Shown piece by piece: positions 1 to 64,000 of a stretch of DNA of 64,000 nt. The notes under the pieces are model-generated. The model was given only the letters and a program-made list of their open reading frames with translations, had not been told where the DNA came from and ran no database searches. The stretch comes from Acidobacteriota bacterium (GTDB lineage Bacteria; Acidobacteriota; Terriglobia; Bryobacterales; Bryobacteraceae): positions 130,879-194,878 of the forward strand of contig JANXSF010000020.1 in NCBI GenBank assembly GCA_025352795.1. The letters run 5' to 3'. The translations under genes and the position numbers were made by a program. Numbering within the stretch: position 1 is the stretch's first letter; each line of letters begins with the position of its first letter.

Positions 1-297
1 ATGGGTCGCACACCATTTGATAACAACCTGGTGACCGATAAGCCAGGTCGCGATCATAACCAGTATGGTTTGGCGATATGGATGGCCGGTGGCGGCATTA
101 AGCCCGGCTCCACTTTTGGAGAGACTGACGATTTTTCAGTTCGGGCCGCCGGTGATGAAATCCCTTTGCGCGATGTGCACGCAACGCTGCTGCGGTTAAT
201 GGGGCTTGACCAGAATCGGCTGACCTACCTGCACGCTGGTCGCTACAAGAAACTCACCGACATTGGTGGAAGGATCATCAAAGAGATCATTGCATGA
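1..297 (+). CDS. DUF1501 family protein, C-terminal fragment (5' end outside window)
   Basis: The frame is open to the window edge. The tail GRDHNQYGLAIWMAGGGIKPG...GETDDF...DVHATLLRLMGLD...LTY is colinear with the C-terminus of the complete DUF1501 paralog at 1099-2487. Confidence 0.8.
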   Translation: MGRTPFDNNLVTDKPGRDHNQYGLAIWMAGGGIKPGSTFGETDDFSVRAAGDEIPLRDVHATLLRLMGLDQNRLTYLHAGRYKKLTDIGGRIIKEIIA

Positions 298-1106
298 TTG
301 CACTTTTATTTGCTGTTGCATTGCCTATTATCTGCGTCAAAGATTGCGCGCTGGAAGGTCGTAAGAAGTTGGAAGAACCGAAGGTGGAAAATCGCATTAA
401 TGAAGCTTCGGCTACTCGTAGCCCGTGGATTATTTCCAATGGCGCAAAGATCCTTCGCGACCCCACTGGTAAGTACTTCTACACCGTATCTGGTCGCAGT
501 TCTGTTGTGGCCGTAGCGGAATCTTTCGTGTTTCGGGCCGATGCGTTGGTCCAAGCTTCTACCGTAGATGCCGCTGATGCCCAGAAGATGAAAGCGTTTA
601 TTGAAGCCCTTCCTCCGCTGACGCTTCCCCCTGTCGTGGACCTTGTCTTGATCGACGATGGCTCAGCGCAAACGGCGGAAGTGATGAATCTGTTGGTGCG
701 CCGAAATCTGCTGTTCCGTCCTGATCAGCATGCCGAGACAACGAAACTGACCGTACAAATCGGGACCAAAGAATTTCCCAAAGCTTCGGCAGCCAACCCC
801 AGTGACTTCGCCGTTTTGGTACGTCACAAACTGACCGATGAAAAACGTTCTTTGCGAGTTTACGGAAGTGAAAATGTGATTGCGCGCCTGGAATCCGATG
901 GGAAAACGGCACGTCTTCATATTCTGAATTATGGGCAACGAGCGGTGGAAGGGATTCGATTTCGGGTACGTGGAAAATTCAAGAACGCCAGTGTGAACGT
1001 CTTCGGCGTGCCTGCAGCTAAGCTGGCAGACATGCTTGTAGATGGCGATGCAACGGAATTTACGGTCTCCGAAATGCGCCAATACGCCGTCGTGGATCTT
1101 AACTAA
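294..1106 (+). CDS. hypothetical protein (270 aa), coupled to the upstream DUF1501 gene
   Basis: Long ORF whose ATG at 294 overlaps the upstream TGA (ATGA). Hydrophobic N-terminus. No motif recognised. Confidence 0.55.
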   Translation: MIALLFAVALPIICVKDCALEGRKKLEEPKVENRINEASATRSPWIISNGAKILRDPTGKYFYTVSGRSSVVAVAESFVFRADALVQASTVDAADAQKMKAFIEALPPLTLPPVVDLVLIDDGSAQTAEVMNLLVRRNLLFRPDQHAETTKLTVQIGTKEFPKASAANPSDFAVLVRHKLTDEKRSLRVYGSENVIARLESDGKTARLHILNYGQRAVEGIRFRVRGKFKNASVNVFGVPAAKLADMLVDGDATEFTVSEMRQYAVVDLN

Positions 1107-2487
1107 GAATCGCCTTCACCACCTGTCCATGCACGTCCGTAAGCCTTTGTTCACGGCCTCCGGTGCGATACGTCAGCTTTTCATGATCCAGTCCCAATAG
1201 GTACAAAATGGTGGCGTGCAAATCGTGAATGGTCACCGCGTCCCTGGCGATCTTGTTGCCTAGGTCGTCGGTCTCGCCATACGTCACACCACGTTTCACA
1301 CCAGCTCCGGCCATCCAAATGGTGAAGCAGTCTGGATGATGATCGCGACCATCGCCCTTGGGACCGGAATCGGGAGTGCGTCCGAATTCGCTGGCCCAAA
1401 TGAGCAACGTTTCGTCGAATAATCCGCGCGCCTTTAGATCTTTCACCAAAGCGGTCACTGCCTGATCTGTCACAAAGGCATTGCGTTCATGTTCTTTTTT
1501 CAAGTTGGAATGTTGATCCCAAGTGCCGTTCATGCCAAACAAATTGGGACAGGTCACTTCTACAAAACGCACACCAGCTTCAATCAGGCGGCGCGCACGC
1601 AAACACTGCAATCCATAAAGGCGCTTCGGCTTGTCTTCGGAATCCAGGCCATATAGTCGCTTCGTTGCTTCGGTTTCCTTGGCCAAGTCCAGCACATCAG
1701 GCACTAACGATTGCATACGGTAAGCCATTTCGTAATTGGAAATGGACGATTCAATCGCATCGTTACCACCGGTCTCATTGAGGAACGCTCGGTCCTGATG
1801 GGAAAGAGCATCCAGCTTGGCCCGCTGCACGCGCGAGTCCTTATCGGCAGGGCTGATATTTTGTACCGGGGCACCTTCATCGCGAATCATTGTGGCTTGA
1901 TGCGATGCCGGAAGAAAGCCGTTGGAATAGTTTTCAATGCCACCCGGAGGAATGGACGCATCGCGCAACAATACGTAGCCCGGCAGATTTTTGTTGATGC
2001 TCCCCAACCCATAATTGATCCACGAACCAAGGCTGGGAAAGCCTCCGATATTGCGTCCCGTGTGCAGGAAAATGTTGCCCCGGGCATGCAGCGGGAATTC
2101 CGATTTCATGGATCGAATAATGGCCAGATCATCCACACACTGGGCAATGTGTGGAAACAGATCACTCACCGGAGCTCCACTTTGGCCGTACTTTTGAAAG
2201 TTCCATAGTGGCCCAAGCCAGCGTCGATTCGGGCCAGCCACATAGTTATCCAACTTCGCCGGCTTTCCATCCATTTCGGCAAGCTTGGGTTTAGGGTCAA
2301 AGCTCTCCATATGCGAAACACCGCCCGGCATGAAAAGGAAAATCACGTTCTTTGCCCGAGCTTTGAAGTGTGGAGTGGCCCCCGAAGCAAGCAGCGCGGA
2401 AAGAGCTGTGTAGCCGAATCCATTTGACGCCAGCTTCAACGCCTGCCGACGCGTAACCGCCGTATTGCAACCTGGGCAATTGATCAT
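1099..2487 (-). CDS. DUF1501 domain-containing protein (sulfatase-fold, Tat-signal)
   Basis: Start trimmed to the ATG at 2487, which overlaps the stop of the upstream gene (ATGA). Twin-arginine-like leader TRRQALKLASNGFGYTALSALLASG. DUF1501-type C-terminus GRDHHPDCFTIWMAGAGVKRG..YGETDD. Confidence 0.9.
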   Translation of the reverse strand: MINCPGCNTAVTRRQALKLASNGFGYTALSALLASGATPHFKARAKNVIFLFMPGGVSHMESFDPKPKLAEMDGKPAKLDNYVAGPNRRWLGPLWNFQKYGQSGAPVSDLFPHIAQCVDDLAIIRSMKSEFPLHARGNIFLHTGRNIGGFPSLGSWINYGLGSINKNLPGYVLLRDASIPPGGIENYSNGFLPASHQATMIRDEGAPVQNISPADKDSRVQRAKLDALSHQDRAFLNETGGNDAIESSISNYEMAYRMQSLVPDVLDLAKETEATKRLYGLDSEDKPKRLYGLQCLRARRLIEAGVRFVEVTCPNLFGMNGTWDQHSNLKKEHERNAFVTDQAVTALVKDLKARGLFDETLLIWASEFGRTPDSGPKGDGRDHHPDCFTIWMAGAGVKRGVTYGETDDLGNKIARDAVTIHDLHATILYLLGLDHEKLTYRTGGREQRLTDVHGQVVKAILS

Positions 2488-5400
2488 TGGAAGTACAGGA
2501 ACTCCTTCGAATTCAAAATAGTATGGGCCAAGTGTTGCCAAACGATTGCCGAATCTTTGCTCACCGCAGTAAGCGCCGCCATCTCTGCCTGCAAGCCAGT
2601 AAAACGTTCCTGTTCCGCAGCAGTAGGCACACGGCTCAATGCCAAACGAAACAATTTCGTAATGCGAGCATCGCGCGGAACCAGCATCACACGTTGAGCC
2701 AATACCTCGGCTTGGGCCATCACAAATGGATCGTTCAACATGGTTAGCGCCTGCGCCGGGACATTGGTAACGTCGCGCGTGCCTCGCGTGGTCATCGGCG
2801 TCGGTGCATCAAAAGTTTCCAGAAACTTAGCCCCTTCCATGCGCGTGATCTTAGTGTAAATGGATCGACGACCGTTGCCATCCAGCGAACCCGTGAACAA
2901 GCGTCGATATTCCTTGGCCTCTTCCCGATGCGGATCAACGCTTGGCCCATAGAGTTCTTCTTTCAATTGGCCCGCAGCAAGCAGCATGCTATCGCGAAGT
3001 GATTCGGCGGTAAGGCGTCGCAAAGGGTAGTGGCTTAGAAGGATATTTTGTGGATCAGCTTCGCTAACGCCCCCCGATTGTCGAAACGTTTCCGACATCA
3101 CCATACTGCGGATCAGCTTCTTCATGGACCATCCGTTTCTGATGAAGTCAGTGGCCAAGGCATCCAACAATTCCGGGTGTGATGGTTTATCGCCCAGCGT
3201 TCCAAGGTTGTCTACCGTAGCAGTGATGCCACGTCCGAATACCTGCTGCCAGATCCGATTCACCATCAGCCGTGCCGTCAGCGGATTCTGCGGACTGGCC
3301 ATGCGATCAGCAAGTTCCAGCCGTCCACTTCCCTGGCTGTTTATAGGCGGCTGGTTCAGAATGCGGCTCAGCAAGCCTCGTGGTGCCAGTGGGCCGAAGC
3401 TCTTGGGGTCACCGCTGATGAACACCGCAGTGTCGTGCCCTGGGCCAGCATCGGCCATCGCGTCGACTACTCGCGGTGGTGTAAGCGTGGCCTCCAGACG
3501 ATGGTAATTTTCAATCAACGCGGCCAGTGTTGGAGTCGCATCTTTCCGATTGGTTATGAGGTTTGACCGCAGCAACCAATTGAGCCAAATCACGTCTTGT
3601 TCAGTTGATTGTTCCAGCGTCCAACGTTCAATCACCGATTGAATTTGCGTCGTGTAGCGGCCCAGCATTTCATCCCGATTTCGTGGTTGCCCATGATCGA
3701 ACAGCGCCAGTATGTGCCCCAAATCTTCCTTTGGCGATTCGTCCACATCGTGAAGCACTGCCTTGGTGAACCCGAAGTAAGACCGTGGATTTTCCATCCA
3801 TTGCAACTGCTCGCCCTTCAACATTTCAGGACGGTCTGGAATGCGTGGATTGAACAAGCGTGTCACCAGCTCTATAAATATTGGCAGTCTTTCCTGCTTT
3901 GCAAAAGTTTCCAACTTCAGCCATTGCAGCGAATCGTTTTCAATGATCTTGTAGTTCTCTCCAATGGCGCAGTTGTCGATGATAGTGCGTCGCGCTCCTA
4001 ACCTGCCGCCCATCAATTTCAGGCTGACGAACTTACTGTTCTTGGGAAGGGCTGGGGAGCGCATTGCCCCGTTCAACCGCTCTGAATCCAGGAAGGTGAA
4101 GTTCCCGTTTGGATAAATTCCTTTCACCGCCCCGTCACCGTCGGCAGCGATTGCGAAGTCTCCATTGGCGGAAATGCTGCGGTTCCCAGTCCATCCTTCA
4201 AAAGGCTGAAAGTGTTTTTTGTTGAACGCCGTCCGTGAACTGGCTTCTTTCCGATACTGCTGCTCTAAGTCAGGTTCCGCGAAATGAAATAAAGGGTAGG
4301 ACGGATCTTCCATACCAGTTGGCTTTGGCAGAGCTAACAGCGATTTCTTATCGAGCTTCCACAGCCCGGAAAGCTCTTGGCGAATCTTCTGCTTCACCTC
4401 ACGCAGTTGGACCAGAGCATCACCATTCACAGTATTTGTGTCGATGGACTGGGACACTTGACGGCTGCTGTTCAAGATTCCATACAAGCCATAATAATCT
4501 TCCGTGGGAATGGGATCCAGCTTGTGGTTGTGGCAACGGGCGCAGGAAACCGTCATTCCCTGAAATGCCTTGGTCAACGTGTCAATTTGGTTGTCCACAA
4601 CGTCCGTCCCCAATTCCCGGAACTGAATGCAATCGTCATGGCCTGCTTCACCCAGTCGGTAAAAAGCTGTGCCGATGATGGATTCGTTGATTTGTTCCAC
4701 TGCATTAATCCGCGACTTGGGAAGAAGGTCGCCAGCCACATGTTCACGAATCAGTTGATCGTAGGGGACATCGCTATTGAAGGCGCGAATCAGATAATCA
4801 CGATACCGCCACGCACCCAGAATTTCGTAGTTCCATTCATACCCGCGCGTTTCGCCAAAGCGAACAACGTCCAGCCAATAGCGAGCCCAATGCTCCCCGA
4901 ATCGTGGCGATGCAAGTAGCCGATCCACTTCTTGCTCATAGCTCTGCGCTTGATCAATTTCCGCAGCCGTCGGTGGAAGTCCGGTGAGTACTAAGCTCAG
5001 CCTGCGCAGCAAAGTGCGTGCATCGGCGCGCGGGGATAAGGTGAGCTTCGCCTTCTTCAACGCCAATGAAATATAGTGGTCTATCGGCTGGACGGGCTGC
5101 TTGGCCAAAGGCTGAAAGGCCCAGTGCTGCTTCACTTGTTCGGCATAGCGGTCCAACTTTGCGGCACCAATCGCAGCAGGCCACGCCGCACCATTACGGA
5201 CCCATTCCACCAGCGCAGCGATTTCAGAATCCTTCAGTTTGCCGCCCATGGGCATTTTCAATTCCTGATGTTGAACAGCTTTGATCAGCAAACTATCTTG
5301 CGGCTTGCCTGGAACAATTGCCGGGCCACGCTTGCCGCCCTTCAATAGTGCATCGCGCGAATCCACTCGTAAACCGGCGAACTGTTTTTCCGCCGCATGG

Positions 5401-5510
5401 CAGCCGTAGCAATCACGCGCCAACACAGGTCGAACTTTTGTTTCGAACAACTCTGCATTTTGCGCTGAGCATGCGATGATGAAGGCGAATATGATTATGG
5501 CTGGACGCAT
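2484..5510 (-). CDS. PSCyt1/PSCyt2(DUF1549)/PSD1(DUF1553) protein, 1008 aa
   Basis: Signal peptide, then an N-terminal Planctomycete cytochrome-c motif (CYGCHAAEKQFAGLRVD) and an internal CARCHNHKLDPI motif typical of DUF1549/DUF1553. Classic pairing with a downstream DUF1501 gene. Confidence 0.9.
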   Translation of the reverse strand: MRPAIIIFAFIIACSAQNAELFETKVRPVLARDCYGCHAAEKQFAGLRVDSRDALLKGGKRGPAIVPGKPQDSLLIKAVQHQELKMPMGGKLKDSEIAALVEWVRNGAAWPAAIGAAKLDRYAEQVKQHWAFQPLAKQPVQPIDHYISLALKKAKLTLSPRADARTLLRRLSLVLTGLPPTAAEIDQAQSYEQEVDRLLASPRFGEHWARYWLDVVRFGETRGYEWNYEILGAWRYRDYLIRAFNSDVPYDQLIREHVAGDLLPKSRINAVEQINESIIGTAFYRLGEAGHDDCIQFRELGTDVVDNQIDTLTKAFQGMTVSCARCHNHKLDPIPTEDYYGLYGILNSSRQVSQSIDTNTVNGDALVQLREVKQKIRQELSGLWKLDKKSLLALPKPTGMEDPSYPLFHFAEPDLEQQYRKEASSRTAFNKKHFQPFEGWTGNRSISANGDFAIAADGDGAVKGIYPNGNFTFLDSERLNGAMRSPALPKNSKFVSLKLMGGRLGARRTIIDNCAIGENYKIIENDSLQWLKLETFAKQERLPIFIELVTRLFNPRIPDRPEMLKGEQLQWMENPRSYFGFTKAVLHDVDESPKEDLGHILALFDHGQPRNRDEMLGRYTTQIQSVIERWTLEQSTEQDVIWLNWLLRSNLITNRKDATPTLAALIENYHRLEATLTPPRVVDAMADAGPGHDTAVFISGDPKSFGPLAPRGLLSRILNQPPINSQGSGRLELADRMASPQNPLTARLMVNRIWQQVFGRGITATVDNLGTLGDKPSHPELLDALATDFIRNGWSMKKLIRSMVMSETFRQSGGVSEADPQNILLSHYPLRRLTAESLRDSMLLAAGQLKEELYGPSVDPHREEAKEYRRLFTGSLDGNGRRSIYTKITRMEGAKFLETFDAPTPMTTRGTRDVTNVPAQALTMLNDPFVMAQAEVLAQRVMLVPRDARITKLFRLALSRVPTAAEQERFTGLQAEMAALTAVSKDSAIVWQHLAHTILNSKEFLYFQ

Positions 5511-5519
5511 GGTGAATCA

Positions 5520-6875
5520 GTGACACTCATATCATACAAGGCGGCTAGGGGAAAACGGCTTGAGTTCGGTGATTTTCAAACACCCGCTGCACTGGCTGCA
5601 TCCACAGTCCGTCACGTTTACGAACAAGGTTTCAGACCGCGTTCAGTGCTGGAACCAACTTGTGGCCAGGGATCTTTCATCCATGCGGCACTGCATCAAT
5701 TTCCACTTTTGGAACGTGTAGTTGGGGTAGACCGCAACGCCGAATATCTTTCCGAATTGAGTGGAGCAGATAAGCGGGTTGAATTGATTGAAGCCGATTG
5801 CTTCGCCATCAACTGGAAACAATGCATTGCATCGCTTCCGCAGCCGTTGCTGATTTTAGGAAATCCGCCCTGGGTCACCAGTTCACGGCTCGGCGTGTTG
5901 GAATCCGGCAATGCCCCGGCGCGCGAATCCACCGCTGTGCAACGCGGACTGGACGCATTGACCGGCAAAAGTAATTTTGATGTTTCCGAATGGCTGCTGC
6001 TGCAGTGGATAGATGCCATGCAAGGGTTGGACTCCCGAATGGTGATGCTGGTGAAGTCATCGGTAGCGCGGCGCATCATGGTCCGCTTGGCCAATGGGAA
6101 CTTGGGGGCCACTACAATTTCGATAGATGCCAAAAAGTATTTTGATGCCGACGTAAGTGCCTGTTTGCTGGATGTTCATGCTGCAGGGCCAAGGTTGGCA
6201 ACGCATAACGGGCTGTTGATTTCCAACCAAACACTGTTTGATAAAAGGAAAAATCTGGCAGCAACAGAGCGCATCAACTGGCGCAGTGGCATTAAACATG
6301 ATGCCGCAAAAATACTGGAACTCACAGCATTAGGCAATGATAGTTACAGCAATGGATTCGCAGAAATAGTGCAGCTGGAAGGCAACCACTTGTACCCGCT
6401 ACTGAAGAGTTCCGACCTGTCCCGAACCTTACTGCCGCAGCCCCGTCGCATGTTGCTTGTCCCACAATTGAAGACCGGCGCACCCACATCAAACATTGCG
6501 CCTCTAACGATGGCTTACCTTGAAAGCCATAGCGCGATACTGGACGCGCGGGCCAGCAGTGTTTATAAACGCGCACCTCGGTTCGCCATCTTCGGAGTGG
6601 GCGACTACACGTTCGCACCCTGGAAAGTGGCCACCAGTTGTTTGCATAAGAATTTGAGATTCCACGCCATCGGTCCAATAGAAGGTAAGCCCGTCGTGTT
6701 TGACGACGCTTCTGCGTTTCTAAGTTTGGAAAGCCAGGCCCAAGCGGAACAAGCGGCTCTGTTGTTCAACTCCATACCAGCCAGGGAATTTTGGGAGTCG
6801 CTGGTTTTTTGGGATGCCAAGCGTCCCATTACCATCGAACTGCTGCGTACCCTATCGCTTCAAAAATTAATCTGA
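5520..6875 (+). CDS. N6-adenine DNA methyltransferase, gamma class, no adjacent nuclease
   Basis: FGDFQTP near the N-terminus. SAM motif I EPTCGQGSF (aa 45-53) precedes catalytic motif IV NPPW (aa 115-118, nt 5862-5873). The long C-terminal half is plausibly a target-recognition domain. GTG start at 5520 is the only in-frame start upstream of the motifs. Confidence 0.75.
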   Translation: MTLISYKAARGKRLEFGDFQTPAALAASTVRHVYEQGFRPRSVLEPTCGQGSFIHAALHQFPLLERVVGVDRNAEYLSELSGADKRVELIEADCFAINWKQCIASLPQPLLILGNPPWVTSSRLGVLESGNAPARESTAVQRGLDALTGKSNFDVSEWLLLQWIDAMQGLDSRMVMLVKSSVARRIMVRLANGNLGATTISIDAKKYFDADVSACLLDVHAAGPRLATHNGLLISNQTLFDKRKNLAATERINWRSGIKHDAAKILELTALGNDSYSNGFAEIVQLEGNHLYPLLKSSDLSRTLLPQPRRMLLVPQLKTGAPTSNIAPLTMAYLESHSAILDARASSVYKRAPRFAIFGVGDYTFAPWKVATSCLHKNLRFHAIGPIEGKPVVFDDASAFLSLESQAQAEQAALLFNSIPAREFWESLVFWDAKRPITIELLRTLSLQKLI

Positions 6876-7289
6876 TCCAATTAAATGGACCAACACATTC
6901 CTCCGTTGTGACTGTGCTCTGTGTTCAAAAACATAAATGCCCTGCCATGTTCCAAGGCCCATTCGACCATCCACAACCGGAATGGATAGCTGTGTCATGG
7001 TCAGTGCTGCGCGGATGTGGGCGGGCATGTCATCGAGGCCTTCCGCAGTGTGACGATATCGGTGATCCCCTTCGGGGGCAAGCCGGGAGAAAAAATCGTT
7101 TAAGTCAGCAATCACATCCGGGTCGGCATTTTCCTGGATGGTCAACGATGCCGAAGTATGACGAATAAATAGGGTCAACAAGCCAGTGCGAATCTTTTGA
7201 TCTTCAACCCAGGACGCTGTTAGACCGGTAAATTCATAGAGACCTTTGCCCTTTGTGGTGATGGTAAATTGCTTGACGGCCTGCTGCAT
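6867..7289 (-). CDS. yjbQ: YjbQ/UPF0047 family protein (secondary thiamine-phosphate synthase-like)
   Basis: 140 aa. GLLTLFIRHTSASLTIQENADPDV...DDMPAHIRAAL...GTWQGIYVFEHR matches the UPF0047 signature. Confidence 0.85.
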   Translation of the reverse strand: MQQAVKQFTITTKGKGLYEFTGLTASWVEDQKIRTGLLTLFIRHTSASLTIQENADPDVIADLNDFFSRLAPEGDHRYRHTAEGLDDMPAHIRAALTMTQLSIPVVDGRMGLGTWQGIYVFEHRAQSQRRNVLVHLIGSD

Positions 7290-7291
7290 TG

Positions 7292-8020
7292 TTATTTAAC
7301 GAACAACAGTTCACCAAAGCGTTCCGGCCAATGCGGATTCGCCTGACGTAAGCCAGAATCAGACCATTGGCTTAAACGACGATTCGGTTCAGTGCCGTCC
7401 CAACGGTTCATGTTGGCTCGCCATACATCTCCAATTTTAGGAGCTTGGCCGGTTCCCAGTTCTTCAAAATTCTTCCATGGAATGGCCACTTCCAAGGTCC
7501 AGCCTTGGTCCTTATCCGACGTAATGTTCAACGTGCCACGAATATTTGTAGCCAGTTGCACCCCGGTCATATCGAACCGCTTCAACAGCAATTGCGGAAA
7601 AATGTAGAAGTAATCGTACAGCGTCCCTCGAGCATTCATTTCCAGTCCATAGTAAAGGTTCCGATTCTTGCCCGGATAAATAAAGATTTCCACGGCGTCG
7701 TCTTTGTAAGTAGGGTCGTCGCGTTGGTCGAAGTGGGCAACCACGTCAGTGTCCTCGCAATCATAAGCTACATACAAATTTTCGTCGTCCCACAATAAAC
7801 GGGCGGTGGTTTTCTGTTTCGCTCCAGTCTGAAAATCCCAGGGAAATTGGAATTCAACGGTAGCGGCGTCTTTCCAGGCAAGATCATTCAACTTGCCATC
7901 CACCACGATTTTGGAAGCAGCTCGCCGGACCTCTGTGCGCGGAATCGGCTTCAAGTTTGGCCGCATGGTGTCTTGTCCGAATGCTAAAAGAGGGCAGAGT
8001 AAGAGCAGGCGAAAGTGCAT
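7292..8020 (-). CDS. exported carbohydrate-binding family 9-like (DOMON-like) protein
   Basis: Start trimmed to MHFRLLLLCPLLAFGQ (signal peptide). LNDLAWKDA...LLWDDENLYVAYDCEDTDV...EIFI pattern is typical of CBM9-like domains. Confidence 0.65.
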   Translation of the reverse strand: MHFRLLLLCPLLAFGQDTMRPNLKPIPRTEVRRAASKIVVDGKLNDLAWKDAATVEFQFPWDFQTGAKQKTTARLLWDDENLYVAYDCEDTDVVAHFDQRDDPTYKDDAVEIFIYPGKNRNLYYGLEMNARGTLYDYFYIFPQLLLKRFDMTGVQLATNIRGTLNITSDKDQGWTLEVAIPWKNFEELGTGQAPKIGDVWRANMNRWDGTEPNRRLSQWSDSGLRQANPHWPERFGELLFVK

Positions 8021-8033
8021 GGGAAGTGTTCCT

Positions 8034-11000
8034 TTATCGAGTCGCAATCGTAGCTCCAATTTGGCTGCTGGCACTTCCGATTTTTACAATGACTGGCGCC
8101 GAACCGCTGGGAGTGGAACCAAGTGGCACCCTGATGTTGATCTGCAACAGTCCGGCAGTCAAACCCGGTGCACCACCAACATAAATCACTTCAGCCTCAA
8201 CACCACCAACGGTCACGTTGACTGCTGCTTGCGGCTTGGGAAGTTTCGAATCGGTCAATTTTCCATCCACTCCATCGGGCGTGGTCTTACCTTCTCCGGT
8301 GGCGTATAAAACCACGATGGAACCTCGCGTGGCCGGATTGGTAGTTGAATTGTAAGACCCGTCCTCATTCAGTGACGCAGTCTGGCCGCGCCCGCTGGCA
8401 TTGGCTGTAAACAATCCTGGTGAAGTAGGAACGACGGGAAACGGGACCACCACAGATTTACGACCCTGGTATTCCACCTGCATCTGCGTGCTCACGCTGT
8501 TCGCAATACTATACGGCACAATAGCGCTGATTTGCCCGGATGAGGTGGCAATCATCGGCGCAGGCACGCCATCAAACAAGACCCTGGTGGTCTCCAACAC
8601 CGTGTCGATTCTACCCTGACTATTCAACTGGGCCAGCGCTGGTGTCTGCGGACCCAGTCCGGTTCCAAACAGAGTCACAATCAGGCCCGGTGAAACTCCA
8701 TTGCCCAGCGTAGCGTAGCTTGCAGCGTTCGTCAAACCGGCCGCAGTCACTTGCGGGAAGTTTGGTACAACAGTGATCAGCGCAGTTCCGAAGCGCGAAC
8801 CATCAGAGACCAAGGATGCTTTCACGGTGACGGTTGTCAACACATCAATGGACGCTGGAACTGTATACAGCCCACTCGCAGAAATAGTGCCGACGTTGGG
8901 TGAGATCGACCAAGTGACCGCTGGGCGGCTAGCACTATTGGCCAGAGCCGCCGTAAATTGCTGGGTTTCCCCAATGGACAAAAACACCGCCGCTGGGGCT
9001 ACGGTTACATTGCCCACAGGCGACAAAGTTACAATCGCTTCCGCAAACTTTAATGGGTCAAGAATGCTGGTCGCTGTCACAACCAGCGTCTGTGATTGTT
9101 GGATTGCAGTGGGGGCGGAGTACAATCCATTGGAATCAATGTTGCCAACGGCTGGGAAAACTGTCCAGCGGATGCCAGGGTTGCCAGCATTCAAAATGGT
9201 CGCGGTGAACTGCACTTTTTCCCCAGGGCCTAACGTCGCAGTCAAGGGCTGCATGGCCAGAGTGACTTCAGAAAACCGTGCGATAAAGCCGTCACTTTCG
9301 CCAGACGCCAACAATCCCAAAGCACCTGGAGTGGTGCGGAAATTCGATGACGAAGTGGAACCTCCAATGTAGATTCTGCCCGCATTCACTGCTAAGCCAC
9401 GCGCTCCATCAGAACCAGTCCCTCCCAATTGGGAAGCAAAGGGGAAGCCAGTGCCATTGAAGTTCACCTTCACTACGAACGCGTCGCTGCCACCAGCATT
9501 AGCAAATCCAGGACCAGCAGCATCACCCCGTATAGGAAAATCAACTGACGAAGTTTCCCCTGCCACATAGGCGTTGTTCTGAGAATCAAGGGCAATTGCA
9601 TAACCGGCATCGTCAGCGGAACCGCCAATGTAAGTGGAATAAATCAAGCTTGTGCCTGTCGCATTCAACTTACTGGCAAATGCATCGGGCGCAAATAGCG
9701 CAACCGGTTGTGGGGAATTTGTGGTGGTGGGGAAATTCGATGAGTAAGTTTGGCCGGTAATGTAAGCATTCCCTTGTGAATCTACGGCAATGGCTCTTGC
9801 TGAATCACCAGCGTCGCCGCCAAAATAGGTGGAGTATTCCAGATCTCCGCTGGTCGTAAATTTTGACACAAAAGCGTCGGAATTTCCTTTACGATCTTTT
9901 TGGTAAGCTGCCGCTGAGACGGGAAAATTATTGGAGCGAGTTTCCCCCACTACATACACCGACCCTCGCGAATCCAGCGCCACTCCATAAGCCGCATCAA
10001 AGGCGAAACCGCCCAGAAAAATGGAATACAGGAATTGGCTTCCATCCGCGCTGATCTTCGTCAGAAAGGCGTCGCCACCGCCACGCGCTGGGAAATCGGA
10101 ATTAGTAGCAGCGGGGAAGGAAAGCGATTGGGTTGCGCCTGCAACAAAGGCGTTTCCTTGCGCATCAATGGCGATGGCGTTGCCCGTATCTGAAAGCTGT
10201 CCGCCCAAAAATGTCGAATAGAGCAGCGCGTCCCCTGTCGCATTTAAACGAAGAGCAAAGGCGTCAGTAATGCCGCTGCCACCGTTCAATTGCCGCTGCG
10301 GTGCGTTGGCGGACACCGGGAAATTGGTGGAAGCGGTTTGACCAGTCAGGTAGACGTTTCCACAGTCATCAACCGCCATTCCGTTTGCCGCCTCCAGGCC
10401 TGAGCCTCCAATATACGTTGCATAAATCACCGCCGTTCCCGTAGGATTCAATTTCGCGACAAAAACATCCTGACTGCCAAAGTTCGTGCTTCTCGTAGCA
10501 CCATTTAGATCAGTAGAAGTAGTGGACCCGGCAATGTAAACATTACCCGCATTGTCCGCCGCCACAGTGTTGATTTGGTCGGCCAAGCTGCCTCCAAAAT
10601 AGGATGAGAAGGTAAGCGTGGGGTCAATGACAAGCGGTAGAGTCCGGTCATACTTCCCGATAGTGAATCCGTAACGGTTCCCTTGACGACGTTCAAAGCT
10701 GGCTGATATAGGACATCCCAACCCAGCAATTTGCTGATAGGCGAAGGGCTTCTTCAATAATAATTCAGGGCTGATGCGCAACTGGCCATCGGCTTCCAAT
10801 CGAACACTGGCGTCCCCAAAGTCCATCTCGAAGGCAGTAGGATTGGCTTGCGGTTGCACCACAACATCAAATTCAAGCAATCCTTTGTTGCTGTAAAGCA
10901 CCACGTCCGTACCAGGGTAAATAGATTGCAACTGCAGTTTGGAAAAATGGGGAACCTTGGTCCGCCACTGTTTGGCTTCCGCCCCAATCAGATAATTACT

Positions 11001-11255
11001 GACTCCCGCTTGGACATCCAGAGGAGTAACCACCGTTGGCTGGGCGTTATGCCAGCGAATGGGGATGCGGCCAGTGCCCGTTTGAACGTCGATCCCAGAT
11101 GGACGAACTTGCGCCCGGAACGATTTTCCGCGAACCGCGTATTGCCCAGATTCGCGCAGGGGTTCAAAGAAAAGAGGGTAGGAAAGCGGCGCACCGGAAA
11201 CACCACCCACAGTCAAAATCATCAGCAACGGCCACAGCCATCGGCGTGAAATCAT
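8034..11255 (-). CDS. giant exported SBBP beta-propeller-repeat protein with Ig-like domains and TIGR03437-type C-terminal domain
   Basis: 1073 aa with a signal peptide. About 8 repeats of the form Y.TYLGG...D.A.AIAVD..GNAYV.G.T.S.NFP (SBBP). Two Ig-like segments (VQFTATI.., QQFTAAL..). C-terminal ...LYATG.G...P....V..GG..A.V.Y.G.APG...G..Q.N..VP, as in the Solibacter uncharacterised C-terminal domain. Confidence 0.8.
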   Translation of the reverse strand: MISRRWLWPLLMILTVGGVSGAPLSYPLFFEPLRESGQYAVRGKSFRAQVRPSGIDVQTGTGRIPIRWHNAQPTVVTPLDVQAGVSNYLIGAEAKQWRTKVPHFSKLQLQSIYPGTDVVLYSNKGLLEFDVVVQPQANPTAFEMDFGDASVRLEADGQLRISPELLLKKPFAYQQIAGLGCPISASFERRQGNRYGFTIGKYDRTLPLVIDPTLTFSSYFGGSLADQINTVAADNAGNVYIAGSTTSTDLNGATRSTNFGSQDVFVAKLNPTGTAVIYATYIGGSGLEAANGMAVDDCGNVYLTGQTASTNFPVSANAPQRQLNGGSGITDAFALRLNATGDALLYSTFLGGQLSDTGNAIAIDAQGNAFVAGATQSLSFPAATNSDFPARGGGDAFLTKISADGSQFLYSIFLGGFAFDAAYGVALDSRGSVYVVGETRSNNFPVSAAAYQKDRKGNSDAFVSKFTTSGDLEYSTYFGGDAGDSARAIAVDSQGNAYITGQTYSSNFPTTTNSPQPVALFAPDAFASKLNATGTSLIYSTYIGGSADDAGYAIALDSQNNAYVAGETSSVDFPIRGDAAGPGFANAGGSDAFVVKVNFNGTGFPFASQLGGTGSDGARGLAVNAGRIYIGGSTSSSNFRTTPGALGLLASGESDGFIARFSEVTLAMQPLTATLGPGEKVQFTATILNAGNPGIRWTVFPAVGNIDSNGLYSAPTAIQQSQTLVVTATSILDPLKFAEAIVTLSPVGNVTVAPAAVFLSIGETQQFTAALANSASRPAVTWSISPNVGTISASGLYTVPASIDVLTTVTVKASLVSDGSRFGTALITVVPNFPQVTAAGLTNAASYATLGNGVSPGLIVTLFGTGLGPQTPALAQLNSQGRIDTVLETTRVLFDGVPAPMIATSSGQISAIVPYSIANSVSTQMQVEYQGRKSVVVPFPVVPTSPGLFTANASGRGQTASLNEDGSYNSTTNPATRGSIVVLYATGEGKTTPDGVDGKLTDSKLPKPQAAVNVTVGGVEAEVIYVGGAPGLTAGLLQINIRVPLGSTPSGSAPVIVKIGSASSQIGATIATR

Positions 11256-11272
11256 TAAAACCTCCTACGAAG

Positions 11273-12616
11273 CTACTTCGCCAGGAATCGGGCAATGTAT
11301 CCGGTATCAAAATCACCGGCCTGGAAATCTGGATCAGCCATAATGCGCTGATGCAAAGGAATCGACGTATGAATCCCTTCAATGACGAACGTATCCAATG
11401 CTCGCCGCATTCTGGCAATGGCTTCTGGCCTATCTTTGCCGTGGACAATTAACTTGCCCACCAGCGAGTCATAGTAGGGGGGAATGACGCAGTCCGTATA
11501 CGCTGCTGTATCCACTCGCACTCCAATACCGCCCGGTAAATTCAACCCGGTTACGCGACCCGGCGATGGCGCGAACGTTGTGGGATGTTCCGCATTGATA
11601 CGGCATTCAATAGCATGTCCGCGCATTTCCACTGGACCCGATAACACGGTGGATAGCGGTTCACCCATGGCAATCAGAATCTGACTCTTCACAATATCCA
11701 CCCCCGTCACAAATTCGGTGACTGGATGTTCCACCTGCACGCGGGCGTTCACTTCAATGAAATAAAGACTACCCGTTTCATCCATCAGGAATTCAACGGT
11801 TCCGGCATTGGTATAGCCCACTTCAGCCATGGCTTTTTTCAAAGTATTGCCGATGCGCTCACGCAGTTCCGGCGAAACTTGTAACGACGGTGATTCCTCA
11901 ATCAGTTTTTGATGACGTCGCTGAATGGAACATTCCCGTTCCCCAAGCACTTCCACATTCCCATGCTGATCGGCCAGAATTTGAAACTCTATATGACGCG
12001 GCCTGCCAATGTATTTTTCCAGATAAACGTCGGGACAGGAGAATGCTGCGCCTGCTTCCGATTGCGCTGAAGCCAGATGCCCGGCCAGTTCTTCAGAAGC
12101 GTGAACAATGCGCATGCCTCGCCCACCACCGCCCGCCGATGCTTTCAAAATTACTGGATAACCAATTTCCGAAGCCAGTTCAATGGCTTCTTCCGGGCTC
12201 TTCAAAATACCAACGCTACCTGGAAGAATTGGAATACCCGCTTTCTTCATAGCTGTGCGGGCATGCTGCTTAAAGCCCATGGCGCGCACGACGTCAGGTT
12301 TTGGACCAATGAATTTGATGCCGCTGGTTTCGCACACCTCGCCGAAATCAGCGTTTTCGCTGAGAAACCCATATCCCGGATGGATGGCGTCCACATTGGT
12401 GATTTCCGCAGCACTAATCACACTGGGAATATCCAAGTAACTTCGAGCACTTTTTGCGGGACCAATACAAACCGCTTCATCGGCAAACCGCACGTGCAGA
12501 CTGTGGCGATCTGCCTCAGAATACACCGCCACAGTTTTAATGCCCAGTTCCTTCGCCGCGCAAATAACACGTAGGGCGATCTCTCCACGATTGGCAATCA
12601 GAATCTTTCGAAACAT
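11273..12616 (-). CDS. accC: acetyl-CoA carboxylase biotin carboxylase subunit
   Basis: [18 protein letters not shown] start, ATP-grasp motifs ([32 protein letters not shown]), 447 aa, directly downstream of accB. Confidence 0.95.
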
Positions 12617-12632
12617 CGTTATGTTCGCCGCC

Positions 12633-13109
12633 TCAATGCGGCTTGATCAGGAACATGGCTTGGCCATATTCCACCGGGCTGCCGTTTTCTACCAGACACT
12701 TCATCACCGTGCCGGAAACTTCTGCCTCAATTTCATTCATCAGCTTCATGGATTCCACAATGCACAGCACTTGCCCCGGTTTGATGATGTCCCCTACTTT
12801 TACGAACAAAGGGCTATCGGGCGAAGCTGCCGAATAAAAAGTCCCCACAATAGGTGACTTGATGGGTGCAAATTCGTCTTCTGAAACTGCTACCGGCGCA
12901 ACTGGCTCACTGGGAGCGGTCGGCACTGCCGTTGCGACTGCGGAAGCCGCTGGAACCGTGGTTGCCGCCGCAGCACCAGAGATGACAATTTCCTCAGCCG
13001 TAGCTCCGCGCCTGATCTTTACACGGTCTTCCCCTCGCTGAACTTCCAGCTCAGCAATACCGCTGTCAACAACACATTGAATTAATTCGCGAATCTCGTC
13101 GATGTTCAT
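12633..13109 (-). CDS. accB: acetyl-CoA carboxylase biotin carboxyl carrier protein
   Basis: 158 aa with an Ala/Pro linker and the biotinyl-lysine motif [15 protein letters not shown]. Confidence 0.93.
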
Positions 13110-13148
13110 TCGTGATCGTTCGATTCTACTCCAAAATCAGCCCGTGGG

Positions 13149-14201
13149 CTAGAGCAGGAGCATCTCCTTTGGCGTGGGAGTCATGATCTCCGAGCCGTGT
13201 TCTGTCACCAGGATCGTGTCCTCTATCCGGACACCCTGATGGCCTTCCATATAAACGCCCGGCTCGATTGTAATCGTCATGCCGGCGCAAAGAACGGTAT
13301 CCATTTTTTTGCCAATGCGGGGTGGTTCATGAATTTCCAACCCCAGTCCATGGCCTAAGGAATGTGTGAAAAACTTTTCCATCCCATAACTTTTTAATAC
13401 TTTGCGGGCCACGGCATCCACTTTCTTCGCAGTAATTCCCGGCTTAACAGATGCTTCGGCCATGGTTAGCGCCTCCAGCACAGCCTTGTAGTGGGTCTTC
13501 GTCTTTTGCGATGGAGTCCCAATGTGCGCCATCCGAGTCATATCGCTGGCATAACCATGCCAAAATGCGCCCATGTCTATCAATAGTAACCCATTGCCCT
13601 CAATTTTTGCCTCTCGGGGATGGGCATGGGGAAGCGCTGAGTGCTGTTTGAACGCCACAAGCGTGTCAAAAGCGGGCTTTTCAGAACCGAATTGATGCAT
13701 TTGGTAATCAATTTCGGCTGCCAGGTCCCTTTCCGTCATCCCTTCCCGAAACAATCTCATAGCTGCCTGAAACGCTGTCGAGTTGATTTCTACTGCCCGT
13801 CGGATAAGGGCGATTTCTCCAGCAGACTTCACCATGCGCAGCTCTTCTAAAAGCGGCCCCATTCCTTCCATTTTGGCTCGTTTGGGAAGCTCTGCCGCTA
13901 CCGCTTGTTGCGTATGAAACAAAATCCGCTCATTTTCAAAGGCGAGAGTGGAAATTTTGCCCAGCCACCGTTTCATCCCGGCCACCAGAGGACCCTTCAC
14001 AATTACTGTGCGACCGTGAAATTCTTTTTTCGATTGAATGGTATAGCGCGGGTCAGTGAACAGAATAATCCGGTCTGGCAATGCCAATGCCAGGGCGTTG
14101 CTGCCAGTAAACCCTGTCAGGTAGCGGACGTTCGGCAATGACGAAATTAAAGCGGCATCCCAATGCCGATCCTCTAAAATCGAAGTGAGTAAATGGGGCA
14201 T
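13149..14201 (-). CDS. M24 family Xaa-Pro aminopeptidase
   Basis: Creatinase-like N-terminal domain plus M24 metal ligands (IDMGAFWHGYASDMTR, HSLGHGLGLEIHE, GMTITIEPG, RIEDT). Start moved to the ATG at 14201, because the longer ORF overlaps the 3' end of the upstream qor-like gene. Confidence 0.85.
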   Translation of the reverse strand: MPHLLTSILEDRHWDAALISSLPNVRYLTGFTGSNALALALPDRIILFTDPRYTIQSKKEFHGRTVIVKGPLVAGMKRWLGKISTLAFENERILFHTQQAVAAELPKRAKMEGMGPLLEELRMVKSAGEIALIRRAVEINSTAFQAAMRLFREGMTERDLAAEIDYQMHQFGSEKPAFDTLVAFKQHSALPHAHPREAKIEGNGLLLIDMGAFWHGYASDMTRMAHIGTPSQKTKTHYKAVLEALTMAEASVKPGITAKKVDAVARKVLKSYGMEKFFTHSLGHGLGLEIHEPPRIGKKMDTVLCAGMTITIEPGVYMEGHQGVRIEDTILVTEHGSEIMTPTPKEMLLL

Positions 14202-14211
14202 GAAGGGCCGA

Positions 14212-15198
14212 TTAGTCCAAGGTGAGTAGCAATTTTCCTGTGGTTTTACGACTCGCCAAATCAATGTGAGCCTGCGCTGCATCGGCCAATTTGTAGGTGC
14301 CGCCAATGTGTACTTTCAATTTGCCATCGGCGATCCAACCCAGCACATCGCCTGCGCGCCAATTCACTTCCTGCTGATCCTGGCAATAATGAAAAAGCGT
14401 AGGCCGGGTGAGGAACAAAGCTCCCTTGGTGTTCAGCAATAACGGTTCAATGGCCGGGACAGGGCCACTGGCATTCCCAAATGTGACCATCATGCCACGG
14501 GGACGCAGGCTATCCAGCCCTTTCATAAAGGTGGAAGCTCCTACGGAATCGAAAACAACATGGACGCCCTTACCCCCCGTGAGCGCTTTCGATTCCACGG
14601 CAAAATCCTGTTCGTTATAGAGGATCACATGATCTGCACCTGCCGCTTTGGCCAGGGCCACTTTCTCTGCTGAACCCACGGTTGCAATCACCGTGGCCCC
14701 GCGCATCTTGGCCATCTGCACCACCAATTGCCCGGTACCACCAGCCGCTGCATGAACTAATGCCGTATGTTCTGATGTGAGCGGAAAAGTGGAATGGGTC
14801 AAGTAATGGGCAGTCATCCCTTGCAACATGACTGCTGCGGCCTGCTGAAAATTGACGGCCAATGGAACTTTGACAAGCTGCCAGGCTGGAACCACGGCAT
14901 ATTCAGCGTAGGAACCGCGCTGCATGGAGTAGGCCACACGGTCTCCGGGTACTAGTCCGGTGACCCCTTCGCCAATGGCTTCCACCACACCAGAAGCTTC
15001 CATCCCCAAAGTAATCGGGAGATCTGCCTTATAAAGACCAGATCGGAAGTAGATGTCGATAAAATTCACACCGATAGCCGCGATCTTCACCAGCACTTGA
15101 CCTGCGGCAGGTTGCGGTATGGCGATCTGATCCAGCAATAACTTTTCTGGACCGCCACATTCGGCCACGCGCATAGCCTTCATAGTTCGATTGGACAT
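14212..15198 (-). CDS. qor: NADPH:quinone oxidoreductase (zinc-type ADH superfamily)
   Basis: MKAMRV...GGPE.L, GVNFIDIYFRSGLY and AAAGGTGQL Rossmann motif. The start is ambiguous between 15198 and 15183. Confidence 0.85.
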   Translation of the reverse strand: MSNRTMKAMRVAECGGPEKLLLDQIAIPQPAAGQVLVKIAAIGVNFIDIYFRSGLYKADLPITLGMEASGVVEAIGEGVTGLVPGDRVAYSMQRGSYAEYAVVPAWQLVKVPLAVNFQQAAAVMLQGMTAHYLTHSTFPLTSEHTALVHAAAGGTGQLVVQMAKMRGATVIATVGSAEKVALAKAAGADHVILYNEQDFAVESKALTGGKGVHVVFDSVGASTFMKGLDSLRPRGMMVTFGNASGPVPAIEPLLLNTKGALFLTRPTLFHYCQDQQEVNWRAGDVLGWIADGKLKVHIGGTYKLADAAQAHIDLASRKTTGKLLLTLD

Positions 15199-15216
15199 TA
15201 CCTTACATCCTACCAA

Positions 15217-15444
15217 GCCTTATGGGTAAGTTCTGGCTGGCCCGGTTGAAATAAATAGCATTCCTTTCACTTTTCTTGCCGTTCCAGTTTGCCGATGACC
15301 ACCTTAATTTGAGACAATCAAAAAGCAATCTGTAAAAGTTGCTGTTTGCTGAAGTTAGTGGTTGGCGGATGAGCCTACCTCGCGTAGGTTGAGCTGCGTA
15401 CCCCGAAACAATAGGCGCAGAGTTTGTTTAGGAGATTTAAAGTA
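15217..15444 (+). promoter_or_regulatory. promoter region and long 5' leader of the cold-shock gene
   Basis: 228-nt non-coding stretch upstream of csp. Possible TTGCCG-17nt-GACAAT promoter around 15283-15311. Small hairpin CCTAC-CTCGC-GTAGG near 15377-15391. AGGAGA Shine-Dalgarno at 15430-15435. Long structured leaders are typical of cspA-family mRNAs. Confidence 0.35.
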
Positions 15445-15648
15445 GTGAGAGAAAAAGGCGTCGTGAAATGGTTTAATGCCGCGAAGGGCTACGGCTTCAT
15501 TCAGCGGTCAACTGGAGAAGATGTGTTCGTGCACTTTAGCGCGATCCAGATGAATGGATATCGGACTCTCGAGGAAGGATTAGAAGTGGAGTTCGAGGTC
15601 AAGACGGGCCCGAAAGGCCTGCAGGCCGAGAACGTCACGAAGGCCTAG
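15445..15648 (+). CDS. cspA: cold-shock protein, CspA family
   Basis: [16 protein letters not shown] (RNP1) and DVFVHFSAI (RNP2). GTG at 15445 lies 9 nt after AGGAGA. 67 aa. Confidence 0.9.
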
Positions 15649-15687
15649 TTCCCCCCACAGAACGGCTTCGTTACACCGAGAAAGAAA

Positions 15688-15712
15688 AGCCACCCCACGC
15701 GGGTGGCTTTTT
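15688..15712 (+). terminator. rho-independent terminator, probably bidirectional
   Basis: AGCCACCC-CACGC-GGGTGGCT stem-loop followed by TTTT and preceded by AAAGAAAA. It sits between convergent csp (+) and the Mo-oxidoreductase gene (-). Confidence 0.7.
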
Positions 15713-15737
15713 GCATTATAAGAGTCTTCAAAAGCCG

Positions 15738-16379
15738 CTAATATCCGTAGCGTTGTTCCTGCCAGGGATCCCCCAGCATGTGATACCCGTTGCGTTCCCA
15801 GAAGCCAGCCTGATCCCCTTCCCGAAATTCCAGACCACTCAACCATTTCGCCGATTTCCAGGCATAAAGACGGGGCACCATCAATCGCACTGGACCTCCA
15901 TGTTCCAGGCTGATCTCCTCGCCATCGTGCAAAAACGCCACCAATGCGTCTTCAGCCAGGAACTCGGTCAAAGGCATGTTGGTTGTCCAACCCTGGTCGA
16001 ACCCATGGGCGATCACGTAGTTTGCCTCCGGCTTCACGCCGCCGACTAGTTCCACAATGGTTTTTACGGAGACCCCTTCCCATAAATTCCCAAGTCTGGA
16101 CCAGCGCGTCACACAATGAAAATCGCTAAACACTTTTACGCGTGGAAGCTCAGAAAATTGTTCCCAATTGAGGGTGACCGGCGTATTCACCAGCCCTGAA
16201 AGCGAAAGATTCCAACTGTTTTTATCTAACCGTGGGGGTCCAAAAGCATCCAGCACAGGCCATTTCAAAGTCCGCGATTGCCCTGGCGGAATACGATTCG
16301 CTCGGCGAGTATCGGGGGAAATGATCACCCCATCGGGCTGACTTTCCGGTTTCAGTTCCTGGGCCACTTCCGTACTCAT
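15738..16379 (-). CDS. molybdopterin-dependent oxidoreductase (sulfite-oxidase/YedY-like catalytic domain)
   Basis: 213 aa. FHCVTRWSRLGNLWEGV and GGPVRLMVPRLYAWKSAKW resemble the oxidoreductase molybdopterin-binding domain. The ATG overlaps the upstream stop (TGATG). Confidence 0.75.
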   Translation of the reverse strand: MSTEVAQELKPESQPDGVIISPDTRRANRIPPGQSRTLKWPVLDAFGPPRLDKNSWNLSLSGLVNTPVTLNWEQFSELPRVKVFSDFHCVTRWSRLGNLWEGVSVKTIVELVGGVKPEANYVIAHGFDQGWTTNMPLTEFLAEDALVAFLHDGEEISLEHGGPVRLMVPRLYAWKSAKWLSGLEFREGDQAGFWERNGYHMLGDPWQEQRYGY

Positions 16380-16861
16380 CAGTTTTTCTTCAATCCCTTT
16401 TCAATGCCTTTCAGGCTGGAGATCAATTCCTGGTCGTTTTTCGATCCCGACTTCAATACCTCTCTGGCATGTCCTATCTCCCGTTTACAAATGGGAGCAT
16501 CACCAGCCAGATAGGCGACTTTGGCCAAAAACCAACACTTATAGCCATCTGGATTGTCGTAAGCTTCCCCTTGCTTAGCGTTGTCTAGCGCACCAATCAT
16601 GTCCCCCGTGCGCAGTAGCGCATAGGCGGTCAAAATCCGCAGGGAAGAATTTTTAGGGTTCTCTTTATTCAGCTCAGAAAGCCGCACCAAGGCCAGTTTG
16701 TTATCCCCCTTGCGGATTTGAGCAATGGCATCTTGCACAGCACTTTGATCCTGTGTCGATAATCCGGCGAGGGAAGTGGCCAGTCTTCCATATTGCAAAT
16801 CAAAATTTTCCACCGCTAAGGCCGGTATAGCCAACACAAACAAAAGCAATAACTGACGCAT
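16379..16861 (-). CDS. exported TPR-like protein
   Basis: Signal peptide MRQLLLLFVLAIPALA. Helical repeat pattern (ILTAYALLRTGDMIGALDNA..., FLAKVAYLAGD). Confidence 0.6.
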   Translation of the reverse strand: MRQLLLLFVLAIPALAVENFDLQYGRLATSLAGLSTQDQSAVQDAIAQIRKGDNKLALVRLSELNKENPKNSSLRILTAYALLRTGDMIGALDNAKQGEAYDNPDGYKCWFLAKVAYLAGDAPICKREIGHAREVLKSGSKNDQELISSLKGIEKGLKKN

Positions 16862-16983
16862 ATCTTAATTGAACCTCATTTCAGCCAAACATTGCAGGCT
16901 GATTGTAGATCCCAATACTTGCGCTTTGTATTCCGCAAATAACTTTTTGAGAGAAAAACCGTTCGGCGGGCACTACTAGATAG

Positions 16984-17433
16984 ATGAAAACGACAATCCT
17001 GTTATTTTTAACTCTGTCTGCCTGTGGGGCGGCTTCTATCGGCGAACGTGTGGAGTATATTGGTGGAACGTTAGATACTTTTGCGGGCAAGGTGGATGGC
17101 CGGGTGGTCACCTCAAACCAGGAGTTTTTGCGCTTTCAGACAAAGAGCAAAGGGGTGAATGTCCCATATGCGAAGATCAACGTGATTGAATACGGTCAAA
17201 AAGTGGATCGTCGTTATCTAAGTGCTGTTTTTCTTTCTCCCTTGTTTCTTTTGGCAAAATCGCGCAAACACTTTTTAACCGTCGGGTTTGAGGATGAACA
17301 GGGCAAGCAGCAAGCACTCATTTTTCGCGTGCAAAAGACCGATGTCCGAGCGCTGCTGGTTAGTTTGGAAGCCCGCACCGGGCGCAAGATTCAGTATCAG
17401 GATGAAGAAGCTAGAAAGGCTGGTAAAGGATGA
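16984..17433 (+). CDS. hypothetical lipoprotein
   Basis: Lipobox LTLSAC after a hydrophobic leader. 149 aa, no other motif. Confidence 0.6.
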   Translation: MKTTILLFLTLSACGAASIGERVEYIGGTLDTFAGKVDGRVVTSNQEFLRFQTKSKGVNVPYAKINVIEYGQKVDRRYLSAVFLSPLFLLAKSRKHFLTVGFEDEQGKQQALIFRVQKTDVRALLVSLEARTGRKIQYQDEEARKAGKG

Positions 17434-17443
17434 GGTGTAAAGT

Positions 17444-18061
17444 ATGAGGCGCAGCGTATTCCTTGGTTTGCTGGCGTGTTGCGCTGTTTGTGCGCTGGAG
17501 CAGCGACAAGACTTCCTGAAAGCGGTGACGTCCATCCGTCGGGTCTATGTCGATAAATTGAATGGTGGCGATCAGGCGCAGCATATTCGTGACATGATCA
17601 TCACCAGTCTGCAAAATTCCAACCTGTTCATAATCACGGAAAATGAAGATAAAGCCGACGCCGTAGTTCGCGGGTCAGCCGAAGATCTTATTTTCACTGA
17701 GTCGCATCAATCCAGTGACGGAGTGAATGCCCATACCCAAATCTCGCTGCCCGGAACCAACGGCAGCACCAGCGGCAGGAATTCGAATCGCACAGGCATT
17801 GGAATGACGGTGGGCGATCATGAATCCCAGCAAACGACCGAGCGTAAACATGAATCCGTAGCAACTGTGCGATTGGTATCGAAAGATGGTGACGTTATCT
17901 GGTCCACAACACAGGAAAGTCAGGGTGGGAAATTAAAAGGTGCCAGCAAAGATGTGGCGGACAAGATCACCAAAAAGCTACTGGACGATATACAAAAGGC
18001 TCGTAATGCGCTGACTACTCCAAAACTCGAACCAGCTTCCGTTGTGAAGTCGCCCCGCTGA
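17444..18061 (+). CDS. hypothetical lipoprotein
   Basis: Leader MRRSVFLGLLAC (lipobox-like). 205 aa. Begins 10 nt after the preceding gene. Confidence 0.6.
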   Translation: MRRSVFLGLLACCAVCALEQRQDFLKAVTSIRRVYVDKLNGGDQAQHIRDMIITSLQNSNLFIITENEDKADAVVRGSAEDLIFTESHQSSDGVNAHTQISLPGTNGSTSGRNSNRTGIGMTVGDHESQQTTERKHESVATVRLVSKDGDVIWSTTQESQGGKLKGASKDVADKITKKLLDDIQKARNALTTPKLEPASVVKSPR

Positions 18062-18077
18062 GTATTGGTACGCCTAT

Positions 18078-18108
18078 CCGAGCCGTGACCGCAAGGGAGC
18101 GGTGTTTG
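18078..18108 (+). repeat. REP element (left flank of RAYT)
   Basis: CCGAGCCGTGACCGCAAGGGAGCGGTGTTTG contains the internal hairpin ACCGC-AAGGGA-GCGGT and overlaps the RAYT start codon region. Confidence 0.8.
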
Positions 18109-18600
18109 TGCTATTTCATTACCTTCACATGCTATGGGACGCGATTGCACGGCGACGAATCGGGATCGGTGGATCGTCATAACAGTTTAGTTGGCAGCCG
18201 ACGTTTGGAGCCCGATACCTTTCGTGTCCTGGCGGAGAGTCGAGAAATGCTTCAGGATCCCTATGTGCTCGACGAAGCGGCCCGGCAATCGGTGCTGGCG
18301 GCCATCCGAAAGCATTGCGCTCACCGGGGTTGGAACCTGCAGGTGGCGCACTTGCGGTCCAACCATGTGCACGTGATCGTGGAAGCCGGCATCCGGCCTG
18401 AGAGAATAATGAATGAGTTCAAAGCCTACGCCAGCCGTGCGCTAAACCAGTTGACAAGCGAGGGACCTTATCGGAAACGCTGGTCGCGTCATGGAAGCAC
18501 GCGTTGGCTGTGGAAGGAAGAGGATGTGAGTCATGCCCTTCGGTACGTAGTCGAAGAACAGGGTAAGCCCATGGCGTTGTTCGTCTCCGACAAGCTTTGA
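18085..18600 (+). CDS. REP-associated tyrosine transposase (RAYT; IS200/IS605 TnpA-like)
   Basis: N-terminal beta-strand CYFITFTCYGTRLHG, HUH motif SNHVHVIVE, candidate catalytic Tyr in EFKAYASRALNQ. 171 aa. Start is GTG 18085 or TTG 18106, both inside the left REP. Confidence 0.8.
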   Translation: MTARERCLCYFITFTCYGTRLHGDESGSVDRHNSLVGSRRLEPDTFRVLAESREMLQDPYVLDEAARQSVLAAIRKHCAHRGWNLQVAHLRSNHVHVIVEAGIRPERIMNEFKAYASRALNQLTSEGPYRKRWSRHGSTRWLWKEEDVSHALRYVVEEQGKPMALFVSDKL

Positions 18601-18605
18601 GGCAA

Positions 18606-18636
18606 CAAACACCGCTCCCTCGCGGTCACGGCTCGG
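18606..18636 (-). repeat. REP element (right flank of RAYT, inverted)
   Basis: CAAACACCGCTCCCTCGCGGTCACGGCTCGG is the reverse complement of the left REP except for one base (G/A). Confidence 0.8.
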
Positions 18637-18731
18637 TATCGAAATTTCCTCGCCTCCGCTGCGATGTCCATCACAGGGTGCCGTCGTGCATACCGCAGGA
18701 TTAGTAGATCGAAAATTCCCTCGCCACCGTT

Positions 18732-20003
18732 TTACTTTAAGGTCCATGAATGCATCTGGCCGGTAGGAATCGTCACCGTTGTTGACTGTTTGAATAACGA
18801 TGGCCCGGGCAGGTAACCCCGCCCCAATAGAAACACTTTGGCCACTCGGTCCACCTGGCAAACACCTGCTTCCTTTTCGCGATCAGCAGCCAGGCATTGA
18901 AAGCCGATCTCCCCAATTTGTTCAGCCGTTACTCCAGCAGGAAGCTCCACTGTGGTTCGGATCCAACCATCGCGCTCAATTGCCAAATCATTGCGTCCTA
19001 AATTCGCCATGTAAAATTCCGGCTTGTCTTTCAAGCGCACGATGGCCGCTGTGCGCGAACGTTGGTTCTTAATCTTCGCTTCAATAAAAATGTAGTGGCG
19101 AGGGTCACTGATTTTTTCTCCATCCACTTTGCCTGGGGGCCGAAGCTTGTTTTCTCGAATCAGTTCTTCAGCCATGACTCGCCAGGTAATGGGATGCTGG
19201 TCCATCACTAATTCCCTGCTGGCTGCTGTTAAATCGACTACGACTGGTGCCGGTTGGTAGCGCACGGCGGAAGGGCCTTCCCCTGCCACCATATTGTTTT
19301 GGGTGACCGGCATCAGCATTGGATGATCGCCTTCAAAGGGTCCGGCAAATGCCCCCTCGTTATGACCACGACCTTGAATCATGGCCGATTTACGGCTGCC
19401 TTGGGGGTCGAGAACAACTCGATAAACGAACTCAATATCTGTAGTGCGACCCCAGCGGGCCATCAAGCCTCGGGTGGAGGTGCCGCCGTCTTCGTTGGAA
19501 AAAATCACCGTATATTCCAGGACCGTTTCCCCTTCCACTCGCTTTTGTTCGCAATAGAGCACCAGTGGGATATCGGTATAAAGTCCTACAGCGGATTTCC
19601 GTTCATAGAGCATGGGAGCATGGCGTTCTACGATCCCATTGGATTGTTCAAACTTGGCGCTTTTCACGGTCAGCTCAGCATCTTTTGACGAGTAGATTGC
19701 GTTGCGGGTGATTTTCAAATGATGCGGACCAGCGGGAAGTTCCCCCAATAAGACCCGATACTGAAATGCCTGCGGACCGGCGAATAAAATGATCTGAAAC
19801 GGTCCTGCGCCGTCCACCTGTACTTGGGCCATGGCTGCTTCTTTGCCAGCCAGACTCCAGTTGGTATTGGGTGCAGCCATTTCCAAAACTGCAATGGCTT
19901 CGCCGGTTTGAGGGAGTGTGAATGGGAACGTCTGGGAAAAGGCGGATGCGGCAAACAGGAGGCAGCAAGAAAGCTGCATTGTGGAAAGTTCAAATAGTTT
20001 CAT
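18732..20003 (-). CDS. hypothetical exported protein (~423 aa)
   Basis: Long ORF. Start trimmed to MKLFELSTMQLSCCLLFAASAFSQ (signal peptide) so that it no longer overlaps the upstream gene. No motif recognised. Confidence 0.65.
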   Translation of the reverse strand: MKLFELSTMQLSCCLLFAASAFSQTFPFTLPQTGEAIAVLEMAAPNTNWSLAGKEAAMAQVQVDGAGPFQIILFAGPQAFQYRVLLGELPAGPHHLKITRNAIYSSKDAELTVKSAKFEQSNGIVERHAPMLYERKSAVGLYTDIPLVLYCEQKRVEGETVLEYTVIFSNEDGGTSTRGLMARWGRTTDIEFVYRVVLDPQGSRKSAMIQGRGHNEGAFAGPFEGDHPMLMPVTQNNMVAGEGPSAVRYQPAPVVVDLTAASRELVMDQHPITWRVMAEELIRENKLRPPGKVDGEKISDPRHYIFIEAKIKNQRSRTAAIVRLKDKPEFYMANLGRNDLAIERDGWIRTTVELPAGVTAEQIGEIGFQCLAADREKEAGVCQVDRVAKVFLLGRGYLPGPSLFKQSTTVTIPTGQMHSWTLK

Positions 20004-20016
20004 ACTAAAAATCCAT

Positions 20017-20484
20017 TTACTCGAAAACAATTTGAGCAATCACCAGTTGCGGCAGTGCTTGATTCCAGGTGGACGGAATGGTGTCGAATGGGAGCCTGAA
20101 CTCCCGTGTCTCCCCTGGTTTCAAAGGGCCGTTGCGAGCCTTCACCAATCCAACTTTTTCGCGAAATATGATTTGTCCGTTCGGGTCGGAAAAGACGCAG
20201 TTAAGATCCACCTGCTGCAATGGCCGATCACCCATGTTCCCGATTTTCCCCAAAATTTCCACTAACCGTTGGCTGGCAAAACTATCGGTGGCTTTCATTT
20301 CCACACCAGCCAGACGCAGGTTCTTTACATAGGCCTTTGATTCCTGGGATGCTGGCCCATCGACTGGTTTGGCAACAGGGCGAGTTAAATACCAGTCAGC
20401 TCCGCCACCGCAAAATAGAACAGCAATTGCTGCCACAATCGCTGCCACGGGCACACTGCGCTTTTCTTTAGACTGGCCAAGCAT
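20017..20484 (-). CDS. hypothetical membrane-anchored protein with beta-sandwich-like C-terminal domain
   Basis: N-terminal TM helix VPVAAIVAAIAVLFCGGGADWYL followed by a soluble domain of about 110 aa. Start at ATG 20484 lies just after the pmbA stop; 20502 is possible. Confidence 0.6.
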   Translation of the reverse strand: MLGQSKEKRSVPVAAIVAAIAVLFCGGGADWYLTRPVAKPVDGPASQESKAYVKNLRLAGVEMKATDSFASQRLVEILGKIGNMGDRPLQQVDLNCVFSDPNGQIIFREKVGLVKARNGPLKPGETREFRLPFDTIPSTWNQALPQLVIAQIVFE

Positions 20485-20491
20485 GACGCTA

Positions 20492-21844
20492 TTATTGCCC
20501 ACTAATCATCATTTCGCCAATGGCCAAGGTAGGGGAATTTACTGAACCGCGGAATTCCAGGTCACTTCCCACGTAGGCAATGTCCATCAGCATTTCTTTC
20601 AAATTTCCGGCAATGGTGATTTCTGAAACAGGATAGGCAATTTCACCACCTTCAATCCAAAGGCCCACCGCACCGCGCGAATAATCACCAGTGACAATGT
20701 TTACGCCGAAACCGATCAACTCCGTGACAAACAAACCGCGACCTATCGCTTTGAAAATTTGTTCCTGGGTTAATTCGCCTGGTTCCAAAAACAGGTTGCC
20801 ATGGCTGATAGACGGCGCGCCACTCAGCCCCCGTGAAGCGTTGCCAGTAGTCTTCATCCCCAGCTTTCGTCCGGTGTAGGTGTTGAGCATGTAATTCTTC
20901 AGGACGCCTTTTTCCAATATAGGAGTGCGTCGCGAAGTAACGCCTTCATCGTCATAAGGAGAAGTTCCGAATCGACCCACAAGCGTTGCGTCGTCAATCA
21001 AAGTCAACTTTTCGGATGCTACGCTTTGGCCCAGTTTATCCACAAAAAACGATGATTTGCGATAAATTGTTTCGCCGCTGGCGGCATCGAAAATATGTCC
21101 CAATAGGCTTGGTGCCAAGGTCCGGTCAAAAATGATGGGTGCTTTTTGAGTGTCGATCTTGCGAGCCCCCAACCGCCGTACCGCCCTTTCAGTAGCTTTT
21201 CGACCAACCGATTCCGGTGATTCCAACTTCGAAAACTGCCGAGCCATGGTGTACCAATAATCCCGCTCCATGCTGTCTCCCAACTTGGCCACCGGCGTGG
21301 TGCTCAAAGAACAGGAACTGGTTCGATAGCTTCCCACAAAGCCTCGTGAATTGGCAAACACGCGGGAACCGGCATAGGATCCGAATCCGGCACCTTCCGA
21401 ATTGGCGATTCGTTCATCGGCAGCCATGGCCGCAGCTTCTGCCTGACGGGCAATGGAAATTTTCTGTTCGGCAGGAACCAGTGCCGTCTCTTCGTAGAAC
21501 AGCTCCAGATCGCCTTCCAACTTTCCTAATTCTTCAGGATCGGGAAGCCCCGCAAACGGATCTTCGCTGGTAATATGAGCCAGTTCCAGAGCCGCCCGCA
21601 CCATTTGTTCCACGCCTTCTGGTGTCAAATCAGAAGTATAGGCCGACCCCTGTTTCTTCCCGATCAACACCCGCAGACCAACAGCTTTAGATCCGGCTTC
21701 TTTCAACTTCTCTACTTCGCCCTTGCGAACGGAAACACTAAATTCCGCCCCTTCCGACGCCGTGCATTCCGCATCGGTCGCCCCCAATGTCTGTGCCCGT
21801 TTTACGGCAGCAGCCACTAAATCCTCCAGCGGAGCGTTCCTCAA
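20492..21844 (-). CDS. pmbA: metalloprotease PmbA/TldE
   Basis: TldD/PmbA family pattern (...GNASRG..GAPSISHGNLFLEPG..., YSRGAVGLWIEGGEIAYPV). Proposed TTG start at 21844 overlaps the tldD stop (TTGA) and gives about 450 aa. The longer ORF to 21928 overlaps tldD. Confidence 0.85.
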   Translation of the reverse strand: MRNAPLEDLVAAAVKRAQTLGATDAECTASEGAEFSVSVRKGEVEKLKEAGSKAVGLRVLIGKKQGSAYTSDLTPEGVEQMVRAALELAHITSEDPFAGLPDPEELGKLEGDLELFYEETALVPAEQKISIARQAEAAAMAADERIANSEGAGFGSYAGSRVFANSRGFVGSYRTSSCSLSTTPVAKLGDSMERDYWYTMARQFSKLESPESVGRKATERAVRRLGARKIDTQKAPIIFDRTLAPSLLGHIFDAASGETIYRKSSFFVDKLGQSVASEKLTLIDDATLVGRFGTSPYDDEGVTSRRTPILEKGVLKNYMLNTYTGRKLGMKTTGNASRGLSGAPSISHGNLFLEPGELTQEQIFKAIGRGLFVTELIGFGVNIVTGDYSRGAVGLWIEGGEIAYPVSEITIAGNLKEMLMDIAYVGSDLEFRGSVNSPTLAIGEMMISGQ

Positions 21845-23271
21845 GCGGTGCCTCCCACGGTCATCTTGTCGATCTTGATGGTGGGAATTCCCACACCCAC
21901 AGGGACACTCTGCCCTTCCTTTCCACAAACACCTACCCCTTCATCCAGCTTCAAATCGTTACCAACCATGCTGACGTGTCGCATGGCTTCTGGACCGTTG
22001 CCGATGAGTGTTGCGCCTCGCACTGGGCGAGTGATTTTGCCATCTTCGATGAGGTAGCTTTCGGAAGCTGAAAACACGAAATTGCCACTGGTGATGTCTA
22101 CCTGTCCACCGCCAAAGGTTGTGCAATAAATACCCTTTTTGACCGACCTTACAATATCGCCAGGGTCACTTTCACCGGCCATCATAAAGGTGTTGGTCAT
22201 GCGCGGCATGGGTATGGCCTGATAACTTTCGCGTCGCCCGCTACCAGTTGATTTTCCGCCAGTAACTTGAGCCGACAGTTTGTCTGTAAGGTATCCCCGC
22301 AGTATCCCGTTTTCAATCAGGACATTCGATTGAGTCGGCGACCCCTCGTCGTCTACGTTCAAGGAACCTCGACGATTGGCCATAGTCCCGTCATCCACAA
22401 TCGTGCATAGCGGACTGGCCACCAATTGGCCGATTCGACCGGAAAACGCTGAAACACCTTTGCGATTGAAGTCCGCCTCTAAACCATGACCCACCGCTTC
22501 ATGCAGCAGAATTCCTGGCCAACCAGGCCCTAAAACTACCGTGGTTTCCCCGGCTGGTGCTTCCACCGCTTCCAGTTGCACTTGGGCCTGGCGTACCGCT
22601 TCCAACGCAAAATGTTCAGGAGTCTTTTCGTTCTGGAACCAGTTCAGATCCACTCTGCCACCGCCACCGTGATAGCCACTTTGCGGAGTGCCATCGCCTT
22701 CGCGGGCCAGCACGGTGACGTTCATGCGGGCCAGCGGTTGCCGGTCAAAGGAAATGGTTCCGTCGCTTGCAGCAATCAACACATGCTTCAATTGATCGGC
22801 ATAGGAAACCTGCACCTGGAAAACTCTTCCATCAGCCGAACGGGCGGCCTCATCGGCGCGTCGCACCAACGCTACCCGATCCATTAATGCTGTCTCATTC
22901 GGTGAGGTGAGCACAGGGTAAAGATCACGCTTCCCCATGGATTCCAGGGGAGTCTTCACTATCGATGCCGGCCCATTAGAGATACAGGCGGCCACACGAG
23001 CAGCTTGCATAATTTTATCGGGACTGAGATCGTCACTGTAGGCATACCCAGTGCGTTCGCCAGTGATTACGCGGACGCCGACGCCCAACGTGACGCCTTG
23101 CGTGGCATTTTTAAGAATGGATTCTTCCAGGCCGAGCGAGGAAGTGGAGACGTATTCAAAATATAGATCGGCATAATTGCCGCCTTTACTCAAGGCTTCA
23201 GCAAGGTAACGTTCCAGATCTGCGGCAGTGATGCCAAATTTTGTTGCAAAGAATGATTGGGGAAAACCCAT
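21841..23271 (-). CDS. tldD: metalloprotease TldD
   Basis: 476 aa with the HEAVGHGLEADF zinc motif and a family-typical C-terminus (GVGVCGKEGQSVPVG). Confidence 0.92.
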   Translation of the reverse strand: MGFPQSFFATKFGITAADLERYLAEALSKGGNYADLYFEYVSTSSLGLEESILKNATQGVTLGVGVRVITGERTGYAYSDDLSPDKIMQAARVAACISNGPASIVKTPLESMGKRDLYPVLTSPNETALMDRVALVRRADEAARSADGRVFQVQVSYADQLKHVLIAASDGTISFDRQPLARMNVTVLAREGDGTPQSGYHGGGGRVDLNWFQNEKTPEHFALEAVRQAQVQLEAVEAPAGETTVVLGPGWPGILLHEAVGHGLEADFNRKGVSAFSGRIGQLVASPLCTIVDDGTMANRRGSLNVDDEGSPTQSNVLIENGILRGYLTDKLSAQVTGGKSTGSGRRESYQAIPMPRMTNTFMMAGESDPGDIVRSVKKGIYCTTFGGGQVDITSGNFVFSASESYLIEDGKITRPVRGATLIGNGPEAMRHVSMVGNDLKLDEGVGVCGKEGQSVPVGVGIPTIKIDKMTVGGTA

Positions 23272-23308
23272 AGGTACTTCCCAGTTTAGCGCTCAATGTT
23301 GAGGGTGC

Positions 23309-24217
23309 CTAATGGAACGCTTCGGAGTCCATTAAATTTACCTTGGAAGCTACCAAAAGCTGCAAGTCTTCCCAATGGAAATCCGCTCGTTTGCGGTCGG
23401 CTTCAGGCAACATCATGGCTAGCGTTTGGCATTCGCTTTGCCAATCGGCATCGTCTCCTTTGGGAGGTAGAATGCCCAGCCCCATGGCATGACCTAAACC
23501 GCAGCAAAGTGCAATCAGCGCCGGGCAATCGAAAACACTCAGTTCCGGATCTGACTCTTTTCGACGGGCAATAACCCGTTCAAATAGCGGTGGCAGTTTC
23601 CATTTCTTCACCAACTCCAGGCCCGCCTCCTGATGATCAATGCCGTAGTTCGCCCGCTCCACGTCCACTAGCCGCATTGGATTGCCGGGAATGGTTTCTA
23701 AAAGGTCGGCATACTTTTGAGAATTGGTCGAAATCAGGGCAATGCGACCAATGTCGTGCAGCAAACCCGCCGTATACGCTTCTGCCGGGTCAATATAGAT
23801 TTTCTTGGCGATCTCTTCGGCCAAAACGGCCGTTGCCAGCGTATGTCTCCAGGTTTTGCGCAGCACCGGGGAATTGGCGCTCTTGCCCATGAATCCGCGC
23901 ATGCCAACGGTCAAGGCCAGGCCTTTGACGCGGTCCATCCCAATCATCGCCAAGGCCTGCCAGATGGAGCGAATTTCACAGGAGGCACCAATCATGGCGG
24001 AATTGGCCATTTGCAGCACTTCCAAAGAAAAAGTAGGATCGGAGCTGATGGAATCACTGATCTCCTTCAAACCAATCTCCTGCCGTTGCAATAGTTGAAG
24101 CAACTTTGTTACCACCATTGGCAGCGGCTTCAAATTGCGAATGATCTCTAAGCCATCCTTCCTGGTGGGGAGAGTTTTTGTGGGCGGAATCGCCATTCGA
24201 ACTGCGGAAACGATCAA
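23309..24217 (-). CDS. HDOD domain-containing signalling protein
   Basis: LPPLPMVVTKLLQLL-type N-terminus and GLLHDIGRIAL motif. 302 aa. Confidence 0.8.
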   Translation of the reverse strand: MIVSAVRMAIPPTKTLPTRKDGLEIIRNLKPLPMVVTKLLQLLQRQEIGLKEISDSISSDPTFSLEVLQMANSAMIGASCEIRSIWQALAMIGMDRVKGLALTVGMRGFMGKSANSPVLRKTWRHTLATAVLAEEIAKKIYIDPAEAYTAGLLHDIGRIALISTNSQKYADLLETIPGNPMRLVDVERANYGIDHQEAGLELVKKWKLPPLFERVIARRKESDPELSVFDCPALIALCCGLGHAMGLGILPPKGDDADWQSECQTLAMMLPEADRKRADFHWEDLQLLVASKVNLMDSEAFH

Positions 24218-24284
24218 GTGACCTTTGCTCCTCAGCTTTCTTATCGGAGCAGGTCAACGCTTTCCTTAAATCTTTTTTCGAAAT

Positions 24285-24316
24285 GAAAAAAGGGCAGACG
24301 CGGAGTCTACCCTTTT
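24285..24316 (-). terminator. probable rho-independent terminator of the ComEA-like gene
   Basis: The minus strand reads GGGTAGAC-TCCGC-GTCTGCCC (one mismatch) followed by TTTTTT, 24 nt after the stop at 24340. Confidence 0.55.
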
Positions 24317-24339
24317 CTGGCCACAACTAGAAAATCTAG

Positions 24340-24942
24340 CTACTGCTTGGCGACGATCTTCTCTTTCACTTTTTCATATTCAGCGTCGGTCAAAATACCC
24401 TTGGAGTTGAGTTGGTTCTTCATCTTGTAAGGACGACCCTGAATAATTTTCTGAGCCTGTGTATCGCTCACGCCCATTTCGCGTTTCAGGTCGGCAGCGC
24501 TGGCACGGTTAACGTCCAACTGGGTGGTGCCTTTGATTGCAGCTCCGGCCTTTTCCATGCCGTGTCCGGTCGCGTTGACCGTCTTTTTTGCCGCTGATTC
24601 GGTGGCATTGGCCGTTTTCTTTAAGCCAGTTTCCGTGGCGCTCAAGGTCTTAGAACCTGCTTCCTTGGTCACTTCCACGGTCTTTTTTGCTGCATTGCTA
24701 GTGGCTCCAGCAGCTTTCTTCGCTCCCGATTCAGTAGCTTTACCAGCGTCTTTGGTTACTTCCACCGTCTTCTTACCGGCTTCTTTGGTGACCTCAACAG
24801 TCTTTGAGGCGGCTTTATCGACTGCTTTGCCCACCTTACTGAGACCTTTTTCAGTCTTACCTTCTTCAGGCTTCTTGGCTTCCTGGGCCAGCATGGTGCT
24901 GGCAGCCAAAACAATACTCAGGAAAATGTTTAGTTGTTTCAT
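24340..24942 (-). CDS. exported repeat protein with C-terminal ComEA-like helix-hairpin-helix domain
   Basis: Start trimmed to MKQLNIFLSIVLAASTMLAQ. Internal repeats KKTVEVTKEAG/KKTVEVTKDAG/KKTVNATGHG. C-terminus DVNRASAADLKREMGVSDTQAQKIIQGRPY matches the ComEA HhH pattern. Confidence 0.7.
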   Translation of the reverse strand: MKQLNIFLSIVLAASTMLAQEAKKPEEGKTEKGLSKVGKAVDKAASKTVEVTKEAGKKTVEVTKDAGKATESGAKKAAGATSNAAKKTVEVTKEAGSKTLSATETGLKKTANATESAAKKTVNATGHGMEKAGAAIKGTTQLDVNRASAADLKREMGVSDTQAQKIIQGRPYKMKNQLNSKGILTDAEYEKVKEKIVAKQ

Positions 24943-25082
24943 AGACCTCTCTCGCTTTATACCAATGGTTGGTGAAATTCGCAAGCCTTTGGGATCACAT
25001 TTTCCCTGGGCTCACACTGATTGACGCCGCATGGCAGAAGAAGTTCCTCCCCAATTTACGGGATCATTGCATACTGAAAGGC

Positions 25083-26024
25083 ATGACTCGCCTGGTTTCC
25101 TTCCTGCTTGCAGCCCTTTGCCTGGCTGCACAAACGCCCGAACCTCCCCAAACAATCGAAATTATTAGTTCCAAAGATCATTCCAGACAACCGGCTCTGT
25201 TTTGGGCACCCGCTGCGGCCAAATCTGCCAAGCGACCATTGTTGGTCCATCTGCATAGTTGGTCGGCACACTATAACGAAAGTGACGGGTTACAGGTGGC
25301 CATTGAGCAGGCTCAAAAGCAGGGCTGGATCTTTATTGCTCCAGAATTTCGCGGGCCTAACGATCGTCCTGAAGCCGGTGCATCGCCATTGGCCATTGCA
25401 GACGTGTTGGATGCAGTGAAATACGCTGAAAAGAACAGCAAAGTGGATCGCCGCTATATTTATTTGTTAGGAGGGTCTGGTGGAGGACACATGGCCCTGG
25501 TGATGGCCGCCGCTGCCCCCAAAGTTTGGGCGGCGGTATCTGCCTGGGTCCCCATCACCGACCTGGCTGATTGGCACGCGTTTTCAAAGAAGACAGGATC
25601 GAAGTATGCGGCCATGATGGAAGCCTGTTGCGGCGGGACACCTGCCTATAAACCGCAGTGCTATAAGGAGAGGTCGCCACTATTTCATCTGAACAAGGCC
25701 AAGGGAATGCGCATCCAAATTGAGGTGGGTATTGAAGATGGGCACCAAGGGTCTGTACCAGTCAGCCAATCGCTGCGAGCGTTCAACGAACTGGTCAGAG
25801 TGAATGGATGGGACTCCAAGTTGATTCCCGAAGAAAGCATCGCCTACATTACGGAAAAGGCAAAGATTCCAGACCAGTTGGCTTCAGACTTGGCCATTGG
25901 CTTTCTCCGCAGATTCCCGGTGTTGTTTTATCGCAAAGCAGGACCGGTGGAACTGACCATTTTCGATGGCGGCCATGCCACCGATTTCGTATCAGCGGTG
26001 CGTTGGCTGGACTGGCACCGGTGA
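25083..26024 (+). CDS. exported alpha/beta hydrolase (S9 peptidase/esterase-like)
   Basis: Start trimmed to MTRLVSFLLAALCLAAQ. Nucleophile elbow LLGGSGGGHMAL (G-x-S-x-G). C-terminal D and H candidates (IEDGHQG, DGGHAT). Confidence 0.7.
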   Translation: MTRLVSFLLAALCLAAQTPEPPQTIEIISSKDHSRQPALFWAPAAAKSAKRPLLVHLHSWSAHYNESDGLQVAIEQAQKQGWIFIAPEFRGPNDRPEAGASPLAIADVLDAVKYAEKNSKVDRRYIYLLGGSGGGHMALVMAAAAPKVWAAVSAWVPITDLADWHAFSKKTGSKYAAMMEACCGGTPAYKPQCYKERSPLFHLNKAKGMRIQIEVGIEDGHQGSVPVSQSLRAFNELVRVNGWDSKLIPEESIAYITEKAKIPDQLASDLAIGFLRRFPVLFYRKAGPVELTIFDGGHATDFVSAVRWLDWHR

Positions 26025-26043
26025 CCGATTATCCGCAGAGGAG

Positions 26044-27177
26044 CTAGTACATCCAATCTACTTTGCCCGTGTCGATGTCGTAATATGCGCCCAACACTTT
26101 TAGACGACCCGATTCCACCATCTCTTTCAGCATCGGATCAGAGTTACGAAGTTGGCGGACCACATGATCGACATTGGTATGCACGGCATTGTCCACCAGA
26201 TCGCCACTAAGGTTCCTGGCTTTTTGGACAGCCGGCTCAATTTGCTTGACCAGGGCGGCAATGTGTCCACCGGCATCGCCTCCAGCCGCAGCGGCCTGGA
26301 CTGCTCCGCAACGTTTGTGTCCCATGACGATCACCAGGGGAACATTCAAGTGTTCCGCCGCATATTCAATGCTCGCCAATTCTGAGCTTCCGGCAATGTT
26401 GCCCGCTACCCGGATGACGAACAGGTCGCCCAAGCCTTTATCGAAAACTAATTCCGGCGGAACTCGTGAATCGGAACAAGTGAGAATAATGGCGTGCGGC
26501 TTTTGACCCTTAGCCACTTCCTCCAATCGACGGCGACTATGATGATCGTGATTATAGTCTGCTTCCATATGGCGTTCATTGCCTTTTTTCAGCTCATTGA
26601 GCGCTTCTTCCGCGGAGACTACCGGGGGGCTGGTAGGTGCGGAACGATGTGGGGCCGCTGCATGCGAAGCCGGGGAAGCTGTAGGTGCATGGGCATCGAT
26701 AGGCTGAGGCGGAGTTGACTGGGCCATTAATTGAACTGGAATCACGCCTTGCGCCGCCATGAAAGATGCTGCCGGAACCAGGACGTAGGCTGTGCCGTTG
26801 GCGTAAATCGCCGGGGGCAGCAGCACAGGGGCTGCAATCGGGGCTGCAACACTGGCTGCACGAACCCGGACAACTGCCTTAGGCTTGGCAACCGCTGCAT
26901 GGACCATGGGCTTGGCCGGTGCCGTGCGCTTCGGCTCAGGTGCCTTCACTTCAGCATGCGGCGCTGGTTTGGCTTCAGCTTTTACAGGTGCAGGCGGCGC
27001 GCCGTGCTCGGCTTTGGCAGCAGGCTTTGTTTCACCGTGACCTTTTTCCGCAGGCTTGGCTTCTACCTTCTTTTCGCTTCCATGCTCTGCAGGCTTGGGG
27101 CTTCCATGTTCCGCTGGCTTGGGATCGTTAGCCCAGACAGATACAGCCAATACCGCGAATAATCCTATTTTCTTCAT
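26044..27177 (-). CDS. exported beta-class carbonic anhydrase with long Pro/Ala/Lys/His-rich N-terminal region
   Basis: Start trimmed to MKKIGLFAVLAVSVWA. Beta-CA motifs CSDSRVPPE, FVIRVAGN and GHKRCGAV lie in the C-terminal ~190 aa. The N-terminal ~190 aa are low complexity (KPAEHGS repeats). Confidence 0.85.
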   Translation of the reverse strand: MKKIGLFAVLAVSVWANDPKPAEHGSPKPAEHGSEKKVEAKPAEKGHGETKPAAKAEHGAPPAPVKAEAKPAPHAEVKAPEPKRTAPAKPMVHAAVAKPKAVVRVRAASVAAPIAAPVLLPPAIYANGTAYVLVPAASFMAAQGVIPVQLMAQSTPPQPIDAHAPTASPASHAAAPHRSAPTSPPVVSAEEALNELKKGNERHMEADYNHDHHSRRRLEEVAKGQKPHAIILTCSDSRVPPELVFDKGLGDLFVIRVAGNIAGSSELASIEYAAEHLNVPLVIVMGHKRCGAVQAAAAGGDAGGHIAALVKQIEPAVQKARNLSGDLVDNAVHTNVDHVVRQLRNSDPMLKEMVESGRLKVLGAYYDIDTGKVDWMY

Positions 27178-27242
27178 CAGATTCTTCCTTGCACTCGTTA
27201 TAAGGTTCTCATCGACAGGGAACACAACGGGACGATATTTTT

Positions 27243-28373
27243 TTAGTCTATTAGTTCAAGATGCAGTTTGGCGCAGTATCCATCGGTCATTCCGGCGATA
27301 TATTCGCAGATCACTTCATGCGGCAAGCGTTGACTTGACTGCATCCGATACGGTTCCGGAAGTCGATCAGGATAGTCGAGGTAGAACTGAAATAGATCGG
27401 CGATCCGCTTAACAGATCGGGTTCGCTCTTCGAGTAATGACGGCGAATAGTAGACGCGCTTTGTCAGGAACGCTTTCAATTCCCCATTGGTAGCCTTGGC
27501 CGGTTCATTGTAGCGAACCAACCTTACCGGATGAAGCCTCACATCCTGCACACTCATCACTCCTGCTTCTATGGAAGCGGTTGCTGTTCCTTCTGCTAAT
27601 CCTGAAACTAACAAATTAATCAGGCTACGTTGGCATTCCAGAAACTGAATGTGAGGCTGGGCTGCCGGGTAATGCATTTGGACCAATTCGAGAATTCGGG
27701 CAAACTCGGGAACAGCTTCGGCAATATCTTCCAGGCGGAACATACCGGCGGAGAAGGCGTCGTCGAGGTCGGCAGTATTGTAGGCGGTCTCATCGGCCAG
27801 GTCGATCAATTGCGCTTCAAGGGGCGGGCGTTGACCGGCCAGATAAGGATCAATTTCTTTGGCCTCGCCGAGTTTGAAATCGCGGGAATGTTTGACCATT
27901 CCTTCGCGGACCTCAAAGGTCAGATTCAAACCAGGAAACAGGGCATAAGCGTGCTCGAAGCTCTCCACAATTTTAAGCGAATGAAGGTTGTGGTTGAACG
28001 ACCCGCCGAAACGCTGCATTTGCCTGTTCAGTTCATCCTCACCGGCATGGGCAAACGGTGGATGTCCAATATCGTGGACCAGGGCCAGGCTTTCGGTTAA
28101 ATCTCCATTGAGTTCCAACGCCGTGGCCAGCGTACGGGCGATTTGAGTTACTTCTAGAGTATGGGTTAAGCGATTTCGAAAATGATCAGAAAGACCGGGG
28201 GCGAAGACTTGCGTCTTGTTTTCTAACCTGCGGAAAGCGCGTGTGTGCAGGATACGGTCGCGATCGCGTTGGAAGGGATTACGATACGGGTGAATCGCTT
28301 CAGGGAAGCGGCGTCCTAGCGATGCTTCCACAGGAAACCTTAACCAGTTAAGGCTTGGCGGACGATTGCCCAT
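27243..28373 (-). CDS. dgt: dGTP triphosphohydrolase-like HD-domain protein
   Basis: FQRDRDRILHTRAFRRLENKTQV, RLTHTLEV and VHDIGHPPFAHAGE motifs. 376 aa. Confidence 0.88.
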   Translation of the reverse strand: MGNRPPSLNWLRFPVEASLGRRFPEAIHPYRNPFQRDRDRILHTRAFRRLENKTQVFAPGLSDHFRNRLTHTLEVTQIARTLATALELNGDLTESLALVHDIGHPPFAHAGEDELNRQMQRFGGSFNHNLHSLKIVESFEHAYALFPGLNLTFEVREGMVKHSRDFKLGEAKEIDPYLAGQRPPLEAQLIDLADETAYNTADLDDAFSAGMFRLEDIAEAVPEFARILELVQMHYPAAQPHIQFLECQRSLINLLVSGLAEGTATASIEAGVMSVQDVRLHPVRLVRYNEPAKATNGELKAFLTKRVYYSPSLLEERTRSVKRIADLFQFYLDYPDRLPEPYRMQSSQRLPHEVICEYIAGMTDGYCAKLHLELID

Positions 28374-28387
28374 GGAAGCCTTCTTAA

Positions 28388-29098
28388 CTATTTCCCTAAT
28401 TCTGCCAGGGTGGAGATGGCGGTTCGGCTGACCAAAGAGCGTTCACTGGACCGCAGAGGTTCCAGAATTTTGCGCGCTTCTTCTGGCTTTGTTTTCCCAA
28501 TGATCCGAGCCCGTTCAATTTGAGCTTGTTCTTTGGAAACCAGCATGCTGGGTGAATCTTCCAATTCTTTTAGCAGCTTTTCGGCATCGGCAGTCTTGTT
28601 TTGAAGGGTGTAGATTTGAGCCAAAGAAAATTTAGCCAGTGAGGAATAATCTTTGCCGGCATTGGCGATTACTTGCTGAAACTGCTTGCCCGCGTCATCC
28701 AGTTTGCCTTGATCGGCGGCAATAACTCCCATATAATAACGGGCCACTTCGCCTTCATCTTTACCGGAATATTTCAGAGCGAGGTTGGAAAATGCTTTGG
28801 TCGCCGCATCGGCCTTGGCCTGTTCGGAAGGAAAGCTTTTCATTCCAGCAGGGGCACTTCCACCGGCCACCACCACCACGCCTTCCTGAATTTTCAGTGC
28901 GTCCATCAGCTCCGCTTGCCGTTCGGTATGGGTCTTATCCATATAGAAATAGCCACCCAAGCCAATGATCAAAATTGCAGCAGCAATGCCGCCATAAAGC
29001 GCAAACTGGGACTTATGCCCTGCTGCGTATTCAACCGAATGCTGCACTTCTTCAGCAAAGCGGTCATGTTTTAATTCTTTACGATCCAGTTTTTCCAC
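28388..29098 (-). CDS. membrane-anchored TPR protein (YfgM-like)
   Basis: N-terminal KELKHDRFAEEV..., then a single TM helix (ALYGGIAAAILIIGLGGYFY) and TPR-like helices. Confidence 0.65.
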   Translation of the reverse strand: MEKLDRKELKHDRFAEEVQHSVEYAAGHKSQFALYGGIAAAILIIGLGGYFYMDKTHTERQAELMDALKIQEGVVVVAGGSAPAGMKSFPSEQAKADAATKAFSNLALKYSGKDEGEVARYYMGVIAADQGKLDDAGKQFQQVIANAGKDYSSLAKFSLAQIYTLQNKTADAEKLLKELEDSPSMLVSKEQAQIERARIIGKTKPEEARKILEPLRSSERSLVSRTAISTLAELGK

Positions 29099-29163
29099 AA
29101 AAATCCTCTAAGCTAACTAATCTTTCATGATACCATTCGCAGCGGCCTGCACAAATGCTTTTA

Positions 29164-29982
29164 CTATGGCTGCGCTAGCCAGCCAAAGGCTTCCGGGCCA
29201 GTTCCGAATCGTTTCCCTAAACCTTCAATGCGTTCTTTCAACCGTAAATAAATCTCGTTCTGGAACGCGGGTTGATGCCATTGAGAGTATCCCTGATGAT
29301 CACTGATCTTGAATGCTGCATCGCGAGTAGTAGCGCCGTAACGCTTGGTGGACCGATGATGCAGGCCATCGCCAATGACATCATTTTGAGTGGCTTCGAC
29401 CAATGCATCGGCCAGCTCTTCCGGATCGCAAGGGAGGATGGGGGCCAAGGTGGCGTGCACTTCAATGCCAGCGCTGCGAAGTTGACGGATTACACTCAGG
29501 CGTTCCTCAAAGGGAGCACAATGCGGCTCATACAATTTTCGGACGTCATTACGATTGGTGGTAACGGAAAAGCTCACTCGCAGGCGCGTTCTGGCGGCTA
29601 ATCGCAACAGGATCGGAATGTCCCGAAGGATGAGGCGGCCCCTGGTTTGAATCGCGAAGACGCGTGGGGGATTGAGGATCAGCGCTTCCAAAATGCCGGG
29701 CATCGCCTCAGCATCCTTTTCTGCGGGTTGGTAGGGGTCGGTCAACGGCGAACAGTAGATTACTTGATTGGGGCGAAGTTCCTTTGTCAAACGGTTCGCA
29801 GCGTCAGGCTTGAATGTGGTGAACTGGCCCCACCGTTCCCAATCTTCGCGTCGCAGCCCACCGTAGATGCGCATGGTCGGCACATAACAATACGTGCAGC
29901 CAAACGTACAGTTGCGGGCTGGTGTCAGCGAGTGGGTGAAGCCAGCCTCTTTTATGAATCCGCTGGTGGGGGTGAGGATCAT
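29164..29982 (-). CDS. radical SAM protein (COG1533 SplB/DNA-photolyase-like)
   Basis: CTFGCTYCYV (CxxxCxxC) close to the N-terminus. 272 aa. Confidence 0.75.
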   Translation of the reverse strand: MILTPTSGFIKEAGFTHSLTPARNCTFGCTYCYVPTMRIYGGLRREDWERWGQFTTFKPDAANRLTKELRPNQVIYCSPLTDPYQPAEKDAEAMPGILEALILNPPRVFAIQTRGRLILRDIPILLRLAARTRLRVSFSVTTNRNDVRKLYEPHCAPFEERLSVIRQLRSAGIEVHATLAPILPCDPEELADALVEATQNDVIGDGLHHRSTKRYGATTRDAAFKISDHQGYSQWHQPAFQNEIYLRLKERIEGLGKRFGTGPEAFGWLAQP

Positions 29983-30004
29983 TTCAACCAGCTCTGGGAA
30001 AGTT

Positions 30005-31306
30005 TTAAGCCAACCCTTTAACCTTCCAGCCTCGTCGATACTTACGCTTCAAATACTGATTTGCTTCCTGCTTATTGCTGAAATTGAGCTTCGCCGAATC
30101 CCACTCCAGGGTGGTCTTAGGGAATCGTGTCGCCAAACTTCCCAACAAAACCGTCTCGCTCAAAGGACCTGCATAGTCAAAGGAAGTGGACGTCTTGCCA
30201 TTGCCCATTACAGCATCTACAAACTGAAAGTAATGATTGGCCGCCTTGATTTCCAGCGTTTTCACTTCCTGCAATTTGGCCTGGGAGAACAGCTTGGGGA
30301 ACCCTACATGCGGCAACAGCATTACGCCATCTGTTCCTACGATGATGGACCCCTGATCGGGCATTTTCTGATCGCCAATCAATGCCTGAATTTCCATTGG
30401 AGGTCGCTCATCTCCGTCGTACCAGGTGACGTTCACGGTCTTGCCTTCGGTGTATTGGGTACCAGGAAACACATACTTCACAATTGCGTTGATGGCCCAA
30501 TTGGTTGCATTTGGGGCAGGCCCTTCAGCCCGTACTGAAATTGGAGCGGTCAACGCCAATGCGCCAAAAACCGGATCGTAAATGTGGCAACCCATATCGC
30601 CAAATGTTCCAGTGCCGAACTCTAAACGTTTCCGCCAATTCACTAAATGACAGTAATCTTTGATGTAGGGAACCGGGCGGGCCACCCCGATCCATCCGTT
30701 CCAATCGAGCGTCGATGGAACGGCATCTTTGGTAGAAGGCCGGGCATCCATATCGCCCCACTTTTTATTGCTCCAGGCGTGAACTTCTTTTACCTTGCCG
30801 ATGGTCCCGTTCTGCACCAGCGTCACGGCGGTTTTGTATTCTGCCGAAGAATGCACCTGAATCCCCATCTGTGTGACTAACTTTTTGGACTGGGCGAACT
30901 CATTCATCATGCGCGCTTCGCCGACTTTGGAAGCTAGCGGTTTCTGGCAGTAAACATGCAGCCCGCGCTGCATGGCAGCCATCGCTTGCGGGGCGTGCAT
31001 ATGGTCTGGGGTGGCCACGCAAACAGCATCCAAATTCTTGTACTCTTTATCCAGCATCTTGCGCCAATCCTGATAATGTTTGGCGGCAGCGTACTGCTTT
31101 GTTACTTGCTCCAGTCTGGAAGTATCAATCTCGGCTACGGAAATCAAATCCACGGAAGGGTGCGTCGCTATTGGGTGCAACGTAAACCAAGCCATGTTCG
31201 ATGCGCCCATGGACGCCAACCGAACACGTCCACTGGGCGCTGCCGAAATCAGGTTTTTTATAAAAAATGGAGCAACAAGAATTGCCCGCCGGGTGACGTT
31301 TTTCAT
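30005..31306 (-). CDS. Gfo/Idh/MocA family oxidoreductase with Tat-type leader
   Basis: Start trimmed to MKNVTRRAILVAPFF. Rossmann region RLASMGASNMAW..., VCVATPDHMH, EKPL-like QKPLAS. Confidence 0.85.
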   Translation of the reverse strand: MKNVTRRAILVAPFFIKNLISAAPSGRVRLASMGASNMAWFTLHPIATHPSVDLISVAEIDTSRLEQVTKQYAAAKHYQDWRKMLDKEYKNLDAVCVATPDHMHAPQAMAAMQRGLHVYCQKPLASKVGEARMMNEFAQSKKLVTQMGIQVHSSAEYKTAVTLVQNGTIGKVKEVHAWSNKKWGDMDARPSTKDAVPSTLDWNGWIGVARPVPYIKDYCHLVNWRKRLEFGTGTFGDMGCHIYDPVFGALALTAPISVRAEGPAPNATNWAINAIVKYVFPGTQYTEGKTVNVTWYDGDERPPMEIQALIGDQKMPDQGSIIVGTDGVMLLPHVGFPKLFSQAKLQEVKTLEIKAANHYFQFVDAVMGNGKTSTSFDYAGPLSETVLLGSLATRFPKTTLEWDSAKLNFSNKQEANQYLKRKYRRGWKVKGLA

Positions 31307-31314
31307 GGTATTCC

Positions 31315-33420
31315 TTAGGATACTTCTTTCGCCCATTGCGTAAAAGTCTTGCCCTCTTCTGCTAACTTTTTCAGCAACGGAGCTGGCTCCCATAGTTCAC
31401 CGTGCTGCGCTTCAAATTCCTTCGCCCGCCGGTAGACTTCCGGCAGCCCAACCGTATCGGCATAAAACATTGGCCCACCGCGATACACCGGGAAACCATA
31501 GCCCGTAAGGTAAATCACGTCGATGTCCACCGGACGCAGGGCAATCTTTTCTTCCAGAATCCGAGCACCTTCGTTGACCAGTGCGTACAGAGTTCGCTCA
31601 ATAATTTCTTCGTCGGAAATTGTGCGTCGGGCAATGCCAGCGCCTGCCGTCAGCCGTCCGATCAAATCGTCCACAACGGGATCAGGACTGGGCTTTCGCT
31701 TATCGTCATACAAATACCAACCGGCTCCTGTCTTCTGCCCAAAGCGACCCATTTCGCAAAGTTCGTCAGCCACCATTGGCACGCGAAGCCCAGGCTTTTC
31801 CAAATGCTTGAATTCTTTTCGGATGCGCCAGCCCACATCAAGGCCTGCTAAATCACCCATAGCCAGCGGCCCCATGGCCATGCCCCATTGGTAAAGCGCT
31901 GCGTCCACTTGCTGTGGAGTGGCGCCTTCTTCCACCAGGAACTGTGCCTCGCGACCGTAGCAGTGGATCATGCGGTTACCCACAAATCCTCGACAATTGC
32001 CCACCAGCACGCCCACTTTGTTCAGCTTTTTAGCAAGACCCATGGAAGTGGCGATCACGTCTGAACCTGTAGCGGCACCGCGTACGATTTCAAGCAGCCG
32101 CATCACATTGGCGGGGCTGAAATAATGCGTTCCAATCACATCAGCCGGACGCGAAGTCGCCGATGCAATCTCATCAATACTCAATGTGGAAGTGTTCGAT
32201 GCGAGGATGCATCCGGGCTTGGCAATTCCATCTATCGCCGCAAAGATTTCCTTCTTCAGGGCCATGCCCTCGAAGGCAGCTTCAGTGATAATATCGACCT
32301 GATCGAATCCATCGTAAGTCAGTTGCGGAGTGATCAACGCCATGCGCTGCTCCATCACTTCGGCGGAAAAACGTCCTTTTGCTACGGAATTGGAGTAGTT
32401 TTTGCGAATGATGGCCAGGCCACGCTCTAACGCTTCACTGGAGCTTTCCTTCAAAATCACTGGGATACCCGCGTTCACAAAGTTCATAGTAATGCCGCCG
32501 CCCATGGTTCCTGCACCAATCACCGCCGCGCGCTTAATCTCACGAACCGGCGTATCCTTGCCAATGCCCGGTATTTTGGCCACTTCCCGTTCGCCAAAAA
32601 ACGAGTGAATCATGGCCTTGGATTGCGTGCTGAACAAGCACTTTTCAAAGATTTCCCGCTCACGCTGGCAGCCTTCGGCAAAGGGCAGAGTAGTGGCCAA
32701 TTCCACCGCGTCAATGGCTGCCAAAGGTGCCGCCTGATTGCGATGCGTCTTCTTTGCTGTGGCGCGTGCTTCGGCGAAAACAGCAGCATTTCCAGTTGCT
32801 GTACGATCCCTTGGCTTGGGATACGGGCCCCCTTTATCGGCCATTTCATTGGCAAAAGCTACTGCACCGGTTAAAAGATCACCATCGATAATCCGATCCA
32901 AAATCCCCGCAGCCAGGGCGACGTCAGCCTTCACTGGTTCGCCAAAGGCGCACATCTTCGTCGCCAACTCCACGCCAGCTAGCCGAGGCAATCGTTGCGT
33001 TCCAGCCGCCCCAGGGATGATCCCCAGCTTGACTTCAGGCTGGCCCACTAGTGCCGATGGAACTGCCACCCGGTAATGCCCACCCATAGCCACTTCAAGC
33101 CCGCCTCCGAACGCTGTGCCATGAATCGCCACCACCACTGGCTTGGCCGAATCTTCCATGGCCAACATCACTGGAAGCAGGGTTGATTCCCGCTTGGCCC
33201 CACTGGTAATCTTGCCGAACTCCTTGATATCAGCACCCGCGATGAACGTGCGGCCACCGCCAATCAAAACAATGGCCTTCACTTCGGCATCTTCCGCGAA
33301 CTGTTTTAGCCCATCGGCAATCCCTTCAGGAACCCCAGGACTCAACGCATTCACTGGTGGATTGTTCACGGTAATCACACCGACGGAACCTTGTTTGCTG
33401 AAAATAATCAAGTCGCTCAT
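31315..33420 (-). CDS. bifunctional enoyl-CoA hydratase / 3-hydroxyacyl-CoA dehydrogenase (FadB/FadJ-like)
   Basis: 701 aa. N-terminal crotonase fold (NPPVNAL, FIAGADI, GGGLE), then [12 protein letters not shown]-binding and 3HCDH C-terminal repeats. Confidence 0.9.
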
Positions 33421-35054
33421 GCTTTTCGTTTCTCCAATTCGCTATCCCGCAGTTCTCTGCGCAAAACTTTTCCAACACTGCTTTTGGGCAACGCAGCAAC
33501 AAATTCCACTTCACTGGGAACTTTAAACTTTGCCAGGTGCCCTTTCAAATATTCCAGGATTTCGGCAACCGAAGCCGCTGCCCCAGGCTTTAACACCACG
33601 AAAGCTTTCACCGCTTCTCCACGATACGGATGCGGAACCCCAATGACACATGCTTCCATAACTTTCGCATGCTTAAAAAGTATTTCTTCCACCTCCAGCG
33701 GAAATACTTTAAGACCGCTAACGATGATCATGTCCTTCACACGTTGGACAATGTAGAAGAAACCATCCTCATCCATTTTCGCAACATCGCCAGTGTGCAT
33801 CCACCCATCGCGCAAAGCATGGGCGGTTTCTTCAGGCTGGTTCCAGTAGCCCTTCATGATCTGCGGACCGCGCACGCACAGTTCCCCTTCCTCACCAATG
33901 CCAACTTCTGTCACATGATCCATCAGATCCACAATCTTGAAGTCCGTGCTGGTAACCGGAATGCCAATGCTGCCGATCTTGCGCTTCGCCAGCAGTGGTG
34001 TGGTGGATGCAGTGCAAGCAGTCTCCGACATTCCAAAACCTTCCCGCAACATCGCTCCACTCATAAGCTCGAACTGTTCTATTACTTCGACGGGTAAAGG
34101 TGCGGAACCACTGTTGAAGTTCTTCACCTTGTGCAGGCCGCAGGTCTTCGCTTCCGGGTGGTTGAGCAGGGCAATAAATAAAGTAGGAACTGCCGGGAAA
34201 AAAGTGGGCGAGTATTGTTTGAAAGCGGCGATCAACATGTTGATGTCGAACTTGGGAATCAGAATGGTCATGGTGCCGTTCCAGGCACTCAACAATAGCC
34301 CAACCACTTGCCCGTAAATATGGAAGTAAGGCAGCACCATCAGCATGCGCTCTTCACCGCGGCGTGTATGATACGAATTCCAAAGTACGTTCTGAATGGT
34401 GTTGGCAAATAGGTTGTAGTGGGTCAACATGGCACCCTTCGGAGTACCTGTGGTCCCGCCGGTGTACTGCAACAAGGCGACATCTTCGGTGGCATTTATC
34501 TGCACCCGAGGCAGTACGCCAACATTACCTTCCGATACCAGTTTGTTCAACAGCAATGGAAAGCCTGTTAACGGTGTTCCATCCAAGGTATATTCGGCTA
34601 ACGATGTGACGATGACATGCGCAACATGAATTTGTGCAGCCTCAGCCAACGGTGCAAGCAGGTCCAGAGTTATTAATGCGCAGATGCCTGCATCCAGCGC
34701 CACCACCGCCAATTCCCGAGCCGTATAGGCAGGGTTGATGTTCGTCGCAATGGCTCCCAGCCGCATCAACGCAAAAAACGTGATGGGATACTGGGGGCAG
34801 TTCGGCAGCATGATGCCGACCCTATCGCCTTGCCGAATGCCCAGTGCGTGCAGGCTGGCCGCCATTCGATCAGCCTGTTCTTTGATCTCTCCAAATGTAA
34901 GCTGCGCTCCAAAGAAGACGGTAGCCGGACGGTCACGATATTGGCTGGCTGCGGTTTGGAGAATCTGGTACAACGACTGCTTGGGGAAATTCGTTGTTGG
35001 CGGAACCCAGAAATCGTAATTGTTCAGCCAAGGTCGACTTGCGTAGACGCTCAT
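33417..35054 (-). CDS. long-chain fatty-acid--CoA ligase (AMP-binding)
   Basis: [21 protein letters not shown] motif, GYGMSE-like GFGMSE, HTGD, SGLKVFP. The stop overlaps the fadB-like start (ATGA). Confidence 0.9.
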
Positions 35055-35082
35055 TTAACCTGAATCCTGAACTGAGTGGTTT

Positions 35083-35186
35083 CTTGGTTAAAAGACCGCT
35101 CCCTTGCGGTCACGGCTCTGTCACGTTCTGATTCTACCGAGCCGTGACCGCGAGGGAGCGGTTTTTCAAAGGGCTGATACGCTTCG
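35083..35186. repeat. REP doublet (REPIN-like) copy 1
   Basis: GACCGCTCCCTTGCGGTCACGGCTC (35094-35118) and its inverse CCGAGCCGTGACCGCGAGGGAGCGGT (35138-35163) are separated by about 19 nt. About 100 nt are roughly 90 percent identical by eye to 57234-57340. The arms match the REPs flanking the RAYT. Confidence 0.8.
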
Positions 35187-35259
35187 TGATGAAACCTGAA
35201 GCCATCCGATTGCGGGAACACTAAGTGACATTGGGCCATGGATTGAAAGTCGACGCTCA

Positions 35260-36036
35260 TTAAACCGCCGTTCCACCGCCATCCACGGCGATCGTTTGAC
35301 CTGTAATATAGCCGCTAGCTTCGCTGGCCAAAAATACGGCGACGCCCTTTAATTCCCCTGGCAAACCAGCGCGCCGCATCGGAACATTGGCCGTGATGGA
35401 AGGCATCACTTGATCCATAATCTTCTCTGTCATCCGCGATGGGAAGAAGCCCGGAGCAATGGCGTTCACCCGAATATTATGCTGCGCCCACTTCGCCGCC
35501 AGCTCTCTGGTGAGTGCGATTAAGCCACCCTTGGACGCCACATATCCGGCATAGTGCAAGCCTTCAGGCATGCTACCGCGCAACCCGGCGATGGATGCAA
35601 TGTTGATGATGCGCCCAAACTTCTGAGCAATCATATGCTTAGCGCAAGCCTGAGAAAACAGGAACGCACCGGTGAGGTTGGTATCCAAAACTTCATGCCA
35701 CTTATCGAGCGGCATGTCTTCGGCGGGAGCGCCCCAACTCACTCCAGCGTTGTTCACCAGAATGTCGATGTGTCCGAAGTGTTCCAAGGTTTTATCCACT
35801 GCCGCTTTCACTTCGTCGGGACTGGTGATGTCGCAAATAGCCCCTTCGCAATAGAAGCCTTTGCGCTTAAAATCTTTTACGGCAGGGGTAAGCCATTTGT
35901 CTCGTCGAGCGACAAGCATCAGCGAACAACCCGCCTCGGCCAGCCCTTCGGCCATTTCTTCACCCAAGCCTCGCGACCCGCCAGTGACCAGGGCAACTCG
36001 GCCATCTAAATCGTAAACGTCTCGTAGAGATTTCAT
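35260..36036 (-). CDS. SDR family oxidoreductase
   Basis: TGGSRGLG cofactor motif, NNAG, catalytic YVASK. 258 aa. Confidence 0.9.
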   Translation of the reverse strand: MKSLRDVYDLDGRVALVTGGSRGLGEEMAEGLAEAGCSLMLVARRDKWLTPAVKDFKRKGFYCEGAICDITSPDEVKAAVDKTLEHFGHIDILVNNAGVSWGAPAEDMPLDKWHEVLDTNLTGAFLFSQACAKHMIAQKFGRIINIASIAGLRGSMPEGLHYAGYVASKGGLIALTRELAAKWAQHNIRVNAIAPGFFPSRMTEKIMDQVMPSITANVPMRRAGLPGELKGVAVFLASEASGYITGQTIAVDGGGTAV

Positions 36037-36161
36037 TCGTGGATGTTCTTGTGAATCTTATATTGTAGAGCAGTCACGAGTATATCTATTGGGATTGTGT
36101 GATTTTTAAAGATCGAGGTTTTTCTCGGCCCGACCCTATGCCGCACCGTTCCAAGCCGTCT

Positions 36162-36443
36162 TCATTCGGGAACAGTCAACCTTACCCTTGTTAGTCCAGG
36201 CCGATGGAAATCAACCGTAACAAATTTGCTTGCTCCGGCCGGGACTTGCAATTGCGTCTTCTGGCCAGCCACCGCCCCGCCTCCATTGTCGAGTAGTTCA
36301 ACCCTTACGAGTCCCGACCAGTGAGTTTTTGCAGAGTTCGAAATATTGCAGTAATAACGGTATAGCCCACCCTCAACAGCGGGAACCTTCACGATCTCTG
36401 CTCTCAGCCCAAAGGGGGCTGGGTCATCATCGGTCATGGCCAT
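36162..36443 (-). CDS. hypothetical small beta-rich protein (possible 3' part of a frameshifted gene)
   Basis: ATG at 36443 in the 36162-36539 ORF (MAMTDDDPAPFGLRAEIVKV...). It overlaps the end of the small TM ORF by 17 nt. No motif recognised. Confidence 0.35.
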   Translation of the reverse strand: MAMTDDDPAPFGLRAEIVKVPAVEGGLYRYYCNISNSAKTHWSGLVRVELLDNGGGAVAGQKTQLQVPAGASKFVTVDFHRPGLTRVRLTVPE

Positions 36444-36594
36444 CTGGCTCACCGGAGTGTGCTTTTTCGGCGGCCTGCGGCTGTTGAGGCTGTACGAAAA
36501 CGCCAGTCCTGGCATTCCAGTAATACACCGCCGCCCCAATAAATAATGCGGCTAAAATGAAGTGCTCAGCCTTGACCTTGGTTCCGCTTTCCAT
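36427..36594 (-). CDS. small single-pass membrane ORF (55 aa), not in the supplied ORF track
   Basis: Hand translation gives MESGTKVKAEHFILAALFIGAAVYYWNARTGVFVQPQQPQAAEKAHSGEPDGHDR. It is preceded by GGAGGA 3 nt upstream of the ATG at 36594 (GGAGGAGTCATG) and has one clear TM helix. Confidence 0.35.
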   Translation of the reverse strand: MESGTKVKAEHFILAALFIGAAVYYWNARTGVFVQPQQPQAAEKAHSGEPDGHDR

Positions 36595-36658
36595 GACTCC
36601 TCCATCTCAGCCTATCCCGCATCAGTCTGCATCCTAGTCAAAGTACAACCGAATTGGC

Positions 36659-36952
36659 TCACACCTTCGACCCGGGCTCAAATTCACTCTCTACTTGTTC
36701 GGCAAACGCCTCTTCTTCAGCTAGATCAGCTTCGATTTCCTCGACATTCGCGTGATAATAGCTGAGGGCTGCGTGCACTTGGGCGAGACTGATATGACCA
36801 TACTGGGAGGCGATTTCTTCTGGAGTAAAGCCCATCTTGTACCATCCCACAACCCGCATTACGGTTACACCGGTTCTGGCAATCTTGGGTCGTGCCCCCC
36901 GTACCTTCGGATCACTGTCGATCAGACTTCCAATCTCGACTGTGGCAATCAT
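36659..36952 (-). CDS. DUF433 domain-containing protein (antitoxin-like HTH)
   Basis: VRGARPKIARTGVTVMRVVGWYKMGFTPEEIASQYGHISLAQVHAALSYYHAN matches the DUF433 consensus shape. Confidence 0.8.
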   Translation of the reverse strand: MIATVEIGSLIDSDPKVRGARPKIARTGVTVMRVVGWYKMGFTPEEIASQYGHISLAQVHAALSYYHANVEEIEADLAEEEAFAEQVESEFEPGSKV

Positions 36953-36981
36953 GCTTCGATTATAGACAGAATTCTTGTCCG

Positions 36982-37461
36982 TCAGACTTCTAAGCCACGG
37001 GCTCGAATATATGTGAAGTTGAGCACGGGAATCTTGTCATAACTTAAGAACCGATATAAATCCAAGTCATCTGTGAACACAGAACAACCCCTTCTCCGCG
37101 CCGCAACACAAATTGCTGCATCGGAAAGTCCAAGTTTGTTGTAAAGAGGGTCGTCGGCCGCTTGCGAGCTTGGTATCCCCACTTCTTCAAGTAGCAAGAT
37201 AGTTTCTTTGACCACGCGTCGGGCTTCTAGCCTCTCGGGGCCCGGGAGATCAGTGAGGTTGCTGACTTCAGCCATGACATGCGCGACTGTATAGAGGGGT
37301 TGGAATTCTTTCAGTACATCAATCAATAAGTCGTAATCCGCAATAGTGTATTGTCTAGTTCTCTTGAAAGTTTCGATCCGAAAGCGGTTCACCCTACCTA
37401 CGGCATAGAGCACTAAAAGATTCGTGTCAACCAATAGCCCGGCAGCTATCCCTGCATTCAT
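36982..37461 (-). CDS. PIN-like domain protein (putative ribonuclease toxin)
   Basis: 159 aa. Acidic residues in PIN order: LLVDTNLL (D12), MAEVSNL (E65), GLSDAAI (D114), VFTDDLD (D131/D132). The start overlaps the upstream ORF's stop (ATGA). Confidence 0.65.
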   Translation of the reverse strand: MNAGIAAGLLVDTNLLVLYAVGRVNRFRIETFKRTRQYTIADYDLLIDVLKEFQPLYTVAHVMAEVSNLTDLPGPERLEARRVVKETILLLEEVGIPSSQAADDPLYNKLGLSDAAICVAARRRGCSVFTDDLDLYRFLSYDKIPVLNFTYIRARGLEV

Positions 37462-37733
37462 TGTGATGCGACTTCACGGATCTTTACGGCAGCGAGTTCG
37501 CCCGTCTCAACATCAATCAAAAAACGTTTGTAGTGGAGTGCATCAATGTAATCACGCCCTAACGACGCCAAGGGATTTTTTTTAAGCTTGTCAGGCAGGC
37601 TTAGCGTGATGCTCCACACTTCCCGCCCTTTATAGGTTTCCCGTTCAATCTCTTCCAAGTTGGAGGAGAGTTCGTTTAGTATATTTGCCGCTTCTTTTTT
37701 TGCGATTTGAACAGCCTGCTTCACATCTATCAT
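37458..37733 (-). CDS. hypothetical 91-aa protein, candidate cognate partner of the PIN-like protein
   Basis: ORF coupled by a 4-nt overlap to the PIN-like gene. N-terminal helix then beta-strands (VWSITLS, YKRFLIDVETGELAAVKI). No known antitoxin DNA-binding motif recognised. Confidence 0.55.
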   Translation of the reverse strand: MIDVKQAVQIAKKEAANILNELSSNLEEIERETYKGREVWSITLSLPDKLKKNPLASLGRDYIDALHYKRFLIDVETGELAAVKIREVASQ

Positions 37734-37772
37734 CGGCAGATTCTCCTACCCAATCGTCGCACAAAGGCTGCC

Positions 37773-38372
37773 TCACGCCACCAGCGTATTCAACCCACCA
37801 ATGCGCTTCGCTTCAAACGCTTCAATGGCTGGCAACTGCTTCAAAATATACCCGATCTCATCCACGCCATCCACCAGACAAGCTTTCGAAAACGAGTCCA
37901 CTGGAAATTCCACGCTTTCCCCATCCGGCAGCGTCAGGCGTTGCGATTGCAAATCAACGCTCAGCTTCATTCCTGAATCGGCGGCCCTCATCTTGAACAG
38001 CTTGGCATGCACATCACGCGAAACCACAATTGGCAATAACGAATTCTTCAGGGAGTTGGCCTTGAAAATGTCCGCAAACGATGTGGAAATCACCGCCTTG
38101 AATCCGAACTGAGTCAATGCCCATGGCGCATGTTCGCGGCTTGATCCGCAACCGAAATTGTCACCCGCTAACAGAATTTCAGCACCCTTCGATTCTACCT
38201 GGTTCAACACAAATTCTGGATTCGGCGAACCATCGGCCAAGTATCGCCAATCATTGAATAGCTGATCCCCTAACCCGACTTTTGAGATCGTCTTTAAGAA
38301 GCGCGCCGGGATAATCTGATCGGTATCAATGTTATCGGTCGGCATTAAAACCACTCGGCTTTCAAACTTCAT
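37773..38372 (-). CDS. leuD: 3-isopropylmalate dehydratase small subunit
   Basis: DNIDTDQIIPARFL and GDNFGCGSSREHAPWAL motifs. Abuts the leuC stop. Confidence 0.93.
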   Translation of the reverse strand: MKFESRVVLMPTDNIDTDQIIPARFLKTISKVGLGDQLFNDWRYLADGSPNPEFVLNQVESKGAEILLAGDNFGCGSSREHAPWALTQFGFKAVISTSFADIFKANSLKNSLLPIVVSRDVHAKLFKMRAADSGMKLSVDLQSQRLTLPDGESVEFPVDSFSKACLVDGVDEIGYILKQLPAIEAFEAKRIGGLNTLVA

Positions 38373-39794
38373 TTACTTAACCCCCAGCAAAGTTCGCACG
38401 TCTGTTACAACCCCATTTACCGCACTGGCTGCAGCAGTCATCGGGCTGGCCAGGAACGTCCGCCCACCCTTGCCTTGCCGACCTTCAAAATTTCTATTCG
38501 ATGTAGACACGCTGTATTGCCCTGGTGCCAATTGATCGCCATTCATGGCGATGCACATAGAACAACCAGCCTCACGCCATTCCGCACCGGCTGCCTTGAA
38601 AATCTCGTCCAACCCTTCCGCCTGTGCCTGTCGCTTGATTTCCTGCGACCCCGGAACCACCAGCATGCGCACGCCCGGATTCACCTTGCGTCCCTTCAAT
38701 ATGCTGGCCGCAGCTCGCAAATCGCTCAACCGGGAATTCGTACAGCTTCCAACGAACACCACATTCACCGGATGGCCTGCCAAGGGTTGCCCAGGTTGCA
38801 GATCCATATATTTCAGAGCCTTGGTCAACGAATCGCGCTCTAACTTATCGGTCATGGCAGCCGGATCGGGAATCAAGCCTGATATCGAAATGCCTTGTCC
38901 AGGATTGGTGCCGAACGTAATCATCGGTTCCAACTCATCGGCGTTGATGGTAATGCTGTGATCGTAGACAGCACCTTCATCCGTCGGCAACTGCTTCCAA
39001 CGGGCCACAGCGGCGTCCCAATCGGCACCCTTCGGAACAAAACGACGACCCTTCAAGAATTGATAAGTAGTCTCATCCGGGGCAATCAAGCCGGCCCGTG
39101 CGCCGCCCTCAATGGCCATGTTGCAAACGGTCATCCGCTCTTCCATGGAAAGTGCTCGTATGGCTGACCCGGTGAACTCAAAAATACAACCCGTGCCGCC
39201 GCCGATCCCAATGCGACTGATCAGCGCCAGAATAATATCCTTGGCCGCTACGCCCGGCTTCAGCGTTCCATCTACCTGAACTTGATATGTCTTCGATCGG
39301 CGCTGCAGCAATACTTGGGTGGCCAGCACCATTTCCACTTCACTAGTCCCGATGCCGAAGGCTAAGGCCCCAAACGCGCCGTGGGTGGCGGTATGGGAAT
39401 CGCCGCAAACTACGGTCATGCCGGGCTGGGTCAGTCCTTGTTCAGGTCCAATCACATGACAAATGCCGTTGTTCTCATTGTGAAATCCGAAGTACGGAAT
39501 GCCGAACTCGTCAGCATTTTTCCCCAGTTGTTCCACTTGCGTGGCGGCAATCTGATCCACAATCGGCAATGATTTCGCCGTGGTGGGTGTGGAATGATCC
39601 ACTGTCGCAAACGTGGATTCTGCCCGGCGGACGGTGCGTCCCATTTCACGCAAGCCAGAAAAGGCTTGGGGCGAGGTCACTTCATGCACCAGATGGAAGT
39701 CGATATAGAGCAGGCAGGGGGCCCCCTCTTGTTCGGCAACTACGTGCGAATCCCAAACTTTTTCAATAATTGTGCGTGGCTTAGATTGCATCAC
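38373..39794 (-). CDS. leuC: 3-isopropylmalate dehydratase large subunit
   Basis: Aconitase-family motifs [31 protein letters not shown]. 473 aa. Confidence 0.95.
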
Positions 39795-40863
39795 AAACAG
39801 ATTCTCCTACTTGTTCCGTGGTAGCGGGCGTACCTTTGGGCTTCAAATCGGCGGTGGTCTTGCCGCTATTCAAAACCTCTTCCATGGCCTTGTAAACGGC
39901 CTGCGCTTCTTTCATCAAACCGAAACTGTACTCGAACATTGCCGCCACAGAGCCGATAGCCCCCAATGGATTGGCTTTGTTCTGACCGGCAATATCCGGG
40001 GCCGAACCGTGGACCGGTTCATACAGCCCAACCCAGGCTCCCGACGGCTTTTTGCCGCCAATGGAAGCCGATGGCAGCATTCCAATTGACCCGGCAATTA
40101 CCGCGCCTTCATCACTTAGGATATCGCCAAACATGTTTTCCATCACCACAACGTCGAACTGTTTGGGTCGCAGGATCAATTGCATTGCGCAGTTGTCTAC
40201 CAGAATGTGTTCCAGTTCCACGTCAGGGAATTCCGGCGCCACTTCACAAACCACGCGACGCCATAGCTGCGAAGTTTCCAGAACGTTCGATTTATCGACG
40301 CTAGTAACTTTTTTACGACGATTTCGAGCCAGGCTGAAGGCCATCCGTGTTACTCGAGCAATTTCGTCCCGCGTATAGGTCATGGTATTGGTGCCGCGCT
40401 CTTCGCCACCTTCGCCGGTGATTCCTCGCGGAGTGCCGTAGTAAATGCCACCAGTCAGCTCCCGAACAATGATCATGTCCACGCCGTCTACCAAATGATT
40501 CTTCAATGGTGAGGAATCAAGCAATGACGGATAACTCTTAACAGGCCGCAGATTGGCGTAGACTCCCAGAGCCTTGCGGATTCCCAACAACCCACGTTCC
40601 GGACGCTTTTCTGGTGGCCAATTGTCGAACTCGGGAAGTCCCACCGCACCCATCAAAGTAGCGTCTGCTTCCAAGGCTAACTTCCTTGTTTCCTCTGGGA
40701 AAGGCCCACCGGTCTTATGAATGGCGACGCCACCCAAAAGTCCCTCAGTTAAATGCAAGCTGTGGTTGAACTTTTTACAGGTATGTTCAAGAACACGAAC
40801 TGCTTCCTTGGTTACTTCAACGCCAATCCCGTCGCCGGGAACAATCAAAACATTCAGATTCAT
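39781..40863 (-). CDS. leuB: 3-isopropylmalate dehydrogenase
   Basis: [44 protein letters not shown]. 360 aa. Confidence 0.95.
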
Positions 40864-40869
40864 AGATTC

Positions 40870-42030
40870 CTATTGAGCCACTGCCGCTTTGATTTCCTGG
40901 CAAAGTTGGGCAATTTGTTCATTGCGCACGCCCTTCACCCGGTCGGCCAATGCACAGAAGCCTTTATATACCAGATCCAACTCTTTAATATCCAGCGTGT
41001 AACCCAATGTTTCGCAGCGATTTTTTAATGCATGTCGGCCACTGTGTTTGCCCAGAATCAACTTGCCTTCCGGGACCCCTACTGTCCTAGGGTCAATAAT
41101 CTCGTAGGTCGATTTTTCCTTCAGATACCCGTCCTGATGGATCCCCGCTTCGTGGGCGAAGGCGTTATCTCCTACAATCGCTTTATTGGGTTGCGGCCCA
41201 AAGCTAATCATGGACGTTAACAATTGACTGGCTGAATACAGGTGCTCGGTATGAATGCCGGTAATGTACGGCAGCTTATCAGGCCGCGTTTTGAAACACA
41301 TCACCACTTCTTCTAGAGAAGCGTTTCCAGCACGTTCGCCGATCCCGTTAATCGTACATTCCACCTGCCGAGCCCCGGCTTGCACAGCAGCCAACGAATT
41401 CGCCACTGCCAGACCCAGATCGTCATGACAATGCACGCTGACAATCGCTGAATCGCCCAACTCTCTGACTACATGGCCAATCATCTCAGCATATTCCGAT
41501 GGCACAGAGTAGCCCACTGTATCCGGCAAATTCACGGTGCGGGCTCCGGCTGCCACCACGGCTTTGGAAACTTGGGTCAGATATTCAATGTCTGTCCGCG
41601 ATGCATCTTCGGCGGAAAATTCCACATCGTCAACGTATTTACGAGCCAGTTCAACCGATCTAACTGCCGCTTCAAGAACCTGTTCCCGACTTTTATTCAA
41701 CTTAAACTTTAGGTGAATATCGGACGTTGCAATGAACGTGTGAATGCGCGGACGCTTGGCGTTCTCAAGGGCCTTGGCTGCACGTTCCACATCCAGTGTG
41801 TTGGACCGGGCCAGCGCTGCTACTTGCACCCAGGGAAACTCCTTGGCCACGGCACCAACCGCTTCAAAGTCGCCTTCGGAAGCAATGGGGAAACCCGCTT
41901 CCATAATGTCTATACCCAAATCGGCAAGCTTGGCTGCCATCCGAAGCTTCTCTGGTACCGTCATGCTACAGCCTGGCGATTGCTCGCCGTCACGTAAAGT
42001 AGTGTCGAAGATGTATACGCGTTGACCCAT
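40870..42030 (-). CDS. leuA: 2-isopropylmalate synthase/homocitrate synthase family protein, short form (386 aa) without the LeuA C-terminal regulatory domain
   Basis: IFDTTLRDGEQSPG and HCHDDLGLAVANSLAAV..GA..VECT.NGIGERAGNA HMGL-like catalytic barrel. First gene of the leu cluster. The length is too short to include a LeuA_dimer domain. Confidence 0.85.
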   Translation of the reverse strand: MGQRVYIFDTTLRDGEQSPGCSMTVPEKLRMAAKLADLGIDIMEAGFPIASEGDFEAVGAVAKEFPWVQVAALARSNTLDVERAAKALENAKRPRIHTFIATSDIHLKFKLNKSREQVLEAAVRSVELARKYVDDVEFSAEDASRTDIEYLTQVSKAVVAAGARTVNLPDTVGYSVPSEYAEMIGHVVRELGDSAIVSVHCHDDLGLAVANSLAAVQAGARQVECTINGIGERAGNASLEEVVMCFKTRPDKLPYITGIHTEHLYSASQLLTSMISFGPQPNKAIVGDNAFAHEAGIHQDGYLKEKSTYEIIDPRTVGVPEGKLILGKHSGRHALKNRCETLGYTLDIKELDLVYKGFCALADRVKGVRNEQIAQLCQEIKAAVAQ

Positions 42031-42136
42031 TGATTAAGCCTCCAGAGATTTCATTATGGGCGTGTACAGTGAATATCGCAAATTTATAATATTGTAGAGC
42101 GGAATAAGTCCTAGTAATACTAATTAGCAGTTTGCC

Positions 42137-42151
42137 TTGATCGAGCATCAA
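42137..42151. promoter_or_regulatory. candidate LysR-type T-N11-A operator
   Basis: TTGATCGAGCATCAA is a perfect 5-bp inverted repeat containing TGAT-N5-ATCA (T-N11-A). It lies in the 164-bp divergent leuA/lysR intergenic region. Confidence 0.35.
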
Positions 42152-42194
42152 ATTTGGAATAAACTATCCTTATCGACGAGCGCACTTACATAAC

Positions 42195-43067
42195 ATGGAA
42201 CTACACGCAATCCGAGTTTTCCTCACCGTCGCGATTGAAAAATCTTTCTCCCGCGCGGCTGAAAAACTGCTTCGAACGCAGCCTGCCATCTCCTTAGCTG
42301 TCCAACGTCTGGAATTGGAACTGGGTGAAAAGTTGATTGATCGTTCCGGCAAAGAGCTGTTGCTCACCGATGCCGGCAAAATCGTGCTGGAATATGCCCG
42401 CCGTTTTGAAACGCTGGAAGGCGATATGGGCAACGCCCTCAATGAAATGCGTGATAACTCCGCAGGGCAACTTGTGATTGGCGCCAATGAATCCACTACA
42501 CTATACCTTATCCAGCATATCGTACAGTATAGAGACCTTTATCCTAAAGTGAAGGTTCGCATTCGACGCAGCTTGTCCAGCAAAATTCCTGCCCAATTGA
42601 TTGATGGCGAACTAGAACTAGGCGTCATCAGTTACGACCCCAACGATGATCGGCTGGAAGCATCGGTTATTTATACCGACCACTTGGCGTTCGTTGTCAG
42701 CCCGCAACACCGGTTCGCTCAGCTCAAACAGGTTTCCATTACCGAACTGGGAATGGAAACTTTCATTGCCCACAATGTGCTTTCGCCTTATCGGGAAATG
42801 GTGTTGCGTGAGTTTCAACGTCACAAAGTAGCTCTGAATATGGACGTGGAAATGCCCACAGTAGAAACCATTCGCATTCTTGTGCAGCGTAATCAAGGCG
42901 TGGCCTTTCTTCCAAAAATGTGTGTGGAACAGGAAATTGAAGCGGGCCTGCTTTGCGAAGTGAAGATTCCTGAACTGATGGTTGACCGCAAAATCTACCT
43001 TGTCCAACCAGCGCGCCGGGCACTCAGCCATGCCGCCCACGCGTTTCTGAATGTGATCAAGTCATAA
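42195..43067 (+). CDS. LysR family transcriptional regulator
   Basis: MELHAIRVFLTVAIEKSFSRAAEKLLRTQPAISLAVQRLE wHTH, with a LysR substrate-binding domain. 290 aa. Confidence 0.9.
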   Translation: MELHAIRVFLTVAIEKSFSRAAEKLLRTQPAISLAVQRLELELGEKLIDRSGKELLLTDAGKIVLEYARRFETLEGDMGNALNEMRDNSAGQLVIGANESTTLYLIQHIVQYRDLYPKVKVRIRRSLSSKIPAQLIDGELELGVISYDPNDDRLEASVIYTDHLAFVVSPQHRFAQLKQVSITELGMETFIAHNVLSPYREMVLREFQRHKVALNMDVEMPTVETIRILVQRNQGVAFLPKMCVEQEIEAGLLCEVKIPELMVDRKIYLVQPARRALSHAAHAFLNVIKS

Positions 43068-43074
43068 TCAGGAG

Positions 43075-43617
43075 ATGTCAAAATTCCTCTTCCTGATTGC
43101 GGCAGCAGCAATGCTGGCTCAAGCCCAGCGTACCCGCATTGAACTTACCAAGCCCACCACACCAAAGGATGACGCCAAGGCCAACAGCCCTGAAGTCCCC
43201 GATGTGTACGCCATTCCGGCCAAGTTTGATCGTGTTGTGGTGCTGCGCTTCAAATTTGATACCGATCTTCTGGCCGGAATCGAAAAGATGGTGAAACAGC
43301 AGAATATCAAGAACGCCGTGTTTCTTTCTGGTATCGGTTCACTGCGCGGCTACCATGTGCACTCGGTCAGCAACCGAACTTTCCCATCGAAAAATACCTT
43401 TTGGAAAGATCCCACCGCCCCTGCCGACATTCTCTCGGTAAACGGCTTTGTCATTGATGGTAGGATTCATGCACACATGACACTATCGACGGGGGACAAA
43501 TCCTTTGGCGGCCACATTGAGGCAGGGAATCCTATATTCACCTTCGCCATTATCACGCTGGGTATTTTTGATGGAAGCGTGGATTTGAGTCGAGTCGACG
43601 ATAAAACCTATCGTTAA
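43075..43617 (+). CDS. PPC (DUF296) domain protein with signal peptide
   Basis: Leader MSKFLFLIAAAAMLAQA. GIGSLRGYHVH...GRIHAHMTLS..DKSFGGHIE resembles PPC/DUF296. Confidence 0.65.
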   Translation: MSKFLFLIAAAAMLAQAQRTRIELTKPTTPKDDAKANSPEVPDVYAIPAKFDRVVVLRFKFDTDLLAGIEKMVKQQNIKNAVFLSGIGSLRGYHVHSVSNRTFPSKNTFWKDPTAPADILSVNGFVIDGRIHAHMTLSTGDKSFGGHIEAGNPIFTFAIITLGIFDGSVDLSRVDDKTYR

Positions 43618-43839
43618 GAATTATTCTTTATAGAAAAGACTCATTTGCGTCAGCACCACTCCCGCTAAAACGCTTGCCGCTGGCTCCGACATCAGCATAG
43701 TGAATAAAGTGGACACCCAGTTATTTTCAAGCTTGGGATTGCTTCGAGAATGAGCCGCCAGTCCCCGGAACCATCCTACTGATTGCTAGAACTTTCGTTT
43801 TCTCTGAGAGAATTTGGCCCCAATTCACACTAATTCTAT

Positions 43840-44271
43840 ATGGGACTTCTCGCAATCATAGACGACATCCGCCATAAAGGTCGCTTGCGCAAATGGACAC
43901 GCACCGCCGCCAGCGGACGCTATGCTGAGGATCTAACCCATCGCTATCTGCAATCGAAAGGGATGACCGTGGTAGCTCGGAACTGGCGCGTCCTAGGTGG
44001 CCGTGGAGAGGTGGATCTGGTCGCCTGGGATGCCGATGTCCTGGTGTTCATCGAAGTCAAATCCCTTCATTCCAATGAATACAGCCAGCCGGAGCGCTCA
44101 GTAAACAAAGAAAAGATGTTTCGCATCAGCTGTGCCGCCCGTGAGTACATGCGCCGAGCCGAACTGGAAGCGGTTCCAGTTCGCTTCGATATCGCCAGCA
44201 TCGTTCTTTGGCCTGAGCCTGTAATGGAATACTTTCGCGATGCCTTCCTTCCCTTCCCTAGAAAAGTGTAA
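43840..44271 (+). CDS. yraN: YraN family (UPF0102) endonuclease-like protein
   Basis: GRYAEDLTHRYLQSKGMTVVARNWR..GEVDLVAWD..VLVFIEVKS is the PD-(D/E)xK-like UPF0102 signature. Confidence 0.85.
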   Translation: MGLLAIIDDIRHKGRLRKWTRTAASGRYAEDLTHRYLQSKGMTVVARNWRVLGGRGEVDLVAWDADVLVFIEVKSLHSNEYSQPERSVNKEKMFRISCAAREYMRRAELEAVPVRFDIASIVLWPEPVMEYFRDAFLPFPRKV

Positions 44272-44347
44272 CGCCGCCCTCGGTGAATTTCCCAGTCGTC
44301 GCTGTCGTCTGTTGAGGGGCTAAAAAACACAATATAATAAGAGACTC

Positions 44348-45343
44348 ATGCCCGAACTTCGTAAGGATCCAATCACAGGCAGGTGGGTAATCATCTCCAC
44401 TGACCGCGCCCGCCGGCCGAACGATTTTCTCAAGCAATCGGTCAAGATTGAGGGTGGTCGATTCTGTCCCTTTTGCCCTGGACACGAGGATAAAACTCCT
44501 CCTGAAGTGTTGGCGTTCCGACCTGGTGGCGGGGCGAACACTCCTGGTTGGACACTCCGCGTGGTTCCCAATAAATTTCCTGCATTGCGTGTGGAAGGGG
44601 AAATGTTACGTGAAGGGGAAGGTCTGTACGACAAGATGAACGGCGTGGGTGCGCATGAAGTGCTCATTGAATCACCAGATCATCAGGCTACATTGGCCAC
44701 AATGGACGAACGGCAGGTGGCGGACCTTTTGTGGGGGTTCCGCGACCGTGTCCACGATCTTAAGAAAGATACCCGCCTGCTTTATGTATTGCTGTTCAAA
44801 AACCATGGCGAATCTGCTGGGGCATCGCTGGAACATTGCCACTCCCAACTCATCGCACTGCCCATTGTTCCCAAACGTGTGGAAGAAGAACTGCAAGGTG
44901 CCAAGCGCTACTACGATTTCCGCGAGCGCTGCGTCTATTGCGATATCGTCCAACAGGAATTGGCCAGCAACAGTCGTCTGGTAATTGAGACACCTGAATT
45001 TGTTTCCGTGTGTCCCTTTGCCGCGCGTTTCCCATTTGAAACCTGGATCATCCCGCGCAAGCATAACTCCCATTTTGAAAGCATTCAGGAAAAAGAAATC
45101 CACAACCTGGCTTGGGTGTTGAAGACCACTCTGCAAAAGATGGACAAGGCGTTGGAACTCCCCGCCTATAACCTGATCATCCACACCGCACCGGTGCAGG
45201 ATGGTCCCATTGATTCCTATCATTGGCACATTGAATTGATCCCCAAGCTCACCCGCGTTGCCGGATTTGAATGGGGTAGCGGATTTTATATCAATCCCAC
45301 GCCTCCCGAAGAATCCGCACGCTATTTGCGCGGCACTCCCTGA
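44348..45343 (+). CDS. galT: galactose-1-phosphate uridylyltransferase
   Basis: RKDPITGRWVIIS, zinc-knuckle CPFCPGHE, active site HCHSQ. 331 aa. Confidence 0.88.
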   Translation: MPELRKDPITGRWVIISTDRARRPNDFLKQSVKIEGGRFCPFCPGHEDKTPPEVLAFRPGGGANTPGWTLRVVPNKFPALRVEGEMLREGEGLYDKMNGVGAHEVLIESPDHQATLATMDERQVADLLWGFRDRVHDLKKDTRLLYVLLFKNHGESAGASLEHCHSQLIALPIVPKRVEEELQGAKRYYDFRERCVYCDIVQQELASNSRLVIETPEFVSVCPFAARFPFETWIIPRKHNSHFESIQEKEIHNLAWVLKTTLQKMDKALELPAYNLIIHTAPVQDGPIDSYHWHIELIPKLTRVAGFEWGSGFYINPTPPEESARYLRGTP

Positions 45344-45422
45344 GTATCCGATACCGAGCGCTTCAGCCCCTCATCCATAAGATAGAAACGGAGTGCCATA
45401 AAAGGCTACTCTTGTAGCTGCC

Positions 45423-45959
45423 ATGAGTGATCGACTTCCGTTTCTAGCCTCGGATGCAGCCCGGGGATACGAAAACATTAAAAAACTTCCCGTCTCCGTC
45501 CTACTGGAAAATGTTCGTAGTATGTACAACGTTGGTTCCTTTTTCCGCACAGCCGACGCTGTCTCCCTGGAAAAGCTGTATCTGAGCGGGTTCACTTCGT
45601 ATCCACCCAAGAAAGAGATCACCAAGACCGCACTGGGTGCAGAGGACCGCGTTGCATGGGAACACTCCACCCAGCCGCTGGAACTCGCTGCACAGATCAG
45701 TGCCCAAGGTTACGAATTGGCGGCAATTGAAACCAGCCCTCGGGCGGTGGATCTTTTCGATTGGGTCCCGCGATTTCCGGTATGCCTGGTCTTCGGTCAC
45801 GAAGTGGATGGCGTCACCCCGGACCTGCTGGAACGGTGCGATAGTTTCGTCAGAATCCCCATGTTGGGCAGCAAGTTTTCGTTGAACGTGGCCACCGCCG
45901 GCGGAGTGGCTCTTTACGAACTTTTGCGCAAGTATCGTAATTTGTTGCAAAATGCTTAA
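45423..45959 (+). CDS. SpoU/TrmH family RNA 2'-O-methyltransferase
   Basis: LENVRSMYNVGSFFRTADA, LVFGHEVDGV and IPMLGSKFSLNVATAGGVALYE are SpoU motifs 1-3. Confidence 0.85.
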   Translation: MSDRLPFLASDAARGYENIKKLPVSVLLENVRSMYNVGSFFRTADAVSLEKLYLSGFTSYPPKKEITKTALGAEDRVAWEHSTQPLELAAQISAQGYELAAIETSPRAVDLFDWVPRFPVCLVFGHEVDGVTPDLLERCDSFVRIPMLGSKFSLNVATAGGVALYELLRKYRNLLQNA

Positions 45960-47727
45960 CATGGCTCTTCGTTTTTTCATTCTCTTGCTTCTACTGGCAA
46001 CTCTTTCTCCGGCTGACCCGCCAACCATGTTTCCACCGGTTCGCGGCACTCGGGAAATGGTGGGTGCCGCCAATAATTTTGAGGTCGAAGCAGGTTTCCG
46101 GCTTCTCACTGCAGGTGGAAATGCGGTCGATGCAGGTGTGGCTGCGGCGCTTACTGCCGCCGTCACCGAACAGGCACGCTTCGGCTTAGGTGGAGAAATG
46201 CCACTGATCATCAAGATGACCGGTCAACCTGCCACCATCGTCAGCGGCGTAGGAACAGCCCCAGCAAAAGCAACGGTAGCTTTTTATCAGGCCAGAGGCC
46301 CGGAAAGCTGGGAGGATTCAGCAAAGATGCCGCCCATACCAGGCCAGGGAATCAAGGCGGCGATTTTACCAGGTGCCTTCGACGGCCTGATGCTCGCCCT
46401 ACAAACACACGGCACAAAGTCTTTCGCTGAAGTGGCCAAGCCTGCCATTGAATACGCCGAAGGATTTCCAGTAGGAGAAGAGTTTTCAGGATTCGTAAAG
46501 AACTTCCGCGGTCTACTCGACCTATGGCCTACTTCGGCCAAATTTTTCATGCCCGACGGAACGCCACCGGCATTGGGGTCAGTTTACCGATTACCCGATC
46601 TGGCTAGAACATTGCGCGAACTGGTTGCTGCGGAAAAGAAGCAGCGTGGCAATCGAGCTCGGAAGATCCAAGCCGTTCGCGATTATTTTTATCGGGGTCC
46701 CATCGGCAAACGGATTGCAGCCTTTTCTGAAGCCAACGGCGGGCTAATTTCGGCCCAGGATTTAGCCGGTTTCAAAGCCGAGTTTGACACCCCTAGAAGT
46801 TCCCTCTTCCATGGCTATGAAGTGGTCAAGCCGGGATTTTGGACGCAGGGTCCGGTAATGATTCAGGCTCTGAATATCCTGGAAGGTTACGACCTGAAAG
46901 CTATGGGACATAACAGCCCGCAATACCTTCATACCTTGGTTGAAGCCGTGAAACTGGCCTTTGCCGATCGCGATCGTTACTACGGCGACCCCAAGTTTTC
47001 TAAAATTCCTGAAGAAACATTGCTGTCCAAGGAATATGCCGCTGAGCGCCGCAAGCAGATTGATCCGGCAATTGCCAGCATGGATCACCGCCCAGGCACA
47101 TTCGGCAAACTGATTTCGTTGAACAGCATGGGAACAGCATCCAGCAATGTTCACGACACAACTTGCGTGAACGTTGTCGACCATTGGGGAAACGTGTTTT
47201 CAGCTACACCTTCCGGAGCCTGGCTGCCTTCGGTCATTGCTGGGGATACCGGCATCCCCTTGAGTACCCGCTTGCAGAGCTTTGTAGTGACGCCAGGGCA
47301 CGCCAACCAGTTAGCCCCGGGTAAACGTCCCAGAGTAACCCTCAGCCCCACTATGGTCCTGAAAGATGGCAAGCCGTTCTTGGCGATGTCCACCCCTGGT
47401 GGGGATAATCAGGATCAAGCCATGTTGCAGGTCTTACTGAACATTGTGATCTTCAATATGAATCCGCAGGAAGCAGTGGAATCGCCGCGCTTTCAGACGG
47501 AGCATTTCTACAGCTCCTTCGCCAATCACGAATTCGTGCCAGGGCGGCTGAACATAGAAGGACGCATGGCCAAAGCCAGCATTGAAGGTCTGCGAACGCT
47601 TGGACACAAGGTGAATGTCACCACCGATTGGTCAAACGGATCGGCCCCAACGGTGATCAAAATCAGCAATGGAGTTTTGGATGGGGCAGCCGACCCACGC
47701 CGGGCACGGTTCATTTTCGGCAGGTAG
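45952..47727 (+). CDS. ggt: gamma-glutamyltransferase
   Basis: Signal peptide, NAVDAGVAAALT, autoprocessing Thr in HDTTCVNVVD, GGDNQDQ. The start may be ATG 45961 rather than 45952. Confidence 0.9.
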   Translation: MLNMALRFFILLLLLATLSPADPPTMFPPVRGTREMVGAANNFEVEAGFRLLTAGGNAVDAGVAAALTAAVTEQARFGLGGEMPLIIKMTGQPATIVSGVGTAPAKATVAFYQARGPESWEDSAKMPPIPGQGIKAAILPGAFDGLMLALQTHGTKSFAEVAKPAIEYAEGFPVGEEFSGFVKNFRGLLDLWPTSAKFFMPDGTPPALGSVYRLPDLARTLRELVAAEKKQRGNRARKIQAVRDYFYRGPIGKRIAAFSEANGGLISAQDLAGFKAEFDTPRSSLFHGYEVVKPGFWTQGPVMIQALNILEGYDLKAMGHNSPQYLHTLVEAVKLAFADRDRYYGDPKFSKIPEETLLSKEYAAERRKQIDPAIASMDHRPGTFGKLISLNSMGTASSNVHDTTCVNVVDHWGNVFSATPSGAWLPSVIAGDTGIPLSTRLQSFVVTPGHANQLAPGKRPRVTLSPTMVLKDGKPFLAMSTPGGDNQDQAMLQVLLNIVIFNMNPQEAVESPRFQTEHFYSSFANHEFVPGRLNIEGRMAKASIEGLRTLGHKVNVTTDWSNGSAPTVIKISNGVLDGAADPRRARFIFGR

Positions 47728-47732
47728 TCGGC

Positions 47733-48533
47733 TTACAGCACGTCCGCAAAGCCACGCTTGACGTGACGAAAGAATAGTCCACCAGCGATGAAAATCACTG
47801 TTGCGTAAAGTGTGGCAATGCCCAGATCGTCCCAGTGGGGCATGTTTTCTGACAGCAATCGTTCGCGGTAAGCCCGCACCAGATAAGTGAGCGGGTTATA
47901 GCGGATGATGAAACTCAGCTTTCGCGGAACCTGCTCTTCGGCAATGAAGATGGGGGTCATCCATAGCATGAAGTTCAGCCAAACCATTACTGCCTGTGCG
48001 GTATCGCGAAGGTACACCTGCAATGCCGATGTGACCCAGGCAATCCCAATGGCAATGCCGCCCACCAGCAGTGCGTAAATCGGCAACAGCAGCACCAGCG
48101 GATGCAGGTGATGGTCCCAAATTCCGATCACAACAATGGTCAAGGCCACGGCCATTCCATGATGGATCAGTGAGGAAAGAAACACGGCAATGGGCAGTAT
48201 CTCCGATGGAAATACGGTCTTGGTGATCAGGTTGGCGTTGTCCACCAACGTCCCCGTGCCACGCTGTACGGTTTCCTGAAAAAGCATCCAGGGAAGATAG
48301 CCGGACAAAAGAAAAAGCGTGTAGTTATCGGTGAGCCCATTGGCGGGCATAGTAGTTTTCAAGCAGTATTGAAAAACAAAGGTCCAACTGGCAATTTGGA
48401 AGATAGGCTGAATGAGTCCCCACAACCACCCGGCGGCGGAACCCACGTAGCGTTGTTCAAAGTCACGCCGGACAAGTTCCAACAGCAGATTACGACGATG
48501 AATCAGATTGTAGAAAAATTGAGCGCCAACCAC
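47733..48533 (-). CDS. ABC-2 type transporter permease (Wzm/TagG/KpsM-like)
   Basis: LVRRDFEQRYVGSAAGWLWGLIQP N-terminal signature, six hydrophobic segments, GTG start. Confidence 0.8.
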   Translation of the reverse strand: MVGAQFFYNLIHRRNLLLELVRRDFEQRYVGSAAGWLWGLIQPIFQIASWTFVFQYCLKTTMPANGLTDNYTLFLLSGYLPWMLFQETVQRGTGTLVDNANLITKTVFPSEILPIAVFLSSLIHHGMAVALTIVVIGIWDHHLHPLVLLLPIYALLVGGIAIGIAWVTSALQVYLRDTAQAVMVWLNFMLWMTPIFIAEEQVPRKLSFIIRYNPLTYLVRAYRERLLSENMPHWDDLGIATLYATVIFIAGGLFFRHVKRGFADVL

Positions 48534-48618
48534 ATTCCAGTGTAACTTCTAAGGCTTGGTTGACGGGTGTGTACTTAGCCACTAAGCGTATTAAATAAAT
48601 ATTTCTTAAATAAAAGAC

Positions 48619-48650
48619 TTGCACCCTGTACCAAGATACGGACCTATACT
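48619..48650 (+). promoter_or_regulatory. candidate MerR-type promoter/operator with over-long spacer
   Basis: TTGCAC (48619-48624), a 20-nt spacer containing the imperfect dyad CTGTACC-AAGA-TACGG, then TATACT (48645-48650). The merR ATG is at 48657, only 6 nt after the -10. Confidence 0.4.
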
Positions 48651-48656
48651 CGGAAC

Positions 48657-49067
48657 ATGGAAGGACTCAAAACGGCCCAACTGGCAAGTCAAGGAGGCGT
48701 CAATGTTGAGACGATACGTTATTACGAACGCCATGGTTTATTGGCGAAACCACCACGCACGGCGTCTGGTTACAGGTTGTTCTCTGCAGAAGCGGTCACT
48801 CGTCTTCGCTTCATAAAACGATCTCAGGAGTTGGGTTTTTCGTTGAATGAGATCAAAGAACTGCTTAGCTTACGAGTGAAGCCTGGAGGTAGCTGTGTAG
48901 ATGTATTGCGGAAGGCAGAATCGAAAATTATCGACCTCGATGAAAAAATAAGCCATCTTCAGGAAATCAGAAAGGCTCTTGTGGAACTGACCAACGCCTG
49001 CAGTGGGCAAGGGCCGGTGAGTAGTTGCTCGATTATCAAAATATTGAACACTGGAAAAACTTCATGA
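48657..49067 (+). CDS. merR: MerR family Hg(II)-responsive transcriptional regulator
   Basis: HTH VNVETIRYYERHGLL. Three Cys at positions 80, 115 and 124 give spacings of 35 and 9, identical to Cys82/117/126 of Tn501/Tn21 MerR. Confidence 0.88.
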   Translation: MEGLKTAQLASQGGVNVETIRYYERHGLLAKPPRTASGYRLFSAEAVTRLRFIKRSQELGFSLNEIKELLSLRVKPGGSCVDVLRKAESKIIDLDEKISHLQEIRKALVELTNACSGQGPVSSCSIIKILNTGKTS

Positions 49068-49528
49068 CACTCACCTTCAGACGAATGCTTCTCGCGATGC
49101 CTGGAATCGGGGTCGCGATGCTGCCAAAGCTGCTTTGTCCCTTATGCTGGCCAATGTACGCCGGAATCGTGTCGTCTATCGGACTCGGTTTTCTAATTGG
49201 CACAACCTACTTGTTGCCAATCACCGGTGCATTTCTCACTTTAACGCTTGCCGTCCTGGGGTTTCAAGCAAGGCGACGGCGTGGCTTAGGTCCGTTCCTG
49301 ATCGGACTCGTCGCCGCTGCCATGGTCCTGATGGGTAAGTTCAATTTGGAATCGAATTCACTGGTGTATGGCGGTGTGTTCCTTCTTGTGGTGACTTCTA
49401 TTTGGAACGCCTGGCCCCGCCCAACGAATACAACCGTGTGTCCAAACTGCACTCCAAACACCACGGTTCAAATCACTGGAGTGCATAAAAAAGGGGATGT
49501 TAACTATGAACAACAAACGGAACATTGA
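49064..49528 (+). CDS. merC: MerC-like mercuric ion transport membrane protein
   Basis: ATG overlaps the merR stop (ATGA). Four hydrophobic segments. CPLCWP in TM1 followed by SSIGLGFL. C-terminal CPNC pair. Family assignment is from memory of the MerC pattern and needs an HMM check. Confidence 0.65.
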   Translation: MTLTFRRMLLAMPGIGVAMLPKLLCPLCWPMYAGIVSSIGLGFLIGTTYLLPITGAFLTLTLAVLGFQARRRRGLGPFLIGLVAAAMVLMGKFNLESNSLVYGGVFLLVVTSIWNAWPRPTNTTVCPNCTPNTTVQITGVHKKGDVNYEQQTEH

Positions 49529-49772
49529 AATATTCAGTGCCGGATGTGGCTGTTGTGAGGAGACGATCCAACTGGTGAAAAGCATTGCCTGTCCTTCGTG
49601 CATCATTACCGTGCTTGATATGAAAAATCTTCACGTCGCGGAACGGGCCAAGAGTCTTGGTGTGCGGAGCGTTCCGGCAGTCGTAATTGATGGCGAACTT
49701 GCCAATTGCTGCACGGGGCGTGGTCCAGTAGAGGCCACGCTTCGTAAGGCTGGTTTAGGTGTTTCTCTTTGA
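49506..49772 (+). CDS. thioredoxin-fold small protein (redox-active-disulfide-protein-2-like)
   Basis: IEIFSAGCGCCEE near the N-terminus and GV.SVPAVVIDGE later. The start at 49506 has AAGGGGA 8 nt upstream. Confidence 0.6.
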   Translation: MNNKRNIEIFSAGCGCCEETIQLVKSIACPSCIITVLDMKNLHVAERAKSLGVRSVPAVVIDGELANCCTGRGPVEATLRKAGLGVSL

Positions 49773-50083
49773 AAATTGAAGTCTTTTACATTGACGGGTG
49801 CCCTAACCACGCACCCACCGTCGAGCGAATCAAGGCAATGCTCCAGGATTTAGAAGTAGCCGGAGAATTGGTGGAGTCGGTAGTCGATGATTCGGCAACT
49901 GTAGCAGCGCTCCGATTTCTAGGCTCTCCGACCGTCCAGATCAACGGTATTGACGTGGAGCCGTCGGCACGAACTTCAAACCAGTTTGGATACATGTGCC
50001 GAACATATGCCAATGGCCCATCCCAGGAAGGGATTCCGTCACGCCAACTGATCCGCGCAGCCATGATGGAGGCGTGTAAATGA
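49769..50083 (+). CDS. small thioredoxin-fold-like protein (CPNH motif)
   Basis: MKIEVFYIDGCPNHAPT... and GSPTVQINGIDVEP resemble a glutaredoxin/thioredoxin-like fold. The TTG start overlaps the preceding stop (TTGA). Confidence 0.45.
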   Translation: MKIEVFYIDGCPNHAPTVERIKAMLQDLEVAGELVESVVDDSATVAALRFLGSPTVQINGIDVEPSARTSNQFGYMCRTYANGPSQEGIPSRQLIRAAMMEACK

Positions 50084-50542
50084 AGGCAGAATCCGTTTCG
50101 GTCCGCTATTAGCCTCATCGCATGAGTCGCCCTTTTTTGGTTAGGCTATTTATCTGCATTCCCACAGCGGTGGCTTGATCGGCCAGCGACTGCCAAAGTG
50201 TCGCGTTCCCGATCACGGCACCCAGAGGATGATTGGGGAGTTCATCCTGGAAACGGTAGTCTAACAGGGAGGCGGAGCACTTAATTTAACGATCCTTCCC
50301 AGTATTCGTTCCAACTATCCTGGGTGAACATATATCCAGCGCAAAGCTGGCGCCTTCCCATCATGATTCCGTCATCAATGGTTTGGGCGTGCAGGGTTGT
50401 GCAAAGCAGCAGGAGCGAATAAGGAACAAGTCGTTTCGGCATAAAGAGCGCTGCCAGAACCGCGAACGGCGCTAGGCAACATCAAATTATTGAAACATTG
50501 GGGGAAGTGAATGGGCAATAGTAGAAAACAACTAGAGGAAGG

Positions 50543-50878
50543 TTAGTTGACAAGCGGGAACCTGCCCCGCAGTGCTGCTTCGTTCCCTTCTAACTCTACA
50601 AAGCGCTTGCTGTTGCTTTGGGCGAAGCTGTAGAACGCTTTCAGCACCTCTGTTTGTGAGTCTCGCAAGACTTCTTTCAGATCGTCAGCGATGTGATGCA
50701 TTTCGGATTGCAACATATCAAGTTTAGTCTGCACACTAGCCTCAAGGGATTGCATATCAGACTTCAATTCTGATTTCATGGATTGCAAGTCAGACTTCAC
50801 CAATTGCAAATCAGATTTCGTAGCAGGATCTTGGGGGTTGCCTTCGAACATAACTAATCTTACTTCGTTCCACATCAA
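50543..50878 (-). CDS. hypothetical coiled-coil protein with KSDLQ-type repeats
   Basis: TKSDLQLVKSDLQSMKSELKSDMQSLE tandem heptad-like repeats. The ORF starts 14 nt downstream of the tRNA-Lys 3' end on the same strand. Start codon uncertain (TTG 50878, ATG 50875 or ATG 50851). Confidence 0.45.
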   Translation of the reverse strand: MMWNEVRLVMFEGNPQDPATKSDLQLVKSDLQSMKSELKSDMQSLEASVQTKLDMLQSEMHHIADDLKEVLRDSQTEVLKAFYSFAQSNSKRFVELEGNEAALRGRFPLVN

Positions 50879-50892
50879 AATGTTAAGTTAAA

Positions 50893-50968
50893 TGGTGAGC
50901 CGGGCGGGGCTCGAACCCGCGACCACCGCATTAAAAGTGCGATGCTCTACCAACTGAGCTACCGGCTC
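50893..50968 (-). tRNA. tRNA-Lys (anticodon UUU), CCA encoded
   Basis: Hand-folded cloverleaf: acceptor GAGCCGG/CCGGCTC, D stem GCTC/GAGC, anticodon stem UCGCA/UGCGG with loop CUUUUAA, T stem GCGGG/CCCGC with loop TTCGAGC, discriminator A plus CCA. 76 nt. Confidence 0.95.
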
Positions 50969-51075
50969 GCAAATTGGGGCAACGTTTTTACGTGCCCTAA
51001 ACTGGCGTGATTTTCATTTTAGCATGATAGGCGTCCATCACCAATTTTTGCAGCCCTATCCTTGCACAAATGCAC

Positions 51076-51113
51076 AAAAGAAAAGGCTGGGCAGGCACTG
51101 TTGCCTCCCAGCC
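51076..51113 (-). terminator. rho-independent terminator of ahcY
   Basis: The minus strand reads GGCTGGGAGGCA-ACAG-TGCCTGCCCAGCC (one bulge) followed by TTTTCTTTTG, 20 nt after the ahcY stop. Confidence 0.7.
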
Positions 51114-51132
51114 TTGTCCAAACATCACATGC

Positions 51133-52554
51133 TTAGTAACGATAGCTGTCGGGCTTGTACGGACCTTCCACCGGAACTCCGATGTAATCCGCCTGAGCCT
51201 GGGTCAGGGTTGTCAGTTTGACACCAATCTTTTCCAGGTGCAAACGGGCCACTTCTTCATCCAAAGCCTTGGAAAGAGTGTAGACTCCCACTTTATAGGT
51301 GTCCTTGTTTTTCCACAAATCCAACTGCGCCAAAGTTTGATTGGCGAAGCTGGCCGACATCACGAAGCTGGGGTGGCCTGTGGCGCAACCAAGATTCACC
51401 AAACGCCCTTCTGCCAACATGAAAATGCTGTTGCCGCCGGGGAAGCTGTACTTATCCACCTGTGGTTTGATATTCGTCCGCTTCACACCTGCTGTTGTAT
51501 TCAGGCGTTCCACTTGGATTTCGTTATCGAAATGACCGATATTACAAACAATGGCCTGATCCTTCATGTGCGCCATATGGTCGAAAGTGATAATGTCCAC
51601 GTTGCCTGTTGTGGTTACGTAAATGTCACCACGTCCCAACGTGTCTTCCAGGGTAGTAACTTCGTAGCCTTCCATTGCGGCTTGCAATGCATTGATGGGA
51701 TCAATTTCCGTGATGATCACGCGAGCACCCATACCACGCAATGACTGGGCCGAACCCTTGCCGACATCGCCGTATCCGCAGACCACAGCAATCTTGCCTG
51801 CCAACATTACATCGGTGGCGCGCTTGATTCCATCGGCCAAAGATTCGCGGCAACCATACAAGTTATCGAACTTTGATTTGGTGACCGAATCGTTAACGTT
51901 GATTGCTGGGACCAGCAACTTACCGTCCTGCTGCATTTTGTACAAGCGATGAACGCCAGTTGTGGTTTCTTCAGAAACTCCCCGCCATGCTTTGACCAAA
52001 CCGGTCCACATAGTTGGCTTGCTGGCATGAACTTTCTTGAGAAGGTTCTTGATCACCGACTCTTCATGACTGTCCGATGGGCTGTTCACCCAATCGCTGC
52101 CCTGTTCCAGTTCGTAGCCCTTGTGAAGCAACAAAGTGACATCGCCACCGTCATCCACAACCAGTTCAGGACCTTTGCCATCGGGGTGGCAGACAGCCTC
52201 TAGCGTGCAATCCCAGTACTCTTCCAGGGATTCACCCTTCCAGGCAAATACCGGAACACCGGTTGCAGCAATGGCGGCAGCGGCATGATCCTGGGTTGAA
52301 AAAATATTGCAACTGGCCCAGCGTACGCTGGCTCCCAGGTCGACAAGCGTTTCAATAAGAACCGCAGTCTGAATTGTCATGTGGAGGGATCCGGTGATCC
52401 TGACTCCCGCCAACGGTTTGGATGCCGCATGTTTTTTGCGAATGCTCATCAAACCGGGCATTTCTTCTTCGGCGATGGAAATTTCTTTCCGTCCCCAGTC
52501 TGCCAATGCGATGTCGGCGACCTTAAAATCTGATGTCATGGTAGCTGTACTCAT
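51133..52554 (-). CDS. ahcY: adenosylhomocysteinase
   Basis: [33 protein letters not shown] motif [14 protein letters not shown]. 473 aa. Confidence 0.95.
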
Positions 52555-52613
52555 ATTTGTTGATATGACTCCTATTTTACCTCAACTGACGCATTTTAAT
52601 TGTATCGAGTCAG

Positions 52614-54071
52614 TTATAGGCTTCGTTTCTTAATTTCAATACTCAAACGCTTGATCTTTTGATTCAGAGTGGAGAGGGGAATGTGAAGCCGCTCGGCCGC
52701 CTCAGTCTGACTATAGCTGACTTCGTCCAGAACTTGAAGGATTTTCGCTCGCTCAAAATCGGCCACCATCTCATATAGGGATGCATCCGATGGAAGATTC
52801 CCGCTGGAATCGTGACGAATGCGCATTCCTCCGGCTTGCAAAAGTGTCTCCGGCAAAGCAGTCGCAGGCACTACGGAACTGGTCGCCAGAACCACGGCAC
52901 GCTCCACTGCATTTTCCAACTCTCGCACATTTCCCGGCCAGGCGTGTTCCATCATCAGGTGCAATGCTTCCGGTTCAAACTGAAGCATGCTTCGACCTTG
53001 AGGGTCCAGAAACTTGTCGTTTTCCTTGCAATACCTGCTGAAGAAGTGCTCAATCAACGGAGGAATGTCTTCCTTGCGATCGCGCAACGGCGGCAGTTGC
53101 ACGTTGATCACATTCAGCCGGTAATACAGATCCTCGCGAAATCGGCCTTCCTCAACCAGGCGTTTCAGCTCGGAATTGGTAGCCGCCAAAATACGAACAT
53201 CCACCCGAATGGTTTCCGTGGACCCCAGCGGCATGAATTCGCGTTCTTGAATTACCCGCAGAAGCTTGGCCTGCGTCTCCAAACTCACAGTTCCGATTTC
53301 GTCAAAGAAAATCGTCCCATGATTGGCCGTTTCAAAGCAGCCCTTATGTGTGGAAACAGCGCCCGTAAAGGCGCCCTTAGCATGTCCAAATAGTACCGAT
53401 TCCAATAGTTCCGCCGGTAGCGATCCGCTATTGACGGCAATGAATGGATGATCCACACGTGGGGAATTCGTATGGATGGCTTTGGCAATCAACTCCTTGC
53501 CTGTGCCCGTTTCGCCTGTAATCAGAATGGTGGTGCGGCTGGGCGCAATCTGCGTCACCAGATCCAGAATCCGCAACATACGGTCACTTTTGCCGACGAT
53601 GTTGGGGAAGCTATAGCGCTGCTTTAGCGCCCGTTTCAACTCACGATTTTCATGCTCCAGGTGGCTCTTGCTGATCTGCCTGTCAATTTCAATCAGCAGC
53701 TTTTCGTTGTCCCATGGCTTTGAAAAATAATCGTTGGCCCCATTCTTCAGTGCCTGCACGGCAACTTCCAGAGAGCCGTAGGCGGTAATCAAGAAGACTG
53801 GGGTGACGGTGTCCCGCTGACGAAACTCCGCCAGAAAGTCGATGCCTGATTTATCGGGCAACATCAGGTCCAACAGCACTAAATCAAAAGAAGTCGTTTC
53901 CAGACGGGCCAACCCTTCGTTCGCTGTAACTGCCTGATCGACACGGTAATTTTCCAGAGTTAAAAGGGTTTCCAAACCCTCACGAATATCTTCTTCGTCG
54001 TCCACAATTAAGATGCGGGCACGGGGAACATTGCTGTGGCTGGAGTTGGGGTCGGAAGTGGGCTCAGGCAT
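52614..54071 (-). CDS. sigma-54-dependent response regulator (NtrC family)
   Basis: Receiver domain (ILIVDDEE...LVLLDLMLPD), AAA+ GETGTGKELIAKAIH, GAFTGA, ESELFGH-like ESVLFGH, C-terminal Fis-type HTH. Confidence 0.92.
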   Translation of the reverse strand: MPEPTSDPNSSHSNVPRARILIVDDEEDIREGLETLLTLENYRVDQAVTANEGLARLETTSFDLVLLDLMLPDKSGIDFLAEFRQRDTVTPVFLITAYGSLEVAVQALKNGANDYFSKPWDNEKLLIEIDRQISKSHLEHENRELKRALKQRYSFPNIVGKSDRMLRILDLVTQIAPSRTTILITGETGTGKELIAKAIHTNSPRVDHPFIAVNSGSLPAELLESVLFGHAKGAFTGAVSTHKGCFETANHGTIFFDEIGTVSLETQAKLLRVIQEREFMPLGSTETIRVDVRILAATNSELKRLVEEGRFREDLYYRLNVINVQLPPLRDRKEDIPPLIEHFFSRYCKENDKFLDPQGRSMLQFEPEALHLMMEHAWPGNVRELENAVERAVVLATSSVVPATALPETLLQAGGMRIRHDSSGNLPSDASLYEMVADFERAKILQVLDEVSYSQTEAAERLHIPLSTLNQKIKRLSIEIKKRSL

Positions 54072-56988
54072 TTACCGCTTTCCTCGCCAGAGGAAATTCC
54101 AATTGGAAACGGGCACCCTCACCGGGCTTACTTTGAACATCAATGGAACCGCCATGTTCTTTTACGATACCGTAAGTGACGGCCAGCCCGAGGCCGGTGC
54201 CCTTTTTGGGTGCCTTAGTAGTAAAAAATGGATCGTAGATGCGGCTAAGGAGTTCCGATGCAATGCCCGATCCCGTATCAGCGATCGTCACAACAGCCTG
54301 ATCCTCTTCGGCGAAGGTCACAATTTCCAAAGTGCCACCCTTTTCCATGGCATCGCGGGCATTCAAGATCAGATTGAGAAATACCTGTTGTAGCTTGCCT
54401 GGATTTCCTTTCACTAAACCTAATTGCGGATCAAGCTTTTGCTTAATATTTACCAACCCACTGGACAGTTGCGGGGCCACCAAAGAAAGCGTTTCCACAA
54501 TCACTTTGTTCAAATCAATCTCTACGAATTCAACCGGAGAGGTTCGCGAAAAATTGAGTAGGGAATTAACGATTTCACTGGCACGGAAGGTTTGTTTGGC
54601 AATCTTCTCTAACAGTTTCGACTTACTTTCATCCCCTTGTACTTGCTTTGCCAGCATCTGGGCATAGGTTGAAATCACCGCCAGCGGCGTATTCACTTCA
54701 TGAGCCACTCCGGCGGCCAGCAACCCGATGGAAGACAGTTTGTCAGCCTGCACTAAACGAGTTTCCAGTTCCGCACGCACAGTGACGTTGTCAAAAATGA
54801 TCAACCGGCCAATTCGTTCCCCATCTTTCGATACCAGCGGAGCCACGGCAATGTTCAGGGTGGAAGCCTCTACGTCAGCCGTGGGCAGCATCTCGAATTT
54901 GTAAATGTTATGGACACCAGCTTCGTGCCGCACTTGATCCAGGTGACTAACAAGCGACGCTGGCAATAGCTCCCGCAATCGGCATCCAACTGCCTGATCA
55001 CGGCCCACTCCGGTCAACCGTTCCATCTGGTTATTCCAGCTCTCCACACGATCTTCCAGATCCGCAGCCAGAATCCCCACATTGATCGATTCCACAATGT
55101 TTTCGCTAAACTCTTTCAGCCGTTCGTACTCGTCAGCTTTGCGTTGCAACGAACGGTAGAGTCGGGCATTTTCAATGGCGATGCCTACGTAACCAGCCAA
55201 CGTCACCAACAACTCAACGTCGTCGCTGGAAAGAAAATCGCCTTTTTCTGTTCGACTGATCCCCATCCAGGCGATGGTCCGTCCACGAGCATTGCATGGC
55301 ACGTAGTAGGTTAAATCCAAATCGGCGATGGTATGACGGACGCTTTGCGCATAATTGGCCATACGCGCATCCAGCACATTCCGCGTCCTTTCAAAGAAGA
55401 GGTAGGGAGTATCAAGAGGAAAGGTCAAAAAGCTTAGATCCATCAGGTCAGGAACCGGTCGGGAAAGCCCCGCCGTTAGATAAATCCGGTAACTATCTCC
55501 TGATTCCGCTTCCAGAAAGAAAGCGATGTGCTTAATGGACAGCGTACGAATCAACCGTTCAGCCACAGAATTCAGCACGCCGTTCAAATCAGTTTCAGTG
55601 CTCAACTCGCGGGCAAATTCGATCAGTGTCCGCCGATAATCGTAATTTTCTTTGTAGAAGAAATAGCGGTCTAACAGTTCCTGTATCCAGTTGCGGATGG
55701 GTTGAAAAATGAACGTGGCAATCAGAATCACCGTGACCATGGATGCTGGTGTCAGGTCATCCAGTTTGCCTAAGGTAACAATCAGCCCGTAGAAGACAGC
55801 AAGCACGGCAAGTGTCGCAATGGTGTGCACGTACCCTTGCTGGAAAATGACATCCACATCCATCAATCGGTAGCGGATCGTGGCGTAGGCCCACGTCAGA
55901 GGAAGGAAAATCAGAAACAGGATGGTCATTTCCATGTAGCCGTTGGGAACCACGCCAGCGGTATAGGGAATCACGTAGAACAAAGTGAACGGAATGACTC
56001 CGATCATGACGCCGTTACGCAGCCATTTTAGTTGGTTGCGGATAATAGGGTCTTCTTCCTTGCTGTGGGCAATTGCCAGCACCATTGCACCGGCTAAATA
56101 ACCTGTGGAAAGGAATGGAAGCCAAATTCGATCCAGCACCCAACGAAGTTCAATCAACGAAAAAACAGTTTGCAGGGTGCCGCTGGTGACCAAAAAGAAC
56201 ACCACAGCAATTCCAGCCGCAGGCAGGTAGAGCAAGGCTGCCCCGAAAAAACGCTTCAGCCAACGCCTTGGTTCAGGAAAGGTGAGAGTGAAATGCAGAA
56301 ATAGCGATGGGACCAGCAATCCGGCAAGGAAGTTGCCGAAGTAGATCACCTTGTCAAAGTTGTTCAGCTTTCCTGTGTAGTGGAAGGTAGAAAGAATGAA
56401 AGATGCCAGGCACAGAACGTAAAAGTGAATGGCTTTATCCGCATCGCCCCGGCGAAAATAGACAAAAAGTCCGATAAAAAGATAAGCCGCACCAACCAGA
56501 TATTGGTAGTAAAGCAAGGTGGATGGAGTATGCTCTCCAATCAATACTTGGATGGGCACAGGGGTGGGATCACGATCAGGACGGGGATCTACCCGTTCGA
56601 TCACGTAGACAGCTTTTTGCCAAGCTCCAAAACCGATCAGAACACGGGTGACTTCCATTGCCGTATCAATGTGAGTTCCAGGTGAAGGATCAGCCCCAGG
56701 GGCGGTTACTGGACGGATAATGCGAAGAACATCGCCATTTTTGATACCCGCCTTGGCCCCAGGCCCTTCCGGTTCAACATAAAATGCAACAACTGCAGGT
56801 CGAAGTTTGCCATCAGGTTTGGTCGCCGGTTCAAAACGATCCACCCAAGTGACGCCATCTTCGGGGATGCGAAACTTCTTTTGCTGTTGGAAATTCACGG
56901 CGGCAGCGACAACCGCAGCCATCGTCAAGATGACCAGTAACGCGCCGATTAATTGTCGTTTGAGTTCCCGCACAGAGCGAACCAACAC
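54064..56988 (-). CDS. multi-pass membrane sensor histidine kinase (GAF/PAS-HisKA-HATPase)
   Basis: 974 aa. N-terminal extracytoplasmic segment followed by several TM helices. H-box AGVAHEVNTPL. N, G1 and G2 boxes (LNLILNARDAM, DTGSGI, GTGLGL). Its stop overlaps the regulator start by 8 nt. Confidence 0.88.
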   Translation of the reverse strand: MLVRSVRELKRQLIGALLVILTMAAVVAAAVNFQQQKKFRIPEDGVTWVDRFEPATKPDGKLRPAVVAFYVEPEGPGAKAGIKNGDVLRIIRPVTAPGADPSPGTHIDTAMEVTRVLIGFGAWQKAVYVIERVDPRPDRDPTPVPIQVLIGEHTPSTLLYYQYLVGAAYLFIGLFVYFRRGDADKAIHFYVLCLASFILSTFHYTGKLNNFDKVIYFGNFLAGLLVPSLFLHFTLTFPEPRRWLKRFFGAALLYLPAAGIAVVFFLVTSGTLQTVFSLIELRWVLDRIWLPFLSTGYLAGAMVLAIAHSKEEDPIIRNQLKWLRNGVMIGVIPFTLFYVIPYTAGVVPNGYMEMTILFLIFLPLTWAYATIRYRLMDVDVIFQQGYVHTIATLAVLAVFYGLIVTLGKLDDLTPASMVTVILIATFIFQPIRNWIQELLDRYFFYKENYDYRRTLIEFARELSTETDLNGVLNSVAERLIRTLSIKHIAFFLEAESGDSYRIYLTAGLSRPVPDLMDLSFLTFPLDTPYLFFERTRNVLDARMANYAQSVRHTIADLDLTYYVPCNARGRTIAWMGISRTEKGDFLSSDDVELLVTLAGYVGIAIENARLYRSLQRKADEYERLKEFSENIVESINVGILAADLEDRVESWNNQMERLTGVGRDQAVGCRLRELLPASLVSHLDQVRHEAGVHNIYKFEMLPTADVEASTLNIAVAPLVSKDGERIGRLIIFDNVTVRAELETRLVQADKLSSIGLLAAGVAHEVNTPLAVISTYAQMLAKQVQGDESKSKLLEKIAKQTFRASEIVNSLLNFSRTSPVEFVEIDLNKVIVETLSLVAPQLSSGLVNIKQKLDPQLGLVKGNPGKLQQVFLNLILNARDAMEKGGTLEIVTFAEEDQAVVTIADTGSGIASELLSRIYDPFFTTKAPKKGTGLGLAVTYGIVKEHGGSIDVQSKPGEGARFQLEFPLARKAVNA

Positions 56989-57233
56989 TTCCCCACCAGG
57001 GCTGTTGCAATTATGTCACCACTTGGATGGCGTCTGCCAGATTCATTTCCGTCATATGATTTCAATCACTTAGCTATTGTGGAAAAAGGCTAAGTTCTGA
57101 TTCTGGGATATGCACACTATTAGAAAGTGTAGAGTTCCCCAACAGTGTGCAAGATTCAGCTCGGCCTTTAACCGGAATCGCAAGGTTGGATGGCTGCTGG
57201 CATCCGTGGCCTAACTTGTTGCGGGAAAACTAC

Positions 57234-57340
57234 TTTTGGTTAACAAAAGACCGCTCCCTTGCGGTCACGGCTCGGTAACACACTGATTCTACAGAGCCGT
57301 GACCGCGAGGGAGCGGTTTTTCAAATGCCTGATACACTTC
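57234..57340. repeat. REP doublet (REPIN-like) copy 2
   Basis: GACCGCTCCCTTGCGGTCACGGCTCGG (57249-57275) and the inverse GAGCCGTGACCGCGAGGGAGCGGT (57293-57316). Nearly identical to 35083-35186, including the flanking TTGGTTA and TTTTTCAAA..CTGATAC..CTTC. Confidence 0.8.
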
Positions 57341-57394
57341 ACTCCAACACTTGAGGCAATTCCGCCTGCCCGCTCGTTTGCGTTAACAGGGCTC

Positions 57395-58723
57395 TTAGCT
57401 AGTCAGACCGCCAAGTTTTTGCGTTGCCGTGGGGAATTTTTGTATGTCGGCGTGCATCACGTCATCAGCCACAGTCAAGTAAAGATCCGCCACAGTTCCA
57501 GTCATTTTGGAATGAACTCCGGTAACTAATTTGGGATTGGCGTGCCCCGCAATAATGGCGGCCATGCCATTATTTTTGTGATCGTTGGCTTCCGCATGTT
57601 CATGGACATACAACAGGCAGGTGTTATCGAATACTGTTCTTTCACCTTCGTTAATTGAGCGCAACTTATTGCAAAGATACGCAAATTCTTCGGCATGCCA
57701 GTGACAAATATCGCGCATGGTTCGTTGACCTGCCAGTTTCCCGGGGCTGTTCGACGGCGCGTCACCATGCGTGTAATCGTGATGCCGACCGTGGGTGTAG
57801 CCCAGCCACGGGAATCGCGATAGGCCCTGACACTTGGTCAACATGTAGCTGGCCACCCTGGTTTGCCGCGAAGCAAACGCGTGGGTCAGCAGGTCCGATT
57901 GCAACCGGGCAATTCGTGGCCAATCTTTCATATCCCCGTCGTAATCCGGTTGCTCCACTTTCCGATAATTAGCAGGAAGCCCATCAATGGCCCGTTCCAT
58001 GTCCCGAATGGATTGCAGATGCTCATCAACTTTGCCTGTATCTTCTGCACCTAAATTTTTCTTGAGCCCAGCTAAATCTTCCCGCACGGCATCCAGGATG
58101 CTATGCTTCCGCTTCACCCAACCATCTTCCCGCGCACCAAACAAGCGATCAAAAAGCTTATGGGGCAACATTTCTGGCGGCAAAGGACGGTCATAACCAG
58201 CCCAACTCATGTTGCGTTGAATGCTTTCCCCAAACGATTCCTGCGAAACTCCAATCTGCAAAGATCGAAAGCGTGACGTCCCTCCAATTTTCTGGGCAAT
58301 CACTTGGTCAATGGATGGACCACCCGCTCCCCTGCCAGTGAATTGGGTACCGCTCATCAGCGCACTCATCGACCGATGATGATCATTTCCAGGCCCCGGC
58401 ATACGCGCTGCAGGATTATCCAGACCAGTGACAATGTGGATGTCTTCTTTGAACGTCTCCAGCGGCGCAAGGCATGGAGTCATAGAAAAATCGCGACCAG
58501 TTTCCGAAGGGATCCAATATTTTTCCACAATGCCGTTGCCGTTGAACCACAGCACAAAGCGCGTTTCAATCTTACTTTGACCGGCTGCCCAAGCGGTGCC
58601 ATTCCCATTAAACATGGCTGCCAAAGGTGGAAGTCCTACGCGAATCGCCGAACCGGCAATGGTTGCTCCGCTAAGAAATCGGCGGCGCGAAATATTGGTT
58701 GGACGGGTTGAGATGTTGCTCAT
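57395..58723 (-). CDS. DUF1552 domain-containing protein (Tat leader)
   Basis: [16 protein letters not shown] leader and [14 protein letters not shown] (HxxSHH-like family signature). The ATG overlaps the upstream stop (ATGA). Confidence 0.85.
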
Positions 58724-60654
58724 AATTCACTGCCAGTGACTATAGCAATCATAAGCTCTTTAAACTGGAATTGCGAGTTGGTAAACGCTTTCAAAGCATG
58801 ATCCAGTACTGGTTGATCGGCACGAGTTTCTGTACGACCCAGGCAGTATCGAAACACTTGTTTGGCGACGCAAGCACGGCAGGCGTCGCTTTCCGAAAGA
58901 ATCTTCCCTAGCTGTGGCGGATTTTGAAACTCGGAATTCCGTAGCCCCGCCACATGCCCGCTGATGTCGATGGGAAGTTCCAGATCCACTTTTCCCTTCT
59001 TTGCTTCTTCCCTGCCCTGGGCAGCATGCGCCACGAACTTCTCCTGATACCGACCGGCTGCATCAAACTTTTCCAAACCGAATCCGATGGGGTCAATCAG
59101 CTTGTGGCAACTGGCACAGCTTTCATTGGTGAGATGATCGGCCAATCGCTCCCGGTTGGTCATTGGGCGATCCTCTTTCACTTCCGGCAGATTCGTATTC
59201 ACTCCCGGTGGCGGTTGCGGGACATGCTGGCAAAGCAATTGCTCCCGAACGAATAAACCGCGAGCCGTAGGGGACGTCTCCACCGGCTTTGAAGTTTGCA
59301 CCAGAACGCTGCCATGGGTCAGAATGCCAGAGCGCATAGATTGCGCGGGAAATTGTACTTTGGCAAATGGTTCCGCAGGCGCTGGAAACTGGTAAAGGGT
59401 CGCTAAATCAGCATTCACAAAGCTGTAGGAAGCCGATACAAATTCCATAAAATTGGCGTTGCTCCAAACCAGATGATGCAAAAAGCGACGAGTCTCTTCG
59501 TTCATAGCCAGGGCCAATTCGCGAGTGAACATGGGGAATAATCGGCGATCTTTCAACTGATTGGTAACGCGATCAAAGCGGAACCATTGCCCAATGAATT
59601 CGTCCAGACCGACTTTCGATTGGTCATTGGCCAACATTTTCCGCGCCTGCGCTTCCAACCCAGCAGCGTCGTCCAGCTTGCCTGCTTGGGCAAGGGTTAG
59701 CAGGGCTTCGTCGGGCATGGTGTCCCAAAAAAAGTAGGATAGGCGGGAAGCACGGGCGTACGATTTCCATTTCTGGTTGGTTGTCCGCTCCAATCGAAAC
59801 AAGAAGTTTGGCGATTGCAGCATAGCTTCCACAGTTGCCTCTATCCCCGACCAAAAGTTGTTGCCGCGCTTGGCTTCGGCAACAAACAGGCGACCATACC
59901 GATTCTGTTCTTCGGCTTCCAAAGGACGGCGAAATGCGCGACGTCCAAACTTGCGGATAAATTGTTCGCGACACGCCCCGTCAGTCGGGCCAGTTGGCTT
60001 ACAAAAAGTGAGTTCCTTCGCTTGACGGCGAACAGCGGAAACAGCCAGTTTTTCTGCCGCTGCAGCGTAGTTTTCAGCAAGCAATGGGGAAAGGTTTTGG
60101 CCTTGAATCTGGTTTTTGAAACCGTTGATAAAATCTTCAGGTGGAAATTGCGCAGCAGGGTTGGATGCGTCGCCCAGCAGATCTCGCACAGTGTTGTTGT
60201 ATTGGCTATGCGTCAACCGGCGCAGCGTTTCCGCAGCAGTCACTCGACGTTTCGGAGTTGGCGGAGTCAGCGCAAGCAGTTCCTGAGGGGAAAGACCAGC
60301 CAAGTAATTCACCCAGACTTCCAGCAACTTCTCTTCCGGCCCATTTTGGGCAATGCGCATGCCGCCAGAGTGCTTGAGTCGATTGGTGGGCTTCCTACGC
60401 AGCAGGCTATCGGCAGGAGATTTGGGATTCACCCAACGCTGCAATTGCAGGCCGAAGATTTCCCGCTCCGCATCGGAAGCTTCGGCGTCTGGGAAAACAA
60501 GATTGGTGGGTCCGGCGACTCCATCGGTGACGTGACAGGTTCGGCAATTTGCCTTTTCCAAAACAGGGTATAGATTGCTGACGAACCAGGGAGCATCCAT
60601 TGGCTGGGAATAAGCTGTTAGCGCACTGGCAAGAAGCAGGACAGAAAATCGCAT
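58720..60654 (-). CDS. DUF1592/DUF1595/DUF1587/DUF1588/DUF1585 (PSD/PSCyt3) protein
   Basis: Signal peptide, N-terminal CRTCHV haem-c-like motif, C-terminal [19 protein letters not shown] and CRACV motifs. Canonical partner of DUF1552. Confidence 0.85.
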
Positions 60655-60699
60655 CTGTATCTGATTATCGTAACAACTCAGATATATTTAAAGAGGAAC

Positions 60700-61446
60700 A
60701 TGATCAAACGAAATTTTGCGGTGAGTGCGCTGTTGTTGCTTTCGTCCTGCGCCAAGACGGAAGAAAAAGCTGTGTCGAATCCCGTGGCCACCCCAGCCAA
60801 ATTGGGGGAGTCGACTATTGCGGGCAAGGTGACGTTTATTGGGGCGAAACCAATACCCAAGGATATCCGACCCCAAATGGAAGCTGTCCCATCCTGCCTA
60901 AAACAGCATCCTGGCCCGATTTATTCTGAGGATGTGTTGATTGACGCAAACGGTGGGCTGAAAAATGTTTTTGTGCGGGTTAAGGAAGGATTACCCAATC
61001 AAAGTTGGCCCACCCCGACGTCCGCTGTATCCATTGATCAATCCGGATGCATGTATGTTCCTCATGTGATTGGAGCGATGGTGAACCAGAACGTGGAGTT
61101 CTCCAATTCCGATATGGTGAACCACAACATTCATCCCTTGCCGAAGGTCAATCGAGAGTGGAACGAATCCCAGCCACCGCAAGCTGAAAAAAAGTCCAAA
61201 CAATTCCTCAAGGAAGAGTTTATGGTGCCGATAAAGTGTAATGTTCACCCCTGGATGCGGGTGTACGTGGGAGTTTCCTCACACCCATTCTTCGCAGTTA
61301 CCGGCGAAGACGGTTCGTTCGCCCTTAAAGGGTTGCCCCCAGGCGAATACACATTAGAAGCCTGGCACGAACAATTCGGCATCCAACAGGTAAAGGTAAA
61401 AGTTGGCGAGAAGGTTTCAGCAACTGCCGCCTTTAAATTTAAGTAG
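60700..61446 (+). CDS. lipoprotein with cupredoxin-like Cys/His/Met motif and carboxypeptidase-regulatory-like C-terminal domain
   Basis: Lipobox LLSSC. VNHNIHP ... CNVHPWM gives His/Cys/His/Met spacing reminiscent of type-1 Cu sites. C-terminal GEDGSFALKGLPPGEYTLEAW. Confidence 0.5.
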   Translation: MIKRNFAVSALLLLSSCAKTEEKAVSNPVATPAKLGESTIAGKVTFIGAKPIPKDIRPQMEAVPSCLKQHPGPIYSEDVLIDANGGLKNVFVRVKEGLPNQSWPTPTSAVSIDQSGCMYVPHVIGAMVNQNVEFSNSDMVNHNIHPLPKVNREWNESQPPQAEKKSKQFLKEEFMVPIKCNVHPWMRVYVGVSSHPFFAVTGEDGSFALKGLPPGEYTLEAWHEQFGIQQVKVKVGEKVSATAAFKFK

Positions 61447-61529
61447 ACTGCGCTTATATTTCTCGCCTGACAAGAACTTTTCGCGTTAGAATAGAATTCT
61501 AGCGTGAATACTTCCGCTAAGAGACTCTC

Positions 61530-62429
61530 ATGAAAAACCCTGGTCTGCACAAGTACGCATTATTCTTAGCTTGCTGCACATTGTTATTAGTGTTAGCAGG
61601 CGCGTCGGTAACCAGTACCGAATCCTCCCTTTCGGTCCCTGATTGGCCTTTATCTTATGGCCAAATCCTCCCCGAAATGAAAGGTGGCGTGTTATTTGAA
61701 ACCGGTCACAGACTGGTAGGAAAAACCGTTGGCTTCCTGGTGATCATTCTGGCTATCTGGATTCAGCGTAAAGATGAACGAGCCTGGATGCGAAAACTCG
61801 GTTGGACGGCCCTCGGAGTGGTTTGCCTCCAGGGAACATTGGGCGGGTTGACTGTCCTTTACCTGCTTCCAAAGCCGATCAGCATTTCCCATGCCTGTCT
61901 GGCGCAACTCTTCTTCTCATTGATCGTTTCCATTGCTGTATTCACTTCCCCGGCGTGGCGACAAGGCGCGCAACTGGTGGAAGATTCTGGAACCCCCTCA
62001 TTCCGCACGCTGGCTTGGCTAACTCCAGTCTCTGTGCTGTTACAAATCGTATTAGGGGCTGGTTTCCGGCATCATGTCATCAACATTCTTCCGCATGTGG
62101 CGGGCGCGGTGATTGTGACCTCCATTGTGATGTACACAGCAATTTCGGTAACAGTGCAGTTTCCCAACCACAAAGGGTTGCAGCAATCCGGGATGGCGTT
62201 GTTAGGGGTGACGAGCATGCAGGTTCTACTGGGAATCGCCGCTTATCTTAGCCGATTATCGTCGGCTGGAGCACTGACTCCGCCCACTTCCACCATTTGG
62301 TACACCGTACTCCACGTAGCTGTGGGAGGATTAACCATGGCCGCCAGTGTTGTGCTGGCGATTCAAATTCGTAGAAATGTGGTTCCGGCATCGGAATTTT
62401 CGCAGCAAAAGTTGGCTATGGCATCATGA
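61530..62429 (+). CDS. ctaA: heme A synthase (COX15/CtaA family)
   Basis: Eight hydrophobic segments. SLSVPDWPLSYG, conserved HR/H pairs (ETGHRLVG, GFRHHV, VLHVAVG). Confidence 0.88.
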   Translation: MKNPGLHKYALFLACCTLLLVLAGASVTSTESSLSVPDWPLSYGQILPEMKGGVLFETGHRLVGKTVGFLVIILAIWIQRKDERAWMRKLGWTALGVVCLQGTLGGLTVLYLLPKPISISHACLAQLFFSLIVSIAVFTSPAWRQGAQLVEDSGTPSFRTLAWLTPVSVLLQIVLGAGFRHHVINILPHVAGAVIVTSIVMYTAISVTVQFPNHKGLQQSGMALLGVTSMQVLLGIAAYLSRLSSAGALTPPTSTIWYTVLHVAVGGLTMAASVVLAIQIRRNVVPASEFSQQKLAMAS

Positions 62430-63277
62430 ACGATTATTTGGAACTGACCAAACCCCGCATCACCTGGCTCATATTAATGAGCACGGCTATCGGCTACTTT
62501 TTTGGTTGGGACGGCTCTTGGAATTTTTGGCTACTGTTTCACACAGTACTTGGCACCGGACTGATTGCATCGGGGACGGCTGCGTTGAATCAATGGTACG
62601 AACATGACGCCGATGCAAAAATGTTGCGTACCAATAAGCGACCCATACCTTCAGGTCGGGTGACTGCACCGAATGCGCTGCTGTTTGGGATCGCCATTGC
62701 TGTTCTTGGATTTGTGGAATTGGCATGGGGCGTCAATCTGCTCACAGGCTTATTGGGTGCGTTCACTTTGGCCAGTTACCTGTTCGTCTACACTCCCATG
62801 AAGCAAAAGTCCTGGCTATCCACCACCGTCGGCGCAGTTCCCGGTGCAATGCCGCCGATGATCGGATTTGCCGCCGCCAAAGGCACGCTGACTCCTGAAG
62901 CTTGGATCCTATTCGCCATTTTGTTTCTGTGGCAGTTCCCTCATTTTTACGCCATTGCCTGGATGTATCGGGAAGATTATCAGCGTGCTGGAATCCAAAT
63001 GCTTCCGGTAGTGGAACCCGACGGAAACTCTACATCGCGACACATGGTGGCATTTTCACTGGCGCTGATTCCGGTCAGCCTAATGCCTGCCTTCTACGCC
63101 ATGTCCGGTAAGTTCTATTTTGTGGGCGCTCTGATGTTAGGAATGGCCTTTTTGTATGCCAGTTGGCAGGTATATTCGGATCGATCCCTGATCAATGCCC
63201 GGGGTGTTCTGAAAGCTTCGGTTATCTATTTACCCCTCCTATACTGTCTAATGGTTCTTGACCGGACCATTTTGTGA
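62426..63277 (+). CDS. ctaB: protoheme IX farnesyltransferase (heme O synthase)
   Basis: YLELTKPRI, NQWYEHDADAKMLRTNKRPIPSG, WQFPHFYAIAWMYREDY. ATGA overlap with ctaA. Confidence 0.93.
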   Translation: MNDYLELTKPRITWLILMSTAIGYFFGWDGSWNFWLLFHTVLGTGLIASGTAALNQWYEHDADAKMLRTNKRPIPSGRVTAPNALLFGIAIAVLGFVELAWGVNLLTGLLGAFTLASYLFVYTPMKQKSWLSTTVGAVPGAMPPMIGFAAAKGTLTPEAWILFAILFLWQFPHFYAIAWMYREDYQRAGIQMLPVVEPDGNSTSRHMVAFSLALIPVSLMPAFYAMSGKFYFVGALMLGMAFLYASWQVYSDRSLINARGVLKASVIYLPLLYCLMVLDRTIL

Positions 63278-64000
63278 TAGTTACCACCAAAAATCTTAAA
63301 CTCAATTACGGAACGCAGCGAGCATTAGAAGACGTTTCTTTCAGCGTCGAACAGGGAGAATTATTCGGCATTCTTGGACCCAACGGTTCCGGAAAGTCCA
63401 CCATGTTTCGCGTTTTAGCCACCATCGAAGAACCCCAGGCAGGCACCGCCACCATCAGCGGATTGGACGTAGTCAGCCAAGCCCAGCAAGTCCGCCGACT
63501 GATTGGCGTAGTGTTTCAATCGCAAAGCTTAGACAAATATCTGACCGTGGAGGAGAACCTTTCCAGTCAGGGCCATTTGTTCGGATTGAGCGGGGCTAGC
63601 TTGAAAGAGCGCATCACGCGGCTGCTGGATCGTCTACAACTGACTGACCGCCGTTCCAGCATCTTAAAAACATTATCTGGCGGGATGAAACGTCGGGTAG
63701 AAATCGCCAAGGCTCTTCTCCACGATCCGAAGGTTCTTTTAATGGACGAACCGACCACTGGCCTGGACCCGGTGGCGCGCATGGAACTCTGGAAGTATGT
63801 CGATGAATTGCGTCGCGAAACTGGAGTCACCGTGATTGTCACGACGCACCTTCTTGACGAAGCAGAACGAGCATCGCGGCTAATGTTGATGCACATGGGT
63901 ATTTCCGTGTTGCAAGGCACTCCGGCACAATTAAAGTCCAGTATCCCCGGCGATGTCGTACTGATTGAAAGTGACGATCCGGAAGCGCTGCGCCAAGGCG
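63274..64000 (+). CDS. ABC transporter ATP-binding protein, 3' end outside window
   Basis: Hand translation from the GTG at 63274 (GTGA overlap with ctaB). Walker A GPNGSGKST, signature LSGGMKRR, Walker B LLMDEP, H-loop TTHLL. The frame is open to the window edge. Confidence 0.88.
   Translation, partial: MIVTTKNLKLNYGTQRALEDVSFSVEQGELFGILGPNGSGKSTMFRVLATIEEPQAGTATISGLDVVSQAQQVRRLIGVVFQSQSLDKYLTVEENLSSQGHLFGLSGASLKERITRLLDRLQLTDRRSSILKTLSGGMKRRVEIAKALLHDPKVLLMDEPTTGLDPVARMELWKYVDELRRETGVTVIVTTHLLDEAERASRLMLMHMGISVLQGTPAQLKSSIPGDVVLIESDDPEALRQG

Follow-up and report, generated by a model that had tools for sequence, protein, structure and literature searches.

A probable class 3 TnpA-Y1 transposase gene between inverted REP hairpins in a Bryobacterales genome

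We found that a Y1 transposase gene and the two short repeats around it, in a 64-kb stretch of bacterial DNA (the window), probably form a class 3 TnpA-Y1 REPtron, i.e. an HUH/Tyr single-stranded DNA transposase gene with two cognate repeats, in a member of the Bryobacterales. No other case of a host-linked, single-copy transposase that persists while its short substrates multiply is as well studied as REP/RAYT. RAYT, REP, BIME and REPIN systems were reportedly described by Nunvar in 2010, by Bertels & Rainey in 2011 and by Ton-Hoang in 2012. Nearly all work on REP/RAYT concerns Gammaproteobacteria. The present locus cleanly exemplifies a rare and little characterised type, the third Y1 class, which is intermediate between IS200 and RAYT. 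The initial annotation had inferred an acidobacterial host, and the relatives were indeed Bryobacterales. A REP/Y1 system outside Gammaproteobacteria is not new: Quentin et al. (2018, BMC Genomics 19:475, PMC6006769) had reported class 3 TnpA-Y1 genes from Acidobacteria and Planctomycetes, and about 600 hairpins from Solibacter usitatus. Going by the published motif signatures, the present locus would be a new instance of that type. The features are as follows.

18078 to 18108, plus strand: left REP (sequence, repeat match, covariation-supported fold and the same arrangement in homologous loci)
18078 to 18081, plus strand: foot CCGA of the left REP (sequence)
18082 to 18103, plus strand: 22-nt hairpin of the left REP (fold backed by covariation), with the outer pairs G18082·T18103, C83-G102, C84-G101, G85-C100 and T86·G99, then tandem G·A (18087/18098 and 18088/18097), C89-G96 and C90-G95, and the loop GCAA at 18091 to 18094
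18095 to 18099, plus strand: Shine-Dalgarno-like GGGAG in the left REP
18104 to 18108, plus strand: T-rich tail GTTTG of the left REP
18106 to 18600, plus strand: putative class 3 Y1 HUH transposase, RAYT-like, 164 aa from TTG (Pfam, motifs and predicted structure)
18606 to 18636, minus strand: right REP, inverted (sequence and repeat match), with foot CCGA at 18636 to 18633, hairpin at 18632 to 18611, loop GCGA and tail GTTTG at 18610 to 18606
18653 to 18676, no strand assigned: degenerate remnant of the right terminal inverted repeat (TIR), CCTCCGCTGCGATGTCCATCACAG, identical at about 15 of 24 positions to TCTCCACTTCTATGTCGCGCACCC, the consensus of the relatives (alignment of the downstream region)
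35090 to 35167, no strand assigned: REP doublet 1 (REPIN), head-to-head (repeat match and folding), with arms at 35090 to 35120 (minus, foot CAGA) and 35137 to 35167 (plus, foot CCGA) and a 16-nt spacer
57245 to 57322, no strand assigned: REP doublet 2 (REPIN), head-to-head (repeat match and folding), with arms at 57245 to 57275 (minus, foot CCGA) and 57292 to 57322 (plus, foot CAGA) and a 16-nt spacer

The bracketing of the gene by the 31-nt repeat CCGAGCCGTGACCGCAAGGGAGCGGTGTTTG and its reverse complement was confirmed. The inverted copy has one base changed, A/G in the loop, and it starts 5 nt past the stop codon of the Y1 gene; in most homologous loci, 1-16 nt separate the stop from the right REP. 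The two flanking hairpins, each the reverse complement of the other, are inverted around the gene in a tail-to-tail arrangement, as in the RAYT / TnpA-REP systems (class 2), and are not the same-strand subterminal hairpins of the IS200/IS605 family (class 1). Most of the 80 metagenomic homologue loci carried the same repeat on both sides of the gene, pointing inwards; the foot in homologue loci was CCGA or CTGA. When the upstream regions of 34 homologous loci were aligned with MAFFT, a remnant of the cassette's conserved left flank emerged to the left of the REP, at 18058..18077 on the plus strand. It reads CTGAGTATTGGTACGCCTAT, whereas the relatives have GAGCGTAGTGGTACGCCAAA, a small GCGTA-NNNN-TACGC hairpin. 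There is overlap between this remnant and the stop codon of the preceding gene (17444..18061). When the cassette consensus was compared with the left flank of the window copy by blastn-short, only 18066-18084 was covered.

The proposed Y1-transposase layout was borne out. The protein matched Pfam Y1_Tnp at 31.2 bits (cut-off 23), and its AF2 model (pLDDT 77, pTM 0.76) had IS200 (2f4f), RAYT (4er8), ISDra2 and IS608 as its top Foldseek matches, all with probability 1.0, 2vih and 2xma being among the structures matched. Identity to the solved structures was 10-14%, and a sequence search of PDB gave no significant match, the relatives being found by fold search. In the AF2 model, the protein is predicted to adopt the Y1 HUH fold with the tyrosine on the C-terminal helix, as in IS200/IS605, Y147 being on helix 138-151. 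The motif HVHVIV had been read as the HUH motif, and H87 and H89 were invariant in 43 homologues; they lie in S-N-H-V-H-V (residues 85-90), where N86 is at least 90% conserved. The catalytic tyrosine had been assigned to EFKAYASRALNQ (KAYASR), and here the annotation must be corrected. In the 164-aa numbering this residue is Y108, and in the Sulfolobus Y1 transposase (2ec2) its position corresponds to the FKGKSAR helix. From the alignment, the catalytic residue is likely to be Y147 in RYVVEEQ, which forms the Y-x4-Q motif Y147-V-V-E-E-Q152; both Y147 and Q152 were invariant in the 43 homologues. All 25 invariant residues, including H87, H89, Y147 and Q152, are kept in the window protein. Among the 84 columns conserved at 90% or more, it departs at six (median 3), mostly by conservative substitutions. 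Contigs that belong to four separate assemblies and samples encode the identical protein.

The published signature of class 3 comprises NHVH, W[TA], YV[VI][AENY]EQ, a CnGA foot and occurrence in Acidobacteria (PMC6006769, with the HUH motif in its Table 1). The window protein has NHVH (within SNHVHV) and YV[VI][AENY]EQ (as YVVEEQ), and the hairpins are weak and have a CnGA foot, which is CCGA on both flanking REPs and CAGA or CCGA on the four doublet arms. The second motif is matched in part: after the invariant W126, at least 90% of the homologues have A, and the window protein has S, not T or A. The class described by Quentin et al. (2018), for instance in Solibacter usitatus Ellin6076, likewise has conservation reaching the N-terminus, atypical weak flanking hairpins, a 5′ CnGA foot, dispersed hairpins, low gene copy number and an acidobacterial host of the same order. 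The hairpin fold, the doublet organisation, the overlap with the start codon, the outer TIRs and the target duplications are not in PMC6006769 and are all added here.

The locus had been called a RAYT flanked by REPs. The Y1 HUH gene with inverted cognate hairpins stands, but it is not a canonical RAYT. Its score against the NCBIfam RAYT model NF047646 was 30.3 bits, well under the curated cut-off of 80, and against the IS200 model NF033573 it was 29.6 bits, again under the cut-off (55); all 43 of 43 family members matched both models weakly. Neither GTAG nor GTGG was found at the base of the covariation-supported stem, so the GT[AG]G foot of class 2 is lacking. RAYT / TnpA-REP systems of E. 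coli and Pseudomonas do resemble this one in having a single Y1 HUH gene, inverted flanking short hairpin repeats, the same protein fold (4er8), and further copies of the repeat in intergenic positions, where head-to-head doublets capable of long hairpins prevail. Unlike them, it has Y-x4-Q instead of YIxxNP, a CnGA foot, and a shorter hairpin with internal tandem G·A and a GNNA loop, and its host belongs to another phylum. IS200/IS605 transposases (IS608, ISDra2, IS200) share the Y1 HUH fold and the Y...Q motif and, by analogy, may share strand-specific hairpin recognition. In contrast to the multi-copy elements of that family, with their same-strand hairpins, the Y1 gene here is present in one copy in the 64 kb; no second copy was detected there by tblastn, and there is no tnpB.

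The ORF at 18085..18600 on the plus strand, 171 aa from GTG, is present as annotated. Both candidate starts had been placed inside the left hairpin. This is right for GTG 18085, which is in the 5′ arm, but TTG 18106 lies 2 nt 3′ of the hairpin, in the conserved T-rich tail. We considered GTG 18085 as the start and rejected it. Most homologues are 164 aa long, and where a call is longer, the frame in which it translates the REP varies (RAATARERCLRYF versus YRDRKGAVLRYF); therefore, the stretch upstream of TTG would not be coding. By this comparison, the gene likely starts at TTG 18106, giving 164 aa, and the in-frame GTG 18085 is probably not used. The hairpin ends exactly 2 nt before a TTG in 23 of 75 distinct homologous loci, and a TTG right after the hairpin is the norm in the clade.

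The GGGAG in the 3′ arm is the sole Shine-Dalgarno-like motif ahead of this start, 6 nt away, although such a motif was seen in only about half of the neighbouring genes, which makes its role here uncertain. We dropped the idea that the motif is displayed in the loop, as the extended fold puts it in the 3′ arm. The left REP would then double as the translation initiation region, its 3′ arm providing GGGAG and its tail a weak TTG start. With the motif in a hairpin arm and a weak start, translation would therefore be expected to be low and to need opening of the hairpin. The claim that the substrate hairpin occludes translation of its own gene is plausible, the left REP RNA hairpin having a folding energy of -11.4 kcal/mol. 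The folding of the mRNA 5′ end does not single the gene out: at 10.5 kcal/mol, its initiation region has an opening energy that ranks second from the top among 13 neighbouring genes, but it is no outlier. There is a precedent in IS200 (Ellis et al. 2015, PMC4513863): the Shine-Dalgarno sequence is sequestered in a 5′UTR stem-loop, a left-end hairpin that limits transposase translation. Unlike in IS200, the hairpin bearing the motif here is the presumed substrate repeat itself. This merging of presumed substrate hairpin, ribosome-binding site and TTG start is conserved, and offers a testable point for class 3.

The REP fold was examined by covariation. In an alignment whose sequences were picked by similarity to a consensus and are related by descent, 28 cells were changed on both sides of a pair, compared with 4.8 ± 2.0 in shuffles, and none of 500 shuffles scored as high. 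At pair 11-16, 98 sequences had CG and 12 had UA; at pair 10-17, 106 had CG and 8 had GC. The GNNA loop was present in 120 of 129 REP sequence types. These data support a fold with a 5-bp stem, tandem G·A, a 2-bp stem and a GNNA loop. A simple ACCGC/GCGGT stem was rejected; it showed no covariation, and 492 of 500 shuffles were at least as good. The hairpin is strand-specific, as only one of the two strands has the G·T wobbles, the tandem G·A and the GNNA loop. With nearest-neighbour parameters, a single REP hairpin was no more stable than shuffled sequence (z -0.5). Rfam at gathering thresholds gave no family but a tRNA, and at E values up to 1 only spurious matches to miRNA hairpins, far under threshold. 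The covariation-backed fold, with tandem G·A and a GNNA loop behind the CnGA foot, is usable for substrate design.

It had been noted that the core of the repeat occurs four more times in the window, as two inverted doublets, and this was confirmed. Allowing up to 3 mismatches, we found six matches to the 26-nt core in the 64-kb window, at 18083(+), 18606(-), 35090(-)/35142(+) and 57245(-)/57297(+), and none in 100 dinucleotide shuffles. Doublet 1 sits in the gap between two same-strand genes, 33417..35054(-) and 35260..36036(-). It folds into a hairpin of about 35 bp (RNA -60.2 kcal/mol, z -9.1; DNA -33.6 kcal/mol, z -8.0) and is 85-92% identical to copies in other Bryobacterales MAGs. A conserved extra arm on its right, reaching to about 35232, is the right arm of a larger composite element. 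Doublet 2, between 54064..56988(-) and 57395..58723(-), folds with -63.0 kcal/mol as RNA (z -11.8) and -37.8 kcal/mol as DNA (z -11.5). Its likeness to copies in other genomes spans 57211-57354, L023 being 94% identical across 123 nt and L068 90% identical across 144 nt. Both doublets show the same arm asymmetry, AAGGGA versus GAGGGA. A REPIN in the sense of Bertels & Rainey in 2011 is said to be two inverted REPs with a short spacer that form one long hairpin, the doublet being the replicating unit; the window doublets have the inverted REPs, the short spacer and the long predicted hairpin.

Of 27 doublets in related genomes, 20 were likewise head-to-head, and exact cores numbered at least 25 in one of two related MAGs and at least 19 in the other. 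Only 39% of the repeats were in long open frames, compared with a background of 89%, i.e. they are depleted there. In the related species, the conserved unit exceeds the doublet in size: the doublets are central in an element of about 205 nt with ends TAATGCCGCATAGTTTTCC and flanking direct repeats of 10-13 bp. Many REP copies in related genomes were singles or doublets with no recognisable outer arms, and the outer arms are incomplete in both window doublets. Matches to the ends of the composite element at 5735, 32233, 40879 and 63354 in the window lay inside coding sequence and were discarded as chance.

The gene itself is also part of a larger unit in the relatives. In 14 loci, the whole cassette is enclosed by 20-bp TIRs, GGGTGCGCGACATGAAAGTG, and in five of the homologue loci (L080, L098, L102, L117 and L145), perfect 9-bp direct repeats of unrelated sequence lie just outside the TIRs. 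The L080 copy is a 195-bp derivative that lost the gene and still has a perfect duplication. In the window, no match to the TIR was found at up to 4 mismatches, and the right remnant has no left counterpart; about 85 nt of the native upstream region of the relatives are missing as well. Judged from these alignments, the window copy has lost its left TIR and its right end has decayed. As to the active or recently active state proposed in the annotation, the intact ORF and catalytic residues would fit it, and the missing left TIR and native upstream region would not. Among the homologue loci there was almost no synteny, which at such divergence is uninformative on vertical inheritance; the lack of synteny together with the cassettes bounded by TIRs and target duplications would argue against strict vertical inheritance of the family. 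TIRYTs, or TIRtrons, are likewise Y1 genes within TIRs, with an acidobacterial group reported and with repeats overlapping the 5′ end of the gene recorded as '5'ov' (Di Nocera et al. 2013, PMC3733652). In the window the Y1 gene is not enclosed by TIRs, though it is in at least 14 homologue loci. Most TIRYTs belong to subclass 2.1 and their TIRs share GGGGWSAS (PMC3733652), whereas the TIR here is different and lies outside a REP pair; that paper makes no mention of target duplications.

If the locus is a class 3 REPtron, the analogy with IS608 TnpA and E. coli TnpA-REP predicts an enzyme that binds the hairpin in single-stranded DNA, and on one of the two strands. It would cut and rejoin the DNA beside the foot, using Y147 together with the metal site formed by H87/H89, and this would move or amplify the repeats. 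The repeats do lie elsewhere as head-to-head doublets, in intergenic gaps. In the relatives, the whole cassette, with its 20-bp TIRs and 9-bp target duplications, would itself be a transposable unit. The window copy, with its left end lost and its right end decayed, would therefore be a fixed single copy, probably co-transcribed. Tentatively, and with more doubt than confidence, we propose two tiers of mobility: a TIR element that makes 9-bp target duplications and is moved by a DDE-type enzyme would carry the cassette between sites, and perhaps between genomes, the landed cassette would seed hairpins, and the hairpin would gate translation of the enzyme; in the window, the cassette would have landed, lost its outer ends and become fixed. 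The signs, in the relatives, of cassette movement with 9-bp target duplication offer class 3 a further testable point and bear on how domesticated systems reach new genomes.

It is also conceivable, though rather unlikely, that a DDE-type transposase acting in trans on the TIRs spreads both doublets and cassette in the manner of MITEs, the Y1 gene being cargo or having another role. The TIR-bounded cassettes, the perfect 9-bp duplications in five loci, the gene-deleted L080 copy and the near lack of synteny all fit this, and Y1 transposition of the IS200/IS605 kind is not known to make a target duplication. The relatives indeed resemble MITEs moved by DDE insertion sequences in their short inverted ends, 9-bp duplications and internally deleted non-autonomous derivatives (L080 and L033). 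The doublets of related MAGs sit within an element with its own ends and direct repeats, and therefore their dispersal may owe nothing to the Y1 enzyme. However, no partner transposase was detected: in the loci covered, a search for a DDE gene with the cassette TIR yielded only a fragment (L010) and chance matches, and no matching autonomous insertion sequence was found. Unlike a MITE, the unit has as cargo a Y1 transposase gene together with the hairpin repeats that belong to it. The many REPs that are single or lack outer arms, and the incomplete arms of the window doublets, speak against such spread. The pairing of gene and hairpin is tight and conserved in more than 50 loci, which argues that the enzyme uses the hairpins. 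Mobilisation by a DDE enzyme and use of the hairpins by the Y1 enzyme are mutually compatible.

We regard it as unlikely that the window copy is a decaying relic, with a silent or defunct gene and fossil repeats possibly kept as terminators by the host. The missing left TIR and upstream region, the right TIR at about 15 of 24 positions, the six departures from conserved columns, the weak TTG start in a structured initiation region, and the terminator-like doublets between same-strand genes would suit such decay. However, the ORF is intact with every invariant residue kept and mostly conservative substitutions, the two flanking REPs match each other but for a single mismatch over 31 positions, and the identical protein recurs in four separate assemblies and samples. 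The TTG after the hairpin is no defect, being the norm of the clade.

Two further explanations found little favour. An ordinary autonomous IS200/IS605 insertion sequence with palindromic ends by chance is highly improbable: Y-x4-Q as in IS200-type TnpA, an IS200 HMM match as good as the RAYT match and an IS200 transposase as the top Foldseek match speak for it, but the inverted hairpins leave one strand without both ends, the score is 29.6 bits against a cut-off of 55, the gene is single with no tnpB, and the repeats occur alone at other sites here and in other genomes. That the repeats are host intrinsic terminators or regulatory hairpins unrelated to the enclosed gene is just as hard to credit, even though a consensus scan called both flanking repeats terminator-like and A and T runs flank the doublets; the same 24-nt sequence brackets gene homologues in dozens of unrelated contexts, a single REP is a weak hairpin, and the CnGA foot, tandem G·A and GNNA loop are kept although a terminator has no need of them. 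The doublets, with an A-run, a long hairpin and a T-run, resemble bidirectional terminators. The REPs may have a secondary use as terminators.

The locus appears to add a new member to a known, little-studied class of Y1 transposases, class 3. The ORF, the two 31-nt inverted repeats around it and the two further inverted doublets described in the initial annotation were all confirmed. Its reading of the kind of system also held, but the novelty had been overstated.

Features of the locus and of the dispersed repeats
16984..17433 (+), small upstream ORF, same strand as the transposase gene, without Pfam hits
17444..18061 (+), second such ORF, likewise without Pfam hits
18078-18108 (+), left REP
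18106..18600 (+), transposase gene, 164 aa from TTG 18106 (171 aa from GTG 18085)
18606-18636 (-), right REP
18653-18676, decayed right terminal inverted repeat (TIR), about 15/24 bases identical, the sole TIR kept in the window
35090..35167, doublet 1
57245..57322, doublet 2

The 26-nt core of the repeat had six matches in the window with at most three mismatches, and none in 100 dinucleotide-preserving shuffles. The transposase gene has one copy within the 64-kb window. For the transposase and its REPs, what is said here of cleavage, mobility, hairpin-mediated regulation and present-day activity is inferred.

Quentin et al. 2018 (PMC6006769) distinguish three classes of Y1 transposases: IS200 (class 1), RAYT (class 2) and class 3, a small one hosted by Planctomycetes, Acidobacteria and Proteobacteria. 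Class 3 proteins have the motifs NHVH, W[TA] and YV[VI][AENY]EQ, with conservation extending to the N-terminus, and weak, "atypical" hairpins that carry a 5′ CnGA foot lie on either side of their genes; Solibacter usitatus has about 600 such hairpins and three class 3 genes (PMC6006769). The window protein has SNHVHV, WS and YVVEEQ, and CCGA or CAGA lies directly 5′ of the hairpin in the window repeats, both of which fit this description. The closest DNA matches among those listed were Bryobacterales MAGs, from the same order as Solibacter. On these grounds the locus is filed as an apparent class 3 member, as judged from the published description of the class.

Pfam Y1_Tnp matched the window protein at 31.2 bits (cut-off 23). 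It fell far short of the cut-offs of two curated NCBIfam models, RAYT (30.3 against 80 bits) and IS200 (29.6 against 55 bits), as did all 43 aligned homologues. The homologue family is large and acidobacterial, with 2055 clusters at E ≤0.001 (names, where given, include Bryobacteraceae and Candidatus Angelobacter). An AlphaFold model of the transposase (pLDDT 77, pTM 0.76) was matched about equally to IS200, RAYT (4er8), ISDra2 and IS608 transposases (probability 1.0, 9-14% identity). The catalytic tyrosine had been placed in KAYASR (Y108). However, the counterpart of Y108 in a solved Y1 transposase falls in the FKGKSAR helix, and one homologue has His in place of Y108. The residues invariant among the 43 homologues include H87, H89, W126, Y147 and Q152, and we take the predicted catalytic residue to be Y147, within RYVVEEQ on the last long helix.

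The hairpin initially drawn for the REP, a simple ACCGC/GCGGT stem, was not supported by sequence variation: it had a single cell with changes on both sides, a result equalled or beaten by 492 of 500 shuffles. Support was found for an extended fold on GAGCCGYGACCGNNAGGGAGCGGT, ..(((((..((....))..))))), for which 28 cells changed on both sides among sequences picked by similarity to the consensus and related by descent, compared with 4.8 ± 2.0 in shuffles (0/500 as high). The clearest compensatory changes were at the two inner pairs, C-G to U-A (12 types) and C-G to G-C (8 types). A tandem G.A makes up the internal loop, and 120 of the 129 sequence types have G-N-N-A as the loop. The wobble pairs, G.A pairs and loop are present on one strand only, which fits an HUH enzyme recognising single-stranded DNA.

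The usual called length of homologues, 164 aa, is equivalent to a start at TTG 18106. Longer homologue calls translate the repeat in differing frames, which argues that the stretch upstream of the TTG is not coding. We surveyed 80 homologue loci from metagenomes, with 75 distinct upstream regions; the commonest layout was the hairpin end, 2 nt and TTG (23/75), and a few further loci had CTG, GTG or ATG 1-3 nt after the hairpin. Distant homologues (55-62% identity) start with ATG, the repeat lying 12-35 nt upstream. In most homologue loci the right repeat follows the stop codon by 1-16 nt.

As RNA, the left REP hairpin has a folding energy of -11.4 kcal/mol, and a Shine-Dalgarno-like GGGAG (18095-18099), 6 nt before the TTG, lies entirely within its 3′ arm. 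An occluding hairpin has a precedent in IS200 (PMC4513863), and Di Nocera et al. (PMC3733652) brought up the idea for REPtrons. Opening positions -15 to +3 costs 10.5 kcal/mol, which ranks second among 13 neighbouring genes (range 1.2-13.3), so the proposed occlusion of transposase translation is plausible but not extreme.

When the flanks of the homologue loci were aligned, non-coding sequence beyond the repeats proved to be conserved as far as 20-bp TIRs (GGGTGCGCGACATGAAAGTG), which form its ends some 105 nt ahead of the start codon and some 80 nt past the stop codon. In five such cassettes (L098, L102, L117, L145 and L080) the TIRs are directly bordered by perfect 9-bp direct repeats, unrelated in sequence and read as target-site duplications (GACCGAGGG, GTTGATGGG, TTCAGCGGG, ATGCTGTGC and AACTACACG); L144 and L033 were also listed with TIR-bounded cassettes. 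In L080 (195 bp) and L033, derivatives of about 200 bp have lost the gene and kept REPs and TIRs. Y1 transposition is not known to duplicate its target. Thus, a different mechanism, probably of DDE type, appears to move the cassette. A partner transposase for the TIRs did not turn up in the loci searched. Among the homologue loci there was almost no synteny. Such cassette ends are not mentioned for class 3 in PMC6006769 or PMC3733652.

The window has no left cassette end because the stop of the upstream gene 17444..18061 comes 17 nt ahead of the foot. With the right end only about 15/24 identical, the window copy is therefore fixed. The only visible route to transcription of the transposase gene would be read-through from the two upstream same-strand genes; the second of these stops 44 nt short of the TTG, and co-transcription of all three is therefore possible. 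This second ORF begins with a lipoprotein-like signal (MRRSVFLGLLACCAVC). A small hairpin, GCGTA-NNNN-TACGC, is conserved about 20-35 nt upstream of the left REP, just before its foot, in most homologue loci; the window version (18058-18077; GAGTA-TTGG-TACGC, 4/5) overlaps the upstream gene's stop codon. In an Rfam search of the window, only a tRNA gene (50896-50968, -) reached the gathering threshold.

The two doublets of the window are arranged head-to-head, with central feet, 16-nt spacers and outward tails. Each occupies an intergenic gap whose neighbouring genes share a strand, and folds into a hairpin of about 35 bp (z -8 to -12). At least three other species-level MAGs have doublets with 85-94% identity to them. 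Among the matches listed, exact cores numbered at least 25 in one related MAG and at least 19 in a second, 20 of 27 doublets across related-MAG loci were head-to-head, and the repeats were depleted in long open frames (39% vs 89% background).

In eight related-MAG loci (L016, L051, L081, L026, L015, L049, L023 and L004), the doublet is central in a composite element of about 205 nt with inverted ends TAATGCCGCATAGTTTTCC ... GGAAAACTATGCGGCATTA and 10-13-bp direct repeats alongside. Doublet 1 lacks the left terminus and retains the right arm (35168-35232) as far as its end at 35232; doublet 2 has only a partial right arm (57323-57354). The sequence GGTT(T/A)AATGAGCGTC, from around a stop/start junction, occurs on both sides of the doublet-1 element (35040-35060 and 35250-35266): one copy is at the ATG of gene 33417..35054 (-), the other at the end of gene 35260..36036 (-), where its stop codon lies. 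It looks as if insertion into an overlapping TAATG junction duplicated the junction sequence. A Gemmatales MAG (Planctomycetota; L052, 2096-2158) carries two tail-to-tail copies of the window's REP separated by 8 nt. Other single exact matches to the REP (Streptomyces, Flavobacteriales and Actinomycetes records) are no more than chance would give for a 19-mer in 596 Gb. In the flanks of L016, L051, L081 and L009, several composite elements were inserted into the same small palindrome (GGCAGGCATTCAGCCTGCC), which suggests a further family of short hairpin repeats that serves as a target, or nested repeats.

What the first reader, a model, noticed from the sequence alone, without database searches (positions are those of the whole stretch)
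36659..37733. Non-canonical three-gene PIN-nuclease module (unknown 91-aa protein, PIN-like, DUF433) inserted right after leuD
Seen in the sequence: three tightly packed ORFs lie on the minus strand, beginning 40 nt after the leuD stop.
- 37733-37458 encodes 91 aa, a helix then beta-strands (VWSITLS, YKRFLIDVETGELAAVKI). I recognise no DNA-binding motif in it.
- 37461-36982 encodes 159 aa and overlaps the first ORF by ATGA. It carries acidic residues in PIN order (D12 in LLVDTN, E65 in MAEVSN, D114 in GLSDAA, D131/132 in FTDD).
- 36952-36659 encodes 97 aa after a 29-nt gap and has a clear DUF433 signature.
By eye the stretch is AT-richer than the leu operon and the SDR gene on either side.

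Established knowledge: VapC-type PIN toxins are normally preceded by an AbrB/RHH/Phd/HTH antitoxin. DUF433 is normally the upstream partner of a DUF5615/Mut7-C PIN-like toxin.

Inference: the order unknown-protein, PIN, DUF433 fits neither described architecture, and the upstream partner is uncharacterised. This may be a tripartite or novel-antitoxin TA/defence module acquired horizontally.
Basis: partly seen in the sequence, partly recalled or inferred. Interest (0 to 1): 0.75.

Follow-up and report, generated by a model that had tools for sequence, protein, structure and literature searches.

The report
Two toxin-antitoxin modules, not one trio
The three small genes after leuD are two unrelated selfish modules side by side: an intact PIN-nuclease gene that always travels with an uncharacterised PepSY-like partner, and a leftover DUF433 antitoxin whose own toxin gene has been deleted.

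Summary
The three minus-strand ORFs, the ATGA overlap, the PIN acidic residues and the DUF433 domain are all there. The "tripartite" reading is not supported.

(1) The 91-aa gene (A) and the 159-aa PIN gene (B) form a conserved two-gene unit. A sits directly upstream of B with an ATGA/GTGA junction in 13 of 13 intact genome loci, and in two of three distant relatives checked. The unit lies at different chromosomal sites, and DUF433 is never next to it elsewhere. B models confidently as a VapC-like PIN fold, with D12, E65, D114, D131 and D132 invariant in 120 homologues. A is a stand-alone, cytoplasmic, divergent PepSY/cystatin-like protein with no recognisable DNA-binding domain. No curated family covers it.

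(2) Close relatives of the DUF433 gene are each followed by a DUF5615 PIN-like toxin gene. In the window only about 35 nt of that toxin gene remain, carrying a frameshift and a stop codon. DUF433 here is therefore an orphan antitoxin.

(3) The leuD/SDR junction is a toxin-antitoxin hotspot. A strain with 96% identical LeuD carries a different PIN pair there, and a strain with 89% identical LeuD carries only relics.

Best reading: A-B is a type II-like PIN module with an unusual partner. Its function is untested. Interest is moderate.

The parts
37458..37733 (-). Gene A: 91-aa stand-alone PepSY/cystatin-like protein, the conserved upstream partner (candidate antitoxin) of the PIN gene
   Evidence: ORF. 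422 homologues of about 89 aa. 713 clusters at 50% identity in the exhaustive search, nearly all 85-100 aa and stand-alone. 58 of 120 members match Pfam PepSY at E<0.01, best 2.6e-6, but the window protein scores 16.8 bits against a gathering score of 24. AF2 pLDDT 80.5: helix 4-19 plus four strands. Foldseek gives only weak matches, to 4exr lipoprotein CD1622, cystatins and a cathelin-like domain, and no DNA-binding fold. No N-terminal hydrophobic signal sequence on reading the protein.
36982..37461 (-). Gene B: 159-aa VapC-like PIN-domain nuclease (candidate toxin), translationally coupled to A by an ATGA overlap
   Evidence: ORF. 465 homologues, mostly 166 aa and carrying PF01850. 120 of 120 aligned members match PIN. 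D12, E65, D114, D131 and D132 are invariant. AF2 pLDDT 92.8. Top Foldseek PDB matches are VapC21, AF0591, PAE0151, PAE2754, FitB and VapC11/15/20, all at probability 1.0.
37750..37765 (-). Semi-conserved 16-nt motif (TTTGTGCGACGATTGG) upstream of A. It marks the left edge of the inserted stretch. AGGAG Shine-Dalgarno at 37747..37743
   Evidence: The alignment of regions upstream of A from 14 loci gives the consensus TnTCATGnnACnATGG, 20-40 nt before the ATG. Homology with sister strain L045 stops at 37765. Sequence read. A role as promoter or operator is inference only.
36659..36952 (-). Gene C: 97-aa DUF433 (COG2442) protein, an orphan antitoxin of a decayed DUF433-DUF5615 pair
   Evidence: Pfam DUF433, E 3.8e-15. 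Relatives at 57-76% identity (L032, L034, L035, L041-43) are followed, with a 4-nt overlap, by a 120-121-aa gene that matches PF18480 DUF5615 at E 2.7e-9 and 4.2e-12.
36959..36964 (-). TATAAT box 6 nt upstream of the DUF433 ATG. It is conserved with other DUF433 loci and is probably the gene's own promoter, giving a leaderless transcript
   Evidence: Alignment of the DUF433 upstream regions of the window, L032, L033 and L034. Sequence read. Promoter function is inferred.
36628..36662 (-). Relic of the DUF5615 (PIN-like) toxin gene. About 35 nt of its 5' end remain, with ATG changed to GTG, a 1-nt deletion and GAG changed to TAG. The rest is deleted
   Evidence: tblastn reads IRLYFD*DA against IRLYFDEDA, 8 of 9 identical, at exactly the expected position. 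In the DNA alignment TGAGCC-AATTCGGTTGTACTTTGACTAGGATGCA matches L032-L035, and homology ends after it. Sequence read.
36101..37765 (.). Strain-specific variable stretch between leuD and the SDR gene, a toxin-antitoxin hotspot. It holds A, B, C, the toxin relic and two small unknown genes (55 aa at 36594..36427, 91 aa at 36437..36162)
   Evidence: blastn of the window against sister strains. L045 (LeuD 96%, SDR 98% identical) is homologous only outside 37765..36101, and L046 only outside 37594..36087.

Best explanation
The stretch holds two independent toxin-antitoxin-type modules that landed side by side in a variable junction downstream of the leu operon.

Module 1 (A+B) is an intact, mobile two-gene operon. 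B is a VapC-like, Mg-dependent PIN ribonuclease. A is made first and is translationally coupled to B through the ATGA overlap. A is a small acidic cytoplasmic PepSY/cystatin-like protein that most likely neutralises B by binding it directly. It has no recognisable DNA-binding domain, unlike classical VapB antitoxins, which also repress their own operon.

Module 2 is the remnant of a DUF433-DUF5615 (VapBC45-like) pair. The toxin gene has been deleted except for about 35 nt. The DUF433 antitoxin gene survives with its own conserved TATAAT box.

Shown:
- the gene structure;
- the conserved A-B pairing and junction;
- the PIN fold and invariant acidic residues;
- the PepSY-like nature of A;
- the toxin relic;
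- the presence/absence polymorphism at the junction.

Inferred:
- that B is toxic;
- that A is its inhibitor and acts by binding;
- that DUF433 is transcribed on its own.

The confidence of 0.65 combines about 0.9 for the two-module anatomy with about 0.55 for the TA mechanism of A-B.
For: A-B pairing:
- An A homologue lies immediately upstream of B in 13 of 13 intact genome loci. The 14th locus, L014, is a truncated B relic.
- The A/B junction is ATGA or GTGA in all 13.
- The pair also occurs after a sulfatase gene, after bshC, and in distant relatives with about 37% identical B (L049, L052).
- None of these loci has DUF433.

B:
- AF2 pLDDT is 92.8 and the top Foldseek hits are VapC/FitB toxins.
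- Five acidic residues are invariant.

A:
- 58 of 120 members match PepSY.
- The model is a helix plus a four-stranded sheet, with cystatin and CD1622 as the nearest folds.
- There are no hits in NCBIfam or PADLOC.

Selfish-element behaviour:
- A strain with 96% identical LeuD carries a different PIN pair at the same junction.
- A strain with 89% identical LeuD has a 47-codon relic of A and no B.
- A and B have lower GC and GC3 than every long ORF in the window.

DUF433 independence:
- Its relatives carry a DUF5615 partner.
- A toxin relic is present in the window.
- A TATAAT box is conserved 6 nt before its ATG.
- DUF433/COG2442 is a published predicted PIN antitoxin (PMC2701414, PMC5499597).
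Against: - No experiment shows toxicity of B or neutralisation by A.
- I could not model the A-B complex.
- A's PepSY match is below Pfam's gathering score for the window protein, and its Foldseek E-values are weak (about 0.1).
- B is mildly acidic (pI 5.5; family median 6.1).
- B is highly conserved: 74% mean column identity among the best 120 hits.
- The pair often sits at the 3' end of housekeeping operons in the same orientation.
- One distant A-like gene is solitary in a housekeeping neighbourhood (L050).

All of these would also fit a non-toxic nuclease with an accessory factor. The window's B scores 0.1 bit below the Pfam PIN threshold. A functional link between B and the adjacent DUF433 protein (cross-neutralisation) cannot be excluded by sequence alone.
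Confidence: 0.65

Rival explanations
1. Tripartite module: A, B and DUF433 act together, for example DUF433 as the DNA-binding regulator or second antitoxin that A lacks.
For: DUF433 is a known PIN-associated, DNA-binding-type antitoxin, and A has no DNA-binding fold. The three genes are tightly packed on one strand. B has a faint DUF5615 resemblance (E 0.08; 6 of 120 members at E<0.01).
Against: None of 13 genome loci and none of the further A-B contigs has DUF433 next to the pair. DUF433 relatives have their own DUF5615 partner. A relic of that partner lies directly after DUF433 in the window. DUF433 keeps its own conserved TATAAT box. C has native-like GC while A and B do not.
Confidence: 0.05
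2. A-B is not a toxin-antitoxin system. It is a conserved acidobacterial RNA-processing PIN nuclease with a small accessory or chaperone protein, and it has a cellular rather than a selfish function.
For: Sequence conservation is high (74% mean column identity for B). The pair often lies at the end of housekeeping operons in the same orientation (leu, dxr-rseP-bshC). Both proteins are acidic. One A-like gene is solitary between housekeeping genes. There is no PADLOC hit.
Against: The pair lies at different loci in different genomes. It is absent from, or decayed in, close relatives at the very same junction, and L014 holds a truncated relic. It sits in a slot that in sister strains hosts another PIN pair, and it has deviant composition. 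Core functions do not usually show this patchiness.
Confidence: 0.2
3. A-B is an anti-phage abortive-infection or defence module. A acts as a sensor or decoy that releases the PIN nuclease on infection.
For: Many type II TA-like PIN pairs have been shown to defend against phage (general knowledge). The PepSY/cystatin-like fold is a protein-binding inhibitor fold. The pair behaves as a mobile element.
Against: There is no PADLOC match. No defence genes lie in the neighbourhoods examined. BFVD has no significant phage counterpart of A. Nothing here distinguishes defence from plain addiction.
Confidence: 0.1

Closest known systems
VapBC type II toxin-antitoxin systems (VapC PIN-domain RNases with a VapB antitoxin)
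   Same: The small upstream gene overlaps a downstream PIN gene. B has a VapC-like fold (Foldseek matches to VapC21, VapC11/15/20 and FitB). The acidic residues are invariant. Distribution is patchy and mobile, and decayed copies exist.
   Different: The upstream partner is not AbrB, RHH, Phd/YefM, HTH or DUF433. It is a folded PepSY/cystatin-like alpha+beta protein with no recognisable DNA-binding domain. B is about 30 aa longer than typical VapC, with an insertion between the first two acidic residues, and it has no close solved relative by sequence.
DUF433 (COG2442)-PIN_10/DUF5615 pairs, e.g. M. tuberculosis VapBC45 (Rv2018/Rv2019); Makarova 2009 PMC2701414, Matelska 2017 PMC5499597
   Same: Gene C is a clear DUF433 protein. 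Its nearest relatives have the canonical order DUF433 then DUF5615, with a 4-nt overlap.
   Different: In the window the DUF5615 toxin gene is reduced to a 35-nt relic with a frameshift and a stop codon. Only the antitoxin half is left.
PepSY domain proteins (PF03413: M4 peptidase propeptides, YpeB), described as secreted protease inhibitors or regulators
   Same: There is weak but recurrent HMM similarity (58 of 120 members). Some members are named 'PepSY domain-containing protein' by NCBI. The layout is the same: a helix packed on a four-stranded sheet.
   Different: A is a cytoplasmic single-domain protein with no signal peptide or membrane anchor. It is tied to a PIN nuclease gene rather than to a peptidase. 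The window protein is below the Pfam threshold.

Membership tests
PIN domain / VapC-like toxin | Match to the Pfam PIN model (PF01850) at or above the gathering score | tested here: inconclusive
   The window protein scores 23.5 bits against a cut-off of 23.6. All 120 aligned homologues match at E<0.01, best 2.1e-10, and most carry PF01850 in the precomputed annotation.
PIN domain / VapC-like toxin | PIN (Rossmann-like alpha/beta/alpha) fold | tested here: met
   AF2 pLDDT 92.8, pTM 0.88. Foldseek PDB probability is 1.0 to VapC21, AF0591, PAE0151, PAE2754, FitB and VapC11/15/20, with TM 0.5-0.7.
PIN domain / VapC-like toxin | Conserved acidic residues (usually four) in the order D...E...D...D | tested here: met
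   D12, E65, D114, D131 and D132 are invariant in 120 sequences. I could not check their spatial clustering in the model.
PIN domain / VapC-like toxin | Cognate antitoxin gene immediately upstream, in one operon | tested here: met
   A lies upstream of B in 13 of 13 intact loci with an ATGA/GTGA junction. The same holds in the distant pairs L049 and L052.
Classical VapB antitoxins | N-terminal DNA-binding domain (AbrB/SpoVT, RHH, Phd/YefM, HTH) plus a C-terminal toxin-binding tail | tested here: not met
   Pfam, NCBIfam and PADLOC give no such domain. The AF2 model is one compact alpha+beta4 domain, and the Foldseek hits are cystatin- or PepSY-like.
Type II toxin-antitoxin system (functional definition) | The toxin inhibits growth and the antitoxin neutralises it by protein-protein binding | not testable with these tools
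   This needs expression experiments and interaction assays.
DUF433-DUF5615 (VapBC45-like) pair | DUF433 domain in the upstream gene | tested here: met
   PF04255, E 3.8e-15, 55.9 bits against a cut-off of 23.6.
DUF433-DUF5615 (VapBC45-like) pair | Intact DUF5615/PIN_10 toxin gene immediately downstream | tested here: not met
   Only a 35-nt relic with a frameshift and a TAG stop remains. Relatives L032, L034, L035 and L041-43 have the intact gene.
PepSY domain (PF03413) | Match to the Pfam model at or above the gathering score | tested here: not met
   The window protein scores 16.8 bits against 24. 58 of 120 family members reach E<0.01, best 2.6e-6. It is a distant relative, not a certified member.
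Tripartite TA / three-gene module A-B-DUF433 | Conserved co-occurrence of all three genes | tested here: not met
   DUF433 is absent from all 13 A-B genome loci and from L015-L025. A and B are absent from all 13 DUF433 loci L032-L044. The trio occurs only in contigs that encode an identical DUF433 protein in the same leuD...SDR gene order; L026, the only one compared at DNA level, is 99.9% identical to the window.

The most novel reading that the evidence does not exclude
The A family (about 700 clusters at 50% identity, mainly in Acidobacteriota) is a new class of antitoxin. It would be a folded PepSY/cystatin-like protein that blocks a VapC-like PIN nuclease as a globular protein inhibitor, much as PepSY and cystatin domains block peptidases, without any DNA-binding or autoregulatory domain. 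Control of the operon would then have to work differently from classical conditional cooperativity.
Probability: 0.45. Interest if true: 0.55.

Novelty: new variant of a known kind. Interest (0 to 1): 0.45.

Why it matters
If A really is the inhibitor of B, it adds a structurally new antitoxin type to the PIN/VapC world: a globular PepSY/cystatin-like inhibitor with no DNA-binding domain. It would also extend the PepSY fold from extracellular protease control to intracellular nuclease control. That would matter for TA-prediction pipelines, which look for DNA-binding partners and would miss these pairs in soil Acidobacteriota.

The locus is also a clear natural example of TA turnover at one chromosomal slot. 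Closely related strains show an intact pair, an orphan antitoxin with a toxin relic, a different PIN pair, and chimeric relics. The DUF433 part by itself is ordinary.

Tried and rejected
- **Sequence searches of A and B against PDB chains**, as single sequences and as profiles, gave nothing significant. The only hint was a weak hit of B to the MJ1533 PIN domain, E 0.62.
- **NCBIfam and PADLOC** gave no hits for A or B.
- **BFVD fold search of A** gave no significant viral counterpart.
- **Sigma-70 promoter and terminator scan of 35900-38500** found nothing above shuffled expectation. It found no promoter for A-B and no terminator between leuD and A or between B and C.
- **Repeat search of the stretch** found no flanking direct or inverted repeats that would indicate a transposon or an integrase site.
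- **Remnant of the L045-type VapBC pair in the window**: none found.
- **Literature searches** for PepSY or cystatin-like proteins as PIN antitoxins found no paper.
- **Considered and rejected:** that the 55-aa or 91-aa gene downstream of DUF433 is its toxin partner. Neither has a DUF5615 or PIN hit or any similarity to the DUF5615 partners.
- **Not done:** A-B complex prediction (the tool folds single chains only), paired-alignment coevolution (too few independent pairs), and a census of copy number per complete genome.

Full report
**Observation.** The ORF list confirms three minus-strand ORFs at the stated coordinates.
- A: 37733..37458, 91 aa.
- B: 37461..36982, 159 aa. Its ATG overlaps the stop codon of A (ATGA).
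- C: 36952..36659, 97 aa, starting 29 nt after B.

The leuD stop codon is at 37775..37773, 39 nt before A.

Pfam gives three results:
- DUF433 for C (E 3.8e-15).
- PIN for B at 23.5 bits, against a gathering score of 23.6.
- A sub-threshold PepSY match for A (E 0.0087).

NCBIfam and PADLOC give nothing for A or B.

Composition: A has GC 0.453 and GC3 0.478; B has GC 0.479 and GC3 0.487. Both lie below every one of the 36 long ORFs of the window (GC 0.523 +/- 0.015, minimum 0.495; GC3 minimum 0.496). C (0.520) and the two small genes that follow do not deviate.

**A and B are a conserved pair.** B has 465 homologues at E <= 0.001. Most are 166 aa, carry PF01850 and come from Acidobacteriota MAGs. 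A has 422 homologues of about 89 aa.

In 14 genome loci found through B (all Bryobacterales, Solibacter or Terriglobia MAGs), tblastn finds an A homologue immediately upstream of B in 13. The 14th locus, L014, is a truncated B fragment with no A, so it is a decayed copy. The A/B junction reads ATGA or GTGA in all 13.

The pair lies at different places in different genomes:
- after a sulfatase gene (L015-17);
- after dxr-rseP-bshC (L018-25);
- after leuD in the window, and in the other contigs that encode an identical DUF433 protein. One of these, JAYSLA010000061.1 of assembly GCA_043725925.1, is 99.9% identical to the window over the 3.2 kb compared.

None of the other A-B loci has DUF433.

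An exhaustive profile search with the A alignment finds 713 clusters at 50% identity at E <= 0.001, and 93 at E <= 1e-10. Almost all are stand-alone proteins of 85-100 aa, so fusion to a DNA-binding domain is not a feature of the family.

I looked up three distant A-like proteins:
- Two (L049, L052) are followed, with a 4-nt overlap, by a 160- or 163-aa B-like gene. These match the B profile at E 1.7e-30 and 1.2e-42, and the L049 protein is 37% identical to B.
- One (L050) is solitary, between housekeeping genes.

**What B is.**

AlphaFold2 with that alignment gives pLDDT 92.8 and pTM 0.88. Foldseek against the PDB returns only PIN domains at the top, all at probability 1.0 and TM 0.5-0.7: VapC21, AF0591, PAE0151, PAE2754, FitB and VapC11/15/20.

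By sequence alone there is no close solved relative.

All 120 members match Pfam PIN. A few also give faint matches to PIN_2, PIN_9 or DUF5615, which is clan-level resemblance.

B is therefore a divergent VapC-like PIN nuclease with an intact active-site signature. It is about 30 residues longer than typical VapC.

**What A is.** 58 of 120 members match Pfam PepSY at E<0.01, best 2.6e-6. NCBI names some of them 'PepSY domain-containing protein'.

The AF2 model (pLDDT 80.5) has an N-terminal helix (residues 4-19) followed by four strands, with a disordered loop at 56-63.

Foldseek matches are weak (E about 0.1) but consistent in kind: the CD1622 lipoprotein 4exr (TMq 0.58, rmsd 2.7, probability 1.0), cystatins C and D, and the cathelin-like domain. 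From memory, 4exr is a PepSY-type structure; I did not verify this.

No DNA-binding fold appears in any search. The sequence has no signal peptide or hydrophobic anchor on direct reading, so unlike classical PepSY proteins it should be cytoplasmic. A is mildly acidic (pI 5.8; family median 5.2).

No paper in the library links PepSY or cystatin-like proteins with PIN antitoxins.

**What C is.** A metagenome scan with C returned 13 loci. None of them has A, B, leuD or the SDR gene.

In L032, L034 and L035 (72-76% identical), and in L041-43 (about 60%), DUF433 is followed, with a 4-nt overlap, by a 120-121-aa gene beginning MSRIRLYFDEDAMQ.... That gene matches Pfam DUF5615 at E 2.7e-9 and 4.2e-12. 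In L033 the gene carries an internal deletion.

This is the published DUF433/COG2442-PIN_10 architecture (Makarova 2009, PMC2701414; Matelska 2017, PMC5499597).

In the window, the minus strand directly after the DUF433 stop codon reads IRLYFD*DA, against IRLYFDEDA in the intact toxin. At the DNA level, TGAGCC-AATTCGGTTGTACTTTGACTAGGATGCA aligns with the first 35 nt of the toxin genes of L032-L035. It differs by ATG changed to GTG, a 1-nt deletion and GAG changed to TAG. All homology stops after that point.

So the toxin gene has been deleted and DUF433 is an orphan antitoxin.

A TATAAT box lies 6 nt before the DUF433 ATG (36964..36959). It is conserved in L032, L033 and L034. This suggests the gene has its own promoter and a leaderless transcript; that is inference.

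**The junction is a hotspot.** I looked up the genomic context of LeuD homologues.
- L045 (LeuD 96%, SDR 98% identical) has the same flanks, leuABCD and SDR/AMP-ligase/ECH. Between them lie a different 80-97-aa gene and a 141-aa VapC-type PIN gene (PF01850, E 1.5e-11). There is no nucleotide homology to window 37765..36101.
- L046 (LeuD 89%, SDR 93% identical) has a 47-codon relic of A (70% identical), followed by the C-terminal part of the L045-type small protein, and no PIN gene.
- More distant relatives have a Uma2 gene or unrelated genes after leuD.

The left edge of the window-specific DNA (37765) coincides with a 16-nt motif, TTTGTGCGACGATTGG. This motif is semi-conserved 20-40 nt upstream of A in most loci, with consensus TnTCATGnnACnATGG. 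It may be a promoter or an operator that travels with the pair; its function is unknown.

No flanking repeats, sigma-70-type promoter or terminator were detected.

**Mechanism.** The most likely reading is a type II-like module.
- B is a PIN RNase toxin.
- A is made first and is translationally coupled to B. It neutralises B by direct binding as a globular inhibitor.
- Because A lacks a DNA-binding domain, autoregulation, if there is any, must differ from that of VapB.

The selfish-element signature supports this: variable location, presence/absence among close strains, relics in which the nuclease is lost or truncated (L046, L014), a position in a TA slot, and deviant GC. It does not prove it.

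Toxicity, neutralisation and binding are all inferred.

The main rival is a non-toxic nuclease with an accessory factor. It is favoured by the high conservation, the acidic B, the operon-end positions and one solitary A-like gene. It is disfavoured by the patchiness.

The tripartite reading is essentially excluded.

**Verdict.** The DUF433 part is ordinary, a decayed known TA pair. The A-B pair is a new variant of a known kind: a VapC-like PIN gene with an undescribed PepSY/cystatin-like partner family, widespread in Acidobacteriota and absent from curated family libraries. Interest is moderate (0.45).

Confidence is about 0.9 for the two-module anatomy and about 0.55 for the TA mechanism of A-B. 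The combined figure of 0.65 reflects both.

Noticed in passing
window 36427..36594 (-) and 36162..36437 (-): Two small genes lie between DUF433 and the SDR gene: a 55-aa protein with one hydrophobic helix and a 91-aa beta-rich protein. They have no Pfam match. They are part of the strain-specific stretch and are absent from sister strains L045 and L046. They overlap each other by 11 nt.
   Followed up: partly
L045 4065..4783: A strain with 96% identical LeuD carries a different pair at the same leuD/SDR junction. It is an 80-97-aa protein with no Pfam match plus a 141-aa canonical VapC PIN protein (MNTYFADTSFWIAL..., PF01850 E 1.5e-11).
   Followed up: partly
L046 5140..5488: A chimeric graveyard. 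A 50-codon relic of gene A (first 47 aa, 70% identical) runs into the C-terminal half of the L045-type small protein. No PIN gene is left.
   Followed up: partly
L052 722..1213: In this distant B-like protein the positions equivalent to E65 and D131 read Q and T (HVLSQTSDL, LTTDLAL). It may be a catalytically dead copy still paired with an A-like gene.
   Followed up: no
L050 3001..3279: A distant A-like gene (P0505) stands alone between a YmdB-like phosphoesterase gene and a prephenate dehydrogenase gene, near tig and clpP. No B-like sequence appears in any frame. Either it is an orphan, or the fold has a second role.
   Followed up: partly
window 36959..36964 (-); L032, L033, L034 upstream of DUF433: A TATAAT hexamer is conserved 6 nt before the DUF433 start codon in four loci. 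This implies leaderless mRNAs for this DUF433 subfamily.
   Followed up: partly
L033 3291..3500: The DUF5615 toxin gene next to a 74% identical DUF433 gene has an internal deletion: 69 aa, with the N- and C-termini retained. This is a second, independent case of toxin decay with the antitoxin kept.
   Followed up: no
window 35051..35260 (-): A 69-aa ORF sits between the SDR gene and the AMP-dependent ligase gene, abutting or overlapping both. It is also called as a gene in the NCBI assembly (L026 6693..6902). It has no Pfam hit on record.
   Followed up: no
L048 1..976: A Tn3-family transposase gene (DDE_Tnp_Tn3) lies directly upstream of leuA in a relative with 79% identical LeuD. The leu region is flanked by mobile DNA in that genome as well.
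   Followed up: no
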